From: a virus
Lineage: Duplodnaviria; Heunggongvirae; Uroviricota; Caudoviricetes
Length of the DNA stretch: 32,229 nt
Reading direction: 5' to 3' (one strand)
Virus record (IMG/VR): IMGVR_UViG_2529292920_000016
Part shown: piece after piece, positions 1-32,229 of the stretch
How positions within the stretch are numbered: the stretch's first letter is position 1
How the letters are laid out: each line of letters begins with the position of its first letter
The notes under the pieces: generated by a model
What the model was told of the DNA's origin: nothing
Database searches by the model: none
The model's input: the letters and a program-made list of their open reading frames with translations, nothing else
Program-made: the position numbers and the translations under genes

Positions 1-1119
1 TCAAATAACCAACTTAACCCATTCCTGACCTCGAGTATCGTTATAGCGATCGGTGGTTGCCTGGACTTTATGTCCTAGTAATGTTTTTGTATCAATACCC
101 TGTGCACGGTACAGCCGTTCTGATAGAGAGCGTTGTTCATGAAATGTTGGCGGAGTTTTTCCTGCTGGTGGAATTATCCCAGCCAGATCCCGTGCTTTGG
201 CAAAGTAGTCGCTCAGGTTGTCTTTACTCATCGGCTTCGGTTGTTTCTGGTGCCGACTATGGATTAGATATGGACTTAATATTCTGTCTCGGCACCCATC
301 AATAACTTCTTTTAACGTTATCCCAATGGCATCACAGCGTAGTGTAAGCGGTAACGCCAGACGCATTCCGGTTTTTCCCTGGGTGATATGCAAGTGTTCG
401 TTCCACACATCTGAAAAACGCATGTGGCAAATGTCATCACGGCGCTGACCAGTAACAATCGCAAGAAGCATTGCGTTACGGATAAAGTGTTTTTCAGGCG
501 TTGCATTGTAAATTTTTTGCCAGTCTTCCATGGTGAGCCTGGCTCTGGTTACTTTAGGGATCGGTTTACGGGTAGCCTCCGGAGGATTCCATCCAGGAGG
601 AACTTCCCCTGCATGCTGTGCTTCTTTATAAATATCAACCCATAATCCACGATTTACTCTCGCTGTGCTGACCATGTCTTTATCCAGCCACTCATCCAGT
701 ATTAATGCAAAGTCTCTTACTTCCAGTTCTTTCAATGGGTGGTTTCCCAGACGGGAAACCAGGTATGCAGCCATTCGGGTTTTTTCTTTGTGAGTTGTAG
801 CTGCAATATCTCCATTTTTCAGTCGCGTGTCCTGTATTTTCAGATATCGATCAACCCATGCCTTTAATCTGATACCCCGACGTTTTGTTGCTGACGGACT
901 TTCATCAATTTTGCGCATGAAATATTCAGCTTCTGCTGCAGCTATTCGCTGATTGGCTGTGGAAGCGATTTTTTCTGCCTTACCTTTGTCTGTTCCGAGT
1001 CCGTGAAATTTTCCAGTCACAGGATTTTTATACTGGTAGTAAACTCTGCCAGTTCTGCGATCAAACTTTTCGTAAAGACCGGCTACGTCAGTGCTGTTTT
1101 TTCGTGGCCTCGGTGACAT
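1..1119 (-). CDS. int: Prophage integrase (tyrosine recombinase)
   Basis: 372-aa ORF with its stop at positions 1-3. AGGAG precedes ATG 1119. Catalytic signature present: TGQRRDD (Arg), FHEQRSL (H-x-x-R), LLGH...TDRY (His/Tyr). Adjacent to xis. Confidence 0.9.
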   Translation of the reverse strand: MSPRPRKNSTDVAGLYEKFDRRTGRVYYQYKNPVTGKFHGLGTDKGKAEKIASTANQRIAAAEAEYFMRKIDESPSATKRRGIRLKAWVDRYLKIQDTRLKNGDIAATTHKEKTRMAAYLVSRLGNHPLKELEVRDFALILDEWLDKDMVSTARVNRGLWVDIYKEAQHAGEVPPGWNPPEATRKPIPKVTRARLTMEDWQKIYNATPEKHFIRNAMLLAIVTGQRRDDICHMRFSDVWNEHLHITQGKTGMRLALPLTLRCDAIGITLKEVIDGCRDRILSPYLIHSRHQKQPKPMSKDNLSDYFAKARDLAGIIPPAGKTPPTFHEQRSLSERLYRAQGIDTKTLLGHKVQATTDRYNDTRGQEWVKLVI

Positions 1120-1357
1120 GAGTTAAAATCTCCTTCAGTGCATCATCATCGCCAGTATGAATTTCCGGCGCAATTCCCGTTTCACCAGGCCCAACAAATA
1201 CTGCTCGGCGATCTATCAGCCAACGCCCACGAATTTTTTGTGGTCTTGGAACGATGTATCCTAGTTTTCCGTATTTCACCAGGGTAGTGTTTGTTATTGG
1301 GAGACTGAACCGTTTTGGTTTCCACTCGTCGAGCGTTATCAGGTACTGTTCGCTCAT
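1088..1357 (-). CDS. xis: Excisionase
   Basis: Small ORF overlapping the int start by 32 nt. GGAG lies 8 nt before ATG 1357; GTG 1366 is an alternative start. Basic protein in the lambda Xis position. Confidence 0.75.
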   Translation of the reverse strand: MSEQYLITLDEWKPKRFSLPITNTTLVKYGKLGYIVPRPQKIRGRWLIDRRAVFVGPGETGIAPEIHTGDDDALKEILTHVTEATKKQH

Positions 1358-1418
1358 GGCTATCACTCCGGAACGCGCCAGTTGCAGAATATCAACGACA
1401 ACTGGCGACGGTTGAACA

Positions 1419-3890
1419 TTAAAAATCAGCCTGATTCGGGATCAGTTTTTGCCAGATAGCTGAAACGTATTTTGCCTGGTGACGAGCGTCATCAAGTGCA
1501 TTATGGCGCTCACCTTCGAATGGAATAGCCGTTCTGGCATCGAAGTCTATGGCTTTCCCCAGCTCAACGATTGTGCGTACATCGCGATCGTTGTAGTAAC
1601 GCCACGGGCAGGGGATCCCCTGCCGTTCGTATGAACGGCGCAAAATCGTGTTGTCGAAGTTGGCTCCATTTCCCCAAACCTGAACAAAAAATTCACCGGA
1701 GTTTTCGTCGATAAATTCCCGCAATTGTAACAGTGCATCATCTAACGGGATTTCATCGGTCATAATGGCAGATTGCGCTTCGCGTGATTGCTTAAGCCAC
1801 CATTTAATGGTGTCCCGATCAATGACTCCGCCAGCAGTTTCCAGATCGATAGTCTTACTAAATTCCGGTCCCATATCTCCGGTTTGCGGATCGAAAAATA
1901 TTGCACCTATTGAGATGATCGGGGCATCAGGATTTTTTCCCATGGTTTCAAGGTCGATCATTAGATGGTCACACGTCCTGCTGGTGGATGTGATTTCGTG
2001 ATGACCGTTCACCTTAATTGAGTGATCTGCCGTCTCGCCAGTCTCATTATCGCTATTGTGATGCTGATTGCCGCCAGTGTTCTCCTTGTGTGGATGCTCA
2101 GCGCCTTCCATTTCCTCCGGATCATCTTCCTGAACTTCAACCTGATACTCTTCATCGAATGTTTCCTGGTATGTTGCGTCGCCCATCACCGCACCACAAT
2201 CAGGGCAGTTGCCGCCGCCGGTCTGACCGCAGGCGGTGCAGACTTTTTCCACTTCCTGTTGCACTACTGGTTCAGGTAGTTTCGTTTCTGGCTCGTTTTG
2301 TTGCGTATTTGGGCTGTTTTGTTCCGCTTTCTGGTCGTTCTGTTCCGTTTCTTGCTGGTTCTGGTTCACAGAATCGCGGGTTTCAATCCCCTTCACCCAT
2401 TTCGGATCATTCGGATCGCTAACCCCTGCAACAAATTCACCACGTGATACTGCAAGCAGTTCATCGGCGTCAGGCTGGCTGATATTGGCTGCCTGCATAA
2501 TTTTGTTTACTTCGTCAGCGGTAACTTTTACCGGCCCTGGTTGTGCGGTCGTGTCAGATGCACCAGTATTTTGTTGTGAACCTGAGTATGTACCGTTTTT
2601 GCGGGCGAAATATTCTTCTTTCGTGATTTCAGTAGCCCCTGTAGCCAGTGCCTTATCCAGACCAGAAAGTTTGTTTGCGCGACCGTATTTTTCGCTATCC
2701 TTGTCGGTGAAGAGGAAGTAGAACGGCCCTTCACGCTCTACAGATGGTTCGACTTCCACTTTGCATTCGGTTTTTTCGTTGTCTGGAATTGCCGTTTCCA
2801 CTGCATCAGTTTCTGGTACTGGCGACGAGAGAGTATCAGTTGCGCTCTGATTTCTTCCTTCATCTTCAAACACGCCCTTTGTAGTCAGGTATTCAGTAAT
2901 GTATTTGTTCAGTGCCACAGGGTCTTTGTGAATGTCGATCGGACGTTCACGGACAAGGCCAAAAATAGTCTGGCGGTCGTAGCGAAGGGCATCAGGCTGT
3001 TTGCGCATTGATGCCGAGATACGCTTCCAGTCTTCGCGGTCGTTGTCGATAACTTCTTTTTTTGCCCAGCGATGGATGCTGCCGTCAATGTTTCCGGCAT
3101 CCACATCACCAGGCCAGAGAGCGTAGGCCAGTTCGTCATCCAGTGTTTTCCATGTCTGCTTGTATTCGCGATGAGTGGCAGCAATGACCGGGCTGATTTT
3201 TCCTGTTGAATTTTCAGTGTTCTGTTGATTGGCTCTGGCGCGGGCGAGATCAACAACAGACGTGTATTTTCCGGTTTCCTTGCGTTCACCTTCGCGACGT
3301 TTTTTCCAGATGCGCATCTCTGCCTGAATTTCGGGCCATTTGGCACCAGGCTTACATTTATGCTTAACCCACCCGATGGCATGCAGCTTAAGCTCCGGAT
3401 ACATGGCGTTAACTTCTGGCATTTTCATCAACGCTTCAACGATATGTCCGTCGAATGTTGCCATGTCTTCCTGCAACAATTCCTGTGCGCTAATCACCAT
3501 ATCAACGGTGATGTTTTCACATGTGTCGAACTTAACCATGACAGCGTTCTGTACTTCAGGGGCCAGCTTGTCAAAAGTGACGTTCATCGGATCGGATTCA
3601 GTCTCAACCGGGACAAAAGAAGCAGAATCCTCATCCCAGCGGTTTTCCTGCATATATTCAGCATCCCATGAATCGAGGGCAGGGCGGGGTATGCCAGGTT
3701 TATCCTCGCAGACAATAAATTTATAAGCGCAGTCCTGAGCAGCCGGATAATGTTCCAGGAATTGCCAGTGAAATTTTGCTCGAGCACGGCGTTCGTCGCC
3801 AGCTTCAATGGCTGTGGCTACAGCCACAGCGCCTTCTTCCCTTGTTGCCAGTTCGTCAGGAATAGCGGCGCAAATAAAGACTTTACTCAT
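1419..3890 (-). CDS. ydfE: Large early-left protein with C-terminal DEDDh 3'-5' exonuclease domain (full-length YdfE-like)
   Basis: ATG 3890 has GAGG 9 nt upstream. C-terminal motifs: MIDLETMG, WGNGANFDN, HNALDDARH. Central CTACG...CPDCG zinc ribbon and a Q/N/E-rich linker. The N-terminal ~300 aa match my recollection of K-12 YdfE. Confidence 0.8.
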   Translation of the reverse strand: MSKVFICAAIPDELATREEGAVAVATAIEAGDERRARAKFHWQFLEHYPAAQDCAYKFIVCEDKPGIPRPALDSWDAEYMQENRWDEDSASFVPVETESDPMNVTFDKLAPEVQNAVMVKFDTCENITVDMVISAQELLQEDMATFDGHIVEALMKMPEVNAMYPELKLHAIGWVKHKCKPGAKWPEIQAEMRIWKKRREGERKETGKYTSVVDLARARANQQNTENSTGKISPVIAATHREYKQTWKTLDDELAYALWPGDVDAGNIDGSIHRWAKKEVIDNDREDWKRISASMRKQPDALRYDRQTIFGLVRERPIDIHKDPVALNKYITEYLTTKGVFEDEGRNQSATDTLSSPVPETDAVETAIPDNEKTECKVEVEPSVEREGPFYFLFTDKDSEKYGRANKLSGLDKALATGATEITKEEYFARKNGTYSGSQQNTGASDTTAQPGPVKVTADEVNKIMQAANISQPDADELLAVSRGEFVAGVSDPNDPKWVKGIETRDSVNQNQQETEQNDQKAEQNSPNTQQNEPETKLPEPVVQQEVEKVCTACGQTGGGNCPDCGAVMGDATYQETFDEEYQVEVQEDDPEEMEGAEHPHKENTGGNQHHNSDNETGETADHSIKVNGHHEITSTSRTCDHLMIDLETMGKNPDAPIISIGAIFFDPQTGDMGPEFSKTIDLETAGGVIDRDTIKWWLKQSREAQSAIMTDEIPLDDALLQLREFIDENSGEFFVQVWGNGANFDNTILRRSYERQGIPCPWRYYNDRDVRTIVELGKAIDFDARTAIPFEGERHNALDDARHQAKYVSAIWQKLIPNQADF

Positions 3891-3982
3891 TTGTTTTAAC
3901 CTCATGACAGATTTAAGGATGAACAAATCCCTGCCATTGCTGGCATATAAGAATGAAACCGGATATTTATTACGGAACTGTT

Positions 3983-4174
3983 TTAAAGACCTGCCGGGAT
4001 TTCGATATTATCCTGGTGAATAACTTTATCGACCGGGTAACAGTTACCGGGAATTTTCTGTTCGGTTGCTGCAGTCATACACTACTGCATTGTCCTGTGA
4101 ACACTGACTGCAATATCAACTGGCTCTCCGGAAACAAGAAAAACTGTCAGAACAAGCACAAATGCTGAATTCAT
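3983..4174 (-). pseudogene. ydfD: ydfD-like small lysis protein interrupted by an in-frame TAG
   Basis: ATG 4174 overlaps the dicB stop (ATGA). It reads MNSAFVLVLTVFLVSGEPVDIAVSVHRTMQ, then TAG (4082-4084), then CMTAATEQKIPGNCYPVDKVIHQDNIEIPAGL in the same frame. Together these are 63 codons, like K-12 YdfD as I recall it. Confidence 0.6.
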
Positions 4175-4359
4175 TGTGCACATCCTTTTGGCATCAGACG
4201 TAAACGAGCCAGCATTGAAACAATGCATATTTTATTTAATAGCTCCCGTTCTTGTTTTCTCTTGTTAATGGCATCTTCAGTAAATACTGGGTTACTGATA
4301 GTGACACCAATTTCAAAACAACCTTCAGACGTATTAACGTTTGGTAATAACGTTTTCAT
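4171..4359 (-). CDS. dicB: Cell-division inhibitor DicB
   Basis: 62-aa product MKTLLPNVNTSEGCFEIGVTISNPVFTEDAINKRKQERELLNKICIVSMLARLRLMPKGCAQ matches DicB as I remember it. It lies downstream of DicF, as in Qin. Confidence 0.85.
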   Translation of the reverse strand: MKTLLPNVNTSEGCFEIGVTISNPVFTEDAINKRKQERELLNKICIVSMLARLRLMPKGCAQ

Positions 4360-4533
4360 TATCGCGTCCTCAACAATGAATTTTGTGATGCAGTGCCTGG
4401 TGCCTCCAGGTGACGTTAACCAGTTAACAATTAACGCCGGATACAGAGAATCCACCCATAACACTGTTTTTGGTTTTAACTGTTCCGCGTGCGCTCAGCC
4501 GCATTCACCACATCACAAAATTCACTTTAAAAA

Positions 4534-4586
4534 GGGCGGCAGAGCAGTCACGGAGTAAAACTGATACCGCCAAACGTCACCAGAAA
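4534..4586 (-). ncRNA. dicF: DicF small RNA (ftsZ-targeting sRNA)
   Basis: The minus strand reads TTTCTGGTGACGTTTGGCGGTATCAGTTTTACTCCGTGACTGCTCTGCCGCCC followed by TTTTT (4529-4533). This is the 53-nt DicF sequence as I recall it, with its terminator. Confidence 0.85.
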
Positions 4587-4927
4587 ATTGATAACAGAGG
4601 GCGTTGCAGCGGGGTTGTCACTTAAGCGTATGGTCAACCTGACAACCCGGTGTCCTCAACGGGGGAAGGAATAACCCCGCCATACTTACCGCCGCGCCAT
4701 TTCGCGGATTGCCACAACCGGAAGCGCACGGTCGACGAAAATTTAACGACAGGCTATCTATGAACCAGCTACCTCGCCGTGCGCTTTCGCGTTATGGTCT
4801 GACTTTTCAGGGACATATCCTTTCAGTAAACTGTCAGTGCCGGATGCTCACCCGTGTCCGGCGCACGCACTCCACCTCATCCGTGGAGAACTCCTTAATT
4901 ACCAACCTTAGCTTCGTTGGTTAGCTA

Positions 4928-5146
4928 TTAACGCGGGTATGTAATCATTCTGGCAATGCTTAATGTCGCTGCTTTTTCCAGATTAGTGATATCCTGCTCC
5001 AGAGCGGACAGATTTTCAGCCTGCTTAGCCCTGGCTTCATTGGCCCATTTCAGATCCTGCGCTGCATTAATTTTCTGGCGCATCCACTCATAAAGTTCAT
5101 CATCGGTATAGTCTGGCGCGATGATGACGGGTTCTCGTTTCTGCAT
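4928..5146 (-). CDS. ydfC: YdfC-like small protein
   Basis: 72-aa ORF with GAGGA RBS before ATG 5146. Same order (ydfA-ydfB-ydfC-dicF-dicB) as the Qin dic operon. Confidence 0.75.
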   Translation of the reverse strand: MQKREPVIIAPDYTDDELYEWMRQKINAAQDLKWANEARAKQAENLSALEQDITNLEKAATLSIARMITYPR

Positions 5147-5175
5147 ACTGATTCCTCGCGGTGCTGTTTCGCTTA

Positions 5176-5304
5176 TCAGCCGTTAGATTTTGCCGAACTG
5201 GAAAGTGCCTGTTTAAATTCGCTGAAGCTGAGAGCTTCTTCGCCTTCGGCAAGACCTTCGAAGTATTCTTCGTAAGCCTTTTCCATGATTGTGTCGAAAT
5301 CCAT
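5176..5304 (-). CDS. ydfB: YdfB-like 42-aa protein
   Basis: Below the ORF-track length cutoff. ATG 5304 gives MDFDTIMEKAYEEYFEGLAEGEEALSFSEFKQALSSSAKSNG, with the stop at 5176-5178. It starts 1 nt after the ydfA stop. Confidence 0.65.
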   Translation of the reverse strand: MDFDTIMEKAYEEYFEGLAEGEEALSFSEFKQALSSSAKSNG

Positions 5305-5305
5305 A

Positions 5306-5461
5306 TCACCCACCTGAATTTCTTTCCAGCCAGCGACGCGCTCCAGATTCGGTTTTAAACGTTTTGCTTTTGGTATACGTCATCGCGGTGAACGTACCGT
5401 CCTGGTTGGGGAACACGCCACATACCAGAGATTCGCTGTTGCCAAGATCGATAGTATCCAT
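5306..5461 (-). CDS. ydfA: YdfA-like 51-aa protein, first gene of the leftward early operon
   Basis: Internal ATG 5461 with a GAGG RBS gives MDTIDLGNSESLVCGVFPNQDGTFTAMTYTKSKTFKTESGARRWLERNSGG. The longer track ORF start has no RBS. Confidence 0.7.
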   Translation of the reverse strand: MDTIDLGNSESLVCGVFPNQDGTFTAMTYTKSKTFKTESGARRWLERNSGG

Positions 5462-5554
5462 GTTGACCTCATTTCCCCTTAACGCCGGGGTAGCGGAACT
5501 GTTTGCTGAGAACACCGTGCGGTGTCTTGATGGATCGTAATTTAGTTTTCTCAT

Positions 5555-5652
5555 GAATATTGATCAAGTGCTTTTGATGATAAAACTCAATATTTAATGC
5601 AAAATAAAGCCAATACATTGAAATGTAAGGCTTTAAAATTTGTGAAGGGGGG
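5555..5652 (-). promoter_or_regulatory. Leftward early promoter/operator region (PL-equivalent)
   Basis: AT-rich gap between the repressor gene and ydfA. It holds TTGATGATAAAACTCAA (5574-5590) and the palindrome TTGATCAA (5560-5567). The 9-mer AAAACTCAA recurs at 6116-6124. Confidence 0.45.
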
Positions 5653-6060
5653 TTATTGATGTTTGTTACGTTTGCGAGCTTCTAGTAGCTCGGTGAATAG
5701 GCGATTAAAATTCTCAACGCGGGCACGGAGTTCGCTGATTTGTGCTTGCTGCTCTGATTTTGGAAGTGCGCGATACAATCGCAACATCTCCAACTCATCT
5801 TCCGATAAGTCTAAGGCGCTGTTGAGTGCAACTGGTGGATCTGGTGTTTTATCCTCGTCACCAAACAGTATCCAAGTTGGTGAACATTGCAATACCTCAG
5901 CCAGGCGATGCAAATTTTGCCCGCGCGGGGCTGTATGGTCGCTTTCCCATAGTGAAATTGATGAGCCAGATACGCCAGCAGCTTTGCTTAAATCGTTTTG
6001 ACTTAAACCAACCTGTTTGCGTCTTTCTCTAATTCGTTGACCTAAAGTTTTCTCGTTCAT
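5653..6060 (-). CDS. dicA: DicA/CI-like XRE-family repressor
   Basis: 135-aa ORF. N-terminal HTH (LSQNDLSKAAGVSGSSISLWE) and the LQCSPTWILFGDEDK block shared with DicA. Divergent from the cro-like gene. Confidence 0.8.
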   Translation of the reverse strand: MNEKTLGQRIRERRKQVGLSQNDLSKAAGVSGSSISLWESDHTAPRGQNLHRLAEVLQCSPTWILFGDEDKTPDPPVALNSALDLSEDELEMLRLYRALPKSEQQAQISELRARVENFNRLFTELLEARKRNKHQ

Positions 6061-6137
6061 ATTTAGATATCTTAATAACCCTTGACTTGAGATTCCTTGA
6101 GTGATTACTATTGAGAAAACTCAACTTTGGAGGGGTG
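6061..6137. promoter_or_regulatory. Divergent immunity promoter/operator region (PR/PRM-equivalent)
   Basis: TTGACT (6082-6087), an 18-nt spacer, then TACTAT (6106-6111) facing right. Palindrome TTGAG-AAAA-CTCAA at 6111-6124 overlaps the predicted start site. Extra TTGAG half-sites at 6087 and 6097. Confidence 0.5.
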
Positions 6138-6365
6138 ATGTTTAAATCAGACGTAATTAATTTTTATGGGACGAAAGCCAAAGTAGCGAAAGCTGCTGGT
6201 GTTGATCCATCTGCTGTTTCTCAATGGGGGGAACTGGTTCCTGAAGGTCGCGCGATGCGCCTGCAAGAGGCATCCGGCGGGGAACTTCAGTACGACCCCA
6301 AAGTTTATGACGAATATCGTAAGGCAAAGCGGGCGGGGCGGTTGAACAATGAAAATCACCCCTGA
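6138..6365 (+). CDS. dicC: DicC/Cro-like regulator
   Basis: GGAGG RBS before ATG 6138 gives a 76-aa product. The C-terminal block EGRAMRLQEASGGELQYDPKVYDEYRK matches DicC as recalled. Confidence 0.75.
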   Translation: MFKSDVINFYGTKAKVAKAAGVDPSAVSQWGELVPEGRAMRLQEASGGELQYDPKVYDEYRKAKRAGRLNNENHP

Positions 6366-6900
6366 ACAGGTTTGTGAGGCTCTGGATGCCTGGGTATGCC
6401 GACCAGGAATGACACAGGAGCAGGCGACGATATTAATCACGGAAGCATTCTGGGCTCTGAAAGAACGCCCGAACATCGATGTTCAACGCGTCACGTTTAA
6501 TGATGGCGAGGTTGATCAACGGGCGCTGTGCGTTAACCGGGTGAAGATATTCGAACGCTGGAAAGCTATCGACACCAGGGATAAGCGGAAAAAATTCACG
6601 GCGCTGATTCCGGCAATTATGGAGGCTATCCGAATTAGTGATTTCAGGCTGTATCGTGAGATCAGTGATGGAAAAAGCATTACGTACATGATCGCCGGAT
6701 TAAACAAAGAATATGGCGATGTGGTGGAGTCCGGGCTGCTTTTTGCGGATCCATCTGTTGTGGAACGTGAGACTGACGAGCTTATAGAAAAAGCTATTGC
6801 TTTCAAGCATGCGTATCGTCAGCAATATCAATATTACTTTGCAGATAAACAAATGTCTGCCAGGGGTTCGTATGAGTATCGATGCACTACGATGGGCTAA
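6349..6900 (+). CDS. YdaT-family protein (CII position)
   Basis: 183-aa ORF overlapping the cro-like stop. Position and helical character resemble Rac YdaT. Family call is from memory. Confidence 0.5.
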   Translation: MKITPEQVCEALDAWVCRPGMTQEQATILITEAFWALKERPNIDVQRVTFNDGEVDQRALCVNRVKIFERWKAIDTRDKRKKFTALIPAIMEAIRISDFRLYREISDGKSITYMIAGLNKEYGDVVESGLLFADPSVVERETDELIEKAIAFKHAYRQQYQYYFADKQMSARGSYEYRCTTMG

Positions 6901-7912
6901 AAAGGTGAAAACCGGCAGTTCATCCAGTAAGTCTGTATTGACCTGGCTTGCTGATATGTGCGGTGCCGATTTGTGTGCATACCCGTCTGTATCTGCACTG
7001 GCAGAAGTAACGGAACTGAACAAAAAGACTGTGCAGGACAGCTTACGACACCTGATGGAGATTGGGTTAATTGTTGATACCGGTGAGAGAAAAGGCAGAA
7101 CAAAGCAAATTGTGGTGTACCGACTTATCGGTGTAGAAGAAAGTGTTGCCGAGCCTGAATACACCCAAAAACGGGAGTCTTTAAAGGTGGGTAAAATCGG
7201 TGCTGTTAATAAAAACAGTACCGAAAATGGTTATGTTTCAGCACAAAACAGACCCAAAAACGGAACTCTTAGCTGCATGGAAAATAACCAAAGACACCCA
7301 AATTTTCCATCAAAGACACCCAAAAACGGATCACGGAACCCAAAGGAACCCAAAGAGCTAAACCCCACACATAACGCACGCGAGAGTGCTCCGACCAGTG
7401 AGCAGAAAGTTTTGTCGTTACAGGCTGCACCTCCTGTATTCCTGGATGGCCTGAGCGAACCCATCGAAAAATTTCCGATGACCGATAGCTGGTATTCGTC
7501 ACGGGATTTTCGACGACGGGCTGCGTTGTGGGGGATGGCTTTGCCGGAGACAGAATTCACACCTGCTGAACTTGCCGCCTTCCGGGACTACTGGGCTGCT
7601 GAGGGGAAAGTGTTTACGCAGATTCAGTGGGAGCAGAAATTCGCCCGTCACGTAAATCACGTCAGGGCGCAGGTTAAACCAGTCAGCAAGGGGGTAAACC
7701 ATGCAGCAGCACCAGGTGACACCGCATCACGGGCAGTTCAGGAAATTCGGGCAGCACGTGAGCAGTGGGAACGTGAAAACGGATTTATCAGCGACGGAAA
7801 CGGCCTGGAAGCTGTGGGAACTCATGGGGGAGGTTTATTCGAACCGCTGGACCCAGAAGAACGGGGCCGCACCTTCGAAGCTCTGGATTGCACAGATTGG
7901 TGCGATGACTGA
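6872..7912 (+). CDS. Replication initiator (O-like: N-terminal wHTH, C-terminal DnaT-like domain)
   Basis: ATG 6872 gives MSIDALRWAKKVKTGSSSSKSVLTWLADM..., a wHTH typical of phage replication proteins. DnaT-like block FPMTDSWYSS...FRDYWAAEGKVFTQIQWEQKF. Contains the iteron array. Confidence 0.75.
   Translation: MSIDALRWAKKVKTGSSSSKSVLTWLADMCGADLCAYPSVSALAEVTELNKKTVQDSLRHLMEIGLIVDTGERKGRTKQIVVYRLIGVEESVAEPEYTQKRESLKVGKIGAVNKNSTENGYVSAQNRPKNGTLSCMENNQRHPNFPSKTPKNGSRNPKEPKELNPTHNARESAPTSEQKVLSLQAAPPVFLDGLSEPIEKFPMTDSWYSSRDFRRRAALWGMALPETEFTPAELAAFRDYWAAEGKVFTQIQWEQKFARHVNHVRAQVKPVSKGVNHAAAPGDTASRAVQEIRAAREQWERENGFISDGNGLEAVGTHGGGLFEPLDPEERGRTFEALDCTDWCDD
7161..7357. repeat. Candidate ori iterons inside the initiator gene
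   Basis: The 12-mer ACCCAAAAACGG is exact at 7163-7174, 7252-7263 and 7318-7329. Related copies: AGACACCCAAATTTT at 7292-7306 and GGAACCCAAAGGAACCCAAAG at 7335-7355. An AT-rich stretch at 7177-7248 lies between copies 1 and 2. Confidence 0.65.
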
Positions 7913-8366
7913 GCAGAAAATCCGACAGGTCTGCCGCCAGTGCATGGACCGCTGCCGGGCGGGTGAAACATGGCCTCCGGACCTGGCTGAGTTTGTGGCG
8001 CTGATTTCTGAAAGCGGAGCCAATCCATTCGGTCTGACGGTGGATGCCGTGATGGAGGAGTACCGTCGCTGGCGCAACGAGTCCTGGCGATACGACGGGA
8101 GCGATAAATACCCGTGGTCTCAGCCTGTGCTGTATCACATTTGCCTCGAGATGCGTTCAAAGGGGATTGAGCGGCAGATGACCGAAGGGGAGTTAAAACG
8201 GCTTGCAGAACGGCAGCTGACGAAATGGGCAAAGCATGTTAGTAACGGCCTGAGTGTTCCGCCAGTCCGGCGACAACTGGCGGCACCCAAACGCCCGTCG
8301 GGGCCAACGCCAATTGAGTTGCTGAAACAGGAATATGAACGCCGGAAAGCGGCTGGGCTTGTCTGA
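7701..8366 (+). CDS. Replication protein P-like helicase loader
   Basis: ATG 7701 has AAGGGGG 6 nt upstream. Blocks ETWPPDLAEFVALI and YPWSQPVLYHICLEM align with lambda P as recalled. Overlaps the O-like gene by 212 nt in another frame. Confidence 0.7.
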   Translation: MQQHQVTPHHGQFRKFGQHVSSGNVKTDLSATETAWKLWELMGEVYSNRWTQKNGAAPSKLWIAQIGAMTEQKIRQVCRQCMDRCRAGETWPPDLAEFVALISESGANPFGLTVDAVMEEYRRWRNESWRYDGSDKYPWSQPVLYHICLEMRSKGIERQMTEGELKRLAERQLTKWAKHVSNGLSVPPVRRQLAAPKRPSGPTPIELLKQEYERRKAAGLV

Positions 8367-8398
8367 GTTGAGAAGTAATTTTTACCGGGAGGAAATTT

Positions 8399-8673
8399 AT
8401 GGAGACTGTTTTTGACGCACTGAAAGCAATGGGAAAAGCCACATCCATAGAACTTGCTGCGCGCGTGAAGAAGTGCTGAACGAACTATGGGAACTGAAAA
8501 AGGCTGGTTTTGTTGATAAAAGCGCGTACACCTGGCGTGTGGCTGATAACAACGTTCAGCAGGAACAGCCAGCGCAGGCAGAACTGCCGGAAGAAACCAC
8601 CACAATGAGTGAAGTTATGCAGCGCATACTGGCATTTTATCAGGGAAATGTTCGATATTTTAGACGTTACTAG
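8399..8673 (+). pseudogene. DUF1627-like winged-helix gene split by a frameshift
   Basis: GGAGG RBS, then ATG 8399 gives [26 protein letters not shown] (stop at 8477). It continues in another frame as [19 protein letters not shown]... to 8673. One missing base near 8465 would join the two pieces. Confidence 0.55.
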
Positions 8674-9045
8674 ATTAAAGAGCATTAGTTCAGATGTGAA
8701 TTGACATTGTGTGGCACAGGGTTGGGCTAGCGTGGGGGTTTGCTTTGTGTAAGAAACGGATGCTCTGCAAATTACTACTAATGCTTAATGTTAGTCTGAT
8801 CTGCTCCCCGATGATTAATACACCGCTATGTTAGTAATGTCTGTAGATCGCTGTGTGTTGCATCCATCGGTTGACCCCACAGTCCAAACCAGACTGTCAG
8901 CTTTGATTCGATTCTATCTACTCAACCTGTCAGGTAATGTCTGAGCTAATACACAGAGTACGGCTATCGCGAACTTTAAGCTAGGTATCTGATACGCACC
9001 GTTCACTTGGTCGTACTTCTTGCACTGACTAGCTATCGTGCGCAG

Positions 9046-9094
9046 TTATTTATAGGTAATCTCCAGTGTATAATTTTCCAACTTATGGGAGATT
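9046..9094 (+). promoter_or_regulatory. Promoter with flanking inverted repeat for the 280-aa gene
   Basis: TATAAT at 9069-9074 is directly preceded by TG. There is a weak -35, TTATTT, at 9046-9051. Inverted repeat AATCTCC (9058-9064) / GGAGATT (9088-9094) brackets the -10 and start site. Confidence 0.55.
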
Positions 9095-9112
9095 GTAAAA
9101 CAGGAGGAATAT

Positions 9113-9955
9113 ATGAGGAAAAAATCGTTTGGACGTTGCCCGTTTGATTTCGACGAAGATGTAAAAAAAATAGCCGCGATAAATAAATATATCCATGCGA
9201 AATTTGAGAGGCATAAAAATAAAATAGATAACCTAAAGGGGGTGGAACAAAAATTGATGGTTTTACATTACTTTAATGTACTGAATGAACTTAGTAATCA
9301 GGCTATATTTTCTTTGAGTACCGGAGCCTTTTCAGCATCGGAAGTATTAACTAGAGTTATAATGGAACAGGCTGCCAATCAATTTTATATAGCAATTGAT
9401 GATGGAAAAAATGCACAAGCATTACTCAAGGGTAGTAAGAAATTAGTTCATAGTAATGGGAAACGGTGGCTGGAGTGTTTAAAATCCAAAGAAATGACTA
9501 ATCCAGCAGCAGATGAAAGGATTCGTATCGGAAAAGAGCTAACTGATATGTTTAATAGATTGTGGCCAAATACACCTGAATATCCTGGAACCAAAAAGCT
9601 TTTCGAAGTAATTGGCTGGGAAACACACTATCATGCCTATTACGTCCCTCTTTGTGATTCAATACATACATTCTCTGATGATATGGCAAATATAGTATCT
9701 CTATATAATGCAATCCAAAGCGATAAAACTACTGCTATCGAACTCACTCTTGCAGTTAAACAAGAAAATAAACGGCTGGCAATTTATAATGTCGTAATTG
9801 CTATTGGCCTGCGGTGTGAGGCCTTAGTAAATGTATTTAACTCTTTAGGTTATCGAGATATTATAACTGAAATGGCGCCAACAATAGATGCAGTCAACCA
9901 GATTATAATTCGATATGATGATTTCGAACATTCCAGAATTTTTTATTGTCAATAA
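9113..9955 (+). CDS. Orphan 280-aa helical protein of unknown function (cargo gene)
   Basis: AGGAGG RBS at 9102-9107. Long uninterrupted ORF, visibly AT-rich relative to the backbone. I recognise no TM segment and no nucleotide-binding or nuclease motif. Confidence 0.8.
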   Translation: MRKKSFGRCPFDFDEDVKKIAAINKYIHAKFERHKNKIDNLKGVEQKLMVLHYFNVLNELSNQAIFSLSTGAFSASEVLTRVIMEQAANQFYIAIDDGKNAQALLKGSKKLVHSNGKRWLECLKSKEMTNPAADERIRIGKELTDMFNRLWPNTPEYPGTKKLFEVIGWETHYHAYYVPLCDSIHTFSDDMANIVSLYNAIQSDKTTAIELTLAVKQENKRLAIYNVVIAIGLRCEALVNVFNSLGYRDIITEMAPTIDAVNQIIIRYDDFEHSRIFYCQ

Positions 9956-10060
9956 TTAATTGGCAGAATTCGTACATGCACAACAACTAGTTATAGTTGA
10001 CCTATTTCGCTCTTGAGAGACAACCATACTCAAATCTTCCACATTGCAGGAGATTTGAGT

Positions 10061-10581
10061 ATGAATACGTCACCGAGGAACAAAGACAGTATCATAGGCC
10101 CAAAAAGACCACTTCAGATATCTCATATCTGGGGGCTCCAAATCCGGCTTGAACTGGAAGGTAAAACGCGTGATTTAGCTCGGTTTCAAGCAGAGCTACG
10201 GTGCTGCAACTGAAAAACTGGCAGTCCTATCCAATTTGAGATAACCAAAGGGACAAGAGAAGCTGTTTCTGCATTGATAAAGCTTGGCAATTTACGCAGT
10301 AAAGACTACTTGTTCCGATCTCGGGTCGGTACTAACCAACACATATCAATCCTGCAATATAACCGAATCTTTCATAGGGGGGAGAAAAGCTTGGTCTCGA
10401 AGATTCGCTTTACAGCACACATTCCATGAGAAGAACAAAACCTTGCCTTGTCTGCAAGAAAACTAAGAATCTCCGGGTGATCCAACTTCCGTTGGGCCAT
10501 AAGAAAACGGAAAGCACAGTTCGTTATCTGGGTATAGAAGTTGATGATGCATTAGAGATCTCTGAATCGATCGAAGTCTAA
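10061..10581 (+). pseudogene. Degraded short tyrosine recombinase
   Basis: GGAG RBS, then MNTSPRNKDSIIGPKRPL.... In-frame TGA at 10211 next to an apparent internal deletion. Frameshift in the G6 run at 10377-10382. The tail reads THSMRRTK...LGHKKTESTVRYLGIEVDDALEISESIEV*. Confidence 0.7.
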
Positions 10582-10993
10582 AGCTGTCAGGGCTGCAGCA
10601 GCAGCCCTGTGCCAAGAGCGTACCAATATATGTCTCAAAAAATTGGGCACAGGTCAATATCAATACCAACAACTCTGATTGTGCTCATGTGATTTACTCC
10701 TGTAGAAAACGCAGACAGTAAAAATATTTCACTGGCTGCTTCAGACAGGGCGTCCATCATATCATTACATAACAATAGCGGGGCACGATATCTAGACATG
10801 CAGCAACGATGGACATAGAATGAGTACAATCAAAAGCATGTTTAACTACTTTAATTTAAAAATCTTAGAATCTTAGGTGTAGAGTTCAATACTTAGTTAC
10901 ATACCCTTTTGAAAGCATCACAAATCATAACTATGAGCCTGTTAAAGGCATAGGTATTCTTAATTAAGAGCATTTTAATGAGAGAAAAATAAA

Positions 10994-12367
10994 ATGAAAA
11001 GACTATATTATACCCATCATGATAGTCGAACCTTAAAACTTGCTATAGAAGGTGATGTTTCTGATAATGCGAATATTTTTACAGTAATTGTAGGTAAAAA
11101 TGGCGTTGGAAAAAGCAGATTGTTATCTCAGATTGCTAAAGACTGTATTCAAGATATTCATTTCTTGAAAACTTTTAATCCATTATTTGACAGAGAAATA
11201 ACACCAAAGTTAATTGCCGTATCTACCAGCCCATTCGATAAATTCCCTCCAGGGCGTAGGTCATTAAATCACCAAAGGAAAGAAAATAATTATCGCTATG
11301 TGGGTATGCGTGGAGAAGGCCCCTTCGGCGTATCAAATGCCGTATCCCTTTTATCTTCAGCAGCGAGAGGTTGGCTAGAGAAACTTGCTTATTCAGAAAA
11401 TCCTGCAAATTTACTCGATGTTTTTCATTCTATTGATTTTGAGCCCCATATAGAGTTTGTATTTAAACCAACTTACAACGGACCGGACACTCCTGACTAT
11501 AACTTCATTGGTGTATATTCAGATGAGATATTAACGGAAGTTAAGGAGTTATATTTAAAATACAATATAAAAATTGACAGGAAGAATATTGAGAGTCTCT
11601 TAAAGTTAAACTCCGAATCACGTCATGATATTTACGAAGCACTGGTTGAAATTAATCGATTTGAACCTGAACGTAGGGCTGTAACCTTGTCAGTCGATTT
11701 TACCAATGGTGAAACATTGGTTGGCTCGACTTATGCGAATAATTATTTTTCTAGATCAATTCTTAAACTTATGAACGCTGGCTTCATGAGATTGATGGAT
11801 ATGCGACTCATAAAAAAAAGCTATGGTCCCATGTCACTTAAACGTGCGAGCTCGGGAGAACAATGTTTATTAGTGATGTTGCTTGGAATTGCAGGGCATA
11901 TAACTGATGGTTCTATAATACTAATTGATGAACCGGAAATAAGCTTGCATCCTCGATGGCAGGAAGAGTTTATCATTATGTTAACAAAAGCATTTTTAAC
12001 TTACTCAGGTTGTCAATTCATAATTGCAACTCATTCACCACAAATAATATCCAATTTGCCGAATAAAGGTTGTTATATAACATCTTTGTCGAAAAGTTAT
12101 CTTTATAAAGCAAAATACTTTAGCAACCGGTCTGCAGACTATCAACTTGCGGAACTATTTGATGCCCCTGGCATTATGAATGAATACATTGCCAGATTAG
12201 CTTTCAATTTACTTTCAAAAGTTAAGACTGCTAAGTTAGTAACAGATGATAATTGGCGTGAATTAAAACAACTCCAGCTTCTCCTTGAAAACGTTAATAG
12301 TAATGACCCTATTAATGAACTCGTAAATTCCGTATCTCAGGTGTGTGAAATTTATGCCAAAAATTAA
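10994..12367 (+). CDS. ABC/SMC-type ATPase, Septu PtuA-like
   Basis: Walker A GKNGVGKS (aa 34-41), signature-like ASSGEQ, Walker B IILIDEPEISLH and ATHSPQ His-loop. There is a long helical insert between Walker A and the signature. AT-rich. Confidence 0.8.
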   Translation: MKRLYYTHHDSRTLKLAIEGDVSDNANIFTVIVGKNGVGKSRLLSQIAKDCIQDIHFLKTFNPLFDREITPKLIAVSTSPFDKFPPGRRSLNHQRKENNYRYVGMRGEGPFGVSNAVSLLSSAARGWLEKLAYSENPANLLDVFHSIDFEPHIEFVFKPTYNGPDTPDYNFIGVYSDEILTEVKELYLKYNIKIDRKNIESLLKLNSESRHDIYEALVEINRFEPERRAVTLSVDFTNGETLVGSTYANNYFSRSILKLMNAGFMRLMDMRLIKKSYGPMSLKRASSGEQCLLVMLLGIAGHITDGSIILIDEPEISLHPRWQEEFIIMLTKAFLTYSGCQFIIATHSPQIISNLPNKGCYITSLSKSYLYKAKYFSNRSADYQLAELFDAPGIMNEYIARLAFNLLSKVKTAKLVTDDNWRELKQLQLLLENVNSNDPINELVNSVSQVCEIYAKN

Positions 12368-12983
12368 AAATCCAATTAGATTCAGCGCAGAGTCATTAGA
12401 TATTATTGAGAAAAAATTGTCTTCTCCAGATTTTAAGCATACCAACTGGGGAGATGATGATTTGCAAGTTCTCCGTGCAGAAATTAGAAATCATTACAGA
12501 GAAGAACAAAAGCTAGAATGTGTATATTGTCATGAGCCTATTGGGGTAAGAGCTGCACAAGCTGCTCCTATAGAGCATATTGTGCCAAAATCTCAATATC
12601 TATGTTTTATTTTTGAACCTAAGAATCTATGTGTAGTATGTCCTGACTGCAATGAATTCAAAGGTAAAAATGAAGTGTTATTTGAACCCGTAATAAATGG
12701 GGGGCGGCGCAAAAACTATCCAACTGCATCTGCATCATTTCGCATCGTTCATCCACATATAGATGATTATGAGATGCATATTATAAAAGCAAATCGTGTT
12801 TATGTGGACAAAACACCTAAAGGGCACTATACCATTGGAATATGTAAACTAAATAGATTTTTTCATTATTTTGGGATGTGTGATGAATTTGTTAATGATG
12901 CAAAAATTGCTGAGGCAAATGAAAATTTTTTCAAAAAGGTAGTATTACTACTAATGAATTATTGGATGATGACATTCATTTGA
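12354..12983 (+). CDS. HNH endonuclease, Septu PtuB-like
   Basis: ATG 12354 (or GTG 12345) overlaps the ATPase stop. HNH motif: CVYCHEP...IEHIVPKS...NLCVVCPDCNEFKG. Confidence 0.8.
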   Translation: MPKIKNPIRFSAESLDIIEKKLSSPDFKHTNWGDDDLQVLRAEIRNHYREEQKLECVYCHEPIGVRAAQAAPIEHIVPKSQYLCFIFEPKNLCVVCPDCNEFKGKNEVLFEPVINGGRRKNYPTASASFRIVHPHIDDYEMHIIKANRVYVDKTPKGHYTIGICKLNRFFHYFGMCDEFVNDAKIAEANENFFKKVVLLLMNYWMMTFI

Positions 12984-13242
12984 TTTAACTATGAATTATT
13001 ATATTGTAAAGTAATCAGGTAAGATATGTTAGACAGTGAGACTATTGCCTTACAGAATTCATTATTCTTATGGATCGCCTTTCTGACTGATTTCATATTG
13101 GCGGGGTAACGGGAGTTAAGTAGAATGGCTGCGGGTGCTTGAGGCTATCTGTCTCAGGCATGAACACCAAAGGCAGATAGAGAAAAGCCCCAGTTAACAT
13201 TACGCGTCCTGCAAGACGCTTAACATTAATCTGAGGCCAATT

Positions 13243-14331
13243 TCATGCTAGACACATGTAGGTTAGCCTCTTACGTGCCGGAAGGCAAGGAGATGTATGG
13301 GTCCACCACATATTGCAATTTTTATTCTCTTTTAAAATATATTCCACGGGCGTCATTAGTGCGAGCGCCTTGTGGGGTCTTTTGCTGTTATACAGCACCA
13401 GATATTCCGCCAGCTTCTGGTTAAATAGCGCCAGATCTTCAAAGAGTAAAATCTCATTAAATTCAATAAACTGCTCTCTTAACGTCCGGTTAAAACGTTC
13501 ACAGATAGCGTTCATTTTTGGCGTGTAGGGATAGGTCCAGAGGTGTTTGATAGCGGCTTCCTGCAGCGTTTTGTCGAAGTTTCCCAGGAACTCTTTTCCG
13601 TTATCTGTGATTATCTGGCTGATACCGACCGGGAACAACCGGGCTGCGCGGCTGAAGAAGTGATTGACGATATCACTGTTGAGTGACGGCACAGCCAGCG
13701 CCAGCGCGTAATTGCTGCATTCGTCGATCATGGTGATGACATAGCGACGCAGTTCGCCCATTCTGAGCTCAATGGCGTCCATCCCAATGAGCTCACCTGT
13801 CTTTACCGGGCGGTAGTGCTTTGGCCTGCGGGGTTTGGCAGACCGCTTTTTGACAAGCAGTGCCTTCCCCCGCGATCCCAGACGCACAGGTATCATCCGC
13901 ATTTTATCATGTGCGGCAGCGATCATTCTGCCGATGGTGGAAACACTCGGACAGGCCAGATAGCGCTGTTCGCACCAGGGCTTCAGGCGAACAAAAATCT
14001 GCTCTTTACCGAGGTTCGGCAGCTCTGTCCTGAGGCGTCGAATCTCTTTCAGCACATCGGGATGCCAGTGTTTTTTTCGTCGCACCAGAGGTGCCTTACT
14101 GTGCGGGATTAGCCCCTCAGGTCCTTCCTTGTTCAGTAACTGACGCCACCAGTAAAGCGTGCGGCAGGACACGCCAAAGGCTTCAGAAGCTGCAGAAATA
14201 CCGTGTTTATCCCAGAAGTGCAGAGCCTTCATTCTCATTGTTGCTATATCAGCCATCACTGAAAGCCTCAACGCATAATCGGCCGTTTGGTAGTACTTAG
14301 GATAGCCAACCATCAGATGCTGCATTTGCAT
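13243..14331 (-). CDS. DDE (rve-type) transposase, IS481-like single-ORF architecture
   Basis: 362-aa ORF with an N-terminal HTH. DDE candidates are GMDAIE, ITDNGKEF and NAICERFNRTL. The family guess is from architecture only. Confidence 0.75.
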   Translation of the reverse strand: MQMQHLMVGYPKYYQTADYALRLSVMADIATMRMKALHFWDKHGISAASEAFGVSCRTLYWWRQLLNKEGPEGLIPHSKAPLVRRKKHWHPDVLKEIRRLRTELPNLGKEQIFVRLKPWCEQRYLACPSVSTIGRMIAAAHDKMRMIPVRLGSRGKALLVKKRSAKPRRPKHYRPVKTGELIGMDAIELRMGELRRYVITMIDECSNYALALAVPSLNSDIVNHFFSRAARLFPVGISQIITDNGKEFLGNFDKTLQEAAIKHLWTYPYTPKMNAICERFNRTLREQFIEFNEILLFEDLALFNQKLAEYLVLYNSKRPHKALALMTPVEYILKENKNCNMWWTHTSPCLPARKRLTYMCLA

Positions 14332-14387
14332 AGTGCAATCTCCCCTTACTTATCCGGAGGCAATTGCAATATCTCTGTGAACTTACA
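13257..14387 (-). mobile_element. Insertion sequence (boundaries approximate)
   Basis: Candidate terminal inverted repeats are TGTAGGTT at 13257 and the reverse complement of AACTTACA, ending at 14387. I found no clear target duplication, so the ends are uncertain. Confidence 0.5.
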
Positions 14388-14402
14388 CAGGAGAAGCAGG
14401 CT

Positions 14403-14558
14403 ATGAAGCAGCAAAAGGCGATGTTAATCGCCCTGATCGTCATCTGTTTAACCGTCATAGTGACGACACTGGTAACGAGGAAAGACCTCTGCGAGGTACG
14501 AATCCGAACCGGCCAGACGGAGGCCGCTGTCTTCACAGCTTACGAACCTGAGGAGTAA
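14403..14558 (+). CDS. hokD: Hok-family membrane toxin (HokD/RelF-like)
   Basis: The 51-aa product MKQQKAMLIALIVICLTVIVTTLVTRKDLCEVRIRTGQTEAAVFTAYEPEE is near-identical to HokD as recalled. GGAG RBS. Confidence 0.85.
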   Translation: MKQQKAMLIALIVICLTVIVTTLVTRKDLCEVRIRTGQTEAAVFTAYEPEE

Positions 14559-14626
14559 GAGACCCGGCGAGGGAGAAATCCCTCGCCACCTCTGATGTGG
14601 CAGGCATCCTCAACGCACCCGCACTT

Positions 14627-14656
14627 AACCCGCTTCGGCGGGTTTTTGTTTTTATT
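14627..14656 (+). terminator. Rho-independent terminator of the hok transcript
   Basis: AACCCGC-TTCG-GCGGGTT stem followed by TTTTGTTTTTATTTT. Confidence 0.8.
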
Positions 14657-14774
14657 TTCAACGCGTTTGAAGTTCTGGACGGCGCCGGAATAGAATCAAA
14701 AATACTTAAGTAGCGCGCAGGGATAAGAGGGATGGTCCCTTAAAGGGGAGAGCTAATTATCCGGAAGGATTCTG

Positions 14775-15026
14775 ATGATGAACATCGAAGAACTGCGTAA
14801 AATTTTTTGTGAAGATGGCCTCTATGCTGTGTGCGTTGAAAATGGAAATCTTGTTAGTCATTACCGCATTATGTGTTTGCGAAAGAATGGGGCTGCGTTA
14901 ATTAATTTTGTGGATGGTCGAGTGACAGACGGATTTATCTTGCGCGAAGGTGAGTTTGTCACTTCATTACAGGCACTGAAAGAGATCGGAATAAAAGCAG
15001 GCTTTTCAGCTTTTGCAGAAGAATAA
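14775..15026 (+). CDS. rem: Rem-like small nin-region protein
   Basis: 83-aa ORF with a GGAAGG RBS. Its position next to hokD and upstream of ydfU is as in Qin. Identity to Rem is from memory. Confidence 0.6.
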   Translation: MMNIEELRKIFCEDGLYAVCVENGNLVSHYRIMCLRKNGAALINFVDGRVTDGFILREGEFVTSLQALKEIGIKAGFSAFAEE

Positions 15027-15092
15027 ACTCATCTACAATCTTGCGCGGGGCTGAACTCCCGCTGAGTAACACCGTGCCACCGGAGAAAACCG

Positions 15093-15371
15093 ATGGCACG
15101 CAACGTAAAATATTACAATTCTGATAATTCGCCCGTTCTTGCCTGCACGCACGAGCGGTATTCTCACGCATTCAAGTCTGAATGGTTCCAACACCCTCCA
15201 TGTACTGAAGAGCAGGCTGAATGGACAATTCAGTGTTACCGCAGGCGCGGATACGAGGTTAAGAAAGCCCTCAGCCTCGATTATCGTCACTGGATAATCT
15301 ATGTCAGGCTCCCTTATTCCGAACGCTCACCGCGCCCATCCCGCACATACCAGCAACGGATCTGGAGGTAA
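15093..15371 (+). CDS. Hypothetical 92-aa protein
   Basis: GGAGAA RBS before ATG 15093. Its last codons contain the GGAGG RBS of the next gene, so the two are translationally coupled. No family recognised. Confidence 0.55.
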   Translation: MARNVKYYNSDNSPVLACTHERYSHAFKSEWFQHPPCTEEQAEWTIQCYRRRGYEVKKALSLDYRHWIIYVRLPYSERSPRPSRTYQQRIWR

Positions 15372-15372
15372 C

Positions 15373-16431
15373 GTGCGGATATTACTTCGACCTGTTCTGG
15401 TACCGGAACTTGGGCTGGTGGTCCTTAGGCCGGGCCGTGAATCCATGCAAGTATTTCATAACCCTCGAGTGCTGGTGGAGCCTGAACCGAAAAGCATGCG
15501 CGGTCTGCCGTCCGGAGTCGTCCCTGCCGTTCGCCAGCCGCTGGCGGAGGATAAATCATTACTGCCATTTTTCAGCGATGAGCGGGTGATTCGTGCTGCT
15601 GGCGGCGCTGGGGCACTGTCTGACTGGCTGTTGCGTCATGTCAAATCCTGCCAGTGGCCTCATGGTGACTATCATCACAGTGAAATCGTCATACATCGTT
15701 ACGGTACCGGCGCGATGGTGTTGTGCTGGCACTGCGACAACCAGTTGCGTGACCAGACATCCGAATCACTCGGGCAACTTGCTCATCAAAACCTGTCAGC
15801 ATGGATGATTGACGTCATACGCCATGCAGTGAATGGCACGCAGGAGCGGGAATTATCGCTGGCTGAATTGTGCTGCTGGGCTTCTGTAAATGATGTAGTG
15901 GATGCCATGACCGAAAATATGGCGCGTCGAATCCTGAAGCTTCCGGGTGAAAAAATCCGCTCAGTATACCGCGAGAGCGACATCGTACCGGGAGAGCAGA
16001 CCGCCATCAGCATACTGAAGCAGCGCACAAAAAATATTGCGCCGTTGCCTCACGCCCACCAGCAACAGAATCCACCACAGGAAAAGACGGTGGTCAGCAT
16101 TGCCGTTGATCCGGAGTCACCGGCTCAGTATCTCCAGCGCCAGAAACCACAACGGGAAGAGATGCCTGTATACACGCGCTGGGTAAAAACGCAGAAATGC
16201 ATGACGTGTGGCAATCAGGCAGATGATCCGCATCACATCATTGGTCATGGACTGGGAGGGATGGGAACAAAGGCTGATGATTTGTTTGTTATTCCGCTGT
16301 GCCGTAAATGCCATAGCGAACTACACGCCGGGGTAAAAGATTTTGAAGAAAAACACGGCAGCCAGCTGTTGTTGCTGATTCGTTTTTTAATGCACGCGAG
16401 AAATTCGGGTGTCCTGAAGTGGAAAGCATGA
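15373..16431 (+). CDS. ydfU: YdfU-like DUF968 protein with HNH-like Cys/His module
   Basis: GTG 15373 follows GGAGG. The N-terminus VRILLRPVLVPELGLVVL matches YdfU as recalled. C-terminal motif: CMTCG...DDPHHIIGHG...IPLCRKCHSELH. Confidence 0.75.
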   Translation: MRILLRPVLVPELGLVVLRPGRESMQVFHNPRVLVEPEPKSMRGLPSGVVPAVRQPLAEDKSLLPFFSDERVIRAAGGAGALSDWLLRHVKSCQWPHGDYHHSEIVIHRYGTGAMVLCWHCDNQLRDQTSESLGQLAHQNLSAWMIDVIRHAVNGTQERELSLAELCCWASVNDVVDAMTENMARRILKLPGEKIRSVYRESDIVPGEQTAISILKQRTKNIAPLPHAHQQQNPPQEKTVVSIAVDPESPAQYLQRQKPQREEMPVYTRWVKTQKCMTCGNQADDPHHIIGHGLGGMGTKADDLFVIPLCRKCHSELHAGVKDFEEKHGSQLLLLIRFLMHARNSGVLKWKA

Positions 16432-16797
16432 ATGACTGAACGCATAGAATTTGTTTTGCCTTACCCGCCAACGGTGAACACTTACTGGCGACGTCGTGGC
16501 AGCACATATTTTGTATCAAAAGCCGGTGAGCGTTATCGCCGTGATGTGGCGCTTATTGTTCGCCAGCAGCGGCTGAAATTAAACCTGTCCGGAAGGCTGG
16601 CGATAAAGATTATTGCAGAGCCACCGGATAAACGTCGTCGTGACCTGGACAATATCCTGAAAGCACCACTGGATGCGCTGACGCATGCCGGACTTCTCAT
16701 AGACGACGAGCAGTTTGATGAAATCAATATTGTGCGCGGTCAGCGCGTTCCTGGGGGGCGGCTGGGCGTGAAGATTTACAAAATTGAGAGTGAGTGA
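16432..16797 (+). CDS. rusA: RusA Holliday-junction resolvase
   Basis: The ATG directly follows the ydfU TGA. Motifs YPPTVNTYW and DKRRRDLDNILKAPLDAL are typical of RusA. Confidence 0.9.
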   Translation: MTERIEFVLPYPPTVNTYWRRRGSTYFVSKAGERYRRDVALIVRQQRLKLNLSGRLAIKIIAEPPDKRRRDLDNILKAPLDALTHAGLLIDDEQFDEINIVRGQRVPGGRLGVKIYKIESE

Positions 16798-17294
16798 TCG
16801 TAAATATGATATATCCGGAAATTACAGGCAAAAGCGGCGAGCATTTACGTCTAAAAACGCTGGAAGCCGTCTGGATCCAGGGGAAATTACGGATGTGGGG
16901 GCGTTGGTCGTATATAGGTGGTGGCAAACCAGGAAATATGTTCAATCAGTTGCTGGCATCCAAAAAACTGACAAAAACCGCGGTCAATGAAGCCCTGCGT
17001 AGAATCAGGGAGTCAGGGATTGATAAACCAGAGCTGGAAGCATTCTTGCGAGAGATGATCGCTGGCAGACAGAAGAGCTGGTTGTCTCACTGTACTGATG
17101 CAGAGGCGTTACGCATTGATGGGGTGATAAGTAAAGCGCTTGCACGTTATCCTGGATTGATTGATATCCTGCGGCAAAGGTACGAAGGGCGGGGGATGAG
17201 TAAACGCAAAATGGCTGAATTGTTGAATGAGGTTCACCCTGAGTGGTGCTATGCAATGCCGCAATCGTATAGATATGTGGCTGAGAATAGCTGA
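16794..17294 (+). CDS. Late antiterminator Q-like protein (3' end apparently frameshifted)
   Basis: GTG 16794 overlaps the rusA stop; ATG 16806 is an alternative. The LRMWGRWS block resembles QuuD-type Q. The expected C-terminal helix RNRIDMWLRIAEFILYPLMRDAFSFTDA lies in another frame (17260-17346). Confidence 0.6.
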   Translation: MIVNMIYPEITGKSGEHLRLKTLEAVWIQGKLRMWGRWSYIGGGKPGNMFNQLLASKKLTKTAVNEALRRIRESGIDKPELEAFLREMIAGRQKSWLSHCTDAEALRIDGVISKALARYPGLIDILRQRYEGRGMSKRKMAELLNEVHPEWCYAMPQSYRYVAENS

Positions 17295-17510
17295 GTTTAT
17301 TCTGTATCCACTGATGCGAGATGCATTTTCTTTTACTGACGCTTAGAATCTGGAGGGCGTTTGTTGTTGCACGAAGAGGATTTTTGGCTGGTAGTAAGGT
17401 TTGTGCAGTTTTAGAAAAAAAGCTTGTATTTTTAGCCATAAACTGTTTCAATCCAGCTACGCTTCGCAAAGCTGTACCGCGAGGCGAATAGCAGACATGG
17501 ACACCTGAAA

Positions 17511-17537
17511 GAACCCGCTTTATGCGGGTTTTTTTAT
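17511..17537 (+). terminator. Rho-independent terminator downstream of Q (tR'-like)
   Basis: AACCCGC-TTTAT-GCGGGTT followed by a T6 run. A possible promoter, TTGTAT-17-TTCAAT, lies at 17424-17452. Confidence 0.75.
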
Positions 17538-17658
17538 GCCTGAAAAACGGCACAGAACATTAAACGCGCTGGTAGTTGTGAATACTGGTCTTTCAGCTTG
17601 CTGGCTTTTTCGACAAGAGGTATTGGTATGTCACGTTAACCGGAAAAGGGAAAAAAGC

Positions 17659-17856
17659 ATGCTAAAACAGCAGGATATGACCTAAACCGCCAGAGTGGTG
17701 TTTAATGAATTAAGCGTCACCGAACCGGCGACCGTCGGGGAAATTGCGCAGAATACTTACCTTTCACGCGAACGCTGCCAGTTAATACTGACTCAGCTTG
17801 TTATGGCGGGTCTGGCAGATTATCAGTTCGGTTGTTACAGACGCCTTCCGCAGTGA
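17659..17856 (+). pseudogene. Small winged-helix ORF with in-frame TAA
   Basis: ATG 17659 gives MLKQQDMT, then TAA (17683-17685), then TARVVFNELSVTEPATVGEIAQNTYLSRERCQLILTQLVMAGLADYQFGCYRRLPQ in the same frame. A restart at GTG 17695 is possible. Confidence 0.45.
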
Positions 17857-17865
17857 AGGCTTTTT
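17843..17865 (+). terminator. Short hairpin plus T5 overlapping the stop of the small ORF
   Basis: GCCTTC-CGCAGT-GAAGGC followed by TTTTT. Confidence 0.45.
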
Positions 17866-18006
17866 AATTTGTGGTAATGGGCGGCTGGTGGGTGTTAGCG
17901 GCACCTGCCAGCCATCTGCTCATGCGTTGGGGTCACAAGCAAACCTCAGGCCCATCTGCTTTGCGCAAAAGCGGTATGAGCCTATCAGAGAAGTGCTTAT
18001 TGATCT

Positions 18007-19056
18007 ATGATTAATACTGTAAAAATATCCAGTTGTGAGTTAATCAACGCTGATTGCCTGGAATTTATCTAGACCTTACCGGAAAACTCTGTCGATCTGA
18101 TAGTCACAGACCCGCCATACTTTAAAGTGAAGCCCGAGGGCTGGGATAACCAGTGGGAGGGCGACGATGATTACCTGAAATGGCTGGACCAGTGTCTGGC
18201 GCAGTTCTGGCGGGTACTGAAGCCTGCCGGAAGTCTTTACCTGTTCTGTGGTCATCGCCTGGCATCTGACACCGAAATCATGATGCGTGAGCGCTTTAAT
18301 GTGCTGAACCACATTATCTGGGCGAAGCCGTCCGGACGCTGGAACGGGTGCAATAAGGAAAGTCTGCGGGCGTATTTTCCGGCAACAGAGCGCATTCTGT
18401 TTGCAGAACATTATCAGGGACCGTATCGCCCGAAAGATGATGGCTATGTGGCACAGGGGCGCGAGCTAAAACAGCACGTCATGGCCCCGCTGATTTCTTA
18501 CTTTCGTGATGCGCGTAAATCACTGGGAATAACGTCAAAACAGATAGCGGAAGCCACCGGAAAGAAAAACATGGCTTCGCACTGGTTTGGTACCAGTCAG
18601 TGGCAGTTACCGAACGAGGGTAATTACAACAAATTGCAGGCGTTGTTTGCGCGTGTTGCGGCAGAAAAACATCAGCGCGGGGAACTGGAAAAGCCACACC
18701 ACCAGCTGGTCAGCACATACAGTGAGCTGAACCGGCAGTATACGGAACTGCTGAGTGAATATAAAAATTTGCGGCGGTATTTCGGTGTGACGGCGCAGGT
18801 TCCGTACACCGATGTCTGGACGCATAAACCGGTGCAGTACTATCCAGGGAAACATCCGTGCGAAAAACCGGCAGAAATGCTGCAGCAGATAATCAACGCG
18901 AGCAGTCGTCCGGGAGACCTGGTTGCAGATTTTTTTATGGGTTCAGGTTCAACGGTAAAAGCGGCGATGGCACTGGGGCGTTGTGCGATTGGTGTTGAGC
19001 TGGAGACAGGACGTTTTGAACAGACAGTCAGGGAAGTTCAGGATTTAATCGTTTGA
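18007..19056 (+). pseudogene. DNA methyltransferase (DPPY, beta-class order) with premature amber codon
   Basis: ATG 18007 gives MINTVKISSCELINADCLEFI, then TAG (18070-18072), then TLPENSVDLIVTDPPY... The AdoMet motif DFFMGSGST is near the C-terminus. The track ORF begins only at GTG 18127, after DPPY. Confidence 0.75.
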
Positions 19057-19105
19057 AACGGATGGGATTGCAGAATTAATTACGCACCATTATTATTCTG
19101 CTACC

Positions 19106-19181
19106 GGCCCTTTAGCTCAGTGGTGAGAGCGAGCGACTCATAATCGCCAGGTCGCTGGTTCAAATCCAGCAAGGGCCACCA
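19106..19181 (+). tRNA. tRNA with CAU anticodon, ileX/ileZ-like (Ile2) or Met
   Basis: Acceptor GGCCCTT/AAGGGCC, anticodon loop CTCATAA, T-loop GGTTCAAATCC and encoded CCA. Close to E. coli ileX as recalled. Confidence 0.85.
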
Positions 19182-19190
19182 TCACATACC

Positions 19191-19260
19191 GCCATTAGCT
19201 CATCGGCAGAGAGCGTCAGCTTTCGAAACTGGCTGTGTGGGGCCCGGGTCCCCGATGGCA
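19191..19260 (+). tRNA. Degenerate tRNA-like element (possible Arg-UCG pseudo-tRNA)
   Basis: Acceptor-like GCCATT.../...GATGGC and D-arm GCTCATCGGCAGAGAGC. The loop TTTCGAA sits on an imperfect stem. The T-arm GGGGCCCGGGTCCCC lacks TTC. Confidence 0.3.
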
Positions 19261-19278
19261 ATCCATTATCTGCATTAT

Positions 19279-19355
19279 GCGTTGTTAGCTCAGCCGGACA
19301 GAGCAATTGCCTTCTAAGCAATCGGTCACTGGTTCGAATCCAGTACAACGCGCCA
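19279..19355 (+). tRNA. tRNA-Arg (UCU)
   Basis: Acceptor GCGTTGT/ACAACGC, anticodon loop CTTCTAA, T-loop GGTTCGAATCC and encoded CCA. Confidence 0.85.
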
Positions 19356-19465
19356 TATTCATTCTTCCAGATTTCTTCCGGCAGAGCCTTATACTGGAAT
19401 ATACTTGGCTCAGGATATTGTTGAAAATATTATATGTTTGTCAAAAATAAAAGTTCTGTTAAGTA

Positions 19466-19819
19466 TTGATTGAGTGTTTGTTATACGGTCTAATGGTTTT
19501 TTCAGTATTAAATATTTATCATTCATATGGTGTGGGTAGAGTGAATATTGATGAGGCGTCGGGGTGTTTCATCCTTAGGCAGCGTATTGATATAGTCAAT
19601 GCAGCACGAGCAAAGGCCTTCAGCCGTTTGACAGTTTTGTTCTGTACTCCTGATCGTCTTTCGGGAAGAGACGTTATTCTTCTGAATAGTGATGCTATAC
19701 AGAGGGTTTGCGATGAGTTCATGGTTGCTAATTCAGAATTATTTGCTCTTGTTCAGGAGTACAACAGAATAGCCAGGACCTGTGGTATGGATGAACTTCG
19801 GATTACTCATCTGGGGTAG
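19466..19819 (+). CDS. Hypothetical protein in the slot where Stx phages carry stx (start uncertain)
   Basis: Open frame of 117 codons. Candidate starts are ATG 19493 and GTG 19541, neither with a good RBS. No family recognised. Confidence 0.35.
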   Translation: MIECLLYGLMVFSVLNIYHSYGVGRVNIDEASGCFILRQRIDIVNAARAKAFSRLTVLFCTPDRLSGRDVILLNSDAIQRVCDEFMVANSELFALVQEYNRIARTCGMDELRITHLG

Positions 19820-20195
19820 ATACATATCTGGATTATCACCTGTTACGGTAAAAAGTGATTGCTTACTGTTTTTGTGAATGGCATTGCAGCAGCCGGATAA
19901 TGTCAGTGCTGGCTGACTGTGTACTGGTGGCGGGTGTGGTGGTTGTTGCTTTCCCGTTGCTGAAAAAGAAAACGCCAGACTGTTAGTCGGAGAAATTTTT
20001 AAATACTTCACAATTCAGGCGGTTGACTGTTGTCTGGTTTGCGGGGAGTTTGTTAAAAGAAACTGGCATGGTGAATCCACCTGTGCGGAGGGGCAATCAG
20101 CGAGTAGGTATATGGGATAATCGCGGATTCAGGTGCTGGTACTGAATTCACCGGGAGGCACCCGGCACCATGCAATGGCACATAGCGCCACTCTC

Positions 20196-20231
20196 CAGCC
20201 CCTCTCCGGAGGGGCTGTTTATATTGATTTT
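20196..20231 (+). terminator. Strong rho-independent terminator
   Basis: CAGCCCCTC-TCCG-GAGGGGCTG (9-bp stem) followed by TTTATATTGATTTT. Confidence 0.75.
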
Positions 20232-20251
20232 GTCAGATGTGAGTAAACTCC

Positions 20252-20587
20252 TTATGGACTTTGTTGTTTTAGTCCATAAGGACATATTTGCAGAGTGCAA
20301 CGGTTATTAAAGCATTCATTCAATACGTTATCTGTATTTGTAGGGCATTCCTGGCTGTTTTTGATTAAATTCCAGAATGTTTTATTGAATGGTACTACGT
20401 TGTAAATGGTTACAGGTAGCACTTTGTTATTGAGCATGATACCTGTGTGAGTCAGTGTAAATATACTTTCAGGAGGTAAGAAAGCATCCGATTGATACCA
20501 GATTATTAATTTTATTTTACTCCATATGACTGAAAAAGATATTCCGCATGATGGCTGGATAACTGTATCAATCACAATCCACTTCAT
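20252..20587 (-). CDS. Hypothetical 111-aa Cys-containing protein, antisense to the late operon
   Basis: AT-rich ORF on the strand opposite its neighbours. An AT-rich divergent region (20588-20790) is shared with nanS. No motif recognised. Confidence 0.45.
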
Positions 20588-20801
20588 TTAGTTTCCTTGT
20601 TTATGCCTTGCTGGTGATGTTCTGAAAAGTATAAATGATATTTTTGATTGTAAACCATAGAGCAGAATTATTTTTCTGATGTAGTTTATCCATGCATATC
20701 TGCTTGATGATGAGGTTTTTATTTAAGGTATGGTTTTGTGTTTTTTCTGTATTACATGTCAGGTATTTTAAAGAATTATTCTTCAGATGGTGGAAAGAAC
20801 C

Positions 20802-22652
20802 ATGGCATTTAAACACTATGATGTTGTCAGGGCGGCGTCGCCGTCAGATCTTGCGGAAAAGCTGACACATAAACTGAAAGAGGGCTGGCAGCCGTTTGGT
20901 AGTCCGGTGGCCATAACCCCTTATACCCTGATGCAGGCGATTGCAGCAGAAGGTGATATGGTCGTCAGTGGTGCAACTGAGCCAGAGTGGTACTACGTCA
21001 TCGTACTGGCCGGGCAATCCAATGCCATGGCTTACGGTGAAGGGCTTCCGCTTCCGGATTCATACGATGCGCCTCATCCGCGCATTAAGCAACTGGCCCG
21101 TCGTAACACAGTGACTCCCGGTGGTGAAGTATGCGTATTTAACGACATCATTCCTGCTGACCATTGTCTGCATGATGTTCAGGATATGAGTACGATTAAC
21201 CATCCCCGGGCTGACCTGAGCAAAGGGCAGTACGGCTGTGTCGGACAGGGCTTACATATTGCCAAAAAACTGCTTCCGTATATCCCTAATAATGCGGGGA
21301 TCCTGCTGGTACCATGCTGTCGTGGTGGTTCGGCATTCACCCAGGGCACGGAGGGGACATTCAGCGAGTCCACGGGGGCCAGTCAGGATTCGGCTCGCTG
21401 GGGAGTGGGTAAGCCGTTATATCAGGATCTGCTTTTCCGCACGAAGGCAGCATTGCAGAAAAACCCGAAAAACGTTTTGCTGGCGATATGCTGGATGCAG
21501 GGGGAATTCGATATGACGAATGCCAGTTACGCCCAGCAGCCAGCAGCATTTCTTGCAATGGTACAGCAGTTCCGTGCTGACTTTGCCGGGCTGGCGGCGC
21601 AGTGTCACGGTGGAAGTCCGGCATCAGTCCCCTGGATTTGTGGCGACACGACATACGCGTGGAAACAAGAACACGGTACGCAATATGAAGTGGTATATGG
21701 TGCATATAAAGGTAAAGAATCCCAGCAGATTTATTTTGTTCCCTTTATGACCGATGGTAGCGGAGTTAATACACCGACAAACAACCCGTCAGAAGATCCT
21801 GATATTGCCGGGTCTGGTTATTACGGTTCGGCATCCCGAACGAACAAAAACTGGGTATCATCAAATCGCCCGACGCATTTCAGCTCATGGACGCGTCGTG
21901 GCATTATTCCCGATCGTATGGCAACTGCTATTCTGAACGTAGCCGGTCGCACCTTAGCCTTCATTAGTGGTAAGGCACCGGAAATCAAACCCTCGCCCGG
22001 CGGCGACACGCCATCGGGGCCGTCTGAAGATGCATCCGTACGCACAATCTCCCTGTTGCCGACAGCCGGAGATGCTGCTGCGCAGGGCTGGAGCATTAAG
22101 AATGGCGGAATTCAGTTGTCAGATGGTGTATTTAAGATCACCAAGCAGAGCAATAAAACCTGGTCCCTGATGCATCCGGTGGATGACGCAATTACCCTGC
22201 TGACACAGGGCGGCAGACTGACCTGTAAGTTCCGCCTCTCAGGCGCACTGACCAACAATCAGTTCGGGCTGGGGATTTATCTGTATACGGACGCTCCCGT
22301 TCCTGATGATGTGGCGATGACGGGTACTGGTAATCCGTTCCTGATGTCTTACTTCACTCAGACCACTGACGGCAGAGTGAATCTGATGCATCACAGGAAA
22401 GCCGGAAACACGAAGCTGGGGGAGTTCGGCGATTACGGTAACGACTGGCAGACGCTGGAGCTGGTGTTCACCGCCGGCAGTGCCACGGTTACTCCGAAAC
22501 TGAATGGAGTGGCTGGCCCGGCATTCCAGGTTATAAAAGACAGTCTGACACTGGGACTGAATGCGCTGACGCTGACGGATGTTACAAAAAATGCAGCGTA
22601 TGGCGTTGAGATAGAAAGTCTGGTGCTGGAGATAAATGCACCGGCAGCATAA
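20802..22652 (+). CDS. nanS: Prophage sialate O-acetylesterase (NanS-p type)
   Basis: N-terminal MAFKHYDVVRAASPSDLAEKL (DUF1737-like), then an esterase core (VLAGQSNA Ser motif) and a C-terminal beta-rich domain. This is the usual position downstream of the stx slot. Confidence 0.75.
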   Translation: MAFKHYDVVRAASPSDLAEKLTHKLKEGWQPFGSPVAITPYTLMQAIAAEGDMVVSGATEPEWYYVIVLAGQSNAMAYGEGLPLPDSYDAPHPRIKQLARRNTVTPGGEVCVFNDIIPADHCLHDVQDMSTINHPRADLSKGQYGCVGQGLHIAKKLLPYIPNNAGILLVPCCRGGSAFTQGTEGTFSESTGASQDSARWGVGKPLYQDLLFRTKAALQKNPKNVLLAICWMQGEFDMTNASYAQQPAAFLAMVQQFRADFAGLAAQCHGGSPASVPWICGDTTYAWKQEHGTQYEVVYGAYKGKESQQIYFVPFMTDGSGVNTPTNNPSEDPDIAGSGYYGSASRTNKNWVSSNRPTHFSSWTRRGIIPDRMATAILNVAGRTLAFISGKAPEIKPSPGGDTPSGPSEDASVRTISLLPTAGDAAAQGWSIKNGGIQLSDGVFKITKQSNKTWSLMHPVDDAITLLTQGGRLTCKFRLSGALTNNQFGLGIYLYTDAPVPDDVAMTGTGNPFLMSYFTQTTDGRVNLMHHRKAGNTKLGEFGDYGNDWQTLELVFTAGSATVTPKLNGVAGPAFQVIKDSLTLGLNALTLTDVTKNAAYGVEIESLVLEINAPAA

Positions 22653-22863
22653 TAAAAAAGCCAGCGCCCACTCTGAAGGACGCTGGCTAAAACGGGTAGA
22701 TGTACTTCACATGATACTTATACTTGGCAGTACATTTTCTGACAGACAGTGACGGATGTTGTCAAGATATTGTGTCATTTATAACCTGAATCAGGGGTTG
22801 GCCGGAATGTTATCTGGCATTTTTAGCAGAGCCTGAATGCCATAATCACGGCTCCCGGCGTTG

Positions 22864-22900
22864 GCCGTCAGTGGGTGACACTGGCGGCTTTTTTGTTTTT
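22864..22900 (+). terminator. Strong terminator upstream of the lysis cassette
   Basis: GCCGTCAGTG-GGTGA-CACTGGCGGC (10 pairs including one G-U) followed by TTTTTTGTTTTT. Confidence 0.8.
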
Positions 22901-22944
22901 CTTTACTTTCATTTTCTGTCGGCGGTGACGGAGACATACATCAG

Positions 22945-23151
22945 ATGGAAAAAATCACAACAGGTGTGTCATACACCACGTCAGCGGTGGGGACGGGATA
23001 CTGGTTACTGCAGCTGCTGGACAAAGTCTCTCCGTCCCAGTGGGTGGCAATAGGTGTGCTGGGGAGTCTGCTGTTTGGCCTGCTGACGTATCTGACAAAC
23101 CTTTATTTCAAGATTAAAGAAGATAAGCGCAAGGCTGCGAGAGGTGAATAA
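22945..23151 (+). CDS. Class II holin (phage 21 S / pinholin type)
   Basis: 68 aa with two TMDs. [40 protein letters not shown] is close to S21 as recalled. Confidence 0.85.
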
Positions 23152-23648
23152 TGCCTCCATCATTACGAAAAGCCGTTGCTGCTGCTATTGGTGGTGGGGC
23201 TGTTGCCATAGCGTCTGTGCTCATCACTGGTCCGAGTGGTGACGATGGCCTGGAAGGTGTCAGCTACATACCATACGAAGATATCGTTGGCGTATGGACT
23301 GTATGTCACGGACACACCGGAAAAGACATCATGCCCGGTAAAACGTATACCGAAGCAGAATGCAAAGCCCTCCTGAATAAAGACCTTGCCACGGTCGCCA
23401 GACAAATAAACCCGTACATCAACGTCGATATACCGGAAACAACGCGCGGCGCTCTTTACTCGTTCGTTTACAACGTGGGCGCTGGCAATTTCAGAACATC
23501 GACGCTTCTTCGCAAAATAAACCAGGGCGATATCAAAGGCGCATGTGATCAGCTACGGCGCTGGACATACGCTGGCGGTAAGCAATGGAAAGGGCTGATG
23601 ACTCGCCGTGAGATTGAGCGTGAAGTCTGTTTGTGGGGGCAACAATGA
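23151..23648 (+). CDS. SAR endolysin (R21-type lysozyme)
   Basis: TAATG overlap with the holin. The N-terminal Gly/Ala-rich signal-arrest-release segment is [18 protein letters not shown]. The E...D...T catalytic block is [22 protein letters not shown]. Confidence 0.9.
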
Positions 23649-24082
23649 GCAGAGTAACCGCGATTATCTACGTTCTGGTCATCTGCCTCATCGTCTGCCT
23701 TTCATGGGCTGTTAATCATTACCGTGATAACGCCATCGCCTACAAAGAGCAGCGCGATAAAGCCACATCCATCATCGCTGATATGCAGAAGCGGCAACGT
23801 GATGTAGCAGAACTTGACGCCAGATACACAAAGGAGCTTGCTGATGCTAATGCGACTATCGAAAGTCTCCGTGCTGATGTTTCTGCTGGGCGTAAGCGCC
23901 TGCAAGTCGCCGCCACCTGTGCAAAGTCAACGACCGGAGCCAGCGGCATGGGCAATGGAGAAACCCCAGGACTTACAGCAGATGCTGAACTCAATTATTA
24001 CCGTCTCCGAAGTGGAATCGACAGGATAACCGCGCAGGTTAACTACTTGCAGGAGTACATTAGGACGCAATGCCTTCGATGA
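23645..24082 (+). CDS. Rz i-spanin
   Basis: ATGA overlap with the endolysin. N-terminal TMD followed by a coiled-coil periplasmic domain. Confidence 0.85.
23844..24029 (+). CDS. Rz1 o-spanin lipoprotein embedded in Rz
   Basis: +1 frame inside Rz. AGGAG RBS before ATG 23844. Lipobox LLGVSAC followed by a Pro-rich mature part. Confidence 0.8.
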
Positions 24083-24154
24083 TAGCGATAATTTTCCCAT
24101 TATCTTTTATATGCGTGATTTTAGTTAGTTTTAGTCGCAACACGAATAAAACAG

Positions 24155-24181
24155 AGAACCACCCGCTATACGAGTGGTTCT
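24155..24181. terminator. Bidirectional hairpin between Rz and the antisense cargo gene
   Basis: AGAACCAC / GTGGTTCT 8-bp stem, A-rich upstream and T-rich downstream. Confidence 0.55.
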
Positions 24182-24198
24182 GATTTACACTTTTGAAA

Positions 24199-24429
24199 CT
24201 AAAAGCTAAATACTTGAGCAAGAACAGCTAACGCTGCGCAAAAAGCAGCCCGTTTATTCCATTTACTTTGTATTTCAATGGCTTTAAAACAACCCAGTGA
24301 TGAGAAACTGCCTTGTTCCGTTTTTGGTGGGTGTTCTTTGGAAGATGCAAAACATGAAATAATCCAAAAAATGGCGGAAAAAATTCCAAAAATTATTGAA
24401 GGCAAATGATGCTCTTTCAAAAACTCCAT
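24199..24429 (-). CDS. 76-aa two-TMD membrane protein (cargo in the slot where lambda carries bor)
   Basis: AT-rich minus-strand ORF with a GAGAG RBS. Hydrophobic segments: LPSIIFGIFSAIFWIISCFA and AAFCAALAVLAQVFSF. Confidence 0.55.
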   Translation of the reverse strand: MEFLKEHHLPSIIFGIFSAIFWIISCFASSKEHPPKTEQGSFSSLGCFKAIEIQSKWNKRAAFCAALAVLAQVFSF

Positions 24430-25104
24430 GACTTAACTCTCTTAAAAGTTGCTAAACATCGCTCGCAAACAAGAAAGAAAAGTTCTGTTGCGAGCACTCC
24501 ACAATTTAAACGCCACACAAGCAGCTATTAGGTGGACGGTTCCAAGATTGCTATCAACTGCCACCCGAATACCGTCAAAACTTGACGTCCAACCAAGAAT
24601 TATTGAGTTGTAAACTCAACGCAATGATCTGGTTGGTATAAATGTGACATATGTCATGAATCGACTAGTTGAGATAGTCAAGATGGGCTTGCTTGACATC
24701 ATCACCACAACCGGAGCCAACAATGGCAGATTGCGTTACCCAGATTTGATAAAGGCATTTTAGCCTGACATAACTATGCACTGTATCGTCGCCGTATTCC
24801 CGCATCAACAGAGACCACAGCCCGAGAGGGAGACTCCTCTGCGCGAGTGTGCGGGGATAATCAAAAACGATACACACCGGGGTTTACCGTGTTAACGGAG
24901 CGCGGCGTTGTCCCCTCATGGTCGCTGGTCCGGTGCGATGGTGGAAGAAACCGGACGATGTGTTACCTCGCAAACTCTGTTATGTCATGTGTCTGATTTG
25001 TGATTTAAGTCGGATAATTGTCATTGCCATTAAGCAGAGGATTGATGACCGACAGGGCTGCATTGTTAGAATAAGACTTATTCTTATCTATGCCGGGAAT
25101 AAAA

Positions 25105-25431
25105 ATGAAAAGAAATCTTCCGTTAATTATTTTGTTGTCTTCTTTGGTTATGGGCTGTACGCAACATAAAACAGATATGCCTCGACAGTTGGTTAAGGCA
25201 TTACCACAATATCCGGCCTATGCCGCGGCAAATTATATAAAGGGACGGGTTGATGTGAAGTTTGATATTGGTGCTGATGGTACTGTCACCCGAATTGAGT
25301 TTATCCGTTCAGAGCCGCACCATCTGTTTGATGAGCAGGTTGTAAAGGCGATGGCAAAATGGCGATTTGAGAAGGACAAGCCGCGTAAAGGCGTGAAGAA
25401 AACATTTATCTTTAGTCCTTCAGCACCCTGA
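25105..25431 (+). CDS. Lipoprotein with TonB C-terminal-like domain
   Basis: Signal peptide plus lipobox LVMGC. The YPAYAAANYIKGRVDVKFDIGADGTVTRIEFIRSEP...VVKAMAKWRF pattern is typical of TonB_C. Confidence 0.75.
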   Translation: MKRNLPLIILLSSLVMGCTQHKTDMPRQLVKALPQYPAYAAANYIKGRVDVKFDIGADGTVTRIEFIRSEPHHLFDEQVVKAMAKWRFEKDKPRKGVKKTFIFSPSAP

Positions 25432-25563
25432 TTATTTTATCAGAAGTTAATTATCACTCTGTTGCTATTCAGTACATCCCTGCAGGGTAAAGTCTTGTTT
25501 CGCCGGATATGAAGATGAAATATTGTTAGAAGACAGTAGCTACCGGTTCCTGTAACCGAACGT

Positions 25564-25704
25564 TCATTTCTCGTTATTTTTCATGCTGGCCGGGCGCAGG
25601 TGCTTTGCATCTGTTGCCAGCCTTCTCCTGCAGGCTTCAATAACCCATGCCGAAAAATTACCCGATCCCTTACGTTCAAGGGCAATATGGATTTGATTAA
25701 TCAT
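25564..25704 (-). CDS. Possible 46-aa ribbon-helix-helix protein
   Basis: Below the track cutoff. The MINQIHIALERKGSGNFSAWVIEACRRRL... pattern is RHH-like. There is no convincing RBS. Confidence 0.3.
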   Translation of the reverse strand: MINQIHIALERKGSGNFSAWVIEACRRRLATDAKHLRPASMKNNEK

Positions 25705-25911
25705 CTGGTTTGGGAAGCTTTATTTTTTGATGACATTGTGTTTTTCCGTGTTCAGTGCTGCTGATTTGTATTGTCTTAAGATGTCTTTACGTTAAGTTGA
25801 CACAGATCAATTAATGCATGACTTGGACAAAATTGATTATTTGTCGTGGTTTTATGGTGTACGTGGGATGTGTGATGGTATTTATATAAATGATAATTAT
25901 TATCATTTATT

Positions 25912-26100
25912 GGGTCCTTTCCGGCGATCCGGCAGGCTACGGGGCGGCGACCTCGCGGGTTTTCGCTATTTATGAAAATTTTTAGGGAAAAATCAGATCC
26001 GTTCTTCTTCTTTTTAACTGTTTGATTATCAATAGAATTTTAAAAATATAAAAGGATCTGACAAAGGCTGTCTTTGTTAGAAAACGCCATTTTCAGATCC
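25912..26100 (+). other. cos site (cosQ-like, cosN, cosB)
   Basis: GGGCGGCGACCT at 25942-25953 equals the lambda 12-nt cohesive end, with lambda-like flanks (GGGTCCT at 25912-25918). cosB carries TCAGATCC repeats at 25993-26000 and 26093-26100, plus an inverted copy at 26054-26061. Confidence 0.85.
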
Positions 26101-26122
26101 TTTCTGGTTCCCGGGGGAGTGT

Positions 26123-26671
26123 ATGAACGTCAATAAGAAAAAACTGGCCGATATTTTTGGCGTTGATGTCAGGACCATCACCGCCTGGCAGAGTCAGGGG
26201 TTACCACTAGTTTCTGGTGGAGGGAAAGGGACTGAATCAGTTTTTGATACAACTGCTGCCATTCAGTGGTATGCGCAGAGGGAAGCTGATATTGAAAACG
26301 AAAAACTCCGTAAAGAGATCGAGGATTTGAGGGCTGCCAGCGAATCAGACCTTCAGCCCGGCACCATTGATTACGAACGTTACCGACTGACGAAGGCACA
26401 GGCCGATGCACAGGAGCTGAAAAATGCTCGTGAGGAAGGCCTTGTCCTCGAGACGGAGTTATTTACCTACATCTTTCAGCGAGTGGCACAGAATATATCA
26501 GGGATCCTTGTCCGTGTCCCTCAGACACTGCAGCGTAAATACCCTGATATATCACCCGCACATCTTGATGCTGTGAAAACTGAAAGCGCGAAAGCATCCG
26601 ATGTGGCTTCTGAAGCCGGTGAGAATGTGCGCAGGTGGATTGATGATTTCAGACGAACTGAGGGCGGCTAA
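26123..26671 (+). CDS. nu1: Terminase small subunit (Nu1-like)
   Basis: The N-terminal w[31 protein letters not shown] parallels lambda Nu1. GGGGGAG RBS. Confidence 0.9.
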
Positions 26672-28571
26672 TTCTGCAGGAGCGATAGCAACCGGCCTCC
26701 TTGCGCTAAAAATTCCTGTCCCTCTGACGACAGTTCAGTGGGCAGATCGACATTATTACCTTCCGAAAGAGTCATCTTACACCCCGGGGCGGTGGGAAAC
26801 ACTGCCGTTTCAGGTTGCCATCATGAACAGCATGGGGAATGACCGGATCCGCACTGTTAATCTGATTAAATCTGCCCGTGTTGGTTATACAAAGATGTTG
26901 CTGGGAGTGGAGGCTTATTTTATTGAGCATAAATCACGCAACAGCCTTCTTTTCCAGCCCACGGATTCTGCTGCTGAAGATTTTATGAAATCTCATGTGG
27001 AACCCACGATCAGGGATGTGCCGGTTTTACTCGATCTTGCACCGTGGTTTGGGCGTAAACATCGTGATAATACCCTCACGCTGAAACGCTTTTCATCGGG
27101 CGTCGGTTTCTGGTGCCTGGGCGGCGCTGCCGCCAAAAACTACCGTGAAAAATCCGTGGACGTGGTCTGCTATGACGAACTTTCCTCGTTCGAGCCGGAT
27201 GTCGAAAAAGAGGGCTCGCCAACCCTGCTGGGGGATAAGCGTATTGAGGGGTCGGTGTGGCCAAAATCCATTCGCGGCTCGACGCCTAAAATCAAAGGCA
27301 CCTGCCAGATCGAAAAAGCGGCCAACGAGTCGGCGCATTTCATGCGTTTTTATGTGCCCTGCCCGCACTGTGGGGAGGCGCAGTATCTGAAATTTGGCGA
27401 TGAGTCCACGCCTTTTGGGCTTAAATGGGAGAAGGACAGTCCCGAAAGCGTTTTCTACCTCTGTGAACATCATGGCTGCGTGATCCATCAGTCTGAGCTT
27501 GACCAGAACAACGGGCGGTGGATCTGTGAAAACACGGGCATGTGGACCCGTGACGGTCTGACGTTTTTCAGCGCCCGGGGTGATGAAATTCCGCCGCCGC
27601 GCTCCATCACGTTCCATATCTGGACGGCGTACAGTCCGTTCACCACCTGGGTACAGATTGTCTATGACTGGCTGGATGCACTGAAAGATCCCAACGGCCT
27701 GAAAACCTTTGTGAACACCACGCTGGGCGAGACCTGGGAAGAGGCCGTGGGCGAAAAACTCGATCACCAGGTACTGATGGATAAGGTGGTGCGTTACACG
27801 GCGGCGGTGCCTGCCCGGGTGGTTTATCTGACGGCGGGCATTGACTCGCAGCGAAACCGTTTTGAGATGTATGTCTGGGGATGGGCTCCGGGAGAGGAAG
27901 CTTTTCTGGTGGATAAAATCATCATTATGGGGCGTCCTGATGAGGAAGAGACGCTGTTACGTGTGGATGCGGCGATCAACAAAAAATACCGCCATGCGGA
28001 TGGCACCGAAATGACTATTTCCCGTGTCTGCTGGGACACCGGGGGGATCGATGGTGAAATTGTTTATCAGAGATCAAAAAAACACGGTGTTTTCCGGGTG
28101 CTGCCGGTAAAAGGCGCATCTGTCTATGGCAAGCCGGTGATCACCATGCCAAAAACCCGCAATCAGCGGGGCGTGTATCTGTGTGAAGTGGGAACGGACA
28201 CCGCAAAAGAAATTCTCTATGCCCGTATGAAAGCCGATCCCTCGCCTGCGGATGAAGCCACGTCGTATGCCATCCGTTTTCCTGATGATCCGGAGATTTT
28301 TTCGCAGACAGAGGCGCAGCAACTGGTGGCGGAAGAGCTGGTGGAGAAGTGGGAAAAAGGAAAGATGCGTCTGCTGTGGGATAACAAAAAGCGGCGTAAC
28401 GAAGCGCTGGACTGCCTGGTGTATGCCTACGCGGCATTACGTGTGTCCGTGCAACGCTGGCAGCTTGATCTGGCTGTACTGGCAAAATCCCGGGAAGAAG
28501 AGACGACCCGGCCAACCCTGAAAGAACTGGCAGCGAAGCTGTCCGGAGGAGTGAATGGTTACAGTCGCTGA
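26643..28571 (+). CDS. A: Terminase large subunit (gpA-like)
   Basis: ATG 26643 has an AGGTGG RBS. Collinear with lambda gpA ([14 protein letters not shown]..., [10 protein letters not shown] Walker B region). Confidence 0.9.
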
Positions 28572-28782
28572 ACTGCAGGCGCTGCGTCAGGCGCGCCTTG
28601 ATTTATTAACCGGTAAACGGGTGGTGTCTGTCCAGAAAGATGGTCGCAGAATTGAATATACGGCGGCTTCTCTGGATGAGCTTAACCGGGCGATCAATGA
28701 TGCGGAGTCGGTACTGGGGACAACCCGGCGTCGCCGTCGTCCGCTGGGAGTGAGGTTTGAAACGAACGCCTGTCCTGATTGA
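28555..28782 (+). CDS. W: Head-tail joining protein gpW-like
   Basis: GGAGGA RBS. LLTGKRVVSVQKDGRRIEYTAASL parallels lambda gpW. The C-terminus is a few residues longer than lambda's. Confidence 0.85.
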   Translation: MVTVAELQALRQARLDLLTGKRVVSVQKDGRRIEYTAASLDELNRAINDAESVLGTTRRRRRPLGVRFETNACPD

Positions 28783-28802
28783 TGTGAACGGCGTTCCGCT
28801 TC

Positions 28803-30350
28803 GTGAGAGTCTCAGCTACGAACGGGGGCGGTGCAGGATTTGGCGGGCAAATGGCGGAGTGGTTGCCACCGGCGCAGAGTGCCGATGCGGCCCTGCTGCC
28901 CGCGTTGCGTCTGGGGAATGCCCGGGCAGATGATCTGGTGCGCAATAACGGAATAGCGGCCAATGCGGTGGCCCTGCATAAGGATCACATTGTCGGGCAT
29001 ATGTTTCTTATCAGCTACCGTCCGAACTGGCGCTGGCTGGGGATGCGGGAGACCGCAGCAAAAAGCTTTGTCGATGAGGTGGAGGCGGCCTGGTCGGAAT
29101 ACGCCGAAGGGATGTCTGGCGAGATCGACGTGGAAGGAAAACGCACGTTCACGGAATTTATCCGTGAAGGTGTGGGCGTTCATGCGTTTAACGGCGAAAT
29201 CTTTGTGCAGCCGGTCTGGGATACGGAGAGCACGCAACTGTTTCGTACGCGTTTTAAAGCCGTGAGTCCGAAACGGGTGGACACGCCAGGACACGGTATG
29301 GGGAACCGTTTTCTGCGGGCCGGTGTGGAGGTCGATCGATATGGTCGTGCCGTTGCGTACCATATCTGTGAGGATGATTTTCCGTTCTCCGGGAGTGGAC
29401 GATGGGAACGGATCCCGCGTGAACTTCCCACCGGGCGTCCGGCCATGCTGCATATTTTCGAGCCGGTGGAGGACGGGCAGACCCGTGGGGCCAATCAGTT
29501 TTACAGCGTAATGGAACGGCTGAAGATGCTCGATTCCCTGCAGGCAACACAGCTTCAGTCGGCCATAGTGAAGGCGATGTATGCAGCGACGATTGAAAGT
29601 GACCTTGATACCGAAAAGGCCTTTGAATATATCGCCGGTGCGCCGCAGGGGCAGAAGGATAATCCGCTTATTAATATTCTGGAGAAGTTCTCCAGCTGGT
29701 ATGACACGAATAGCGTGACGCTGGGTGGTGTCAAAATTCCGCACCTTTTCCCCGGTGATGATCTGAAACTTCAGACCGCGCAGGATTCAGACAATGGATT
29801 TTCGGCGCTTGAACAGGCGCTGCTGCGGTATATCGCCGCCGGTCTTGGCGTTTCCTACGAACAGTTGTCCCGTGATTACTCGAAGGTCAGTTATTCAAGT
29901 GCCAGGGCCTCTGCCAATGAGTCGTGGCGCTATTTTATGGGGCGGCGAAAATTTATTGCGGCCCGGCTGGCCACGCAGATGTTTTCCTGCTGGCTGGAAG
30001 AGGCACTTCTTCGGGGGATTATCCGTCCGCCACGGGCGCGTTTTGATTTTTATCAGGCGCGATCAGCCTGGTCACGGGCAGAGTGGATTGGTGCCGGAAG
30101 AATGGCCATTGACGGGCTCAAGGAGGTTCAGGAATCGGTGATGCGCATTGAGGCCGGACTGAGCACGTATGAGAAAGAGCTGGCGCTGATGGGCGAGGAT
30201 TATCAGGACATTTTCCGCCAGCAGGTCAGGGAATCTGCTGAGCGACAAAAAGCCGGACTCTCACGTCCGGTGTGGATAGCGCAGGCGTATGAGCAGCAGA
30301 TAGCGGAGAGTCGCAGGCCGGAAGAGGAGACAACACCCCGTGAGACGTAA
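28803..30350 (+). CDS. B: Portal protein gpB-like (N-terminus apparently frameshifted)
   Basis: Collinear with lambda gpB from GGGAGFGGQ onward. The expected first 22 codons, (M)KRTPVLIDVNGVPLRESLSYE, start at TTG 28757 after a GAGG RBS but are in a different frame. Confidence 0.8.
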   Translation: MRVSATNGGGAGFGGQMAEWLPPAQSADAALLPALRLGNARADDLVRNNGIAANAVALHKDHIVGHMFLISYRPNWRWLGMRETAAKSFVDEVEAAWSEYAEGMSGEIDVEGKRTFTEFIREGVGVHAFNGEIFVQPVWDTESTQLFRTRFKAVSPKRVDTPGHGMGNRFLRAGVEVDRYGRAVAYHICEDDFPFSGSGRWERIPRELPTGRPAMLHIFEPVEDGQTRGANQFYSVMERLKMLDSLQATQLQSAIVKAMYAATIESDLDTEKAFEYIAGAPQGQKDNPLINILEKFSSWYDTNSVTLGGVKIPHLFPGDDLKLQTAQDSDNGFSALEQALLRYIAAGLGVSYEQLSRDYSKVSYSSARASANESWRYFMGRRKFIAARLATQMFSCWLEEALLRGIIRPPRARFDFYQARSAWSRAEWIGAGRMAIDGLKEVQESVMRIEAGLSTYEKELALMGEDYQDIFRQQVRESAERQKAGLSRPVWIAQAYEQQIAESRRPEEETTPRET

Positions 30351-31845
30351 TCTTTCACACATTATTGCCGCAGCATTCAATGAACCGCTGCTTCTGGAGC
30401 CCGCCTATGCGCGGGTTTTCTTTTGCGCGCTCGGGCGCGAGATGGGGGCATCAAGTCTTTCGGTACCACAACAGCAGGTACAGTTTGATGCTCCCGGAAT
30501 GCTGGCTGAAACGGACGAGTACATGGCCGGAGGTAAACGACCGGCCCGTGTTTACCGGGTGGTGAACGGTATTGCGGTACTGCCGGTGACCGGCACGCTG
30601 GTGCACCGGCTGGGGGGGATGCGGCCATTTTCCGGAATGACTGGCTATGACGGCATTGTCGCCTGTCTTCAGCAGGCAATGGCAGATAGCCAGGTGCGGG
30701 GCATACTGCTGGACATTGACAGTCCGGGCGGGCAGGCCGCCGGCGCGTTTGACTGCGCTGACATGATTTACCGCCTCCGTCAGCAGAAGCCGGTCTGGGC
30801 ACTGTGCAATGACACGGCCTGTTCTGCAGCCATGCTGCTGGCGTCGGCCTGCTCCCGACGGCTGGTTACCCAGACATCCCGTATCGGCTCCATTGACGTG
30901 ATGATGAGCCATGTCAGCTATGCCGGTCATCTGGCGCAGGCCGGTGTGGATATCACGCTGATTTACTCAGGGGCGCACAAGGTGGATGGCAATCAGTTTG
31001 AAGCCTTACCGGCAGAGGTTCGCCAGGACATGCAGCAGCGCATTGATGCGGCGCGCCGGATGTTTGCCGAAAAAGTGGCCATGTTTACCGGTCTGTCTGT
31101 TGATGCCGTCACGGGAACAGAGGCCGCCGTTTTTGAAGGTCAGTCCGGCATTGATGCCGGGCTGGCGGATGAATTAGTCAATGCGTCGGATGCCATCAGT
31201 GTGATGGCCACGGCGCTGAACAGTAATGTCAGAGGAGGCACTATGCCGCAATTAACTGCAACGGAAGCCGCCGCGCAGGAGAACCAGCGAGTGATGGGGA
31301 TCCTGACATGCCAGGAAGCGAAAGGACGTGAACAGCTTGCCACGATGCTGGCAGGACAACAGGGCATGAGCGTTGAACAGGCCCGGGCGATTCTGGCCGC
31401 GGCGGCACCGCAGCAGCCGGTGGCATCCACGCAGAGTGAAGCCGATCGCATTATGGCGTGTGAAGAAGCGAACGGTCGTGAACAACTGGCGGCAACGCTG
31501 GCGGCGATGCCGGAGATGACGGTGGAAAAAGCCCGCCCGATCCTGGCTGCTTCACCGCAGGCGGATGCCGGACCCTCACTCCGTGATCAGATCATGGCAC
31601 TGGATGAGGCAAAAGGGGCTGAGGCGCAGGCTGAACAGCTGGCTGCCTGCCCGGGAATGACTGTGGAGAGCGCCCGGGCTGTGCTGGCTGCGGGATCAGG
31701 TAAGGCAGAACCGGTCTCTGCATCCACAACCGCCCTGTTTGAACGCATCATGGCGAACCATTCACCGGCAGCGGTACAGGGTGGCGTGCCACAGACGTCA
31801 GCAGACGGTGATGCGGACGTGAAAATGCTCATGGCCATGCCATGA
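30340..31845 (+). CDS. C: Head maturation protease / scaffold (gpC-Nu3-like, S49 family)
   Basis: GTG 30340 overlaps the portal stop. Motifs LDIDSPGG and catalytic-Ser region ACSAAMLLASA. The C-terminal scaffold part carries a triplicated motif. Confidence 0.85.
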   Translation: MRRNLSHIIAAAFNEPLLLEPAYARVFFCALGREMGASSLSVPQQQVQFDAPGMLAETDEYMAGGKRPARVYRVVNGIAVLPVTGTLVHRLGGMRPFSGMTGYDGIVACLQQAMADSQVRGILLDIDSPGGQAAGAFDCADMIYRLRQQKPVWALCNDTACSAAMLLASACSRRLVTQTSRIGSIDVMMSHVSYAGHLAQAGVDITLIYSGAHKVDGNQFEALPAEVRQDMQQRIDAARRMFAEKVAMFTGLSVDAVTGTEAAVFEGQSGIDAGLADELVNASDAISVMATALNSNVRGGTMPQLTATEAAAQENQRVMGILTCQEAKGREQLATMLAGQQGMSVEQARAILAAAAPQQPVASTQSEADRIMACEEANGREQLAATLAAMPEMTVEKARPILAASPQADAGPSLRDQIMALDEAKGAEAQAEQLAACPGMTVESARAVLAAGSGKAEPVSASTTALFERIMANHSPAAVQGGVPQTSADGDADVKMLMAMP

Positions 31846-31881
31846 AGCCAGTGCTGACCATCAACAGGAGGTTTTTACAAT

Positions 31882-32229
31882 ATGGTGACGAAAACTATCA
31901 CTGAACAGCGTGCGGAAGTACGTATTTTTGCCGGTAATGATCCGGCTCATACCGCCACAGGCAGCAGCGGGATTTCCTCGGCAACACCGGCACTGACGCC
32001 ACTGATGCTGGATGAGGCCACCGGGAAACTGGTGGTCTGGGACGGACAAAAAGCCGGTAGTGCGGTTGGCATACTGGTACTGCCGCTTGAAGGCACAGAG
32101 ACGGCGCTGACCTATTACAAGTCGGGGACCTTTGCGACGGAGGCAATCCGCTGGCCTGAAAGTGTGGATGAACACAAAAAGGCCAACGCCTTTGCCGGCA
32201 GTGCCCTGAGTCACGCGGCGCTGCCGTAA
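31882..32229 (+). CDS. D: Head decoration protein gpD-like
   Basis: AGGAGG RBS. DPAHTATG...TPLMLD...YKSGTF...AFAG blocks parallel lambda gpD. The stop is at 32227-32229. Confidence 0.9.
   Translation: MVTKTITEQRAEVRIFAGNDPAHTATGSSGISSATPALTPLMLDEATGKLVVWDGQKAGSAVGILVLPLEGTETALTYYKSGTFATEAIRWPESVDEHKKANAFAGSALSHAALP

Follow-up and report, generated by a model that had tools for sequence, protein, structure and literature searches.

Introduction

P2-like phages and their P4 satellites harbour well-studied hotspots (the cos-proximal old/tin and the Z/fun positions), where a short interval between conserved core genes is occupied by alternative defence systems, among them recurrently Kiwa, retrons, AbiL-type systems and systems of a single gene. 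That prophages possess dedicated defence positions is already known. In lambda, the nin region follows P and ren and precedes rusA/Q. The "moron" mosaic model of lambdoid phages (Baker et al. 1991, as cited in PMC13586616) features sharp identity breaks at module boundaries and an exchange of modules by recombination between related phages.

Here we analyse a window of 32,229 nucleotides from Escherichia coli O127:H6 strain E2348/69, which covers a Qin-like lambdoid prophage adjoining potC. We consider it very likely (with a probability of roughly 0.85) that Qin-type prophages possess an accessory slot between the O-P-DUF1627-DUF977 module and the hok/sok-rem-DUF968-rusA-Q module, that this slot holds a composite import in E2348/69, and that its cargo is spread by recombination in the flanks. 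By position, the slot matches the beginning of the nin region of lambda. Like the nin mosaic, it follows P and ren, precedes rusA/Q, and shows sharp identity breaks and an exchange between related phages. The inserts, however, are multi-kb AT-rich conflict systems with insertion sequence (IS) scars rather than small nin ORFs.

The P2/P4 hotspots resemble the slot in their architecture and in several of the recurring systems, but they differ in the phage family, which here is lambdoid (Qin-type), and in the anchors, which here are a Ren-like DUF977 gene and hok/sok. Moreover, virulence genes (paa) and ordinary ORFs of the nin type are found among the cargo of the slot as well. The slot represents a lambdoid counterpart to the P2/P4 hotspots; it illustrates well a phenomenon that is already known and leaves existing concepts unchanged. 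In the literature we found no published description or census of the DUF977-hokD slot, and an earlier description may exist.

Composition of the P-hokD interval

A first-pass annotation had portrayed the stretch between P and hokD as a mosaic accessory island of about 6 kb, mostly AT-rich and made of unrelated pieces. The GC content of 33-44% at 9-13 kb of the window, compared to 45-58% in the backbone, agrees with this description, and each of the listed pieces is found (Table 1). Judged by its sequence, the interval is a patchwork of imports that includes an intact Septu anti-phage system. The imported cargo proper spans positions ~8709-13061: 8605-8673 represent the tail of DUF977, and 13062-13293 are the native hokD leader and do not belong to the cargo. 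Positions 8796-8842 represent an IS3 scar. Upon comparison with a phage collection, the cargo DNA yielded short scraps only, which correspond to the tail of DUF977, the end of the IS3 element and the 5' end of the recombinase gene, and a scan for promoters and terminators gave nothing above chance.

Table 1. Features of the P-hokD interval and its backbone anchors (window coordinates).
Feature	Position	Strand	Evidence
Replication protein P, left backbone anchor	7905..8366	+	Pfam Phage_lambda_P PF06992 1.3e-16; RefSeq annotation
DUF1627 gene remnant	8399..8604	+	Aligned to intact copies; RefSeq pseudogene note
DUF977/LygF (Ren-like), last 22 codons and downstream sequence, left edge of slot	8605..8760	+	
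IS3-family (IS407-like) left-end scar, 47 bp	8796..8842	+	
DUF5677 gene, intact, 280 aa	9113..9955	+	Pfam PF18928 3.3e-9
Tyrosine recombinase pseudogene (200-aa type)	10007..10623	+	
IS110-family left-end scar, 120 bp, with MSTIRVVGIDI stub	10655..10774	-	
ptuA, Septu type I ABC-type ATPase, intact	10994..12367	+	PADLOC PtuA 1.9e-165; Pfam AAA_21/AAA_15
ptuB, Septu HNH nuclease	12354..12983	+	PADLOC PtuB PDLC00325 5.7e-82; Pfam HNH 4.7e-5
Native leader of hokD with promoter, mok start and sok target, right edge of slot	13062..13293	+	
IS481-family insertion sequence, 1095 bp, in hokD Shine-Dalgarno	13294..14388	-	
hokD, right backbone anchor	14403..14558	+	Pfam HOK_GEF 1.5e-22; RefSeq

At the left edge, comparison with intact copies of DUF1627 confirms the proposed frameshift, which is due to a 13-bp deletion, and reveals that the gene is truncated past codon ~68. 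The translation of the adjoining 8605-8673 matches DUF977 C-termini, with a PHROG match to a Ren-like family, and the DNA matches of the window to four related loci (L006, L027, L028 and L029) stop at 8708-8771. The IS3-family scar, which aligns with the DNA immediately preceding the transposase genes of IS3-family elements in phage mEp234 and plasmid pKS2022, forms the left end of a cassette (8796-10165) that contains the intact "orphan gene" of the first-pass annotation, now assigned to DUF5677.

The presumed dead integrase is a tyrosine recombinase pseudogene; compared to the intact 200-aa versions on plasmids, it carries an 82-bp deletion and frameshifts. This small recombinase is ~90% identical to a "site-specific integrase" in more than 2000 plasmid records and represents a discrete module that is common on enterobacterial plasmids. 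Downstream of it, a 17-codon stub (10635-10688, minus strand) had been likened to the start of an IS110-type transposase, and indeed it aligns both with the start (MNTVRVVGIDIAKS) of the transposase gene of an IS110-family element in locus L013 and with the 5' leader of that gene.

At the right edge, Rfam detects sok (RF01794) at 13133-13299 with 112 bits, and from a point between 13061 and 13120 every related locus retains the hokD leader. Both the HOK_GEF ORF and the sok/mok leader are present, which makes the locus a hok/sok type I toxin-antitoxin. The IS noted earlier belongs to the IS481 family and parts the leader from the ORF, so hokD regulation is probably broken. Comparison with the empty site in FORC 064 defined the ends of the element and a 6-bp duplication (AGGAGA at 13288-13293 and 14389-14394). 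The ends are imperfect inverted repeats of ~25 bp that terminate in TGTA, and the insertion junction is identical in loci L004-L007 and L015. The transposase matches NCBIfam transpos_IS481 (1.7e-65) with 221.4 bits, just below the cutoff of 224 bits, and its ORF (13243-14331) extends out of the element.

Slot contents in related prophages

For comparison, about 25 related E. coli prophage loci were picked from BLAST lists and hence constitute neither a random sample nor a census. The slot was delimited by P/DUF1627/DUF977 on the left and sok-hokD on the right, anchors that are found across loci L002-L034. Between these anchors, at least 14 different fillings occur in the ~25 loci, including Septu, Kiwa with QueH, AbiL, a type I-C retron, ABC-3C and a PDC-M68A-like nuclease; a split PD-T7-1 along with an intact recombinase copy, a kinase/PP2C pair and flxA-ydfV-relBE; as well as the Paa adhesin, an alpha/beta hydrolase and a methyltransferase with small phage ORFs. 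PADLOC matches in these sampled, non-random slots comprise Septu, Kiwa, AbiL, retron I-C, PD-T7-1, a PD-T4-6-like kinase and PDC-M68A/B.

These data support the view that the P-hokD interval is an accessory slot, which in related prophages is filled by a variety of other defence, toxin-antitoxin or virulence genes. The related prophages lack a common content, and the differing content between conserved anchors lends support to the earlier suggestion of a recombination hotspot with repeated cargo exchange. The suggestion that conflict-type cargo is exchanged stands in part: defence and toxin-antitoxin systems do recur, but some cargo (Paa, the hydrolase, small ORFs) is of another type, and much of the slot content in other prophages consists of ordinary small phage ORFs.

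In K-12 Qin, relB-relE immediately precede hokD, as stated in the first-pass annotation. No match to the K-12 relBE DNA is present anywhere in the window. K-12 Qin shares with the window the right-hand neighbourhood hokD-rem-ydfU-Q (88% identity), but unlike the window it is devoid of O, P, DUF1627 and DUF977, the left anchor with O and P having been deleted. In K-12, relBE replaces the sok/mok leader up to the hokD Shine-Dalgarno sequence, exactly where homology to the window starts (14387). Another locus (L033) shows the order DUF977-QueH-Kiwa-ISNCY'-flxA-ydfV-relBE-hokD, and therefore the relBE position and the slot are one interval. The flxA-ydfV-relBE-hokD version is found in 1114 of 5426 genomes, 5217 of which match some part of the query. 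The long-known relBE-hokD layout of K-12 is thereby placed in context as one filling among many. Given its easily found anchors (DUF977 and the sok/hokD leader), the slot could be surveyed in thousands of Enterobacteriaceae genomes in search of known and new defence or virulence cargo.

Proposed assembly and spread of the cargo

The junctions of the slot differ by cargo type and are located at 8545, 8565, 8604 or 8708-8771 on the left, and at 13061-13062, 13086, 13097, 13116 or 13120 on the right. This variation, together with the finding that no flanking repeats or att sites are present at the block ends around the cargo, argues against a single att site. It also renders very unlikely that the AT-rich block in its entirety stems from the site-specific insertion of a single integrative element through its own tyrosine recombinase, which has since decayed. 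Such an origin would account for the recombinase pseudogene in mid-block, for the sharp and reproducible ends of the recombinase module in 4-6 different contexts, for the 12-9-12 palindrome (ACTCAAATCTCC-N9-GGAGATTTGAGT) that covers the ribosome-binding site of the module, and for the intact recombinase copy in the same slot of strain FCI54. Yet the recombinase comprises a catalytic domain only and is mostly plasmid-borne, IS3 and IS110 scars sit between the pieces, and the latter have separate distributions, with DUF5677 occurring in a P2-like prophage, relatives of PtuAB in Pseudomonas and the recombinase on plasmids.

Many pseudogenes and IS scars in the region, the IS that cuts hokD off from its leader, the altered tail of ptuB in the window and a split ptuA in a relative (L009) might also reflect the inert decay of a cryptic prophage, where Septu and its neighbours are non-functional passengers and strain variation is random erosion. 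We regard this as unlikely, since full-length ORFs are present for ptuA, ptuB (in its conserved domain) and DUF5677, with 99-100% conservation in 19 records, and since erosion cannot give rise to the different but complete systems that other strains carry at this position. The same 19 records share an identical block and, taken alone, would be compatible with a fixed, conserved content of the prophage family; this possibility has next to no probability and is refuted by thousands of records that match the anchors without the cargo and by the alternative fillings.

For an accessory slot with exchangeable cargo, the following course of events is very likely. A composite AT-rich import was put together elsewhere from the DUF5677 cassette with its IS3 scar, the decayed recombinase, the IS110 scar and the Septu operon. 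At the left it displaced the greater part of both DUF1627 and DUF977, and at the right a small ORF that preceded sok; the IS481-family element entered the hokD Shine-Dalgarno sequence later. New cargo most likely enters the slot by illegitimate or IS-assisted recombination, and then probably passes among co-resident or co-infecting lambdoid phages via homologous recombination in the conserved flanks. The FORC 064 prophage is 99.8% identical to the window over 4700-13293, including the cargo, but only 92.4% identical from hokD onward, a drop that points to recombination at the flank. Furthermore, the same Septu cargo (99.8%) is found in prophages at two chromosomal sites, potC and tRNA-Ser/mtfA.

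Predicted functions of the intact genes

Within the island, PtuAB and DUF5677 appear to be the functional candidates and the other pieces scars. The assumed Septu-like pair proved to be an intact type I system: like described systems, it is a two-gene overlapping operon (14-nt overlap, same orientation) coding for an ABC-type ATPase and an HNH nuclease. PtuA matches the PADLOC profile PDLC00283 across residues 2-455, its full length (Pfam AAA_21 1.8e-20), and features a Walker A motif (GKNGVGKS), a signature motif (SSGEQ) and a Walker B motif (ILIDEPE). It is only distantly similar to solved PtuA chains (8ee4, 3e-7), and this in the ATPase core only. In the window, a 1-nt deletion in an A-run of ptuB, at about 12932, alters the C-terminal 14 residues compared to NC_011601.1 and relatives.

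No reverse transcriptase ORF is present within 8.4-14.4 kb, and an Rfam scan of the window revealed no retron RNA; the gene content thus identifies the pair as a stand-alone type I Septu rather than a type I-A retron effector. The Septu block is rare in E. coli, with 19 of 20,395 records containing it. The nearest species-level relatives of PtuAB are from Pseudomonas (40-66% amino acid identity), where the PtuA-PtuB pairing is kept in six loci and DUF5677 is missing from the neighbourhood. PtuA and PtuB would form an ATPase-HNH nuclease defence that guards the lysogen against other phages.

The DUF5677 protein is all-helical in an AF2 model (pLDDT 93.9), has no PADLOC or NCBIfam match and belongs to a PHROG family of the function-unknown class. 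A role as third Septu component was ruled out, as the gene is missing beside Pseudomonas PtuAB and is found without PtuAB in a P2-like prophage. DUF5677 may be a second accessory or defence gene and, along with several unannotated slot neighbours, is flagged as a defence candidate; in one published test, a DUF5677 protein from Bacillota showed no defence. It is possible, if rather doubtful, that the cassette represents an unrecognised single-gene anti-phage or exclusion determinant, which shuttles between the hotspots of unrelated temperate phages, here the P2 fun locus and the lambdoid DUF977-hok slot, perhaps with the 0.7-kb recombinase module. The latter could mediate cassette capture beside itself.

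The cassette is common to the window and the P2-like prophage (L024), where it is 89.7% identical over 1391 bp and flanked by the genes for tail-fibre assembly and for the sheath, i.e., at the P2 fun locus. Its presence in this known hotspot provides a modest lead.

Structure of the interval between P and hokD

Apart from one base, the window is identical to NC_011601.1 (E. coli O127:H6 E2348/69) from position 1268129, where a Qin-like lambdoid prophage adjoins the chromosomal gene potC. The prophage genes follow the order int, dicB/dicF, a cI-like gene, cro, ydaT, O (DnaT-like), P, a variable slot, hokD, rem, DUF968, rusA and Q, and the cargo proper (approximately 8709-13061) has a GC content of 33-44%, compared to 45-58% in the backbone. 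The first-pass annotation had read positions 8399-14402 as a mosaic accessory island and recombination hotspot in the place of relBE in K-12 Qin. All pieces listed therein are present, and two more were added. The match to other prophages ends on the left at 8708-8771, next to the end of DUF977/LygF, which PHROGs relates to Ren; in lambda, the Ren gene is the next after P. Aligned to an intact IS110-family transposase, the stub MSTIRVVGIDI pairs with MNTVRVVGIDIAKS.

Features of the slot and its borders (window positions)
Feature	Position	Remarks
P	7905-8366	left of the interval
DUF1627 gene		13-bp deletion; truncated at 8604, following codon ~68
DUF977/LygF, last 22 codons	8605-8673	fused to the DUF1627 remnant
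IS3-family left-end scar, 47 bp	8796-8842	
DUF5677 gene	9113-9955	intact
Tyrosine recombinase pseudogene	10007-10623	intact form 200 aa, catalytic domain only; 82-bp deletion and frameshifts
IS110 left-end scar	10655-10774	first 34 nt code for MSTIRVVGIDI
ptuA/ptuB		overlapping pair after the IS110 scar; full-length PADLOC matches (1.9e-165, 5.7e-82)
sok/mok leader of hokD	from 13062	backbone resumes; Rfam sok, 112 bits
IS481-family element, 1095 bp	13294-14388	in hokD Shine-Dalgarno; AGGAGA duplicated; empty site in strain FORC 064

Exchangeable cargo between the anchors

In K-12 Qin, flxA-ydfV-relB-relE lies directly 5' of hokD, which bears out the relBE position given in the first-pass annotation. 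Of 5426 complete E. coli genomes, 1114 have this version. The Septu block is restricted to 19 records. Among related loci, a non-random sample chosen from BLAST rankings, different cargo lies between the same anchors: QueH with Kiwa (KwaA 1e-101, KwaB 1e-159), AbiL (AbiLi 4.5e-91, AbiLii 2.9e-29), a type I-C RT-Toprim retron (4e-196), an ABC-three-component system (PDC-M68B 1e-41), a PDC-M68A-like nuclease plus partner gene, a split PD-T7-1 that adjoins the small recombinase in intact form, a PP2C phosphatase paired with a PD-T4-6/Stk2-like kinase, the Paa adhesin (in prophages of EHEC O157/O145/O111), an alpha/beta hydrolase, a DUF4209 or KilA-N protein, or runs of small phage ORFs (methyltransferase, DUF7167, ead/Ea22, DUF4014). 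In locus L033, the stretch from DUF977 to hokD contains QueH, Kiwa, an ISNCY remnant and flxA-ydfV-relBE one after the other, and thus the K-12 relBE arrangement belongs to the same interval.

The lambdoid nin region is known as a mosaic. In P2/P4, dedicated prophage positions that house exchangeable defence systems are established, and such positions have been noted more widely (PMC9122126, PMC9519451, PMC10121019). On these grounds, the DUF977-to-hok/sok slot is regarded as a further example of a known phenomenon; our literature search, of incomplete coverage, found no paper naming it.

Several slot genes in loci L017 (3471-5488), L027 (895-1839, 5017-5997) and L029 (2897-3735) are unannotated and lack a PADLOC hit. 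They comprise a 380-aa protein paired with a PDC-M68A-like nuclease and hypotheticals of 314 and 326 aa. By position, these are candidate new defence genes.

Entry, spread and origin of the pieces

The junctions vary with the cargo, both on the left (8545, 8565, 8604, 8708-8771) and on the right (13061-13062, 13086, 13097, 13116, 13120), and no repeats were found to flank the cargo block of the window, which makes entry through one att site unlikely. Entry by illegitimate or IS-assisted events is the better fit, and the interval bears three traces of IS elements. Because identity between FORC 064, which carries the same Septu cargo, and the window breaks from 99.8% over 4700-13293 to 92.4% from hokD on, spread of the cargo by homologous recombination in the flanks is indicated. 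The same cargo was found in prophages at two sites, potC and tRNA-Ser/mtfA.

The slot pieces have independent histories. A P2-like prophage contains a segment with 89.7% identity to the cassette at 8796-10165, which comprises the IS3 scar, DUF5677 and 160 bp from the start of the recombinase. Its neighbours in that prophage are the tail-fibre assembly gene and the sheath gene; this position is the Z/fun locus, named as a P2 defence locus in two papers (PMC9519451; PMC13586616). The recombinase pseudogene shares about 90% identity with a "site-specific integrase" of more than 2000 enterobacterial plasmid records, and the closest species-level PtuAB relatives are from Pseudomonas (40-66% aa) and lack a DUF5677 neighbour. 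A Bacillota DUF5677 protein was enriched beside defence-marker recombinases and gave no defence in one test (PMC12632615).

Two chimeric ORFs from metagenome/assembly contigs (P0006, P0011) share their first ~82-86 residues with the DUF5677 protein and leave it at the same codon, P0006 continuing into a QueH-like C-terminus; they represent further recombination within the cassette. QueH is also among the cargo of the lambdoid slot.

The small recombinase gene acts as a discrete unit of ~0.7 kb (L011, L012, L024, L027, L032 and window 10007-10623). Homology begins about 50 bp 5' of the ATG, at the same point in six settings that include plasmids, P2-like phages and the lambdoid slot, and ends about 40 bp 3' of the stop in four, just beyond a 9-bp hairpin. 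At the ribosome-binding site lies an overlapping perfect 12-9-12 palindrome, ACTCAAATCTCC N9 GGAGATTTGAGT. Some P2-like phages retain only the first 74-160 bp, which lie at the right-hand end of the fun locus, with differing left-hand cargo.

The Septu pair

The Septu ATPase-nuclease complex restricts incoming phage DNA. With Walker A, signature and Walker B motifs intact in PtuA and an intact HNH core in PtuB, the pair is predicted, by analogy, to provide Septu-type phage defence. At ~12932, ptuB has an A5 run as opposed to A6 in NC_011601.1, FORC 064 and all other relatives, which shifts the frame of the last 14 codons; the altered end is not part of the stretch conserved in the Pseudomonas homologues. 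The missing A may be a genuine variant or else stem from a difference between sequencing versions.

The IS481-family element at hokD

The IS481-family element (13288-14394 with the duplication) occupies exactly the same nucleotide of the hokD Shine-Dalgarno sequence in five other loci (L004-L007, L015), with 99.9-100% identity to the window copy in four and 97.6% in L004. These prophages carry different cargo, and their sok leaders are just 75-96% identical. The shared position could have arisen through recombination that spread the occupied site, or through targeted insertion more than once. The insertion splits hokD from its mok/sok leader, and the transposase ORF runs 51 nt beyond the element end.

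Homology of K-12 Qin (L003, position 7291) to the window begins at 14387, exactly the IS insertion point. The K-12 junction reads GACAGGAGA, where "AC" is shared with the IS end CACAGGAGA and is absent from the empty site GCAAGGAGA. This hints, very weakly, at an IS-occupied site as the place where the relBE junction arose.

Elsewhere in the window, Rfam matched DicF (4534-4585, 77 bits), the STnc100 sRNA (20037-20226, 124 bits) and two tRNA genes (19106-19352) located 3' of a DNA methyltransferase gene.

What the first reader, a model, noticed from the sequence alone, without database searches (positions are those of the whole stretch)
8674..9045. ORF-free, CTAG-rich, strand-asymmetric 370-nt segment upstream of the orphan gene
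- No ORF of 60 aa or more exists on either strand, and stop codons are dense in all frames.
- CTAG, which is strongly avoided in E. coli DNA, occurs four times (8670, 8727, 8981, 9029).
- The plus strand looks T/G-rich and A-poor.
- The 10-mer GTAATGTCTG recurs at 8834 and 8933. My hand estimate is roughly 0.1 expected chance pairs in this length.
- ATGTTAGT recurs 40 nt apart (8788 and 8828), each copy followed by related CTG..ATC.GCT strings.
- A TTGACA sits at 8701.

This is not typical intergenic DNA. It could be a non-coding RNA partner of the downstream gene, an att or recombination scar of the cassette that brought the orphan gene and the dead integrase, or fully decayed coding DNA.
Basis: seen in the sequence. 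Interest (0 to 1): 0.55.

Follow-up and report, generated by a model that had tools for sequence, protein, structure and literature searches.

The report
Transposon-end scars at a prophage cargo hotspot
The ORF-free segment is not an RNA gene but a patchwork of leftover mobile-element ends, and two of them belong to a widespread family of transposase-less cargo transposons that carry accessory and defence genes into prophages, plasmids and islands of enterobacteria.

Summary
The window is a lambdoid prophage of E. coli E2348/69.

- 8681-~8752 (-) is a decayed "type-2" end of a transposon. It is fixed in more than 2000 E. coli lambdoid prophages, directly after the replication module and before variable cargo.
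- 8797-8842 is a solo left inverted repeat of an IS3-family IS.
- 8877-8953 (+) is a well-preserved "type-1" end of the same transposon family.
- 8954-9112 is the upstream region of the DUF5677 gene, with a TGTATAAT extended -10.

The family has asymmetric ~80-bp ends, TGT...ACA termini and 7-bp target-site duplications. It carries 0.3-5 kb of cargo and no transposase. It occurs in many enterobacterial genera, on plasmids, and in phage P2, where it brackets Z/fun.

The window's pair has no duplication and one mutated terminus, so it is an immobile recombinant scar. I found no Rfam match, no unusual fold stability and no conservation beyond the neutral rate.

The ncRNA and decayed-coding readings are rejected. 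"Recombination scar" is roughly right. The transposase that moves the family was not found.

The parts
8473..8673 (+). Tail of the frameshifted DUF1627 pseudogene, the last gene of the replication module. Context only; its stop TAG (8671-8673) overlaps the CTAG at 8670.
   Evidence: RefSeq annotation of NC_011601.1; ORF list.
8681..8752 (-). Decayed type-2 end of the cargo-transposon family. The outer terminus at 8681 reads AGC instead of TGT. It contains the TTGACA (mutated CTGACA repeat), the CTAG at 8727 and the GGCACAGGG...CTTTGTG hairpin arms.
   Evidence: CM hit 8676-8708(-). Type-2 HMM hit 8682-8721, E=0.023. Better-preserved lambdoid copies align full length at E~2e-4, and the P2 copy at E=1e-12. 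The same flank occurs after the replication module in 2498 E. coli genomes.
8753..8796 (.). Unassigned spacer specific to this lambdoid lineage. It is absent from the P2-like homologue, where the type-2 end abuts the IS end.
   Evidence: Alignments.
8797..8842 (+). Solo left terminal inverted repeat of an IS3-family IS (orfA begins MKKRFSDEQII in intact copies). The outer end TGA at 8797 is the exact left limit of the block shared with P2-like prophages.
   Evidence: ~90% identity to plasmid loci where the same 46-49 nt directly precede an IS3-family transposase CDS. No second copy or IRR in the window.
8843..8876 (+). Internal (cargo-side) sequence next to the type-1 end. It is homologous to the same position in Klebsiella plasmid pKP187.
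   Evidence: Alignments.
8877..8953 (+). Well-preserved type-1 end of the cargo-transposon family. It has two CTGTCAG repeats and an intact terminus ...GTCTGAGCTAATACA (ACA at 8951-8953), and it faces the DUF5677 gene.
   Evidence: CM 74.9 bits, E=2e-21; type-1 HMM E=4e-15; alignment with copies from plasmids and many genera.
8954..9112 (+). Upstream region of the DUF5677 gene, lying outside the transposon end. Candidate extended -10 TGTATAAT at 9067-9074 and RBS AGGAGG at 9102-9107. The left arm of a 35-nt inverted repeat lies at 9026-9060.
   Evidence: Sequence. 12-14% divergence from the P2-like copy, equal to third-codon-position divergence. Inverted repeat. The promoter is inferred, not shown.
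9113..9955 (+). DUF5677 gene (280 aa), the gene that this block accompanies.
   Evidence: Pfam PF18928, E=3e-9; no PADLOC hit; present with 8797-9112 in 56 genomes.
10061..10581 (+). Small tyrosine recombinase pseudogene. Only its first ~100 nt are part of the block shared with P2-like prophages.
   Evidence: RefSeq annotation; alignment.

Best explanation
The segment is non-functional junction DNA at the left edge of a prophage cargo hotspot, assembled from the ends of two kinds of mobile element.

**Proposed history**
1. An ancestral lambdoid phage received, just after its replication genes, an insertion of a transposase-less cargo transposon (a 'mobile insertion cassette').
2. That element's type-2 end became fixed in the phage backbone and decayed (8681-8752).
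3. Later, a block entered next to it. The block consists of a truncated IS3-family left end, a few tens of bases of another cassette's interior, that cassette's type-1 end, the DUF5677 gene with its own promoter, and the start of a small tyrosine recombinase gene.
4. The same block sits inside the resident cassette of P2-like prophages, at the Z/fun position.

**Status of each step**
- Shown: the homology of each piece; the family's architecture (one type-1 plus one type-2 end, TGT...ACA termini, 7-bp target duplications, no transposase inside); and the absence of a duplication around the window's pair.
- Inferred: the order of events; the route of entry (recombination between shared ends or an IS3-mediated event, because the joint is exactly at the IS end); and the claim that the pair cannot move now.

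The only likely present-day function in the interval is at its right edge and beyond: the DUF5677 promoter around 9045-9080.
For: **Mosaic structure**
- 8674-~8771 matches 2498 E. coli genomes at 74-88% identity. There it lies directly after the DUF977 or DUF1627 replication gene and before unrelated cargo: QueH, an FRG protein, hypotheticals.
- 8797-8842 matches 2841 plasmids where it precedes an IS3-family transposase.
- 8797-10164 is shared at 83-97% identity, piece by piece, with P2-like prophages, between genes G and FI.

**Family**
- An ~80-nt core with unrelated flanks occurs on plasmids and in many enterobacterial genera.
- The model search found 106 copies.
- In the roughly 20 pairs inspected row by row, a (-) copy lies on the left and a (+) copy on the right, one of each type, 0.3-5.3 kb apart.
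- 7-bp duplications were read directly in L070 (AATAATT), L046 (AATAATA) and L080 (CTTAATA).
- Over 29 listed pairs, 105 of the 121 flank positions compared (pairs with at least 4 readable positions) are identical, against a 54% mean and 68% maximum with shuffled partners.
- No transposase ORF lies inside the pairs.

**Phage P2**
- The type-2 end lies right after G, the type-1 end lies before FI, and Z/fun sits between them.
- The P2-like prophage of MS7163 keeps only the outer ~38 nt of that resident type-1 end.

**Window pair**
- The flanks are ATTAAAG and CAGAGTA, and one terminus reads AGC instead of TGT.

**Against an RNA or constrained element**
-.
- Divergence at 8955-9045 is 14.3%, against 11.4% at third codon positions.
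Against: - The window's own type-2 copy is weak (E=0.023-0.19). Its assignment rests on better-preserved lambdoid homologues and on the P2 copy.
- No transposase for the family was found, so 'transposon' rests on architecture and duplications alone.
- 8843-8953 is somewhat more conserved between the two E. coli haplotypes (about 5% divergence) than third codon positions (11.4%). This could reflect residual function, for example an outward promoter or a binding site, or it could be chance on 112 nt.
- Strict co-travel of 8797-9112 with DUF5677 is also what a cis-regulatory element would show.
- No expression data were available.
Confidence: 0.8

Rival explanations
1. The segment, or its right two-thirds (8797-9045), is a cis-regulatory leader or small RNA that controls the DUF5677 gene. 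On this reading it travels with the gene because the gene needs it.
For: - 8797-9112 accompanies DUF5677 in 56 of 5426 E. coli genomes, in two different phage backbones.
- 8843-8953 diverges less than third codon positions.
- The type-1 end points at the gene.
Against: - Only two haplotypes exist, so linkage explains the co-travel.
- 8877-8953 is a family member found beside unrelated genes in both orientations.
- No Rfam hit and no excess fold stability.
- No compensatory pairs on the + strand, and only one-off double changes at 3 of 16 predicted pairs on the reverse strand, where several other pairs are broken.
- 8955-9045 evolves at the neutral rate.
- The candidate promoter lies downstream, at 9067-9074.
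Confidence: 0.1
2. The pair of ends is still a live recombination substrate. A trans-acting transposase, or homologous recombination between ends shared by phages, plasmids and islands, uses it as a landing pad that swaps cargo at this hotspot.
For: - The same type-2 end sits at the edge of variable cargo in more than 2000 lambdoid prophages and in P2-like phages.
- The type-1 end in the window has an intact terminus.
- Some copies sit on very short contigs, 1.8-2.9 kb (L046, L074, L101). This may mean they are repeated within their genomes, but copy number was not measured.
Against: - The window's type-2 terminus is mutated and there is no duplication.
- About 60-88% identity over 70 nt is poor substrate for homologous recombination.
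- No transposase was identified, and no polymorphism consistent with recent movement of this pair was seen: all 17 full-length copies are at least 99% identical.
Confidence: 0.08
3. The segment is an attachment or recombination site of the adjacent dead tyrosine recombinase. On this reading it marks the edge of a cassette moved by site-specific recombination.
For: - A recombinase pseudogene follows DUF5677 in both phage contexts.
- A 35-nt imperfect inverted repeat (27 of 35 matches) at 9026-9060 and 10764-10798 brackets DUF5677 plus the pseudogene.
Against: - In P2-like prophages the shared block ends inside the recombinase gene and lacks the right arm.
- The left limit of the block is an IS3 terminus, not a repeat of any core site.
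- The family's pairs carry 7-bp duplications and inverted ends. That is the signature of transposition, not of integrase-type recombination.
Confidence: 0.02

Closest known systems
Mobile insertion cassettes (MICs), e.g. MIC231 of Bacillus cereus and the qnrD and qnrS2 mic elements, and MITEs
   Same: Two terminal inverted repeats bracket passenger genes, or nothing. There is no transposase inside, and a target-site duplication shows transposition in trans. This is the definition quoted in PMC3913671.
   Different: - The ends here are long (~75-80 bp), asymmetric (distinct type-1 and type-2 ends) and carry internal repeats.
- The duplication is 7 bp in AT-rich targets. The qnrD-mic has 24-bp repeats and a 2-bp duplication.
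- The source transposase is unknown.
- The window holds only a dead, recombinant pair.
Ends of Tn7/Mu/Tn552/Tn5053/IS21-type DDE transposons (recalled from general knowledge, not tested against sequences)
   Same: 5'-TG...CA-3' termini, left and right ends that differ, and repeated subterminal motifs that look like transposase-binding sites (two CTGTCAG per end).
   Different: - The 7-bp duplication does not fit Tn7, Mu or Tn5053 (5 bp). By memory it fits Tn552 (6-7 bp) and lies within the IS21 range.
- No transposase or ATPase gene was found next to any copy.
IS3-family insertion sequences
   Same: 8797-8842 is ~90% identical to the left terminal repeat that directly precedes orfA (MKKRFSDEQII...) of IS3-family copies on IncFIB and other plasmids.
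   Different: Only 46 nt remain. There is no transposase, no right end and no identifiable duplication in the window.
The P2 Z/fun moron locus and phage-encoded defence hotspots (Rousset et al. 2022, PMC9122126; Nilsson et al. 2004, Mol Biol Evol 21:1, not readable here)
   Same: The DUF5677 block occupies exactly the P2 G-FI (Z/fun) variable locus in ~38 E. coli genomes. In the window it sits in an analogous lambdoid hotspot next to a Septu system.
   Different: The main text of Rousset et al. contains none of the words 'inverted repeat', 'intergenic' or 'transpos'. It proposes cos-proximal recombination for the hotspots it describes next to cos. Here the Z/fun locus is bracketed by the two ends of a cargo transposon. 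Whether Nilsson et al. described these boundaries could not be checked.

Membership tests
Cargo transposon / mobile insertion cassette family defined here | One type-1 and one type-2 ~80-bp end in inverted orientation | tested here: met
   Window has type-1 at 8877-8953(+), E=2e-21, and a decayed type-2 at 8681-8752(-), E=0.023-0.19, supported by lambdoid homologues at E~2e-4.
Cargo transposon / mobile insertion cassette family defined here | Outer termini TGT...ACA | tested here: inconclusive
   The type-1 terminus ACA is intact at 8951-8953. The type-2 terminus reads AGC at 8681-8683 (TGC in L006 and L007).
Cargo transposon / mobile insertion cassette family defined here | 7-bp target-site duplication flanking the pair | tested here: not met
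   The window flanks are ATTAAAG and CAGAGTA, so the pair is a recombinant, not one insertion. The feature is met in the family: 105 of 121 flank positions are identical.
Cargo transposon / mobile insertion cassette family defined here | No transposase between the ends | tested here: met
   Only 124 nt lie between the ends in the window. No transposase ORF lies inside pairs elsewhere, apart from unrelated secondary IS insertions.
IS3 family insertion sequence | Terminal inverted repeat starting with TG, homologous to the IRL of annotated copies | tested here: met
   8797-8842 against L004 and L010, where it precedes the IS3-family transposase CDS.
IS3 family insertion sequence | orfA/orfB transposase and a matching right inverted repeat | tested here: not met
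   No second match to the terminal 13- or 20-mer in the window with up to 2-3 mismatches. No ORF follows.
Known structured RNA families (Rfam 15) | Covariance-model match | tested here: not met
   No match in 8300-11100 beyond three chance-level eukaryotic hits at E>5, none inside the segment.
Structured non-coding RNA in general | Fold more stable than shuffles, and compensatory base changes | tested here: not met
   z = +1.14 and +0.55. Zero of 13 + strand pairs show double changes. On the - strand, 3 of 16 pairs show single-sequence double changes and many pairs are broken.
Integron attC site | R''/R' core sites (RYYYAAC ... GTTRRRY) bounding an imperfect palindrome | tested here: not met
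   By inspection of the family consensus, no such cores are present. The copies also come as inverted pairs with duplications.
Tn7/Mu/Tn5053-type transposons | 5-bp target duplication, and a transposase plus ATPase encoded inside | tested here: not met
   The duplication is 7 bp. No such genes lie in or beside any copy examined. The family features themselves are recalled from general knowledge.

The most novel reading that the evidence does not exclude
The ~80-bp type-1 and type-2 ends define a large family of non-autonomous cargo transposons that has gone essentially uncharacterised. The family has TGT...ACA termini, makes a 7-bp duplication in AT-rich targets and relies on a transposase supplied in trans.

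On this reading the family is a general vehicle that places 'morons' and anti-phage genes into prophage hotspots. Examples seen here are P2 Z/fun, the lambdoid replication-hokD gap and the site upstream of the lysis genes. It also reaches plasmids and integrase islands across Enterobacterales and some other Gammaproteobacteria.

The finding's segment would then be one fossil of that traffic. Fixed solo ends in phage backbones would be what makes these loci hotspots.
Probability: 0.4. Interest if true: 0.75.

Novelty: new member of a known kind. Interest (0 to 1): 0.5.

Why it matters
For the window itself the result is deflationary. The odd-looking segment needs no RNA or regulatory story, and annotation should mark it as mobile-element remnants plus the DUF5677 promoter.

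The wider point is more useful. How phage-borne hotspots exchange defence and moron genes is an open question. In P2 it has been attributed to recombination near cos.

- The classical P2 Z/fun locus is bracketed by the two ends of a cargo transposon.
- A major lambdoid hotspot starts with a fixed solo end of the same family.
- The family leaves 7-bp target duplications in many genera.

Together these give a concrete, testable mechanism: transposition in trans, followed by recombination between shared ends. They also give a sequence handle, two ~80-nt profiles, for finding cargo genes, many of unknown function, at single-cassette resolution.

Tried and rejected
**Ruled out**
- Rfam at E<=10: nothing relevant.
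- RNA folding of 8843-9060 on both strands: not better than shuffles.
- Consensus folding of eight copies on both strands: weak structures and no convincing covariation. The apparent column covariation reflects two subfamilies, not pairing.
- A hairpin with apparent compensatory changes in segment A, first read as an RNA or terminator. It turned out to be the internal palindrome of the type-2 end.
- Integron attC, Xer/dif and oriT ideas: no defining motifs.
- Coding remnant: the substitution pattern is not 3-periodic and stops occur in all frames.
- The IS481-family element at 13243-14331 as the source of the ends: its flanks show no similarity.
- The promoter scan found nothing on the + strand in the segment. 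The TGTATAAT extended -10 fails its -35 rule.

**Led nowhere**
- Search for a matching IS3 right end in the window: none.
- Search for the family's transposase. ORFs inside and beside pairs or solo ends in L019, L025, L041, L043, L055, L062, L066, L068, L078 and L079 hold only cargo or unrelated IS3, IS30 and IS110 insertions.
- Literature searches by sequence string and by '7-bp duplication', 'mobile insertion cassette' and hotspot terms found no description of this family.
- M27PP1 of ST131 (7-bp repeats, GC-rich target, integrases) looks unrelated.
- Nilsson et al. 2004 could not be read.

**Caveat on the genome scan**
By my own estimate, the genome-collection pattern scan is expected to yield roughly 90 chance hits. 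Only the 59-nt matches in Gammaproteobacteria, confirmed by the model, were used.

Full report
**Where the window comes from**

The window is identical to E. coli O127:H6 E2348/69 (NC_011601.1) around 1.27 Mb. It is a Qin/Rac-type lambdoid prophage. The gene order is:
- exonuclease, dicB and ydfABC;
- repressor, cro and ydaT;
- replication genes and a frameshifted DUF1627 pseudogene;
- the segment in question;
- a DUF5677 gene (9113-9955);
- a broken small tyrosine recombinase;
- a Septu system, PtuA and PtuB at 10994-12983;
- an IS481-family transposase;
- hokD, rem and the late genes.

**Checking the observation**

- There is no ORF of 60 aa or more.
- CTAG occurs at 8670, 8727, 8981 and 9029.
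- ATGTTAGT occurs at 8788 and 8828.
- TTGACA occurs at 8701.
- The 10-mer is at 8834 and 8934, not 8933.
- The strand is T-rich (31%) but not A-poor or G-rich.

The statistics are less striking than they look.
- Three CTAGs are what the local trinucleotide content predicts (2.7 expected).
- The CTAG enrichment belongs to the whole imported block 8670-13248, which holds 11 of the window's 17.
- A repeated 10-mer appears in 5% of shuffles.
- Neither the 10-mer pair nor the CTAGs at 8981 and 9029 is conserved in the closest homologue.

**The segment is a mosaic**

BLAST against 5426 complete E. coli genomes splits the segment into pieces with different histories.

*Piece A (8674 to about 8771).* It is present at 74-88% identity in 2498 genomes. 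In the loci inspected it lies directly after the last replication-module gene (DUF977 or DUF1627). It is followed by unrelated cargo (QueH, an FRG-domain protein, hypotheticals) and then hokD. It is the fixed left edge of a lambdoid cargo hotspot.

*Piece B (8797-8842).* It matches 2841 plasmids. There the same 46-49 nt directly precede the orfA start of an IS3-family transposase, MKKRFSDEQII. It is a solo left inverted repeat. No right end and no second copy exist in the window.

*Piece C (8797 to about 10164).* It is shared at 83-97% identity, piece by piece, with P2-like prophages. There it lies between the tail-fibre assembly gene G and the sheath gene FI, the classical Z/fun variable locus. 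The left limit of the shared block is exactly the outer TGA of the IS3 end.

**The conserved core is a transposon end**

Within piece C, 8877-8953 also matches intergenic DNA on Klebsiella, Citrobacter, Yersinia and Salmonella plasmids. The flanks there are unrelated on both sides. A pattern scan of one genome per species recovered copies from many genera:
- enterobacterial genera: Erwinia, Proteus, Rahnella, Yersinia, Serratia, Pantoea, Kosakonia, Citrobacter, Salmonella, Xenorhabdus, Brenneria, Cedecea and Buttiauxella;
- other genera: Acinetobacter and Colwellia.

By my own estimate this scan should also return roughly 90 chance hits. I therefore used only the 59-nt matches that a sequence profile built from eight copies confirmed.

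The profile search gave 106 copies and a consistent architecture.
- A reverse-strand copy lies on the left and a forward-strand copy on the right, 0.3-5.3 kb apart.
- In the roughly 20 pairs I checked row by row, the two copies of a pair belong to two distinguishable subfamilies.
  - Type 1: GCTCAAAGCAGACTGTCAGATTTGATTGTGTGCTGCCAGTGAAAACCGTCAGATCAAGTCTGAGCTAATACA.
  - Type 2: GGCACAGAGCTGCCTGTCAGATTAGGTTTGGCTCTGTGCC...GTGTCAGGTCAAGTCTGAGCTAATACA.
- The outer termini read TGT...ACA.
- Each end carries two CTGTCAG repeats.

Reading the flanks directly shows 7-bp direct duplications:
- AATAATT in L070;
- AATAATA in L046;
- CTTAATA in L080.

The script listed 29 pairs. In those with at least 4 readable flank positions, 105 of 121 positions are identical. 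With shuffled partners the mean is 54% and the maximum 68% in 2000 trials. Targets are AT-rich.

Between the ends lie cargo genes.
- Read from the translated ORFs, not by a domain search: an E1/JAB-type cluster, an OLD-like ATPase, an AbiH-like protein, a GIY-YIG protein, a nucleotidyltransferase-like protein and many unknowns.
- By record annotation: DUF4440 with GrpB, and DUF4160.

I found no transposase apart from unrelated secondary IS3, IS30 and IS110 insertions. This is the definition of a mobile insertion cassette: inverted repeats, a target duplication and no transposase (PMC3913671).

**Piece A is the other end**

The same profile hits the P2 backbone immediately after gene G on the reverse strand. 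It also hits piece A of lambdoid prophages, weakly. I built a type-2-only HMM without any phage copies and obtained these scores:

| Copy | E-value | Extent |
|---|---|---|
| P2-like | 1e-12 | full length |
| Two better-preserved lambdoid flanks | about 2e-4 | full length |
| A third lambdoid flank | 1.5e-4 | partial |
| The window's copy (8682-8721) | 0.023 | partial |

The window's copy has AGC where the terminus should be TGT. The hairpin I first took for an RNA element is the internal palindrome of the type-2 end.

**P2 itself**

In phage P2 the type-2 end sits right after G, a type-1 end sits just before FI, and Z/fun and orf30 lie between them. The flanks AATAAGT and AATCAGG agree at 5 of 7 positions, as expected of an old duplication.

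In the P2-like prophage that carries DUF5677, only the outer ~38 nt of the resident type-1 end survive. The IS3-end, type-1-end, DUF5677 and recombinase-fragment block is therefore cargo inside P2's resident cassette. The type-1 end next to DUF5677 is a foreign one brought in with the block. In that copy it is followed by a typical target, TCTAATA.

**What the window's segment is**

From left to right:
- a decayed resident type-2 end (8681-8752);
- 44 nt of lineage-specific spacer;
- a 46-nt IS3-family left end (8797-8842);
- 34 nt of cassette interior, also seen in pKP187 (8843-8876);
- an intact-looking imported type-1 end (8877-8953);
- the DUF5677 upstream region (8954-9112).

The pair has no shared 7-mer (ATTAAAG against CAGAGTA) and one dead terminus. 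It is therefore a recombinant scar, not a single insertion.

Because the joint in both phage backgrounds is exactly at the IS3 terminus, an IS3-mediated event is one likely route of entry. Recombination within a once-intact IS or between cassette ends is another. This is inference.

**Is anything in it functional?**

Between the two E. coli haplotypes, divergence is as follows:

| Region | Divergence |
|---|---|
| Third codon positions of DUF5677 | 11.4% |
| 8955-9045 | 14.3% |
| 9046-9112 | 11.9% |
| IS3 end (8797-8842) | 8.7% |
| Type-1 end (8877-8953) | 6.4% |
| Spacer (8843-8876) | 3% |

The slight excess conservation of 8843-8953 rests on 112 nt and is marginal. There is no Rfam hit, no excess fold stability and no convincing covariation.

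The block 8797-9955 occurs in 56 of 5426 genomes, always whole. With only two haplotypes, that is linkage, not proof of need.

A TGTATAAT extended -10 at 9067-9074 and AGGAGG at 9102-9107 make the last ~70 nt the probable promoter and leader of DUF5677. This is inferred from sequence only. The simple promoter scan did not call it.

**Wider distribution**

Type-1 ends occur in 1248 of 5426 E. coli genomes, usually once per genome. In the three loci inspected they sit at classical moron positions:
- after two small genes at the end of a prophage tail module;
- around a DUF4160 gene in the O157:H7 tRNA-Leu island;
- right after a TolA-like moron upstream of the lysis genes.

**Comparison with known systems**

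The family behaves like a mobile insertion cassette or MITE. The TG...CA termini, unequal ends and subterminal repeats recall Tn7/Mu/Tn552/Tn5053/IS21-type elements. That resemblance is from general knowledge, not tested.

The 7-bp duplication excludes the 5-bp families. By memory it fits Tn552 or the IS21 range.

I could not identify the transposase. I also could not read Nilsson et al. 2004, whose title suggests the P2 boundaries may have been noticed and attributed to site-specific recombination. The main text of Rousset et al. 2022 contains none of the words 'inverted repeat', 'intergenic' or 'transpos'.

**Verdict**

- The ncRNA and decayed-gene interpretations fail, and 'recombination scar' is roughly right.
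- The segment itself is ordinary junk with a promoter at its edge.
- The family it exposes is the interesting part, and whether it is new remains to be checked.

Noticed in passing
window 10994-12983: A complete Septu system lies 1 kb downstream of the DUF5677 block, in the same hotspot. PtuA scores E=2e-165 and PtuB E=6e-82 against PADLOC.
   Followed up: partly
window 9026-9060 and 10764-10798: A 35-nt imperfect inverted repeat (27 of 35 matches, each arm containing CTAG) brackets the DUF5677 gene plus the dead small tyrosine recombinase. It may be a recombinase site pair. The right arm is absent from the P2-like version.
   Followed up: no
window 9113-9955: The DUF5677 protein has no hit in PADLOC 2.0. 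Even so, it sits at defence hotspots in two unrelated phage families (lambdoid, next to Septu, and P2 Z/fun). It is a candidate defence gene of unknown mechanism.
   Followed up: no
L102 (phage P2, NC_070905.1) 3613-3696 and 5283-5365: The classical lysogenic-conversion locus Z/fun with orf30 of phage P2 is bracketed by a type-2 and a type-1 end of the cargo-transposon family. The flanks AATAAGT and AATCAGG look like an old 7-bp duplication.
   Followed up: partly
L108 (E. coli HS30-1) 8604-9076: A TolA C-terminal-domain moron just upstream of the lysis genes essD and rrrD of a lambdoid prophage is followed immediately by a type-1 end. This suggests that morons at the pre-lysis site also arrive on these cassettes.
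   Followed up: partly
L068 (Colwellia sp. MB02u-6) 1873-1943 and 2799-3803: A divergent copy of the end lies beside an integron-integrase-like gene followed by small GNAT-type genes. This recalls the way Tn402-type ends flank class 1 integrons.
   Followed up: no
L013 3145-4086 and L041 690-1619: Rpn/YhgA-like (PD-(D/E)XK 'transposase_31') genes lie immediately outside an end in two unrelated loci. This may be coincidence, or a lead to the missing mobilising enzyme.
   Followed up: no
window 13243-14331: An IS481-family transposase is inserted between Septu and hokD. A sister genome (2013C-4974, L003) lacks it, and there another IS3-family element has instead replaced everything left of window position 8848.
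   Followed up: partly
L004 1405-2437 and L010 ~3017-3062 (IncFIB plasmids): The IS3-family copies whose left end matches 8797-8842 lie downstream of repB on two IncFIB plasmids. In L004 the copy sits beside a small tyrosine recombinase pseudogene. That plasmid neighbourhood may be the source of the IS3-end and recombinase parts of the DUF5677 block.
   Followed up: no
L046, L074, L101 (contigs of 1.8-2.9 kb): Copies of the ends, two of them complete cassettes (L046, L101), sit on very short contigs. This may mean they are multicopy, and so recently active, in those Citrobacter, Rahnella and Enterobacter genomes. Copy number was not measured.
   Followed up: no

What the first reader, a model, noticed from the sequence alone, without database searches (positions are those of the whole stretch)
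9046..9955. Orphan 280-aa AT-rich gene with its own promoter: candidate undescribed single-gene immunity factor
- **Autonomous expression:** the gene is visibly AT-rich against the backbone. It has TG-TATAAT plus AGGAGG signals of its own, independent of the phage early and late operons.
- **Possible regulation:** the -10 and start site are bracketed by a 7-bp inverted repeat (AATCTCC at 9058-9064, GGAGATT at 9088-9094). This suggests repressor control or a leader hairpin.
- **Location:** it sits between the replication genes and the nin region, a slot where lambdoid prophages commonly carry cargo that is expressed in the lysogen.
- **No recognisable family:** I see no Walker, HNH, DDE, RT or TM features. 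The helix pattern GAFSASEVLTRVIMEQAANQFYI only loosely recalls AbiV/DUF5677-type helical Abi proteins, and that is from memory.
- **Context:** it is next to a Septu-like pair but separated from it by a dead integrase. It could be an independent system or a lost partner.
Basis: partly seen in the sequence, partly recalled or inferred. Interest (0 to 1): 0.8.

Follow-up and report, generated by a model that had tools for sequence, protein, structure and literature searches.

The report
Stand-alone DUF5677 gene on recombinase cassette
The 280-aa gene is real and conserved, belongs to the DUF5677 family (not family-less), and is the cargo of a small decayed recombinase-bearing mobile cassette whose sister cassettes carry proven anti-phage genes, so it is a good but untested candidate defence gene.

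Summary
The window is a lambdoid prophage of E. coli E2348/69. The ORF at 9113-9955 (280 aa, GC 0.35) is real and under purifying selection (dN/dS 0.20-0.36).

**Family.** It scores above threshold for Pfam DUF5677 and matches PHROG 4167 over its full length. A published table places a DUF5677 domain in DitA of the Aditi defence system. It also lists an E. coli DUF5677 protein as a predicted defence gene. Nobody has tested this one.

**Signals.** The RBS is good. The TATAAT is conserved, but there is no canonical extended -10 and the -35 is poor. The 7-bp inverted repeat is at chance level.

**The "dead integrase".** It is the gene's own partner: a ~700-bp module for a 200-aa tyrosine recombinase, present in 869 of 5426 E. 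coli genomes. Elsewhere it sits next to PD-T7-1, PD-T7-5, HEC-08 or HEPN genes. A sister element shows precise presence/absence at a short repeat.

**Verdict.** A likely single-gene defence cargo; the mechanism is unknown.

The parts
8738..8761 (+). Degenerate left attachment-site-like hairpin (GTTTGCTTTGTGTAAGAAACGGAT) in the prophage backbone, just left of the cassette.
   Evidence: 16 of 24 bases match the hairpin GTCCGCTTTGTGCCAAGAGCGGAC at the homologous position of L044. Only 7 of 5000 shuffles reach that. It is not found at 3 or fewer mismatches to the 15-nt core.
8796..10006 (+). Cargo segment: conserved upstream region, the DUF5677 gene and about 50 bp of 3' flank.
   Evidence: About 89-90% identical to S88 (P2-like prophage) and L011 (Buttiauxella). 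The left ends match. The right end coincides with the end of homology in L010, which lacks the recombinase.
9069..9074 (+). Candidate -10 hexamer TATAAT of the gene's own promoter.
   Evidence: A perfect hexamer inside a block that is invariant in four alleles. The -35 is poor, there is no canonical TGn, and the promoter scan does not call it. The transcription start is not mapped.
9102..9107 (+). Shine-Dalgarno sequence AGGAGG.
   Evidence: Lies 5 nt upstream of the ATG at 9113. One of six AGGAGG on the + strand of the window.
9113..9955 (+). DUF5677 protein gene (280 aa, WP_001227887.1).
   Evidence: ORF. Pfam PF18928 at 37.5 bits, above the 27.1 cut-off. phrog_4167. dN/dS 0.20-0.36. AlphaFold model pLDDT 94.9.
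10007..10620 (+). Recombinase module with the same ends in every context. It includes a 39-bp palindrome at its 5' end and a hairpin plus repeat motif at its 3' end.
   Evidence: About 90% identical to L043-L046 and L011, with homology starting and stopping at the same points.
10025..10063 (+). 13-13-13 palindrome (CATACTCAAATCT / AGATTTGAGTATG) that overlaps the recombinase start codon.
   Evidence: Arms are 100% complementary. Conserved in all recombinase modules examined.
10061..10581 (+). Pseudogene of a small (200 aa when intact) catalytic-domain-only tyrosine recombinase.
   Evidence: RefSeq notes it as frameshifted with an internal stop. 82-bp deletion and 1-bp indels relative to the intact S88 copy. 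The intact copy matches Pfam Phage_integrase at E 3.9e-17.
10609..10623 (+). Right copy of the repeat motif (GTGCCAAGAGCGTAC) at the fixed 3' end of the recombinase module.
   Evidence: One search reports 2 mismatches to GTGCCAGRAGCGGAC. One search reports 3 mismatches to GTGCCAGAAGCGGAC. The motif sits at the same offset (+631 from the recombinase ATG) in all intact modules.

Best explanation
The ORF is a stand-alone member of the DUF5677 family, carried as the cargo gene of a small recombinase-linked mobile cassette. That cassette landed in the variable slot after the replication genes of this lambdoid prophage, and its recombinase has since decayed.

The most likely role is a single-gene anti-phage (abortive-infection-type) factor. 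It would be expressed in the lysogen from the conserved upstream region that travels with it.

Inferred mechanism, not shown: the helical bundle carries a conserved polar pocket. One helix face contributes R81, E85 and N89. The kink between two core helices contributes D182, H185, D190 and N193. The fold weakly resembles HEPN domains, so the pocket would be a catalytic or ligand-binding site. On phage infection it would damage RNA or nucleotides and stop phage growth.

Shown here: family membership, purifying selection, mobility with its own upstream region, and the company it keeps. Inferred: expression in the lysogen, defence activity, and the chemistry.
For: **Family and constraint**
- Pfam DUF5677 above the gathering score.
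- An exhaustive profile search found 66 representatives. The full-length ones are about 260-350 aa. All 57 aligned members match DUF5677.
- R81 is invariant. E85, N89, H185, D190 and N193 are conserved in at least 53 of 57.
- dN/dS is 0.20-0.36 among four alleles.
- The gene stays intact where the recombinase is dead (19 genomes) or deleted (IHE3034, AST215).

**Autonomy**
- The gene plus at least 200 bp of upstream sequence is found in four settings: a lambdoid prophage, the P2 tail-gene hotspot, a locus in Buttiauxella beside a Tn3-family transposase, and a guaA-adjacent island without the recombinase.

**Neighbourhoods of homologues**
- Septu here.
- CBASS plus MobC; RhuM/PDC-S05; a RES toxin; a PLD nuclease.
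- Tn7-like cargo beside an MmeI-type restriction-modification enzyme; other lambdoid prophages at the same slot.

**Company of the same recombinase module**
- PD-T7-1 (E 7e-157), PD-T7-5 (E 8e-102) and HEC-08 (E 1e-173).
- DUF4145 and LA2681 HEPN proteins.

**Literature**
- DefensePredictor tables place DUF5677 in Aditi DitA (probability 99). They list the E. coli DUF5677 protein WP_235778200.1 as a predicted defence gene (log-odds 5.74).

**Fold**
- Model pLDDT 94.9.
Against: - There is no experimental test of this protein.
- The only published test of a DUF5677 ORF used a Bacillota gene in E. faecalis against six phages. It was not among the five positives of nine.
- No PADLOC or NCBIfam model matches this protein. 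None of its 57 relatives matches meaningfully either.
- The canonical HEPN Rx4-6H motif is absent. Only 4 of 57 members have R or K in the 7 residues before H185.
- Foldseek finds nothing.
- The family is mostly acidic (median pI 5.9), unlike the basic RNA-binding surface described for AbiV.
- The promoter is only a conserved -10.
- Three homologue contexts are plain chromosomal (L003, L014, L015).
- No formal enrichment statistic against a background was computed.
Confidence: 0.5

Rival explanations
1. The gene is mobile-element cargo with a non-defence role. It could be an addiction or toxin-like stabiliser of the element, or a host-fitness or stress factor. Its defence-island company would then reflect only the shared integration hotspots of mobile DNA.
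For: - It occurs on many kinds of mobile element and also in plain chromosomal settings.
- One neighbour is a RES toxin.
- A distant DUF5677 ORF showed no protection in the one published test.
- No known defence model matches.
Against: - No partner antitoxin gene or structured RNA is conserved next to it.
- The same recombinase module carries validated single-gene defence genes in the equivalent position.
- DefensePredictor scores an E. coli DUF5677 protein above its stringent cut-off.
Confidence: 0.2
2. The protein is a counter-defence or superinfection-control factor that serves the phage or mobile element itself. It might inhibit a host or rival immune system rather than act as an immune effector.
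For: - It sits in early or moron slots of temperate phages and next to defence systems.
- Anti-defence genes also cluster in such places (general knowledge).
- The protein is all-helical with no proven enzymatic motif.
Against: - It is equally found on Tn7-like and Tn3-type transposons and on an element with a MobC-family mobilisation protein.
- The invariant R, E, N, H and D cluster looks like an active or ligand site rather than a binding decoy.
- The domain is part of DitA, a component of a defence system.
Confidence: 0.1
3. The protein is an accessory factor of the small tyrosine recombinase, controlling directionality or site choice. It would be part of the mobility machinery, not cargo.
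For: - DUF5677 and the recombinase are adjacent in E. coli, in Buttiauxella and, at only 35% / 53% identity, in Pseudomonas fluorescens L016.
- DUF5677 was also found enriched next to serine recombinases in Bacillota.
Against: - The recombinase module is in 869 E. coli genomes, while DUF5677 is in only 57.
- The module sits beside unrelated genes elsewhere.
- DUF5677 is kept intact under purifying selection where the recombinase is dead or deleted.
- Most homologues have no recombinase nearby.
Confidence: 0.07
4. The gene is a decaying, functionless remnant of a dead cassette.
For: - The partner recombinase is a pseudogene and the left site is degenerate.
- An IS481 has inserted nearby.
Against: - The reading frame is intact in 57 complete genomes, in two alleles that are 8% apart.
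- dN/dS is 0.20-0.36 and the core motifs are invariant.
Confidence: 0.03

Closest known systems
Aditi defence system, DitA component (Millman et al. 2022)
   Same: - DitA carries a DUF5677 domain at residues 276-427 of its UniRef50 representative (HHblits probability 99; DefensePredictor Table S5).
- The window protein matches the same Pfam model above threshold.
- An E. coli DUF5677 protein aligns to DitA at probability 96.
- Neither protein has a known mechanism.
   Different: - The window protein is 280 aa and consists of little more than the domain plus flanking helices. DitA has about 275 further N-terminal residues.
- No DitB-like partner is adjacent.
- No PADLOC model of any kind matches.
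- HMMER with the family profile does not reach DitA-sized proteins.
AbiV and other HEPN-type abortive-infection proteins
   Same: - Both are small all-helical proteins with a four-helix core.
- HEPN families with non-canonical active sites are documented, including AbiV and AF0298-like proteins.
   Different: - There is no sequence match to AbiV or any HEPN model.
- There is no Rx4-6H motif. The invariant R and H lie 104 residues apart on different helices.
- No RNA antitoxin signal is seen.
- The family is mostly acidic.
Single-gene defence cargos PD-T7-1, PD-T7-5 and candidate HEC-08 next to the same small tyrosine recombinase
   Same: - They occupy the equivalent position beside the same ~700-bp recombinase module.
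- PD-T7-1 is in the very same slot of a related lambdoid prophage.
- All are single genes of unknown or poorly known mechanism.
   Different: - There is no sequence relationship to DUF5677.
- PD-T7-1 and HEC-08 are transcribed divergently from the recombinase, whereas DUF5677 is in tandem with it.
Serine-recombinase-associated defence loci (RADS; bioRxiv 2025.10.07.681051)
   Same: - A site-specific recombinase serves as a marker of variable defence cargo.
- DUF5677 was one of the domains enriched next to those recombinases.
   Different: - Here the recombinase is a 200-aa tyrosine type and the host is E. coli.
- The DUF5677 ORF tested there was not reported as protective.

Membership tests
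Pfam DUF5677 (PF18928) | Score above Pfam's gathering threshold. | tested here: met
   37.5 bits against a cut-off of 27.1, E 3.3e-9, residues 49-195. All 57 full-length homologues also match.
Pfam DUF5677 (PF18928) | The family's conserved polar residues are present. | tested here: met
   R81 in 57/57, E85 in 55/57, N89 in 55/57, H185 in 56/57, D190 in 54/57, N193 in 53/57. All are present in the window protein.
AbiV (HEPN-AbiV, type III toxin-antitoxin) | Sequence match to AbiV or HEPN family models. | tested here: not met
   No PADLOC or NCBIfam family at E <= 1. No HEPN family appears among the Pfam hits of 57 members or in PADLOC.
AbiV (HEPN-AbiV, type III toxin-antitoxin) | Rx4-6H catalytic motif. 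| tested here: not met
   There is no R or K in the 7 residues before the conserved H185 in the window protein, and only 4 of 57 members have one.
AbiV (HEPN-AbiV, type III toxin-antitoxin) | HEPN four-helix fold. | tested here: inconclusive
   [not shown]
AbiV (HEPN-AbiV, type III toxin-antitoxin) | Adjacent antitoxin RNA. | tested here: not met
   No Rfam match at E <= 1 in 8400-11100. Folding z-scores of the conserved upstream region are 0.18 and 0.34. No tandem repeats were seen.
Aditi (DitA + DitB) | DitA-type DUF5677 domain. | tested here: met
   The window protein matches PF18928. The presence of the domain in DitA is taken from DefensePredictor Table S5 and was not recomputed here.
Aditi (DitA + DitB) | Full DitA architecture (long N-terminal region plus C-terminal DUF5677). 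| tested here: not met
   The protein is 280 aa and the whole subfamily is 52-347 aa. DitA's domain starts at residue 276.
Aditi (DitA + DitB) | Adjacent DitB partner gene. | tested here: not met
   The neighbours are a DUF1627 remnant upstream and the recombinase pseudogene downstream. The close alleles have no conserved second gene other than the recombinase.
Septu (PtuA/PtuB) | Co-inherited component of the PtuAB operon. | tested here: not met
   It is separated from ptuA by about 1 kb, which includes the recombinase module. The 38 P2-type carriers, L010 and L011 have the gene without Septu.
Mini integrative cassette with the 200-aa tyrosine recombinase | Recombinase module with the family's fixed ends. 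| tested here: met
   Window 10007-10620 aligns end to end with the modules of L043-L046 and L011. The gene itself is inactivated.
Mini integrative cassette with the 200-aa tyrosine recombinase | Direct repeats of the GTGCCAGRAGCGGAC motif flanking cargo plus recombinase. | tested here: inconclusive
   The right copy lies at 10609-10623 with 2-3 mismatches. The left copy is only a degenerate hairpin at 8738-8761 (16 of 24; 7 of 5000 shuffles). Clean pairs are seen in L011, L043 and L044.
Mini integrative cassette with the 200-aa tyrosine recombinase | Precise presence/absence polymorphism at the repeat. | tested here: inconclusive
   It is shown for the sister HEC-08 element: 27 genomes have the exact empty site in one piece. 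It was not found for the L044 flanks. It was not tested for the DUF5677 element itself.

The most novel reading that the evidence does not exclude
The gene and its 'dead integrase' belong to an apparently undescribed family of 2-4 kb mini integrative cassettes. Each has a catalytic-domain-only 200-aa tyrosine recombinase with fixed module ends, plus one or a few cargo genes. Each is bounded by a short hairpin-forming repeat (GTCCGCT..GTGCCAGRAGCGGAC). These cassettes would shuttle single-gene defence cargos (PD-T7-1, PD-T7-5, HEC-08, HEPN proteins, DUF5677) between P2 tail-gene hotspots, lambdoid post-replication slots, integrative elements, plasmids and chromosomal islands. About 16% of E. 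coli genomes carry the module. Within that system, stand-alone DUF5677 would be a new HEPN-like effector class with a split active site, R from one helix and H from another.
Probability: 0.3. Interest if true: 0.7.

Novelty: new variant of a known kind. Interest (0 to 1): 0.45.

Why it matters
**If the gene protects against phages**
- A Pfam domain of unknown function would get its first stand-alone, genetically simple representative in E. coli.
- The domain is shared with DitA of the mechanistically opaque Aditi system, so this gene would be a tractable entry point to what the domain does.

**The more useful by-product**
- The small tyrosine-recombinase module has the same ends everywhere, and a short repeat flanks it.
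- One sister element is precisely present or absent among genomes.
- The module sits next to validated single-gene defences.
- If confirmed, it is a cheap genomic marker for finding further single-gene defence cargos. It would also help explain how such genes move between unrelated prophage hotspots.

As it stands, the gene is one of many predicted, untested defence candidates.

Tried and rejected
**Tested and rejected**
- **AbiV membership:** rejected. There is no model match and no Rx4-6H motif.
- **RNA antitoxin or structured leader in the conserved upstream region:** no Rfam hit and folding z-scores near 0.
- **Repressor or hairpin control through the 7-bp inverted repeat:** the repeat is at chance level and not conserved as a repeat.
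- **Invertible promoter or cassette (fim-like switch) driven by the small recombinase:** all 36 P2-type carriers are collinear in one piece. The E. coli cassette has no arm inside the recombinase gene. Only Pseudomonas L016 shows an inversion.
- **Septu accessory:** rejected by the Septu-free carriers.
- **11-nt terminal inverted repeat of the cassette (8894-8904 / 10580-10590):** by my own estimate, not a computed control, it is at chance level, so it was dropped.

**Searches that gave nothing**
- PDB sequence search with the family profile.
- Foldseek against PDB and against viral structures.
- A second word-indexed homologue search showed no domain fusions.
- Literature searches by accession numbers and for the recombinase cassettes.

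**Technical failures**
- The first AlphaFold run, with 4 sequences, was poor (pLDDT 56).
- The AlphaFold-database fold libraries were unavailable.
- The 57-sequence alignment was too divergent for locus scanning.
- The empty-site search for the L044 element found none.
Full report
**Where the window comes from**

Window 8600-10300 is 100% identical to E. coli O127:H6 E2348/69 (NC_011601.1, about 1.277 Mb). It lies in a lambdoid prophage integrated next to potC. The gene order there is:
- integrase, excisionase, exonuclease, dicB and ydfABC;
- repressor and cro;
- YdaT-like, DnaT-like and lambda-P-like replication proteins;
- a DUF1627 remnant;
- the ORF under study;
- a tyrosine-recombinase pseudogene;
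- an AAA ATPase plus an HNH endonuclease;
- an IS481 transposase;
- hokD, rem, DUF968, RusA and DUF1133.

**The observation**

The ORF at 9113-9955 encodes 280 aa. Its GC content is about 0.35, against 0.55-0.58 in the replication genes.

AGGAGG lies at 9102-9107, 5 nt before the ATG. It is one of six such hexamers on the + strand of the window.

TATAAT lies at 9069-9074. Several points weaken the promoter claim:
- It is preceded by GTG rather than the canonical TGn.
- The hexamer at 17-nt spacing is TTATTT (read).
- The promoter scanner does not call the site.
- Five of the window's six + strand TATAAT fall in this AT-rich kilobase.

What speaks for a real promoter is conservation. The block CTATTTATAGGTAATCT-N-CAGTGTATAAT is invariant in four alleles taken from four different genomic contexts.

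The 7-bp inverted repeat is present but uninformative. 9% of shuffled 72-nt regions and 42 of 447 tiles of the window contain one. It is 7 of 7 only in this allele.

**Family**

The protein is not family-less.
- It matches Pfam DUF5677 above the gathering score (37.5 bits against 27.1, residues 49-195).
- It matches PHROG 4167 over its full length (E 1e-176, function unknown).
- RefSeq names it 'DUF5677 domain-containing protein'.
- No PADLOC or NCBIfam model matches.

A profile search of 1.84 billion representatives found 66 relatives. Their lengths run from 52 to 347 aa, and the full-length ones are about 260-350 aa. All 57 that I aligned match DUF5677, and none matches a defence model meaningfully.

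The alignment shows two conserved motifs:
- (S/T)R81-x3-E85-x3-N89 on one helix.
- D182-S-x-H185-x3-(E/D)-D190-x2-N193.

R81 is invariant and H185 is present in 56 of 57. Four close alleles give dN/dS of 0.20-0.36. This is a functional protein under constraint.

**Structure**

With the 57-sequence alignment, AlphaFold gives a confident all-helical model (pLDDT 94.9, pTM 0.91, ten helices). H185 sits at the kink between helices 170-186 and 188-203.

Evidence against a HEPN reading:
- There is no Rx4-6H motif.
- The family is mostly acidic (median pI 5.9).
- Foldseek finds nothing.
- A PDB sequence search finds nothing.

I therefore treat 'HEPN-like active site split between two helices' as an inference with perhaps one chance in four. 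A metal-dependent hydrolase pocket is an equally open possibility, given the many conserved acidic residues.

**Literature**

Only two searchable papers mention DUF5677 in their text.
- In one, DUF5677 was enriched next to serine recombinases in Bacillota. One such ORF was tested in E. faecalis and is not among the five of nine reported as protective.
- DefensePredictor Table S5 assigns DUF5677 to residues 276-427 of Aditi DitA, at probability 99.
- DefensePredictor Table S10 lists an E. coli 219-aa 'DUF5677 domain-containing protein' (WP_235778200.1). It is called a predicted novel defence gene, with log-odds 5.74 against a cut-off of 4 and a remote DitA hit at probability 96.
- A 219-aa partial E. 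coli protein is in the same 90% cluster as a fragment 100% identical to the window protein. I could not verify that it is that accession.
- Aditi is a validated two-gene system with no known mechanism.

**Distribution and contexts**

The gene is in 57 of 5426 complete E. coli genomes, in two alleles.
- 19 genomes carry the 99%-or-higher allele. It sits in lambdoid prophages, in the sampled cases with the recombinase pseudogene and Septu.
- 38 genomes carry the roughly 92% allele. In all sampled cases it sits in P2-like prophages between the tail-fibre assembly and tail-sheath genes. A 2026 paper describes a defence hotspot within the P2 tail genes.
- Two P2 carriers have lost the recombinase but keep the gene.

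Close alleles also occur in two other places:
- In a Buttiauxella genome near a Tn3-family transposase and resolvase (identified from their N-terminal sequences, not scanned), with an intact recombinase (L011).
- Next to guaA and a PLD nuclease, without any recombinase (L010).

More distant homologues lie in these settings:
- beside CBASS and a MobC-family protein;
- beside RhuM/PDC-S05 and an IS3 element;
- beside a RES toxin;
- as Tn7-like cargo beside an MmeI-type restriction-modification enzyme;
- in other lambdoid prophages just after the early or replication genes;
- in three cases, in ordinary chromosomal surroundings.

No background enrichment statistic was computed.

**The 'dead integrase' is the gene's own partner**

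Three contexts share one segment: the window, S88 and L011. In window coordinates it runs from 8796 to 10545-10609.

Its right part (10007-10620) is a discrete recombinase module. The intact gene encodes a 200-aa catalytic-domain-only tyrosine recombinase (Pfam Phage_integrase E 3.9e-17). Blastn finds the module in 869 of 5426 E. coli genomes. In every context examined, homology starts at the same TCGCTC and ends at the same hairpin plus GTGCCAGRAGCGGAC motif. The window copy has an 82-bp deletion and frameshifts.

The genes beside the module differ between genomes:
- PD-T7-1 (E 7e-157), in the same lambdoid slot as here;
- HEC-08 (E 1e-173);
- PD-T7-5 (E 8e-102);
- a DUF4145 protein — DUF4145 is a HEPN family by my own knowledge;
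- an LA2681-family HEPN protein;
- a CBS-domain protein;
- unknown genes.

Direct copies of the motif flank cargo plus recombinase in L011, L043 and L044.

For the HEC-08 element I built a query from the left flank, one motif copy and the right flank. It matches 27 genomes contiguously, the best at 99.7% identity. So the 2186-bp element is precisely present or absent at the repeat. The window keeps the right motif copy (10609-10623) and only a degenerate left hairpin (8738-8761).

L010 carries the cargo alone, and its homology stops at window 10001, at the edge of the recombinase module.

This places the DUF5677 gene in a cargo position that validated single-gene defences occupy in sister elements. 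It also shows the gene does not need the recombinase.

**Interpretation**

- Best explanation (0.5): a stand-alone DUF5677 effector, carried as the defence cargo of a now-decayed mini cassette and expressed from its own conserved upstream region. The chemistry is unknown; HEPN-like is a lead.
- Rivals: non-defence mobile-element cargo or addiction function (0.2); counter-defence (0.1); recombinase accessory (0.07); functionless remnant (0.03).
- It is not an AbiV, Aditi or Septu member by the tests listed in the membership table.
- Novelty: a new variant of a known kind. The domain is catalogued and occurs in Aditi DitA, and an E. coli family member has been predicted, but not tested, as defensive.
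- The recombinase-cassette family is the more surprising finding. I did not find it in the searchable literature.

Noticed in passing
window 10007-10620; L043-L051 4947-5648; L011 10896-11580: A ~700-bp module encodes a 200-aa tyrosine recombinase and has identical ends in every context. It is present in 869 of 5426 complete E. coli genomes. It sits next to variable cargo: PD-T7-1, PD-T7-5, HEC-08, DUF4145, an LA2681 HEPN protein, a CBS-domain protein and DUF5677. Direct repeats of GTGCCAGRAGCGGAC flank cargo plus recombinase. For the HEC-08 element, 27 genomes show the exact empty site.
   Followed up: partly
L016 8573-8613 and 11602-11642 (Pseudomonas fluorescens EK007-RG4): A 41-nt inverted repeat (83% complementary) lies inside the recombinase coding region and 3 kb away, bracketing the DUF5677 gene. 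Undoing the inversion in silico restores a full recombinase ORF with the catalytic LLLGHTKLESTVRYLG end. In the sequenced state the recombinase lacks its catalytic tyrosine.
   Followed up: partly
window 10025-10063: A perfect 13-bp inverted repeat with a 13-nt spacer overlaps the Shine-Dalgarno sequence and start codon of the recombinase. It is conserved in all modules examined. It could be a translational hairpin, an operator or part of the recombination site.
   Followed up: partly
L011 7773, 8514, 9650, 12300 (Buttiauxella MAG): Four same-strand copies of the GTGCCAGRAGCGGAC motif divide the region into successive one- to three-gene units. One of them is DUF5677 plus recombinase. The region lies next to a Tn3-family transposase and resolvase and looks like an array of cassettes.
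   Followed up: no
window 9026-9060 and 10764-10798: A 35-nt inverted repeat (77% complementary) brackets the DUF5677 promoter region and the region upstream of ptuA. The left arm coincides with a patch of substitutions specific to the E2348 allele. The right arm overlaps the -35 of the best promoter-like site upstream of ptuA (10793-10821).
   Followed up: no
L002 6969-7001 and 9386-9418; L009 3040-3064: The P2 tail-gene hotspot is bounded on the left by the same hairpin motif (GTCCGCTCTGTGCCAGAAGCGGA) that ends the recombinase modules. An inverted partial copy lies on the right. This suggests the P2 hotspot edge is a target site for these cassettes.
   Followed up: partly
window 13243-14331 (about 13294-14388 by alignment): An IS481-family transposase is inserted between the Septu pair and hokD. 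The related prophage in L044 is collinear across this point without it.
   Followed up: partly
window 10994-12983: There is a complete Septu pair (PtuA 457 aa, PtuB 212 aa, overlapping by 23 nt) with very strong PADLOC matches. It lies to the right of the recombinase module's end. In L044 an unrelated 326-aa hypothetical gene occupies that place.
   Followed up: partly
[not shown]
   Followed up: no
window 8399-8601: A remnant of a DUF1627 gene, frameshifted and truncated, lies between the lambda-P-like gene and the cassette.
   Followed up: no

What the first reader, a model, noticed from the sequence alone, without database searches (positions are those of the whole stretch)
10994..12983. 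Septu-like two-gene module (ABC-type ATPase + HNH nuclease) inside the prophage
- **ATPase:** 457 aa with Walker A (GKNGVGKS), SSGEQ, Walker B (IILIDEPE) and an ATHSP His-loop. A long helical insert lies between Walker A and the signature.
- **Nuclease:** the ATPase is translationally coupled (14-nt overlap) to a 209-aa HNH nuclease (CxxC, EHIVPKS, CPDCNEFKG).
- **Interpretation:** this is the PtuA/PtuB architecture that defines Septu.
- **Other details:** both genes are AT-rich cargo. The leader carries an exact tandem AATCTTAG x2 at 10861-10876. The HNH C-terminus (KKVVLLLMNYWMMTFI) looks atypically hydrophobic and may be a replaced 3' end.

No reverse transcriptase or msr/msd is adjacent, so this is not the retron-Septu form.
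Basis: partly seen in the sequence, partly recalled or inferred. Interest (0 to 1): 0.7.

Follow-up and report, generated by a model that had tools for sequence, protein, structure and literature searches.

The report
Prophage Septu defence pair, frameshifted tail
This is an ordinary, already catalogued two-gene Septu anti-phage system (ATPase PtuA plus HNH nuclease PtuB) carried by an E. coli lambdoid prophage; its only unusual feature is a one-base deletion that rewrites the last 14-16 residues of the nuclease.

Summary
A 457-aa ABC-type ATPase (10994-12367) overlaps by 14 nt a 209-aa HNH nuclease (12354-12983), and all quoted motifs are present. Both genes lie in AT-rich cargo (30-38% GC) inside a lambdoid prophage.

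PADLOC HMMs give full-length matches to PtuA (PDLC00283, E 1.9e-165) and PtuB (PDLC00325, E 5.5e-82). No reverse transcriptase or retron RNA is nearby, so this is Septu type I. The same pair, with the same 14-nt overlap, occurs in Pseudomonas putida and Dickeya in different neighbourhoods.

The DNA is 100% identical to an E. coli draft contig (AIEZ01000011.1). It is ~99.9% identical to the prophage at potC in EPEC E2348/69, where the genes are annotated only as "AAA family ATPase" and "HNH endonuclease".

- **Hydrophobic PtuB tail:** it is real and explained. An A6 run is A5 in the window, a -1 frameshift at codon 196 that replaces GSITTNELLDDDIHLI with VVLLLMNYWMMTFI. The allele is rare but present in at least 10 samples. 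The catalytic core is untouched. The effect on function is unknown.
- **Leader tandem repeat:** the 8-nt repeat is no more than chance.

Verdict: a known kind of system, low novelty. This clade is very distant in sequence from every experimentally studied Septu, so its target (DNA or tRNA-Tyr) is inferred only.

The parts
10994..12367 (+). ptuA: 457-aa ABC/OLD-type ATPase of Septu type I. Walker A K40, signature SSGEQ 286-290, Walker B D312-E313, H-loop H347. Three C-terminal helices at 394-456, the likely PtuB-binding extension.
   Evidence: PADLOC PDLC00283, E 1.9e-165, full length. Pfam AAA_21 and AAA_15. AF2 model pLDDT 81.8. All top 50 Foldseek PDB hits are PtuA chains. The protein is identical to the common E. 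coli allele, seen on 473 contigs.
12354..12983 (+). ptuB: 209-aa HNH nuclease. Zinc cysteines C56/C59/C96/C99; H75, N91, N100. This is the frameshift allele; the common allele is 211 aa.
   Evidence: PADLOC PDLC00325, E 5.5e-82, residues 4-195 against profile 2-191 of 213. Pfam HNH, 23.9 bits against a cutoff of 21.4. All invariant columns are retained. A profile search of the PDB finds PtuB-class chains first: 9n69_F, 9e8z_E, 8ee7_C.
12354..12367 (+). 14-nt overlap of the ptuA stop with the ptuB start, suggesting translational coupling (inferred).
   Evidence: Sequence. The same overlap geometry occurs in the P. putida and Dickeya homologues.
12933..12937 (+). A5 run, the site of the -1 frameshift (A6 in the common allele). 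From codon 196 the tail reads VVLLLMNYWMMTFI instead of GSITTNELLDDDIHLI.
   Evidence: Base-by-base comparison with NC_011601.1. The reference PtuB extends the PADLOC match to profile position 205 of 213 and scores 278.1 against 272.5 bits. The allele is found in at least 10 samples.
11812..11819 (+). A8 run inside ptuA, intact here. In at least one other strain it is A7, which splits PtuA.
   Evidence: Alignment with NZ_CP148282.1, where ptuA is annotated as two CDS. A 292-aa truncated PtuA is also recorded for DEC2A.
10582..10993 (+). Non-coding leader upstream of ptuA, with possible promoters at 10793-10821 and 10842-10871 and the chance-level tandem AATCTTAG x2 at 10861-10876.
   Evidence: Promoter-like sites are no more frequent than in shuffles, 12 against 12.0. 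Tandem repeat expectation is 0.6 per window. No Rfam match.

Best explanation
The two genes are a Septu type I anti-phage system, carried as AT-rich cargo in a variable slot of an E. coli lambdoid prophage. The slot lies between the replication genes (with a ydaW remnant) and the hok/sok-rem-nin region.

**Likely mechanism (inferred from characterised Septu and retron I-A PtuAB, not shown here).**
- PtuA, an ABC/OLD-type ATPase, oligomerises. Pairs of its three-helix C-terminal extensions clamp the helical C-terminal domain of PtuB.
- In uninfected cells the nucleotide-bound PtuA scaffold keeps the HNH nuclease inactive.
- Infection, through a phage structural protein or a change in nucleotide state, releases the nuclease activity.
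- PtuB then cuts nucleic acid: supercoiled DNA (nicking) and/or tRNA-Tyr in the variable loop. This arrests the infected cell and blocks superinfecting phages to the benefit of the lysogen.

**This window's allele.** ptuA is intact. ptuB carries a -1 frameshift in an A6 run that replaces the last 16 residues, immediately after the last predicted helix, with 14 hydrophobic ones. The catalytic core is untouched. Whether the altered tail weakens PtuA binding or solubility is unknown.
For: **Shown here**
- Full-length, very strong PADLOC matches to PtuA and PtuB.
- Intact catalytic motifs in invariant columns.
- A 14-nt overlap conserved in P. putida and Dickeya, whose neighbourhoods are unrelated and defence-island-like: DO-GTPase/GAP1, AAA_21+HATPase_c, UvrD.
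- No RT or retron RNA nearby.
- The PtuA model (pLDDT 81.8) finds only PtuA chains among its top 50 PDB fold matches, each at Foldseek probability 0.99-1.00. These include E. coli Septu 8EEA/8EE4/8SUX and retron Ec78/Ec83/Eco7 PtuA.
- A PtuB profile finds PtuB-class chains first in the PDB.
- PtuA ends in three helices (394-456). The PtuB model, at low confidence, ends in three helices (155-195).
- Low GC and prophage position. The same slot holds other cargo in related phages.

**From the literature**
- In retron Ec78 PtuAB, a nine-helix bundle forms from two PtuA C-terminal extensions and the PtuB C-terminal domain. The paper reports both elements as conserved with stand-alone Septu. The helix counts above match this (PMC12819146).
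- Stand-alone Septu nicks DNA and is inhibited by ATP (PMC12819146).
- Septu EcB88 cleaves tRNA-Tyr and needs the Walker A/B and HNH residues (PMC13096335).
Against: - No experiment exists for this locus or clade in the searchable literature.
- This clade is very distant from every characterised Septu. PtuB against EcB88 PtuB gives BLASTP E 0.64. PtuA against solved E. coli Septu PtuA gives phmmer E 3e-7 over about 55 residues only. The NCBIfam retron-PtuA and PtuB equivalogs score far below cutoff: 65.8 against 500 and 30.5 against 150 bits. Substrate and trigger therefore cannot be transferred with confidence.
- Global TM-scores of the PtuA fold matches are low, 0.2-0.34.
- The PtuB model is poor (pLDDT 62) and gave no significant fold hit.
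- The frameshift removes a G-x-(V/I) motif that most close homologues keep just after the last helix. This allele may therefore be impaired.
Confidence: 0.85

Rival explanations
1. The module is a decaying Septu in this strain, functionally impaired or dead. The frameshifted hydrophobic PtuB tail disrupts folding, solubility or docking onto the PtuA C-terminal extensions. The pair then no longer protects, or PtuB is no longer properly restrained.
For: - The frameshift sits immediately after the last helix of the PtuB C-terminal domain, which is the PtuA-binding part in solved PtuAB complexes (PMC12819146).
- The conserved G-x-V/I motif after that helix is lost.
- The allele is rare: 11 contigs against at least 1000 for the 211-aa allele.
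- Another strain carries a clearly inactivating A8 to A7 frameshift in ptuA, so decay of this module does occur.
Against: - The tail is the least conserved part of the protein. In homologues its length ranges from 5 to about 23 residues after the frameshift point.
- All catalytic and zinc residues and all three C-terminal helices are retained.
- The allele persists in at least 10 samples and in two prophage backgrounds.
- ptuA is intact.
Confidence: 0.35
2. It is the effector remnant of a type I-A retron (Septu type II) that has lost its reverse transcriptase and msr/msd.
For: The best solved-structure matches for both proteins include retron I-A PtuA and PtuB. NCBIfam's only named hits are the retron Ec78 PtuA and PtuB models.
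Against: - Those NCBIfam hits are far below cutoff: 65.8 against 500 and 30.5 against 150 bits.
- PtuA is 457 aa, shorter than the retron I-A chains (542-552 aa), which according to the paper carry an N-terminal extension and a helical flap (PMC12819146).
- There is no RT ORF and no retron RNA within the prophage region examined.
- Homologues in other genera are also RT-less two-gene units.
Confidence: 0.02
3. It belongs to a different ABC-ATPase plus nuclease system (PARIS, AbiL, PADLOC candidate PDC-M01, Gabija/OLD-like), or is not a defence system at all. Non-defence options include an AbiEii-type toxin-antitoxin pair, a restriction-associated ATPase, or a homing HNH.
For: Weaker PADLOC hits to PDC-M01A/B, AriA and AbiLi. 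The Pfam AAA_21 description reads 'putative AbiEii toxin'. TIGR04435, a restriction-associated AAA ATPase model, hits at E 1.5e-14.
Against: - These hits cover only the conserved C-terminal ABC motifs. They are 70-140 orders of magnitude weaker than the full-length PtuA match.
- The partner is an HNH protein of the PtuB family. It is not a Toprim protein such as AriB, OLD or GajA.
- TIGR04435 scores 53.7 bits against a cutoff of 300.
- The pair moves as a unit between unrelated contexts, unlike a homing endonuclease.
Confidence: 0.03

Closest known systems
Septu type I (PtuA/PtuB; Doron et al. 2018; PADLOC models PDLC00283 and PDLC00325)
   Same: Two co-oriented, overlapping genes: an ABC/OLD-type ATPase and an HNH nuclease. 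No RT. Full-length HMM matches. Patchy distribution on mobile elements and defence islands.
   Different: Nothing at the level of system definition. In this window, PtuB ends in a frameshifted 14-residue tail instead of the family's usual tail.
Structurally solved E. coli Septu PtuAB (PDB 8EE4, 8EE7, 8EEA, 8SUX)
   Same: PtuA fold class: Foldseek probability 0.99-1.00. The PtuB profile aligns 50-177 to 48-181 of 8ee7_C. PtuA has a three-helix C-terminal extension and PtuB a helical C-terminal domain.
   Different: Very low sequence similarity. PtuA phmmer gives E 3e-7 over residues 306-359 only. PtuB gives E 0.011 with a profile and nothing with the single sequence. PtuB here is 211 aa against 243 aa. 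Global TM is only 0.2-0.26. Whether this clade shares the PtuA hexamer assembly reported for stand-alone Septu, or its ATP inhibition, is untested.
Septu EcB88 (E. coli JBBDAGI-19-0041) and retron-Eco7/Ec78 PtuAB, both tRNA-Tyr variable-loop cleavers
   Same: Same two-domain logic. Defence requires the Walker A/B and HNH residues (PMC13096335).
   Different: No significant pairwise similarity of PtuB, BLASTP E 0.64. The coincidence of H75/N91 numbering is chance. The NCBIfam retron equivalogs are far below cutoff. There is no RT or msDNA here.
The same locus in EPEC O127:H6 E2348/69 (E2348C_RS06550/RS06555; WP_000827088.1, WP_001124204.1)
   Same: The 2.3-kb region differs only by the A-run length. 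The prophage, insertion site (potC side) and neighbours are the same.
   Different: E2348/69 has the A6, 211-aa PtuB allele. It also has extra ISEc13 and IS200C insertions elsewhere in the prophage.

Membership tests
Septu type I | PtuA-family ABC/OLD-type ATPase with intact Walker A, signature, Walker B and H-loop | tested here: met
   PDLC00283, E 1.9e-165, 2-455 against 3-447 of 448. AAA_21 and AAA_15 above the Pfam cutoffs. The motifs sit in invariant columns.
Septu type I | PtuB-family HNH nuclease with catalytic H/N residues and zinc cysteines | tested here: met
   PDLC00325, E 5.5e-82. Pfam HNH 23.9 bits against 21.4. C56, C59, H75, N91, C96, C99 and N100 are invariant among 27 homologues.
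Septu type I | The two genes are adjacent, co-oriented and in one operon, and the pairing is conserved across taxa | tested here: met
   14-nt overlap. The same geometry occurs in P. putida and Dickeya in unrelated contexts.
Septu type I | No associated reverse transcriptase or ncRNA (this separates type I from type II, the retron I-A form) | tested here: met
   No RT in the RefSeq or Pfam calls for the neighbours. No retron RNA family at E<=1.
Septu type I | PtuA fold resembles solved PtuA | tested here: met
   Model pLDDT 81.8. All top 50 Foldseek PDB hits are PtuA chains at probability 0.99-1.00. Global TM is only 0.2-0.34, reflecting differences in domain arrangement.
Septu type I | PtuB fold resembles solved PtuB | tested here: inconclusive
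   Model pLDDT 62.2, with no Foldseek hit at E<=0.001. A sequence profile does reach 9n69_F (1.5e-5), 9e8z_E (9.6e-5) and 8ee7_C (0.011).
Septu type I | PtuB C-terminus matches the family profile to its end | tested here: not met
   The window allele aligns only to profile position 191 of 213. The A6 reference allele aligns to 205 of 213. The tail is replaced by the frameshift. This concerns the intactness of this allele, not family membership.
Septu type I | PtuA-PtuB complex formation and nucleotide-controlled nuclease activity | not testable with these tools
   No multimer prediction or biochemistry is available. Inferred only from PMC12819146.
Septu type I | Protection against phage infection | not testable with these tools
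   No experiment on this locus was found.
Retron type I-A (Septu type II) | Reverse transcriptase plus msr/msd ncRNA next to ptuAB, and PtuA/PtuB reaching the NCBIfam equivalog cutoffs | tested here: not met
   No RT or ncRNA. NF041760 scores 65.8 against 500 bits; NF041761 scores 30.5 against 150 bits.
PARIS (AriA/AriB) | AriA ATPase paired with a Toprim-domain AriB | tested here: not met
   AriA models hit only the C-terminal ABC motifs, E 2e-22. The partner is HNH, not Toprim.

The most novel reading that the evidence does not exclude
The homopolymer tracts in this AT-rich operon act as slippage-prone switches that turn a costly abortive-infection module off, or modulate it, within prophage populations. 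The tracts are A8 in ptuA and A6 in ptuB. The hydrophobic-tailed PtuB would then be a selected, functionally altered variant rather than plain decay, for example with changed PtuA docking or localisation. In addition, this uncharacterised Septu clade could have a trigger or target different from those of the studied clades.
Probability: 0.07. Interest if true: 0.5.

Novelty: already known. Interest (0 to 1): 0.15.

Why it matters
It adds little beyond annotation.

- The locus is a textbook example of a prophage carrying a defence system in a variable cargo slot. It sits in a lineage close to the EPEC reference strain E2348/69, where RefSeq still names the genes only generically.
- This Septu clade is widespread in Enterobacterales and Pseudomonas, yet it is extremely distant from the few Septu and retron PtuAB pairs studied experimentally. 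It would be a reasonable choice for testing how general the tRNA-Tyr and DNA-nicking activities are.
- Natural frameshift alleles provide ready-made material for asking what the PtuB tail does. These are the rewritten PtuB tail here and the split PtuA in another strain.

Tried and rejected
- **PtuB structure.** The AF2 model from a 27-sequence alignment was poor (pLDDT 62). Its Foldseek search of the PDB gave nothing significant, best E 1.9. It could not be used as fold evidence or to place the tail.
- **EcB88 numbering.** The mutated residues of the published Septu EcB88 PtuB (H75, N91) have the same numbers as here, which suggested a close relative. I retrieved the EcB88 PtuB sequence from the paper's supplement. 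BLASTP shows no significant similarity, E 0.64, so the coincidence was rejected.
- **Literature searches.** Searches for the RefSeq protein accessions and old locus tags gave no paper. The search 'Septu + E2348 + prophage' returned three papers. The one I opened matched only on the word 'septum'; the other two I did not read.
- **Single-sequence PDB search.** For PtuB it found nothing. Only the profile reached PtuB chains.
- **Tandem repeat and promoters.** The leader tandem repeat was considered as a regulatory element and rejected as chance-level. Promoter-like sites are no more frequent than in shuffles.
- **Neighbouring genes as system components.** The DUF5677 gene and the decayed tyrosine recombinase upstream were considered. 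They were rejected because they are not next to ptuAB in other genera and DUF5677 has no PADLOC hit.
- **Phage and plasmid collections.** No sequenced phage carries this ptuAB at DNA level. Among plasmid records, only one small E. coli record of 8.5 kb, with no neighbouring context examined, and a distant Acinetobacter plasmid homologue were found.
Full report
**What is in the sequence**

Two + strand ORFs occupy the finding's coordinates. The first runs 10994-12367 and encodes 457 aa. The second runs 12354-12983 and encodes 209 aa from the ATG that RefSeq also uses. They overlap by 14 nt, and an AGGTG lies about 11 nt upstream of the second start.

- The ATPase has GKNGVGKS at 34-41 (K40), SSGEQ at 286-290, IILIDEPE at 308-315 (D312, E313) and ATHSP at 345-349 (H347).
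- The nuclease has CVYC at 56-59, EHIVPKS at 74-80 (H75), N91 and CPDCNEFKG at 96-104.

In alignments of 30 ATPase and 27 nuclease homologues, these residues all fall in invariant or near-invariant columns. GC is 0.30-0.38 across the pair and 0.50-0.58 in the flanking prophage backbone.

The exact tandem AATCTTAG x2 at 10861-10876 exists. An 8-mer tandem of this kind is expected 0.6 times per window in composition-matched shuffles, and 38% of shuffles contain at least one. I attach no meaning to it. Promoter-like sites in the leader are also no more frequent than in shuffles.

**Where the window comes from**

- The window is 100% identical over 12.6 kb to E. coli draft contig AIEZ01000011.1 (GCA_000249135.2).
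- It is about 99.9% identical to the lambdoid prophage next to potC in EPEC O127:H6 E2348/69.
- In E2348/69 the two genes are annotated only as 'AAA family ATPase' (WP_000827088.1) and 'HNH endonuclease' (WP_001124204.1).
- The prophage context is complete: integrase, excisionase, exonuclease, dicB, repressor/cro-like genes, replication genes, RusA, a Q-like gene, lysis genes, terminase and portal.
- The full module occurs in 19 of 5426 complete E. coli genomes.

**Family assignment**

- Against PADLOC-DB, the ATPase matches PtuA model PDLC00283 from end to end (2-455 against 3-447 of 448), E 1.9e-165. Most of the other high-scoring hits are further PtuA models.
- The nuclease matches PtuB model PDLC00325, E 5.5e-82, and most of the other high-scoring hits are PtuB models.
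- Hits to PDC-M01, AriA (PARIS), the retron I-A ATPase and AbiLi are many orders of magnitude weaker. They are confined to the C-terminal ABC motifs.
- Pfam sees AAA_21/AAA_15 and HNH.
- The NCBIfam retron Ec78 PtuA and PtuB equivalogs are hit far below their cutoffs, 65.8 against 500 and 30.5 against 150 bits.
- No reverse transcriptase is annotated or detected by Pfam among the neighbours. Rfam at E<=1 finds no retron RNA.

In PADLOC's scheme a PtuA+PtuB pair without an RT is Septu type I; with an RT it is type II, the retron I-A form (PMC8565338).

**Independent support**

- The pair is conserved as a unit. In Pseudomonas putida and Dickeya dadantii, a 457-aa PtuA and a 211-212-aa PtuB show the same 14-nt overlap. 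Their neighbourhoods are unrelated and look like defence islands: DO-GTPase/GAP1, AAA_21+HATPase_c, UvrD and IS elements.
- An AlphaFold2 model of PtuA (pLDDT 81.8, pTM 0.79) finds only PtuA chains among its top 50 Foldseek PDB matches, each at probability 0.99-1.00. These are retron Ec78/Eco7/Ec83 PtuA and E. coli Septu 8EEA/8EE4/8SUX. Global TM-scores are low at 0.2-0.34, so domain arrangement differs.
- A PtuB profile finds PtuB-class chains first in the PDB: 9n69_F at 1.5e-5, 9e8z_E at 9.6e-5 and 8ee7_C at 0.011.
- The PtuB structure model was poor (pLDDT 62) and its fold search was uninformative.

**The odd C-terminus**

The window differs from E2348/69 in the 2.3-kb region by a single base. 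An A6 run is A5 at 12933-12937. This shifts the frame at codon 196...NENFFKK-GSITTNELLDDDIHLI (211 aa) becomes ...NENFFKK-VVLLLMNYWMMTFI (209 aa).

- The reference protein extends the PADLOC match to profile position 205 of 213 and scores slightly higher. The window protein stops matching at position 191.
- The 211-aa allele is on at least 1000 contigs, the 209-aa allele on 11.
- The 11 contigs come from at least 10 samples, namely six NCBI assemblies and four SRA-run (Logan) assemblies, so it is not one assembly's error.
- They represent at least two prophage backgrounds, with and without an IS in hok and with different downstream genes. It is unresolved whether the allele arose once and recombined or arose repeatedly.

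Functionally, the tail is the least conserved part of PtuB. Its length ranges from 5 to about 23 residues after the frameshift point. Most close homologues do keep a G-x-(V/I) just after the last helix, and that is lost here. In solved retron Ec78 complexes the helical C-terminal domain of PtuB is the part clamped by two PtuA C-terminal extensions in a nine-helix bundle, and the paper reports both elements as conserved with stand-alone Septu (PMC12819146). Consistent with this, the PtuA model ends in three helices (394-456). The low-confidence PtuB model ends in three helices (155-195), and the frameshift falls immediately after the last one. The catalytic core is untouched. An effect on docking or solubility is possible but unproven.

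A second natural lesion exists in the population. Strain Z1323PEC0010 has A7 instead of A8 at 11812-11819, which splits PtuA. A 292-aa PtuA is recorded for DEC2A.

**Mechanism**

These steps are inferred by homology and not shown for this locus:
1. PtuA oligomerises and holds PtuB.
2. Nucleotide-bound PtuA restrains the HNH nuclease.
3. Infection relieves the restraint.
4. PtuB then nicks DNA and/or cleaves tRNA-Tyr, which aborts the infection.

The literature basis is as follows. Stand-alone Septu nicks DNA and is inhibited by ATP, and it is reported to be sensitised by a phage tail fibre (PMC12819146). [quoted passage not shown]

There is an important caveat. This clade is extremely distant from all of these systems. 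PtuB against EcB88 PtuB gives BLASTP E 0.64. PtuA against solved Septu PtuA is alignable over only about 55 residues. I am confident about family membership, moderately confident about the general ATPase-gated nuclease logic, and not confident about substrate or trigger.

**Context**

The pair lies in about 4.4 kb of low-GC cargo (roughly 8600-13060) between the replication genes with a ydaW remnant and the hok/sok-rem-nin region. Related Rac-like and lambdoid phages share both flanks but carry other genes in between. The slot is therefore variable, in line with the known habit of prophages of carrying defence genes in hotspots (PMC9122126, listed).

Upstream lie a DUF5677 gene (9113-9955) and a decayed tyrosine recombinase (10061-10581). 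Neither accompanies ptuAB in other genera.

**Verdict**

This is a standard Septu type I system that existing tools already recognise at full length, in DNA essentially identical to a reference EPEC genome. Novelty is low. The only new details are the cause of the odd PtuB tail (a homopolymer frameshift allele) and the great sequence distance between this clade and the experimentally studied Septu systems.

Noticed in passing
window 13133-14559: An IS481-family element of about 1.1 kb (roughly 13294-14388) is inserted in the hokD/sok locus. It sits between the sok/mok leader (Rfam sok, 112 bits, 13133-13299) and the hokD CDS (14404-14559). Related prophages without the IS join 13293 directly to 14389 with a 6-nt overlap. 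The transposase ORF (13243-14331, minus strand) has no stop inside the element and reads about 50 nt into the flanking sok DNA.
   Followed up: partly
window 11812-11819 (compare L019, NZ_CP148282.1): The A8 run inside ptuA is A7 in strain Z1323PEC0010, which splits PtuA into two annotated CDS. A 292-aa PtuA is also recorded for DEC2A. This is a second natural homopolymer frameshift in the same operon.
   Followed up: yes
window 8600-13060; L017 (mEp460_ev081), L018 (vB_EcoS-666R9): The interval between the ydaW/lygF side and mok/hok is a variable cargo slot in Rac-like and lambdoid phages. Related phages share both flanks but carry unrelated genes there, for example a 449-aa hypothetical protein on the opposite strand or a DNA-binding protein.
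   Followed up: partly
window 9113-9955 and 10061-10581: A stand-alone DUF5677 gene (280 aa, GC about 35%, no PADLOC hit) and a frameshifted tyrosine recombinase remnant (GC about 44%) lie just upstream of ptuA. The three pieces differ in GC, suggesting separate acquisitions. The function of DUF5677 is unknown.
   Followed up: partly
window 19106-19181 and 19279-19355: The prophage carries two tRNA genes. One has a CAT anticodon (ARAGORN calls it Met; RefSeq annotates the homologue as Ile). The other is Arg-TCT. There is no tRNA-Tyr, the target reported for some Septu systems.
   Followed up: no
window about 22889 (compare L001 32148-34411): The window lacks the ISEc13 and IS200C insertions present at the corresponding place in the E2348/69 prophage.
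   Followed up: no
L013 1-4535 (Dickeya dadantii JABEPC010000076.1): In Dickeya, the homologous ptuAB lies directly downstream of a DO-GTPase1/2 + GAP1-N1 + DUF4238 cluster, a predicted conflict system. In P. putida (L012) it lies next to an AAA_21 + HATPase_c_3 + UvrD cluster.
   Followed up: no

Follow-up and report, generated by a model that had tools for sequence, protein, structure and literature searches.

An IS481-family insertion sequence beside the sok promoter of a prophage hok/sok locus: a possible case of promoter-directed target choice

The hok/sok locus of a lambdoid prophage of Escherichia coli E2348/69 is split by an IS481-family insertion sequence (IS), which separates the hok mRNA leader from an intact hokD-type toxin gene. 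The locus lies in a 32,229-nucleotide stretch of viral DNA (IMG/VR record IMGVR_UViG_2529292920_000016), which was analysed as a whole and is referred to here as the window. Taking the evidence together, we consider it likely that the IS was placed by its own target choice 5 bp upstream of the sok -35 hexamer, that hok was thereby silenced and that Sok is still made. A broader proposal, towards which we lean only slightly, is that ISKpn28 and its E. coli relative in the window constitute a promoter-seeking group of IS481-family elements that insert just upstream of the -35 hexamer, co-oriented with the promoter and sparing its core. No published description of such promoter-directed targeting was found in the literature searched. 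Insertions of this type are already known; hokA of E. coli K-12 has an IS150 in a similar place.

Anatomy of the split locus

A preliminary description of this DNA recognized an IS insertion 5' of hok, and a minus-strand element with an rve/DDE transposase indeed directly precedes the intact Hok ORF. The extent proposed at the time, from 13243 to about 14387, needs revision. Comparison of five sequence contexts and the empty site, together with 58 complete copies (almost all 1096 bp long, in eight identity groups), places the limits at 13294 and 14389 (Table 1). Position 13243 marks no more than the transposase stop codon, and the distance between the IS and the hok ATG is 13 nt rather than 15 nt. 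The ends read TGT...ACA, and the 5-bp target duplication GGAGA stands on both sides. What had been taken for a GGAG ribosome-binding site of hok is the right-hand copy of this duplication, which now serves as the hok Shine-Dalgarno. The terminal inverted repeats (IRs) are imperfect and about 27 bp long (13294-13319 and 14363-14389); both contain ATATTGCAAT, and both carry the -35-like hexamer TTGCAA. Inverted repeats, a short target duplication and an empty site together identify the element as an IS. A palindrome, ATTGCAAT, with copies at 13312 and 14363, was considered as a target duplication and rejected, as its copies are the internal IR cores and the five-context comparison puts the ends further out.

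Table 1. Features of the split hok/sok locus (positions in the window)
Feature	Position	Strand	Remarks
hok mRNA promoter	13098-13126	+	TTGGCG-17-TAGAAT; consensus scan; leader begins 7 nt further on, at 13133
hok mRNA leader, 5' part	13133-13293	+	Rfam RF01794; severed from hok by the IS
tac	13133-13144	+	in the leader; complementary to fbi 14608-14620
sok antisense RNA gene, predicted	~13180-13253	-	start ~13253; hairpin and U-run end ~13180
sok promoter, predicted	13260-13288	-	-35 TTGCCT 13283-13288; 17-nt spacer; -10 TAACCT 13260-13265
Left target-site duplication	13289-13293		GGAGA; original hok Shine-Dalgarno; the 5 bp upstream of the sok -35
IS481-family IS	13294-14389	-	1096 bp; ends defined by five contexts and the empty site
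Transposase ORF	13243-14331	-	362 codons: 346 in the IS, 16 from the flank
Right target-site duplication	14390-14394		GGAGA; now serves as hok Shine-Dalgarno
hokD-type toxin ORF	14403-14558	+	51 aa, intact; Pfam HOK_GEF PF01848
hok mRNA 3' region	14566-14653	+	hairpin 14566-14587; fbi 14608-14620; intrinsic terminator 14627-14653

The transposase is encoded by a single ORF without frameshift, which lacks a stop codon inside the IS and therefore runs on into the flank. It has the catalytic residues D185, D243 and E278 and the Pfam domains rve, rve_3 and HTH. Its best NCBIfam match by far is IS481 (NF033577; 221.4 bits against a curated cut-off of 224, E = 1.7e-65), compared with 98 bits for IS3, and RefSeq labels it only 'IS481 family transposase'. 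E. coli strain IAL7255 carries 38 copies. Among the matches listed in a scan of species-representative genomes with the right-end pattern of the IS, there were two, both in E. albertii; scans of viral and metagenome sequences were productive.

Left of the IS, the leader matches the full-length Rfam model RF01794 at 13133-13299 (112 bits, gathering score 59); the final 6 nt of this match are misaligned onto the IS end. Likewise, cmscan puts the AUG that closes the Rfam sok alignment on an ATG at 13297 inside the IS end; this candidate was discarded, as in-silico excision of the IS turns it into the hok ATG at 14403. A mok-like ORF starts at ATG 13245, which after excision is in frame with hok, like mokC with hokC in K-12; in the window this ORF (13245-13424) ends within the IS. 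The minimum free energy fold of the 420-nt hok mRNA reconstructed without the IS pairs the 5' end with fbi (z = -7.45). The position of the sok gene is predicted by base-for-base homology to the annotated K-12 sokC start (ACATGT followed by G), and the fold of the predicted Sok RNA is stable (-30.5 kcal/mol, z = -6.1). The promoter assigned to it can be aligned with K-12 Psok, which reads TTGACC-17-CACTCT followed by 6 nt to the annotated sokC 5' end. Of the features that characterize hok/sok loci, the structured leader with its Sok target, the upstream mok start and the tac/fbi pairing are thus all present, and an antisense Sok gene with its own promoter is predicted inside the leader. A contiguous leader, mok and hok on one mRNA is lacking: 1101 bp (the IS plus one copy of the duplication) part leader nucleotide ~161 from the hok Shine-Dalgarno. 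The locus is therefore classed as a disrupted member of hok/sok. Earlier, the insertion was thought to have removed the promoter or antitoxin context upstream of hok, and sok-like antisense signals remained to be searched for; the hok promoter, leader, mok start, sok and Psok are all intact at 13098-13293, displaced by 1.1 kb from the Shine-Dalgarno and ORF of hok.

Right of the IS, the toxin ORF belongs to the Hok/Gef family (6.8e-23, 80.4 bits against a cut-off of 22) and is annotated as hokD in RefSeq. The intactness of this ORF and of the 3' hairpin and terminator, as first described, is confirmed. Uninterrupted homologous loci, which the preliminary description had proposed for comparison, were found as well. 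Window positions 13040-13293 and 14395-14700, joined, are matched in one piece in at least 12 E. coli genomes with 99.8% identity, and the same query finds 3092 genomes at a coverage of at least 80%. One of the uninterrupted genomes, FORC 064, has the same prophage context as the window, and an uninterrupted locus (L007) also carries the hok promoter element.

Recurrence of the insertion and geometry of its left flanks

Neither the recurrence nor the orientation specificity of this insertion site was recognized in the preliminary description. The window IS and ISKpn28 occupy the equivalent position beside at least nine different hok genes. Nine Hok types (one marginal) lie near the IS, at 3-16 nt from its right end and all in the same orientation. 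The window arrangement occurs next to hok in 55 E. coli genomes and the ISKpn28::hok junction on at least 1335 plasmids, and junction counts are inflated by common descent, many junctions being on related plasmids and prophages. Such spread, by descent and recombination from one ancestral event, together with the IS elements already known near hok in K-12 (IS186 at hokC and hokE, IS150 in hokA), would be expected if the IS had inserted by chance without any preference. We nonetheless regard chance as highly improbable, and it is already disfavoured by several observations. The window IS is 100.0% identical to two copies (L011 and L013) whose 230-nt left flanks are merely 81-83% identical. At one plasmid hok, a window-type IS and ISKpn28, two IS species that are 75% identical, sit at the same nucleotide position (L089 versus L116). 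The same geometry is found at ldr/rdl, which belongs to an unrelated toxin family, and the sharp signal in the left flanks described below was replicated on new flanks.

The ldr array carries a 100%-identical copy of the IS (L003) with the duplication CACAG, and the K-12 ldrD/rdlD locus, its counterpart, provides a second empty site. This duplication and the GGAGA of the window are each the 5 bp directly upstream of a -35 hexamer. In K-12, the annotated 5' ends of sokC and rdlD both lie 49 nt upstream of the ATG of the respective toxin gene, hokC and ldrD. The position is also used outside toxin loci: between the antiterminator Q and holin genes, the position of the prophage late promoter, upstream of a microcin V immunity/cvaC operon and upstream of a MarR-family gene, three targets that are plausible promoters.

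Across 32 distinct left flanks, 20 have the same order of elements, in one orientation only: the IS, 5 bp, a -35-like hexamer (TTGnnn in 16), 16-18 nt and TAnnnT. The pattern emerged from the first 24 flanks, where TTG stands at offset 5 in 13 and at each of the remaining offsets between 0 and 35 in zero to three, and it was borne out by six of eight new left ends. Right flanks show no TTG signal at offset 5. Over all left flanks, TTG occurs at offset 5 in 16 of 32 (background 1.5%, P = 3e-21) and a -10-like hexamer follows in 20 of the 20 with a -35-like hexamer (background at TTG sites 11.7%, P = 2e-19), P values that overstate independence because several conforming flanks are homologous (five hok/sok leaders and two late promoters). 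The fixed geometry comprises two promoters for which the RNA 5' ends are annotated (Psok and Prdl) and 18 further flanks whose promoters are predictions. The remaining 12 of the 32 flanks fall outside the rule; several of them are clearly rearranged and have no matching duplication, and an old copy between yegH and galF has TTG at offset 0. For two hokE-type sites (L122 and L006), whose left flanks are missing, the visible sequence disagrees with the position of the K-12 sokE promoter.

In the explanation we favour, the IS would have inserted itself at a distance of exactly 5 bp upstream of the sok -35, its transposase gene co-oriented with the sok promoter, as one instance of a group that integrates at about -36/-40 of sigma-70-type promoters. 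Strong antitoxin promoters such as Psok and Prdl would then be recurrent targets. The GGAGA duplication coincides with the hok Shine-Dalgarno because in hok loci the sok -35 stands back to back with it, and the repeated landing of the window IS and ISKpn28 at the same spot would follow from both inserting 5 bp upstream of promoters. Recognition may be achieved by the HTH domain of the transposase, whose site in both IRs would be the -35-like TTGCAA, or by way of the RNA polymerase-promoter complex.

A narrower explanation, which we hold to be unlikely, is that the IS has a short sequence preference only (CAA/TTG beside a cut with a 5-bp stagger) and that the flanks look like promoters through survivorship, insertions just upstream of a core promoter or in the control region of a toxin being harmless and therefore retained. 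The resemblance of the TTGCAA in both IRs, likely the binding motif of the transposase, to the target TTGnnn (PMC6101004) would agree with this, and an insertion that shuts off a toxin but leaves its antitoxin alone should be neutral. Moreover, ISKpn28 can insert in ORFs under selection, as at position +91 of mgrB (PMC6101004), and about 40% of its distinct chromosomal sites have been called intragenic (PMC5343135). Against it, every flank with a -35-like hexamer also has a -10-like hexamer at 16-18 nt, compared with 11.7% at TTG sites in general. Furthermore, very recent copies (at least 98.5-100% identical) at hokD, ldr, L082, L087, L115 and L138 already follow the rule, and harmless intergenic TTG sites outside promoters, which should be numerous among survivors, were not seen among the flanks.

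Consequences for hok and Sok

Since the IS lies inside the hok mRNA, in the duplicated hok Shine-Dalgarno, hok is most likely silent, judging from the anatomy of the locus and the published hok/sok mechanism. On the same grounds, the sok promoter probably continues to supply Sok. Silencing would result from the position of the tac/ucb/sokT leader, 1.1 kb away from the hok ORF, with no outward promoter visible in the IS. The mok frame stops inside the IS, so that the translational coupling of mok and hok would be lost as well. Silencing had been put forward before, with reference to K-12 precedents, and stands as a plausible outcome. A hairpin at 13341-13378 with a U-rich tract up to ~13389 was considered as a terminator for transcription that runs from the hok promoter into the IS, and set aside as not distinctive (z = -1.6).

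The opposite outcome, hok placed under an outward-reading IS promoter, was also raised in the preliminary description. In such a reading, a promoter at the right end of the IS would transcribe hok from the duplicated Shine-Dalgarno and put the toxin beyond the reach of Sok, for instance as a killer linked to stress or transposition. Bordetella IS481 does drive neighbouring genes from outward promoters, the duplication keeps the Shine-Dalgarno to ATG spacing exactly and none of the 17 hokD-type ORFs that adjoin this IS is damaged, all of which would suit activation. We consider activation very improbable all the same, and it lacks sequence support. A consensus scan predicts no sigma-70-like promoter on the plus strand of the whole IS, manual inspection of 14300-14402 reveals poor -10 candidates only, and none of the outward or junction promoters considered at the IS ends reaches even relaxed -35/-10 criteria. 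A transcript without sokT would escape Sok and should kill, yet the arrangement is carried by the many E. coli genomes and plasmids counted above. In addition, the local fold pairs the IS end (UCUCUGUG...CACAGGAG) with the Shine-Dalgarno, a fold that is not statistically distinctive. A direct repeat (D3) was also considered, in which 14342-14363 within the IS resembles 13267-13288 of the hok leader (73% over 22 nt). It was rejected as a mimic of the Sok promoter or leader: the similarity is probably due to chance, with about five such matches expected in the region by our own estimate, and is weaker in ISKpn28.

As to the fate of the toxin gene, decay of hok after insertion was looked for and not seen in the 17 intact ORFs. 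This intactness is uninformative on decay because the IS copies are too young; it fits a recent insertion and is also compatible with retained function.

Relation to other elements and meaning

The window IS is 74.8-74.9% identical at the DNA level to copies annotated as 'IS481-like element ISKpn28 family transposase'. Isoforms are defined in ISfinder by about 95% DNA identity, and the window IS is therefore a separate species from ISKpn28, an IS481-family element of Klebsiella plasmids and chromosomes. The two share the TGT...ACA ends and the IR core ATATTGCAATT / AATTGCAATAT (PMC6101004), a single ORF for a DDE transposase, 5-bp duplications and, in the present data, the same target rule; the published length of ISKpn28 is '1100 bp' compared to 1096 bp for the window IS. 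For IncHI5 plasmids, 'ISKpn28 upstream of hokG' is on record as a descriptive remark (PMC6339943). No target preference of ISKpn28 or of the window IS is described in the literature searched.

In K-12, a lesion of the same kind as that of the window is hokA::IS150. There the IS ends 32 nt ahead of the hokA ATG, with the hokA ORF on one side of it and the remnant of sokA on the other, and mokA is split. IS186, unlike the window IS, lies downstream of hokC and hokE. Silencing is the classical interpretation of the K-12 hok loci with an IS, reportedly given by Pedersen and Gerdes in 1999. IS150 and IS186 belong to the IS3 and IS4 groups, respectively, rather than to the IS481 family, and we know of no recurrent nucleotide-exact site for them at hok. 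The window case differs in that the same position has been hit independently many times and that sok and its core promoter are spared.

The prototype of the family, IS481 of Bordetella pertussis, is similar in its transposase at the level of the family, in size (~1 kb), single ORF, short duplication and the possession of a defined target preference. Its target is the palindrome NCTAGN, with a 6-bp duplication, whereas the duplications of the window IS are variable 5-bp sequences and the target information would lie outside them, in the neighbouring promoter. Comparable in this respect are elements that target functional signals rather than a plain sequence: IS1397/ISKpn1 and IS110-group elements (REP/BIME), IS1111-attC (integron attC), class C group II introns (downstream of intrinsic terminators), and yeast Ty3 and fission-yeast Tf1 (promoters). 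Like these, the window IS keeps a fixed distance and orientation to its signal, a manner of insertion that tends to spare host genes ('safe haven'); its own signal would be the sigma-70 -35/-10 promoter. To our knowledge, no bacterial IS has been reported to insert at a set distance upstream of -35 hexamers, and the literature searched yielded none.

For the prophage, the result is a hok/sok locus that is complete and split: the toxin ORF has become an orphan, and the antitoxin RNA across the IS from it is probably still active. This corrects the annotation logic of the window. In hok/sok and ldr/rdl, the antitoxin promoter stands back to back with the ribosome-binding site of the toxin, so that ISKpn28 and the window IS would act as recurrent and precise 'toxin disconnectors', a role that would extend over plasmids, prophages and chromosomes. 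If true, the homing of a bacterial IS to one fixed position in front of promoters would represent a new class of target choice and a natural 'safe-haven' strategy, and it might offer a tool, or pose a hazard, for promoter-proximal insertion. It would also explain the frequent occurrence of ISKpn28 beside hok on clinically important Klebsiella plasmids, including virulence plasmids of the pLVPK type. Many plasmid hok 'addiction' modules that gene-content surveys score as present may then be functionally disconnected.

Prophage setting and limits of the element

Escherichia coli O127:H6 E2348/69 (NC_011601.1) matches the window at 100% identity, and the region is part of a lambdoid prophage adjoining potABCD in that strain. 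The RefSeq gene order is AAA ATPase, HNH endonuclease, 'IS481 family transposase' (minus strand), hokD and rem. Taken alone, such an insertion is unremarkable and of a type already annotated. That IS elements occur within or next to hok loci is a classical observation, and the preliminary description rightly pointed to K-12 hok loci flanked by IS elements; in that strain, IS150 is situated between hokA and the sokA remnant, and IS186 is adjacent to hokC and to hokE. The ATPase and the HNH endonuclease look like a Septu-like anti-phage pair because both give weak, sub-threshold matches to PtuA/PtuB (Septu/retron Ec78 effectors). In the same prophage, two further transposase genes, of the ISEc13 and IS200C families, sit between a SASA-family esterase gene and the holin gene.

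Genes, RNAs and signals in the window
Feature	Position	Strand	Score or remark
DicF RNA	4534-4585	-	76.7 bits
AAA ATPase (457 aa) and HNH endonuclease (212 aa)	10994-12983	+	directly upstream of the hok locus
hok promoter TTGGCG-17-TAGAAT	13098-13126	+	immediately left of the IS, with leader and mok-like ATG
RF01794 (sok/hok leader) match	13133-13299	+	112 bits
Transposase ORF	13243-14331	-	rve, rve_3 and HTH domains
mok-like ATG	13245	+	in frame with hok once the IS is excised
sok -10 TAACCT	13260-13265	-	17-nt spacer from -35
sok -35 TTGCCT	13283-13288	-	homologous to K-12 sokC promoter
Hok/Gef protein ORF, 51 aa	14403-14558	+	6.8e-23
tRNAs, annotated Ile and Arg (n = 2)	19106-19178 and 19279-19352	+	
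STnc100 RNA	20037-20226	+	123.6 bits
ISEc13-family transposase gene	about 23136-24509	+	converted from RefSeq annotation
IS200C-family transposase gene	24647-25105	+	converted from RefSeq annotation

The top family match of the transposase is IS481 (221.4 bits, below the cut-off of 224). The IS ends were set by comparing the window with four other copies in different contexts, namely the iroB-iss interval of a ColV-type plasmid, the yegH-galF interval, an ldr array and the neighbourhood of a Klebsiella-type plasmid hok, where the IS is only 75% identical. The element thus spans 13294-14389 (1096 bp; TGTATGGG...CTTACACA), with a 5-bp duplication, GGAGA, at either side, instead of the 13243 to about 14387 proposed before; 13243 only marks where the transposase ORF terminates. 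No stop codon in this frame occurs within the IS, and the ORF continues for 16 codons in the flank. The C-terminal tail (16 aa in the window) is supplied by the flank and differs copy by copy, which probably explains the PGAP label 'incomplete; missing C-terminus' on many copies.

The uninterrupted locus is a textbook empty site. When the IS and one GGAGA are excised in silico, the sequence is matched without a break by at least 12 E. coli genomes (99.8% identity), so that the suggested comparison with uninterrupted relatives bears out an insertion; at a coverage of at least 80%, the excised locus is found in 3092 genomes. FORC 064, one of the empty-site genomes, shares the neighbours of the window locus, including the ATPase/HNH pair ahead of hokD. 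Older copies (93-94% identical) are fixed at yegH-galF on many E. coli chromosomes (about 1100 genomes) and at iroB-iss on ColV-type plasmids. These copies, some of which are frameshifted, are vertically inherited relics rather than recent hops.

The interrupted hok/sok locus

The IS adjoins an intact hok, as first described: the transposase domains, the Hok/Gef ORF, the toxin 3' hairpin and the terminator were all found. The accompanying claim that the upstream promoter or antitoxin context was removed does not hold, as the hok promoter, the leader, the mok-like ATG and sok with its core promoter all lie left of the IS. The mok-like frame is arranged as in mokC/hokC of K-12. In the predicted fold of the rebuilt 420-nt hok mRNA, the 5' end pairs with 14608-14620 (z = -7.45), and such tac-fbi closure is typical of hok mRNAs. 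The IS thus interrupts the hok mRNA internally, after about nt 161. Although the Rfam family RF01794 bears the name 'sok antitoxin', its match is on the hok-sense strand and extends from the 5' end of the hok mRNA as far as the hok AUG; what it models is the hok leader and not the antisense Sok RNA itself.

The K-12 annotation places the 5' end of sokC 49 nt upstream of the hokC ATG, after TTGACC-17-CACTCT-ACATGT. The proposed search for sok-like signals on the minus strand of the window yielded, past the -10 hexamer, the homologous ACATGT followed by G at 13253, and a predicted strong hairpin with a U-run ending near 13180. With -35, spacer, -10, start and hairpin/U-run all found, sok and its core promoter are intact as judged from sequence. 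The left GGAGA (13289-13293) makes up exactly the 5 bp next upstream of the sok -35 and doubles as the hok Shine-Dalgarno sequence, because these two signals stand back to back. According to the K-12 annotation (NC_000913.3), the antitoxin RNA 5' end precedes the toxin start codon by exactly 49 nt in both hokC/sokC (16903/16952; L162) and ldrD/rdlD (3700087/3700136; L163), two unrelated type I systems in which the antitoxin -35 abuts the toxin ribosome-binding region. The IS interior just inside the right inverted repeat (14342-14363, CCCCTTACTTATCCGGAGGCAA) resembles the hok leader/sok promoter (13267-13288, CCTCTTACGTGCCGGAAGGCAA) at 16 of 22 positions on the same strand; we estimate this likeness to be at chance level for a region of such size, though its position on the transposase 5' UTR is suggestive.

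Either silencing of hok or its activation by an outward-reading IS promoter had been envisaged. Translation of hok depends on mok translation and leader refolding. In the window, the mok-like frame now stops at 13424, within the IS, and the leader with the Sok target sits 1.1 kb away from the hok Shine-Dalgarno sequence and ORF. By the published mechanism, hok is most likely silent, and Sok would still be made. Activation from within the IS is unlikely: promoter prediction gave no sigma-70-like candidate on the hok strand over the whole element, and a hok transcript devoid of the Sok target is expected to be lethal, whereas carriers of the IS::hok arrangement are common. Each of the 17 hokD-type ORFs next to the IS is intact; the IS copies are nearly identical and the insertions hence young, so that this tells little about selection.

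Recurrent insertion upstream of -35-like hexamers

Viral and metagenome contigs were scanned with the IS end sequences (33, 120 and 41 loci). Nine sequence-distinct hok types abut the right end, always in the same orientation and with the start codon 3-16 nt off; of the further types, eight were above the Pfam threshold and one was marginal. Two comparisons indicate independent hits: left flanks of 230 nt agree at only 81-83% between the window and loci L011 and L013, whose IS copies are 100.0% identical to that of the window, and the window-type IS and ISKpn28 (mutually 75% identical) occupy the identical position of one plasmid hok. The relatives at 75% identity carry the annotation ISKpn28 in the plasmid collection, where an ISKpn28::hok junction occurs in at least 1335 plasmids versus about 2088 with a full-length copy. 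A 100%-identical copy in an ldr array (L003) is flanked by the duplication CACAG, which in K-12 makes up exactly the 5 bp next upstream of TTGTAA-17-TATTCT, the promoter preceding the annotated rdlD 5' end.

Left flanks were read outward from the IS, in transposase-gene direction, at offsets 0 to 35. Of 24 distinct flanks, 13 have TTG at offset 5, compared with 0-3 at each other offset, and 14 flanks pass a -35/-10 test there versus 0-4 elsewhere; right flanks show nothing comparable. Among newly fetched left ends, six of eight new distinct flanks conform (e.g., GTGACA-17-TATCGT, TTGCAA-17-CATATT and TTGTTT-18-TAAAAT). In total, TTG is at offset 5 in 16 of 32 flanks versus a background of 1.5% (P = 3e-21), and a -10-like hexamer follows 16-18 nt further on in 20/20 flanks with a -35-like hexamer versus 11.7% of background TTG sites (P = 2e-19); both P values overstate independence, since the flanks include five hok/sok leaders and two prophage sites homologous to each other. 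The targets other than hok are plausible promoters: the late-promoter position between the antiterminator Q and holin genes (TTGAAA-17-TAAATT), and sites upstream of the microcin V immunity/cvaC operon and of a MarR-family gene.

The rule is not followed by 12 of the 32 flanks. Several of these, having no matching duplication, stem from IS-mediated rearrangement or from deletion next to the element; in the old copy at yegH-galF, TTG stands at offset 0. Two hokE-type insertions, L122 (right flank GGAGGCAATATAAACATG) and L006 (E. albertii, right flank GACATG), may be exceptions, as they lie in the toxin translation-initiation region and, judged from right flanks only, off the position 5 bp upstream of the K-12 sokE -35 (TTGCCT-17-TACCAT). 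In a set of IS copies comprising L080, L067, L081, L140/L141, L095, L133 and L090/L114, many have left and right flanks from different loci and no matching duplication, for example with the leader of a plasmid hok to the left but a hokA-type ORF to the right, and others of the set have lost 16 bp beside the left end, a pattern pointing to frequent recombination between IS copies and to adjacent deletions on Klebsiella-type plasmids.

ISKpn28, an IS481-family element of about 1100 bp, has the same inverted-repeat core as the window IS (PMC6101004). Its insertions were mostly intergenic in a survey (PMC5343135), and 'ISKpn28 upstream of hokG' was noted descriptively for IncHI5 plasmids (PMC6339943); IS genes close to hok, though no specific site, are mentioned in a recent survey of Hok (10.1101/2025.08.07.668861). 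A full-text literature search found no description of promoter-directed targeting by the window IS, ISKpn28 or any bacterial IS. Repeated integration in a single orientation, 5 bp upstream of -35 hexamers, appears to be a property not described so far, and this preference would explain how the element comes to lie at the hok Shine-Dalgarno sequence.

What the first reader, a model, noticed from the sequence alone, without database searches (positions are those of the whole stretch)
15093..16797. Tightly coupled orf92-YdfU(DUF968)-RusA block; YdfU carries a duplicated HNH-like Cys/His module
- **Coupling:** the orf92 stop (15369-15371) overlaps the GGAGG RBS of GTG 15373. The ydfU TGA abuts the rusA ATG. 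The rusA stop overlaps the Q start (GTGA). Four genes are therefore read as one coupled unit.
- **Internal duplication:** YdfU contains two related modules. The first is SDWLLRHVKSCQWPHGDYHHSEIVIHRYGTGAMVLCWHCDNQL. The second is TRWVKTQKCMTCGNQADDPHHIIGHGLGGMG...VIPLCRKCHSELH. Both follow the pattern W..C..(D)xHH..I.H..G..LC..C..L, which is consistent with a His-Me/HNH-type zinc module present twice. The N-terminal copy looks degenerate.
- **Why it matters:** DUF968 has no assigned function as far as I know. It occupies the NinG/Rap position next to a resolvase, and orf92 has no family I recognise.
Basis: partly seen in the sequence, partly recalled or inferred. Interest (0 to 1): 0.5.

Follow-up and report, generated by a model that had tools for sequence, protein, structure and literature searches.

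The report
Prophage YdfU nuclease–RusA gene block
This is a common, already annotated lambdoid-prophage gene cluster (small protein, YdfU HNH nuclease, RusA resolvase, Q antiterminator); YdfU's second Cys/His motif is a real, conserved, probably zinc-binding module, but nothing shows it is a duplicated nuclease domain.

Summary
The window is a lambdoid prophage of E. coli O127:H6 E2348/69 (99.9% identical). All four genes are already annotated there: a hypothetical protein, a DUF968 protein, RusA and a DUF1133 Q-like protein.

**Coupling.** orf92→ydfU (GGAGG-TAA-C-GTG) and ydfU→rusA (TGAATG) are confirmed. The Q gene more likely starts at ATG 16806, 8 nt after the rusA stop, not at the overlapping GTG.

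**orf92 (phrog_1212).** It is confined to Enterobacteriaceae prophages and is almost always followed by ydfU.

**Verdict.** This is an ordinary nin-region recombination cassette. The duplication claim is unproven.

The parts
15093..15371 (+). orf92: small basic protein (pI 9.6). Core aa 27-92 = phrog_1212. The N-terminal 26 aa are an Escherichia-only, fast-diverging extension.
   Evidence: PGAP WP_012578887; phrog_1212, 2.8e-34; 339 clusters, Enterobacteriaceae only, no Pfam.
15364..15375 (+). Coupling junction GGAGG-TAA-C-GTG. The last two orf92 codons (TGG AGG, Trp-Arg) form the Shine-Dalgarno sequence of ydfU.
   Evidence: sequence. (conserved in Escherichia; Klebsiella has TGGAGGGAyTGATG). 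(same 4-nt gap in 80/80 loci).
15373..16431 (+). ydfU-family gene (352 aa, GTG start), 100% identical to database entries annotated as DUF968 domain-containing or phage protein.
   Evidence: (phrog_96 full length, 2e-162).
15373..15846 (+). YdfU N-terminal domain (aa 1-158). It matches no Pfam family (phrog_11007 covers aa 2-134) and occurs only at the N-terminus of YdfU-type proteins.
   Evidence: 175 clusters at 50% identity; AF2 pLDDT 89.5.
15649..15747 (+). N-domain Cys/His module (aa 93-125): C93-Q94, H101, hairpin β105-110/β113-118, C118-W-H-C121-D122-N123 at the helix start. Inferred structural zinc site of treble-clef type.
   Evidence: secondary structure. (C93, Q94, C118 100%; position 101 H/C 99/101; position 121 C/H 100%; quartets CHCC 81, CHCH 9, CCCH 9).
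15850..16158 (+). Helical and linker region (aa 160-262), the first part of the Pfam DUF968 match. aa 190-250 are low-confidence or disordered.
   Evidence: DUF968 aa 160-344. (pLDDT below 50 for aa 228-244).
16159..16407 (+). C-terminal HNH / His-Me finger (aa 263-345). Zinc ligands C276, C279, C310, C313. Catalytic H287/H288 at the end of β1, D303, H314, H318.
16432..16797 (+). rusA: RusA-family Holliday-junction resolvase. Its ATG abuts the ydfU TGA.
   Evidence: PF05866, 4.9e-16; phrog_34.
16806..17294 (+). Q-like antiterminator (DUF1133 / Phage_antitermQ). The likely start is ATG 16806. Its C-terminus is frameshifted in this window by a 2-bp deletion relative to E2348/69.
14775..15026 (+). 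rem: the conserved upstream neighbour in Escherichia (context only).

Best explanation
The block is the distal end of the early-right ('nin') operon of a lambdoid prophage. It is a DNA-recombination and DNA-processing cassette sitting just before the late-gene antiterminator Q.

**Shown**
- orf92, ydfU and rusA are translationally linked by stop/start juxtaposition.
- YdfU is a two-domain protein.
- Its C-terminal domain is a complete zinc-stabilised HNH (His-Me finger) of the DUF968/HNHc_6 type. It is homologous to ΦNM1 Gp16 and structurally closest to P1 Ref and YbcO.
- RusA carries the RusA family signature.

**Inferred**
- The N-terminal domain binds a structural zinc through C93, H101, C118 and C121 in a ββα (treble-clef-like) module.
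- That domain is not a nuclease centre. It more likely serves substrate or partner recognition, taking the place of the NinB/Orf-like domain of Gp16 or the basic N-terminal tail of Ref.
- YdfU nicks recombination or replication intermediates (D-loops or branched DNA, possibly RecA-bound). RusA then resolves the resulting Holliday junctions. Together they support recombination-dependent phage replication.
- The small basic Orf92 is an accessory factor of YdfU, made in a fixed ratio through coupling.

Whether the N module descends from an HNH duplication cannot be decided from the present data.
For: - Identity and annotation.
- Domain calls: DUF968 1.5e-62; HNHc_6 above cut-off; RusA; DUF1133; phrog_96 'HNH endonuclease', full length.
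- Catalytic and zinc residues are 98-100% conserved.
- ΦNM1 Gp16 (ABF73046) is HNHc_6 plus DUF968 by Pfam. It aligns with the YdfU HNH at 37% identity over 59 aa with the same CxxC...H...CxxHH...H skeleton. It is an early-expressed nickase that interacts with RecA, and RecA enhances its cleavage (PMC12817073).
- DUF968 neighbours RusA and Q, and is fused to Erf, Rad52 or RusA in other phages (PMC5714182 and PMC4118853).
- Context in 80 species-level loci: Q-type gene directly downstream in 77; RusA-type gene within the flank in 54 (21 adjacent); orf92-like in 22.
- orf92→ydfU linkage: 80/80 and 77/79 loci.
- N-domain zinc quartet with covarying Cys/His and predicted ββα.
Against: - There are no experimental data for YdfU, Orf92 or the N-domain.
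- P1 PdcB, a family member, is non-essential and of unknown function.
- RecA dependence and substrate preference are extrapolated from relatives that share only the roughly 60-80 aa HNH core.
- Some family members (P1 PdcB, P0315, P0339, P0374) have a catalytically dead HNH but an intact N-domain. The family's core role may therefore not be DNA cleavage.
- RusA is absent from 26/80 loci, and only 3/80 have it downstream as here. The YdfU-RusA partnership is frequent but not obligatory.
- Zinc binding by the N module is inferred from conservation and a predicted model, without coordinates in hand.
Confidence: 0.6

Rival explanations
1. YdfU arose by internal duplication of an HNH module. The N-terminal copy is an inactivated His-Me finger that pairs with the active C-terminal one as a single-chain pseudo-dimer.
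For: - Both modules have the same order of elements: helix with W, Cys knuckle, His pair, β-hairpin, L-C-x-x-[C/H]-[H/D], helix.
- D122 occupies the position equivalent to metal-binding H314.
- Every hhalign run returns this same co-linear register as its best path.
Against: - The N-module HH precedes β1 and acts as a ligand (H/C alternation). The hairpin is tight rather than carrying the long HNH loop. No conserved His ends β1.
- A treble-clef zinc finger would give the same skeleton without common descent.
Confidence: 0.2
2. The conserved N-domain, not the nuclease, is the functional core of the family. YdfU/PdcB proteins would then act in the early-to-late switch, by DNA or protein binding linked to the late activator encoded immediately downstream, with the HNH as a dispensable add-on.
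For: - A late-gene activator follows directly in 77/80 lambdoid loci. These belong to at least four different Q families. In P1, pdcB is followed by lpa.
- Dead-HNH members keep all N-domain invariants.
- Jablonska et al. list a member annotated as a 'phage transcriptional regulator'.
Against: - The position may only reflect being the last early gene.
- The catalytic HNH is intact in 98/101 members.
- No DNA-binding or regulatory fold was detected.
- P1 pdcB knock-down and knock-out give no phenotype.
Confidence: 0.1
3. orf92-YdfU is a defence or addiction pair: a nuclease toxin plus a small immunity or regulator protein used for superinfection exclusion or host killing.
For: - A small protein is coupled to a nuclease.
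- The prophage carries other conflict modules nearby: hokD and Septu PtuAB.
- Gp16 overexpression is toxic.
Against: - There is no PADLOC match for Orf92, YdfU or RusA.
- 58/80 YdfU loci lack orf92, so it cannot be an obligatory antidote.
- The operon position is that of lytic-cycle early genes.
Confidence: 0.07
4. YdfU is a packaging-associated HNH that assists terminase in cos cleavage, like HK97 gp74.
For: HNH nucleases commonly have this role in phages (PMC12817073 introduction).
Against: - The gene lies in the early region about 12 kb upstream of the terminase genes, which are at roughly window 28.4-30.9 kb.
- It lies upstream of Q in 77/80 loci, not next to terS or terL.
Confidence: 0.02

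Closest known systems
E. coli K-12 YdfU (Qin prophage) / Pfam DUF968 (His-Me finger group 7 of Jablonska et al. 2017, PMC5714182)
   Same: Same family and architecture. The window protein scores 211 bits on PF06147 and is 76-78% identical to the 348-aa form that carries the same rem-orf92-ydfU context (L005-L008; that this form is the K-12 Qin type is from memory, not checked). The neighbours RusA and Q were already noted in the literature.
   Different: Nothing essential. Published classifications describe only the C-terminal His-Me finger. The N-terminal 158-aa domain and the orf92 partner are not described in the papers found.
Staphylococcus phage ΦNM1 Gp16 (ABF73046; HNHc_6/DUF968), a RecA-dependent nickase (PMC12817073)
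   Same: Homologous HNH core (37% identity over 59 aa, E 1e-8). Same CxxC...H...Cxx[C/H]H...H skeleton. Both match PF16784 and PF06147. Both are early-operon genes of a temperate phage that also encodes RusA.
   Different: The N-terminal domain of Gp16 is NinB/Orf-like. YdfU instead has an unrelated Cys/His domain (no 1PC6 hit) plus a roughly 100-aa linker. RecA dependence has not been tested for YdfU.
Phage P1 Ref (PDB 3plw), a RecA-dependent HNH endonuclease
   Different: No Pfam RecA_dep_nuc hit for YdfU. Ref has a disordered basic N-terminus rather than a folded zinc domain.
YbcO (DLP12 / phage 82; DUF1364; PDB 3g27)
   Different: YbcO is a 96-aa single domain with no N-terminal domain. 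Its function is equally untested.
Phage λ Rap (NinG), a structure-specific HNH-type endonuclease
   Same: Same genomic position (distal nin region before Q) and same presumed role on branched recombination intermediates.
   Different: No PF05766 match. Different architecture. The analogy is positional only.
Phage P1 PdcB (unknown function, non-essential)
   Same: Full-length homologue (about 26% identity over aa 32-348) with an identical N-domain signature. It also sits directly before the late activator (lpa) and after a small ORF (pdcA).
   Different: Its HNH is catalytically dead: HH becomes PY, and the positions of H314 and H318 are lost. PdcA is unrelated to Orf92 (hhalign P 0.83).

Membership tests
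Pfam DUF968 (PF06147) | Score above the gathering threshold (27.8 bits) | tested here: met
   211.1 bits, E 1.5e-62, aa 160-344.
Pfam HNHc_6 (PF16784) | Score above the gathering threshold (26.6 bits) | tested here: met
   29.7 bits, covering only profile positions 119-184 of 204, i.e. the HNH core. The NinB-like part of the model is not matched.
His-Me finger / HNH nuclease: C-terminal module | ββα fold with a catalytic His at the end of β1 and metal-binding His/Asn on the helix | tested here: met
His-Me finger / HNH nuclease: C-terminal module | Structural zinc site: CxxC ... Cxx[C/H] | tested here: met
   C276, C279, C310 and C/H313 are 98-100% conserved.
His-Me finger / HNH nuclease: C-terminal module | Metal-dependent DNA cleavage | not testable with these tools
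   Requires biochemistry.
His-Me finger / HNH nuclease: N-terminal module | ββα fold | tested here: met
   Predicted β105-110, β113-118, helix 119-125, pLDDT 94-97. This is a prediction only.
His-Me finger / HNH nuclease: N-terminal module | Catalytic His at the end of β1 | tested here: not met
   Position 108 is M/L/H/T/F. The HH pair lies before β1, and H101 alternates with Cys like a zinc ligand.
His-Me finger / HNH nuclease: N-terminal module | Detectable sequence or structural similarity to known HNH domains | tested here: inconclusive
Internal duplication within YdfU | Significant similarity between the two halves | tested here: not met
   BLASTP E 8.9. hhalign P 0.09-0.45. Direct 3-D superposition was impossible because model coordinates are not exposed.
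RecA-dependent nucleases (P1 Ref type) | Ref-like HNH core | tested here: met
RecA-dependent nucleases (P1 Ref type) | Cleavage requires or is stimulated by RecA filaments | not testable with these tools
   Extrapolated from Ref and Gp16.
RusA resolvase (PF05866) | Family HMM above threshold, plus the acidic signature | tested here: met
   59.9 bits vs 22.8. The DLDN...DALT...DDEQ motifs are visible in the translation.
λ Rap / NinG (PF05766) | Family HMM match | tested here: not met
   No hit at E ≤0.1. It is only a positional analogue.
Q antiterminator (DUF1133 / Phage_antitermQ) | Family HMM match over the full length | tested here: inconclusive
   PF06576 298 bits, but only profile positions 1-151 of 176. 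The C-terminus is lost to a 2-bp deletion relative to the reference.
phrog_1212 (Orf92) | Profile match | tested here: met
   2.8e-34, aa 27-92 vs profile 1-66 of 66. The function of the family is unknown.
Known anti-phage defence systems (PADLOC) | Match of Orf92, YdfU or RusA to any defence model | tested here: not met
   0 families for each.

The most novel reading that the evidence does not exclude
The N-terminal domain of YdfU/PdcB proteins is an ancient, inactivated (or non-canonically active) His-Me-finger paralogue. It forms a single-chain pseudo-dimer with the C-terminal HNH. Together with the small partner Orf92, it directs strand-specific nicking of RecA-bound or branched DNA just before the switch to late gene expression. 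This would be a previously undescribed architecture for phage recombination nucleases. It would also explain why the N-domain is kept even where the C-terminal HNH is dead.
Probability: 0.12. Interest if true: 0.5.

Novelty: already known. Interest (0 to 1): 0.2.

Why it matters
**Why the block itself adds little**
- It occurs in most E. coli genomes: 4562 of 5426 complete genomes have a match.
- It is already annotated.
- The YdfU HNH domain was already classified.
- A relative, ΦNM1 Gp16, now has a demonstrated RecA-dependent nickase function.

**What is of modest use**
- There is a clear, testable definition of an unannotated 158-aa zinc-type N-terminal domain. It is shared by lambdoid YdfU and P1 PdcB, and it is the most constant part of the family.
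- A narrow small-protein family (Orf92/phrog_1212) appears strictly tied to ydfU.

If the N-domain proved to be a pseudo-nuclease partner or a RecA/DNA-branch recognition module, it would help explain how phage HNH nickases are targeted.

Tried and rejected
**Tests for similarity between the two halves**
- BLASTP of the N half against the C half: nothing.
- hhalign of N, middle and C sub-alignments, with 22 and then 101 sequences, in local, global and low-mact modes: never significant.

**Searches for relatives of the N-domain**
- PDB sequence search with the N-domain profile: only spurious CFAP115.
- Pfam scan of 22 N-domains at E ≤10: unrelated single hits.
- The afdb50 Foldseek library was unavailable.

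**Orf92**
- No Pfam, NCBIfam, PADLOC or PDB match.
- It is unrelated to P1 PdcA.
- Its structure could not be predicted because both prediction slots went to YdfU.

**Other points**
- ATG 15301 as the ydfU start was rejected.
- GTG 16794 as the Q start was rejected in favour of ATG 16806.
- Many 'fusion' proteins carrying the N-domain (P0253-P0266, joined to tail-fibre, portal or other sequences at the same breakpoints) were judged to be assembly or gene-calling chimeras and ignored.
- The first related-loci run with the 22-sequence alignment failed for lack of a conserved stretch. A 9-sequence alignment worked.

Full report
**Origin and annotation.** The 2.6-kb stretch around the finding is 99.9% identical to E. 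coli O127:H6 E2348/69 (NC_011601.1). Related sequence occurs in 4562 of 5426 complete E. coli genomes. It lies in a lambdoid prophage inserted next to potC. PGAP annotates, in order: hokD, rem, a hypothetical protein (orf92, WP_012578887), a DUF968 protein (WP_012578888, GTG start), a RusA-family resolvase and a DUF1133 protein. The ORFs in the window agree with this.

**Coupling.** GGAGG (15364-15368) is formed by the last two orf92 codons (TGG AGG). It is followed by TAA, one base, and GTG 15373. The junction is conserved in Escherichia and Shigella, and takes the form TGGAGGGAyTGATG in Klebsiella. All 80 IMG/VR loci with the 92-aa form have the same 4-nt gap. GTG 15373 is the correct start, because phrog_96 position 1 and all diverse homologues (MRxLL...) align there. 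The ydfU TGA (16429-16431) abuts the rusA ATG (16432). The rusA TGA does overlap a GTG (16794). However, PGAP, Pfam DUF1133 and phrog_753 all begin at ATG 16806, 8 nt downstream. Three genes are therefore stop/start-coupled, and the fourth is merely close.

**YdfU C-terminal domain.**
- Pfam gives DUF968 (aa 160-344, 1.5e-62) and HNHc_6 (aa 267-328, above threshold).
- An AlphaFold2 model built on 22 diverse sequences (pLDDT 85.6) shows β285-288, β306-309 and helix 311-319.
- C276, C279, C310, C/H313, H287, H288, D303, H314 and H318 are conserved in 98-101 of 101 family members.
- This is the His-Me finger already described for YdfU by Jablonska et al. 2017, who also noted RusA and Q as neighbours.
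- Curtis et al. 2014 noted DUF968 fusions to Erf, Rad52 and RusA.
- A relative has since been characterised. ΦNM1 Gp16 is an early-expressed nickase that interacts with RecA, and RecA enhances its cleavage. I identified it as ABF73046. It is HNHc_6 plus DUF968 by Pfam. Its HNH aligns with that of YdfU at 37% identity, E 1e-8, with the same ligand and catalytic skeleton.

**YdfU N-terminal domain.**
- Residues 1-158 have no Pfam or NCBIfam match. They correspond to phrog_11007.
- An exhaustive phmmer search found 175 clusters at 50% identity, always at the N-terminus of roughly 320-370-aa proteins. Many longer 'fusions' are evident chimeras.
- Across 101 non-identical members, C93, Q94 and C118 are invariant, and N140, W169, W119 and D122 nearly so. 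Position 101 is H (90) or C (9). Position 121 is C (82) or H (19). The quartets are CHCC (81), CHCH (9) and CCCH (9). This Cys/His interchange is typical of a structural metal site.
- AF2 models of the full protein and of the domain alone (pLDDT 89.5) place C93 and H101 in a loop. A tight hairpin β105-110/β113-118 follows, ending in C118. A helix then starts W119-H120-C121-D122-N123. This is a ββα, treble-clef-like arrangement.

**Is it a duplicated HNH?**
- Sequence tests are negative: BLASTP, and hhalign P 0.09-0.45 with 22 or 101 sequences.
- No HNH Pfam model touches any of 22 N-domains at E ≤10. A profile search of the PDB is empty.
- Foldseek against BFVD gives nothing below E 0.15.
- The N-module 'HH' precedes β1 and behaves as a ligand. 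No conserved His ends β1. The long HNH loop is absent.
- The module is therefore best described as a zinc ββα domain of unresolved origin that lacks a nuclease centre. I could not superpose the two modules because coordinates are not exposed.
- Three representatives and P1 PdcB have a dead C-terminal HNH yet keep every N-domain invariant. The N-domain is thus the most constant part of the family, not a decaying copy.

**Orf92.**
- The core (aa 27-92) matches phrog_1212. The first 26 residues are an Escherichia-specific, variable extension.
- The family comprises 339 clusters at 90% identity. All are 'hypothetical', none has a Pfam match, and all come from Enterobacteriaceae. The protein is basic (pI 9.6).
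- In IMG/VR, 80/80 loci with the 92-aa form are followed by ydfU. Of 79 informative loci with the 66-aa form, 55 have ydfU directly downstream and 22 have a RusA-family gene in between.
- Conversely, only 22 of 80 species-level ydfU loci carry it. Orf92 depends on YdfU, but YdfU does not depend on Orf92.

**Context across Enterobacterales (80 loci).**
- A late-gene antiterminator lies within 200 nt downstream of ydfU in 77 loci. These are Phage_antitermQ 30, Antiterm 16, DUF1133 10, Phage_antiter_Q 9, and an unassigned family in the same position 12.
- A RusA-type gene is in the flank in 54 loci: 18 adjacent upstream, 3 adjacent downstream as here, and the rest within 2 kb upstream. The window's order is one permutation of a recurrent module.
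- Upstream alternatives are Rha/ANT, KilA-N, LexA-DBD proteins and DNA methyltransferases.
- In P1 the homologue pdcB likewise sits directly before the late activator lpa. It is non-essential.

**Mechanism.** The most likely reading is a recombination and DNA-processing cassette expressed late in the early phase.
- YdfU nicks branched or RecA-bound DNA through its HNH.
- Its zinc N-domain provides targeting. Orf92 may assist in this.
- RusA resolves junctions.
- The fold, motifs, homology and linkage are shown. The substrates, RecA dependence, zinc binding and the Orf92-YdfU interaction are inferred.

**Verdict.** The 'duplicated HNH' interpretation is not established. The N-domain and its Orf92 partner are modestly interesting, undescribed details of a known family.

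Noticed in passing
window 10994-12983 (+): A Septu type I defence pair sits inside the prophage early-right region: PtuA (10994-12367, PADLOC PDLC00283, 1.9e-165) and PtuB HNH (12345-12983, PDLC00325, 5.7e-82). PGAP calls them only 'AAA family ATPase' and 'HNH endonuclease'.
   Followed up: partly
window 17255-17256 (Q-like gene 16806-17294): The window has a 2-bp deletion relative to both E2348/69 assemblies (reference ...TGCAACATGCC...). This frameshifts the C-terminus of the DUF1133 Q-like protein: 162 aa instead of 180, with Pfam profile positions 152-176 lost. It could be a strain variant, a pseudogene or a sequencing error.
   Followed up: partly
L243:2405-3448 (phage P1 pdcB); P0315, P0339, P0374: P1 PdcB and related Vibrio and Cronobacter phage proteins are full-length YdfU homologues. 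Their C-terminal HNH has lost the catalytic histidines (HH becomes PY, YQ, YL or FM) and the GGMGTK loop. Both Cys/His quartets and all N-domain invariants are kept. They are likely pseudo-nucleases.
   Followed up: partly
L002-L081 (3' of the ydfU homologue); L243:3537-3989: YdfU-family genes are almost always the gene immediately before the late-gene activator. That activator is Q from at least four unrelated families in 77/80 lambdoid loci, and Lpa in P1. The positional constancy across different activator families is unexplained.
   Followed up: partly
window 13243-14331 (-): An IS481-family transposase is inserted between the Septu pair and hokD/rem, on the opposite strand to the early operon. 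It may interrupt read-through transcription into rem-orf92-ydfU.
   Followed up: no
window 15093-15170 (orf92 aa 1-26): The Escherichia form of Orf92 has a 26-aa N-terminal extension that is absent from the 66-aa forms in other genera, where the Met start corresponds to F27. The extension diverges much faster than the core.
   Followed up: partly
L013, L019, L022, L030, L038, L044, L048, L049, L055, L058, L074 (gene directly 3' of ydfU, about 200 aa): An unassigned family of about 200 aa ('c10', e.g. MTPRQRRNHLEALGKAAIAPRKSW...) occupies the Q position in 12/80 loci and has no Pfam match. It may be a further antiterminator family.
   Followed up: no
P0253-P0266, P0282 (protein database entries): Many database 'proteins' join the first ~115-270 residues of a YdfU homologue (the N-domain, with part of the linker in some) to tail-fibre, portal, Q or other phage sequences at recurrent breakpoints. 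These look like assembly or gene-calling chimeras rather than real domain fusions.
   Followed up: no
L242:4052-4723 and 7706-8113 (phage ΦNM1): ΦNM1 Gp16 (HNHc_6/DUF968 nickase) and a RusA gene lie in the same early operon about 3 kb apart. This mirrors the YdfU-RusA association seen in enterobacterial prophages.
   Followed up: no

Follow-up and report, generated by a model that had tools for sequence, protein, structure and literature searches.

What does a lambdoid prophage carry at the position where Stx2 phages have stx2AB, when the toxin genes are absent? We examined this question in a stretch of 32,229 nucleotides from a Caudoviricetes virus (IMG/VR record IMGVR_UViG_2529292920_000016, hereafter the window), which shares ~99.7% identity with prophage PP5 of EPEC E2348/69. 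The region at 19360-20231, which the original prediction described as unknown content ending in a structured and terminated RNA, is the cargo (‘moron’) slot in a lambdoid prophage that differs very little from PP5. A Q-type antiterminator, a DNA methylase gene, and the ileZ/argO tRNA genes all lie upstream of the slot and, as predicted, no stx ORF was seen after the tRNAs. The slot instead contains a phrog_2873 gene (108-117 aa) and a 43-aa DUF3927 gene. It ends, as in Stx2 phages, in an STnc100-family sRNA gene, followed by a convergent iraM-like gene and a nanS-p esterase gene. Every item listed in the original prediction was found in its place, although its main helices are not the conserved fold. 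Of its interpretation, the sRNA gene and the conserved peptide ORF were upheld; the nested helices and the type I toxin were not, and the supposedly unknown content matches STnc100, Pfam DUF3927, and phrog_2873. With an STnc100 copy and two upstream frames of described families of unknown function, the locus is ordinary and, in essence, already known.

The left border of the slot is an ileZ-type tRNA gene with a CAT anticodon (19106-19181, + strand; ARAGORN, and Rfam tRNA at 72.5 bits), named Met by ARAGORN and Ile by PGAP (tRNA-Ile in E2348/69). A degenerate tRNA-like remnant occupies the argN position (19189-19262, +); it scores 22.2 bits with the Rfam tRNA model (threshold 29), received no ARAGORN call, and is tRNA_25 in an older E2348/69 annotation. 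The argO-type tRNA-Arg (TCT) gene at 19279-19355 (+) was found by ARAGORN, Rfam, and PGAP. At the other end, the IraM-family anti-adaptor gene (20252-20587, - strand; NCBIfam NF007393 at 162 bits, cutoff 121; ‘anti-adapter protein IraM’ in PGAP) converges on the sRNA, an arrangement shared with Stx2c phage 1717, in which iraM also follows STnc100 on the minus strand. The right border is the NanS-p-like esterase gene (20787-22652, +), with Pfam matches to DUF1737, SASA, and DUF6645; an esterase gene lies downstream of the sRNA in 95 of 116 STnc100-family copies. Just beyond it, on the minus strand (22654-22730), is PasC, a validated sRNA, whose 77 nt are 100% identical to PasC of E2348/69 (NC_011601 1290832-1290909). 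Elsewhere in the window a bona fide hok/sok-type element is present, and in E2348/69 there are IS insertions near the PP5 locus.

The first cargo gene is the predicted 117-codon frame, present exactly at 19466-19819 (+) with a TTG start. It matches phrog_2873, a conserved phage protein, at 231.7 bits. This match pairs frame residues 10-117 with profile positions 1-108; the real start is probably the ATG at 19493, giving a protein of 108 aa. There are 17 homologues, one of them full-length, 57% identical, and located in another context; differences from it at the three codon positions number 34/32/55. The AF2 model consists of two long helices (pLDDT 70). The 117-aa protein had no Pfam, NCBIfam, or PADLOC match, and a Foldseek search against the PDB returned generic helical hairpins only, none at E<=0.001.

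The second predicted frame, a 28-aa hydrophobic ORF, is likewise present exactly at 19900-19986 and is conserved. It is most likely the C-terminal part of a 43-aa small hydrophobic protein of the DUF3927 (‘TciB-like’) family that begins at GTG 19855 (19855-19986, +; Pfam PF13064, phrog_1470), with an in-frame TAA at 19849-19851 as the upstream limit of the ORF. Against PF13064 (cutoff 25 bits) the 43-aa form scores 90.2 bits over profile positions 7-53 and the 28-aa form, annotated by PGAP as a DUF3927 family protein, 53.6 bits over positions 26-53. A literature search on TciB/DUF3927 found nothing relevant.

The original prediction considered this ORF to be shaped like a type I toxin or small membrane protein. 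One reading is that the ORF and the downstream RNA form a toxin-antitoxin pair. The likeness to hok/sok and similar loci lies in a short hydrophobic ORF beside a small RNA, inside a prophage; moreover, 73 of 135 copies of the sRNA have the ORF next to them, and a hok/sok-type element occurs in the same window. Unlike the RNA of those loci, however, the RNA of the window lies on the same strand as the ORF without antisense overlap. Its duplex energy with the ORF mRNA was no better than that of shuffled sequences (z -0.63), the longest perfect complementary run was 7 nt, and a promoter scan revealed no promoter-like site on the antisense strand of the ORF. The RNA family also occurs without the ORF, as 62 of the 135 copies lack DUF3927 and are found, for example, after stx2B or alone. 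No match to PADLOC or to a toxin family was obtained, and an antitoxin-like RNA for the DUF3927 ORF was not found. We regard a type I pair as very improbable.

What, then, is the RNA that closes the slot? A match to the Rfam STnc100 model (RF02076) spans 20037-20226 (+) and model positions 1-206 at 123.6 bits (E 6.6e-27); the requirement was a full-model match scoring no lower than the curated gathering score of 47 bits. The Rfam/Infernal scan thus agrees with the prediction of an sRNA at a site known for regulatory RNAs of EHEC phages. STnc100 members are Hfq-bound, northern-verified sRNAs whose genes occupy the ‘moron’ site, 3' of stx2B (Tree 2014, PMC4104026; PMC12711010; PMC5331693). In Stx2 phages the element lies 75 nt after stx2B (207.7, 185.7, and 158.5 bits), and a DUF3927 gene precedes 73 of the 135 family copies, whereas stx2B precedes 9. 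The stretch is GC-richer, as noted originally (0.54 at 20050-20199 vs 0.29-0.48 in the flanks), and the predicted terminator at 20196-20231 is real, identified by both the terminator scan and the terminator helix of the cmscan alignment. Its 9-bp stem, with 7 G-C pairs and a 4-nt loop, occupies 20196-20217 and is followed by TTTATATTGA; the U-tract UUUAUAUUGAUUUUGU is interrupted in the window copy. In RefSeq E2348/69 the sRNA is unmarked and a pseudo-CDS is placed over it on the opposite strand. We also considered a peptide encoded inside the sRNA (SD-like GGGAGG, ATG 20170, 46-aa ORF at 20170-20310); this was rejected, as neither the ATG nor the sequence downstream of it is conserved from genus to genus, and the tails are unrelated.

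The sRNA probably starts near 20009, which would give a length of ~218 nt (20009-20226, +), because Hfq peaks and northern sizes of the homologous Sakai RNAs map there. The Hfq CRAC peak of Sakai EcOnc28 begins at CTCACAATTCAG, that of EcOnc27 takes in the 40 nt before GCATGG, and the ~235-nt northern size in Sakai matches the distance from TCACAATTCAG to the terminator. PasD-type relatives begin 57 nt further downstream, at GCATGG. A transcription start at this motif, served by a promoter TTGTCT-17-TTAAAA, fits the mapped 5' end of PasD2. It was rejected for STnc100-type copies, since both the Hfq peaks and the northern sizes from Sakai contradict it. The putative promoter element is a -10-like hexamer, TTAAAT (19999-20004, +), separated by 4 nt from the conserved CACAATTC block downstream of it; relatives have TTAAAT, TAATCT, TGAAAT, or TTACAT at the equivalent position. 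A consensus scan identified no consensus sigma-70 promoter for the sRNA and did not pick up the TTAAAT hexamer. The A-rich, ARN-like 5' leader (20009-20065, +) contains the blocks CACAATTCAG, GTTGACNGTTGNCTG, and TTTGTTAAAAGAAAC, conserved among 61 distinct upstream variants, and its homologue is Hfq-crosslinked in Sakai Sp5 and Sp9.

Downstream of the leader is a conserved structured core (20066-20173, +), defined by the cmscan alignment, the MFE fold, and covariation. Its helices are P1 (20066-20073 with 20166-20173), P2 (20078-20082 with 20089-20093), P4 (20125-20132 with 20142-20149), and P5 (20151-20155 with 20161-20165). P1, P4, P5, and the terminator form in both the cmscan alignment and the MFE fold (z -2.7). 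In alignment A2, pairing reached 97.2%, with 34 double-change cells compared with 11.7 +/- 4.8 after shuffling (0/500). In the genus-wide alignment A4, six of the eight P1 pairs showed double changes, with 55 cells vs 20.4 (0/500); slid controls for P1 on this alignment reached at most 0.21 vs 0.46. The original prediction had proposed a different nest, in which GGTGAAT (20070-20076) pairs with ATTCACC (20146-20152) and CACCTG (20078-20083) with CAGGTG (20130-20135). These complementary segments are present but are not conserved structure. Across 38 relatives their pairing was 83.9%, a value reached by 320 of 500 column shuffles, and no covariation was detected. Genus-wide, the G at 20071 becomes A in six sequences; its partner in the predicted helix stays C, whereas its Rfam partner becomes U. 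The CACCTG segment owes its existence to the A at 20079, which is peculiar to the window and the PP5 copy of E2348/69. It is the Rfam fold that is backed by compensatory changes, in P4 and P1. Both of the alternative pairings mentioned originally are also present: CCGGG-AGGCA-CCCGG is P5 of the conserved fold, but GAATCC:GGATTC clashes with the covarying P4. For the window copy itself, family membership, a covarying fold, a terminator, and synteny are thus established.

The region beyond P1 is organized differently. The 3' tails are modular, with at least six unrelated types on one core, and PasD has its seed, UGUGAG, in the corresponding position immediately before its terminator. We infer on this basis that the variable linker AAUGGCACAUAGCGCCACUCUC (20174-20195, +) is a candidate seed region. 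The MFE fold contains a long-range helix between GGGGAGU (20043-20049) in a variable block of the leader and ACUCUCC (20189-20195) in the linker, for which we make no claim of conservation. Cognate leader/tail pairs gave -13.7 vs -12.2 kcal/mol for non-cognate pairs (p=0.017, on data that are not independent), and one leader type was found with several tails.

With these features, the RNA from ~20009 to 20226 at the slot end, composed of leader, P1-closed core, linker, and terminator, is in our judgment likely to be a trans-acting, Hfq-binding regulator of the STnc100 family. Discrete transcripts in lysogens, Hfq binding by the leader, and PasD chimeras with mRNAs have been demonstrated for relatives and would apply to the window copy by extension. 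In the lysogen, the window copy would be transcribed from its own weak promoter and would bind Hfq through the A-rich leader and the U-tail of the terminator. It may act in trans by limited base pairing of the variable linker, which immediately precedes the terminator and contains the anti-Shine-Dalgarno-like CCACUCUCC (20187-20195), and the conserved core may serve as a stabilizing or protein-docking scaffold. EcOnc15 does not provide Hfq evidence for the 3' tail of the window, since it lies between Q and stx1A and is a different RNA.

The position of the element raises the possibility that it acts mainly in cis, as a structured end or terminator that stabilizes or insulates the transcript of the slot gene; any RNA seen would then be a 3'UTR processing product that has no targets itself. 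The element is always directly after the cargo ORF, be it DUF3927, stx2B, or others, and conservation begins within ~6 nt of the DUF3927 stop codon. The failure of the scan to find a consensus promoter is in agreement with such a role, as is the 247-nt species of EcOnc27, which would begin ~28 nt after stx2B. PasD2 is also bracketed with its upstream gene in Pearl Mizrahi's table, a notation that appears to mean UTR-derived sRNAs. In Sakai Sp9, however, the sRNA directly follows the tRNAs without any cargo ORF and is still Hfq-bound, and copies in other genera have good TTGAC-17-TAnnnT promoters placed for a start at P1. The many trans partners of PasD relatives and the cassette-like swapping of 3' tails, more fitting for targeting modules than for a terminator, also argue against a mainly cis-acting module, which we consider unlikely.

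The RNA could also be a genuine STnc100 member that is decaying or silent in a defective prophage. P2 of the window copy has a single A.G mismatch at A20079, specific to this copy and the PP5 copy, that weakens the hairpin; the U-tract is weak, and IS insertions near the PP5 locus in E2348/69 point the same way. Furthermore, among the EPEC Hfq RIL-seq entries listed, there was no plus-strand chimera for the PP5 copy at NC_011601 1288141-1288358, whereas PasD1/PasD2 and PasC of the same strain are prominent. These entries come from two growth conditions only, however, and the core departs at that one base alone from the most frequent allele, which occurred 37 times in the IMG/VR loci examined. 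The leader and all other helices are intact. A decaying or silent copy therefore appears improbable to us, and we retain the trans-acting regulator as the preferred reading.

A more speculative extension concerns the core of STnc100 and PasD (UGAAUCC ... ACCGGGAGGCACCCGG), which is near-invariant across many Enterobacteriaceae genera while the closing P1 covaries freely. The core might be the part on which a host protein docks, and the recombining leader and 3' linker cassettes would be exchangeable targeting modules; at the edge of the moron slot phages would then carry a modular ‘guide RNA’, often accompanied by a DUF3927 membrane peptide. The foremost candidate would be CsrA, since in EPEC the most abundant of the CsrA-bound RNA pairs is one formed by PasD2 (bioRxiv 10.64898/2026.08.12.744399). 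We advance this proposal as a long shot.

The main yield of the analysis is a clean-up of annotation, namely an sRNA unmarked in RefSeq E2348/69 and a DUF3927 gene called 15 codons short. An sRNA usually seen just after stx2B proves to be the fixed right-hand border of the lambdoid prophage cargo slot, whatever the cargo. The STnc100 family is worth experiments; the window contributes no new element type.

IpeX of DLP12 was rejected as the same element as the window RNA, since K-12 DLP12 has no STnc100 match and nmpC is on the other strand. The CsrA-guiding sRNA PasE (bioRxiv 10.64898/2026.08.12.744399) resembles the window RNA in the idea of a protein-docking part combined with an exchangeable seed, but it is an unrelated 56-nt RNA, and the GGA motifs of the window RNA are at stem edges, not in loops. 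The ‘anti-sRNAs’ AsxR and AgvB belong to the same type of locus, with AsxR on the opposite strand right after STnc100 in Stx2 phages; in the window the end of iraM (its 3' part) occupies this position. No Rfam match to AsxR/AgvB was found within 19000-21000 at the gathering score or at E<=1, and the positive control VT2phi_272 did match.

PasD1 and PasD2 (EcOnc13 in EHEC) are northern-verified and have many RIL-seq partners, detected as Hfq-mediated chimeras with mRNAs; according to Zhu et al. 2026, PasD and STnc100 share a common ancestor. Similar to the window RNA, they have the 5' core GCAUGGUGAAUCC, the P2 hairpin, P4, GGGAGGC, and the 3' strand of P1, and are preceded by a DUF3927 gene with esterase or lysis genes downstream. 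In contrast, PasD lacks the P5 hairpin, has another promoter region, starts at GCAUGG with a length of 172 nt, and ends in a different terminator, with UGUGAG as its seed; the window RNA has no PasD 3' part. The window RNA is accordingly not a PasD member, as the 5' core alone aligns and the 3' part is unrelated. PasD loci score below the STnc100 gathering score and, by coordinates, PasD1 is in PP4 and PasD2 in PP2, with neither in PP5.

The STnc100 RNA after stx2B is EcOnc27 in O157 Sakai and sRNA103 in EDL933, a relative of EPEC PasD1/PasD2. EcOnc27 is Hfq-crosslinked and gives northern bands of ~235/247 nt, of which the 247-nt species is destabilized without Hfq (PMC4104026). EDL933 has 11 expressed STnc100 copies, one of them northern-verified (PMC5331693), and overexpression of sRNA103/EcOnc27 raises fimZ and espA transcripts (PMC12711010). 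STnc100 variants of Stx2 phages are statistically linked to HUS risk. The window copy differs from EcOnc27/sRNA103 in its cargo, which is DUF3927 and phrog_2873 and not stx2AB, in a shorter central variable hairpin, in the A20079 that weakens P2, and in its convergent partner, iraM and not AsxR; the Sp5 copy has another 3' linker and terminator cassette. The window copy shares with EcOnc27/sRNA103 the full-length model match, helices P1, P4, and P5, the terminator, the leader blocks, and the place between moron cargo and nanS-p esterase/lysis genes.

The structured, terminated RNA is a copy of a catalogued small RNA. A cmscan search matched 20037-20226 (+) to Rfam RF02076 (STnc100) over model positions 1-206, scoring 123.6 bits where the gathering score is 47 (E 6.6e-27), in agreement with the sRNA called in the original prediction. 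The features described along with it are present as well: a 117-codon frame (19466-19819), a 28-aa ORF (19900-19986), the complementary segments, the hairpin CCGGG-AGGCA-CCCGG, a GC-richer stretch (G+C 0.54 at 20050-20199 vs 0.29-0.48 around it) and a terminator with a 9-bp stem, 7 of its pairs G-C, at 20196-20217, followed by TTTATATTGA. As predicted, no stx-like ORF was found after the tRNAs. The description of this content as unknown does not stand, since the RNA is STnc100 and both ORFs are members of described protein families. The finding is real, and it rediscovers an sRNA family already catalogued, at a prophage site that is well described.

Window 8000-32229 matches the PP5 prophage of EPEC O127:H6 E2348/69 at 99.7% identity with 93% of the length covered, the differences being IS insertions in the E2348/69 genome. 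At the locus itself, NC_011601 1287492-1288978 is 99.7% identical to window 19360-20800. RefSeq gives there, in order, a methyltransferase, tRNA-Ile, tRNA-Arg, a 28-aa 'DUF3927 family protein', a minus-strand pseudo-CDS, 'anti-adapter protein IraM' and a SASA esterase, and marks no ncRNA. ARAGORN places a tRNA with anticodon CAT at 19106-19181 and tRNA-Arg (TCT) at 19279-19355; between these two good tRNAs lies a degenerate third tRNA-like stretch (19189-19262, +; Rfam 22 bits vs a threshold of 29), which corresponds in position to argN in Stx phages and to tRNA_25 of the old E2348/69 annotation. The RefSeq/PGAP pseudo-CDS, a partial 'hypothetical protein', lies opposite the sRNA core (4697-4822 of the E2348/69 locus L002, equal to window 20056-20181, minus strand). 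The related sRNAs PasD2 and PasD1 are also overlain by similar pseudo or hypothetical CDSs, and such CDSs probably arose as annotation artefacts because the sRNA itself is not annotated. Elsewhere in the window, Rfam matches above the gathering score were obtained for sok, a hok/sok-type type I antitoxin RNA (13133-13299, +; 112 bits), and for DicF (4534-4585, -; 76.7 bits).

Two folds were compared for the RNA. The original prediction paired GGTGAAT (20070-20076) with ATTCACC (20146-20152) and CACCTG (20078-20083) with CAGGTG (20130-20135), while the Rfam-type fold consists of P1 (20066-73:20166-73), P2 (20078-82:20089-93), P4 (20125-32:20142-49) and P5 (20151-55:20161-65), the last being the CCGGG/CCCGG hairpin. 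Relatives for alignment A2 were collected from IMG/VR by the motif GCATGGTGAATCCNCCT, giving 50 distinct cores, of which 38 were aligned. In A2, 97.2% of cells were paired in the Rfam-type fold with 34 double-change cells (shuffled 11.7 +/- 4.8), and 0 of 500 shuffles reached the observed value. For the two originally proposed helices the corresponding values were 83.9% and 1 (1.0 +/- 0.8), with 320 of 500 shuffles matching; shuffles were scored on double-change cells for the Rfam-type fold and P1, and on percent paired for the proposed helices. Three pairs of P4 covary (G-C/A-U 18:16; A-U/G-C/U-A). Of the 38 sequences, 19 break one of the proposed pairs, and the second proposed helix is only 73% paired. 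Because the IMG/VR motif fixed the P1 5' strand in this first collection, a second, independent collection was made, anchored on the P5 motif with one genome per species and aligned on the anchor (A4). All 16 loci tested from it reached the STnc100 threshold, from taxa including Kosakonia, Pluralibacter, Salmonella diarizonae, Enterobacter, Atlantibacter, Raoultella, Pantoea, Phytobacter, Cedecea and Klebsiella.

P1 alone was 91.7% paired in A4, with 55 double-change cells (20.4 +/- 5.8; 0/500 shuffles), and GGTGAAT:ATTCACC was 85.3% paired with 1 (0.1 +/- 0.3; 66/500). Both sides of P1 have changed in 6 of 8 pairs, and the covariation score was 0.46 vs at most 0.21 with the partner slid. In six A4 sequences with G to A at the position of window 20071, the P1 partner becomes U and the originally proposed partner is still C; a compensatory P1 change of this kind also occurs in Sakai Sp9 (GCATGATG ... 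CATCATGC). CACCTG exists because of A20079, found only in the window copy and the E2348/69 PP5 copy, which breaks the second pair of P2. Minimum free energy folding of 20066-20226 gave a structure of -66.1 kcal/mol (z -2.7) that contains P1, P4, P5 and the terminator. The covariation among relatives favours the Rfam-type fold, and the helices proposed originally are not supported.

The position of the 5' end was considered from two sides. The mapped 5' end of PasD2 (741157) is the G of GCATGG, and an RNA started in the same way would span 20066-20226 in the window. STnc100-type copies share a conserved upstream region (TCACAATTCAG ... GTTGACNGTTGNCTG ... TTTGTTAAAA) that differs from the PasD one. 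On Sakai coordinates, calibrated by AsxR lying 282 nt past stx2B in agreement with the published distance, the Hfq peak of EcOnc27 takes in 40 nt ahead of GCATGG, and that of EcOnc28, in Sp9, has its start precisely at CTCACAATTCAG. In Sp5, TCACAATTCAG lies ~232 nt from the terminator, in agreement with a northern band of ~235 nt. Since the Hfq peaks and the northern size fit an upstream start, we infer a 5' end near 20009 and a length of ~218 nt. A -10-like TTAAAT is located at 19999-20004, and a scan for consensus promoters found none for the window sRNA.

Zhu, Shabalina and Storz (2026) concluded that STnc100 and PasD1/PasD2 of E2348/69 descend from a common ancestor. The window copy is the PP5 paralogue of these RNAs and not PasD itself, because PasD1/PasD2 coordinates fall in PP4/PP2 and PP5 holds PasC. 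PasD and the window RNA align in a common 5' core and are unrelated in their 3' parts, and the PasD loci did not reach the STnc100 threshold in the Rfam covariance-model search. PasC lies at 22654-22730 (-), directly past the esterase stop codon, and is 100% identical to the northern-validated, Hfq-dependent PasC of EPEC E2348/69; PasC and PasA have ~32 nt in common. Among the entries listed in the EPEC RIL-seq tables, no plus-strand chimera occurs at the locus of the window copy; those listed there join Spot 42 to the mRNA of the iraM homologue. This gene, at 20252-20587 (-) and convergent on the sRNA, encodes an IraM-family anti-adaptor (RssB inhibitor family), and E2348C_1245, the identical homologue, contributes its mRNA to 11 chimeras with Spot 42 among those entries.

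Across the family, at least six unrelated linker/terminator cassettes follow P1 with the core unchanged, and hybrids join an STnc100 core to a PasD-like terminator. IMG/VR contigs (L012, L015, L024, L025, L033, L073, L078, L088; tandem spacing 230-480 nt) and two Enterobacteriaceae genomes (L217, L245) carry two or three family copies arranged in tandem or at most a few kb apart, and central hairpins and 3' cassettes differ between tandem copies. In PasD the seed is located immediately 5' of the terminator; by analogy, the likeliest seed in the window would be the linker 20174-20195, with the anti-SD-like CCACUCUCC at its end. The element GGGAGGC is common to PasD and STnc100 and is invariant in the alignments made; in A4 the search pattern itself enforces part of this invariance. 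In the EPEC CsrA interactome, the CsrA-bound pair of highest abundance, with ~23,000 chimeric fragments, is one formed by PasD2 (bioRxiv 10.64898/2026.08.12.744399), and this offers one lead to STnc100 function.

The 28-aa ORF matches Pfam DUF3927 at profile positions 26-53 (53.6 bits), and a 43-aa form from GTG 19855 matches positions 7-53 (90.2 bits); an in-frame TAA at 19849-51 blocks longer extension. PHROGs names the family 'TciB-like'. The ORF is conserved. A DUF3927 gene precedes 73 of 135 sRNA copies, 14 of these also with a homologue of the 117-aa protein; stx2B precedes 9. The original suggestion that the ORF might be a type I toxin was not upheld. The sRNA lies on the same strand without overlap, its pairing with the DUF3927 mRNA is at best as strong as that of shuffled sequences (z -0.63), with perfect complementarity extending over at most 7 nt, and it occurs without the ORF in Sp9 and in Stx2 phages. 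A promoter-like site antisense to the ORF was sought and none was found. With no antisense overlap, promoter or excess complementarity, a toxin-antitoxin pair of ORF and sRNA is not supported.

The 117-codon frame matches phrog_2873 (231.7 bits); as the match covers residues 10-117, it suggests that the real start may be ATG 19493. Among 17 homologues, one is 57% identical over its full length, preceded by an AraC/HTH_18 regulator gene and followed by another STnc100 copy. Relative to this homologue, substitutions fall preferentially at third codon positions (34/32/55). Its locus (L129 164-1686) is a diverged version of the one in the window, with a 45-aa ORF between the 117-aa homologue and STnc100, whose match (72 bits) is truncated where the contig ends. 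AF2 models the 117-codon product as a hairpin of two helices (pLDDT 70), for which structural search gave no informative match, and PADLOC gave no match among the proteins tested.

STnc100 cores were also seen across many Enterobacteriaceae genera in a scan of genome contigs (L133-L252), with ACCGGGAGGCACCCGG and UGAAUCC near-invariant, P1 covarying freely and, in several copies, good sigma-70 promoters positioned to start at P1. With its closing helix set directly against a 5-bp hairpin, the core loosely resembles a tRNA in layout. In Sakai Sp9 (L131 1813-2335) the cargo slot is empty. Directly after the tRNAs comes an STnc100 copy, which carries the Hfq peak of EcOnc28; next are an anti-sRNA-type terminator in convergent orientation and the gene for the esterase.

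The convergent Hfq-bound sRNAs EcOnc27 and EcOnc02/AsxR have been described 3' of stx2B at the 'moron' site, with the same organisation in Sakai Sp3, 4, 9, 10, 11, 15 and 17 (Tree et al. 2014, PMC4104026). STnc100 downstream of stx2 has been equated with EcOnc27/sRNA103, whose overexpression is reported to raise fimZ and espA transcripts (PMC12711010). EDL933 expresses 11 STnc100 copies, one verified by northern blot (PMC5331693). Vesicles of STEC strains contain STnc100, located 75 nt past stx2 in those strains. A DUF3927 gene also lies ahead of PasD1, of PasD2 and of the STnc100 copy in phage JLK-2012. In VT2phi_272, STnc100 (207.7 bits) begins 75 nt past the stx2B stop and faces AsxR, which converges on it from the minus strand, and in Stx2_PV11-59 it lies just past stx2B (185.7 bits). 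Phage 1717 also carries STnc100 just past stx2B (158.5 bits), followed by a convergent minus-strand iraM gene, exactly as arranged in the window.
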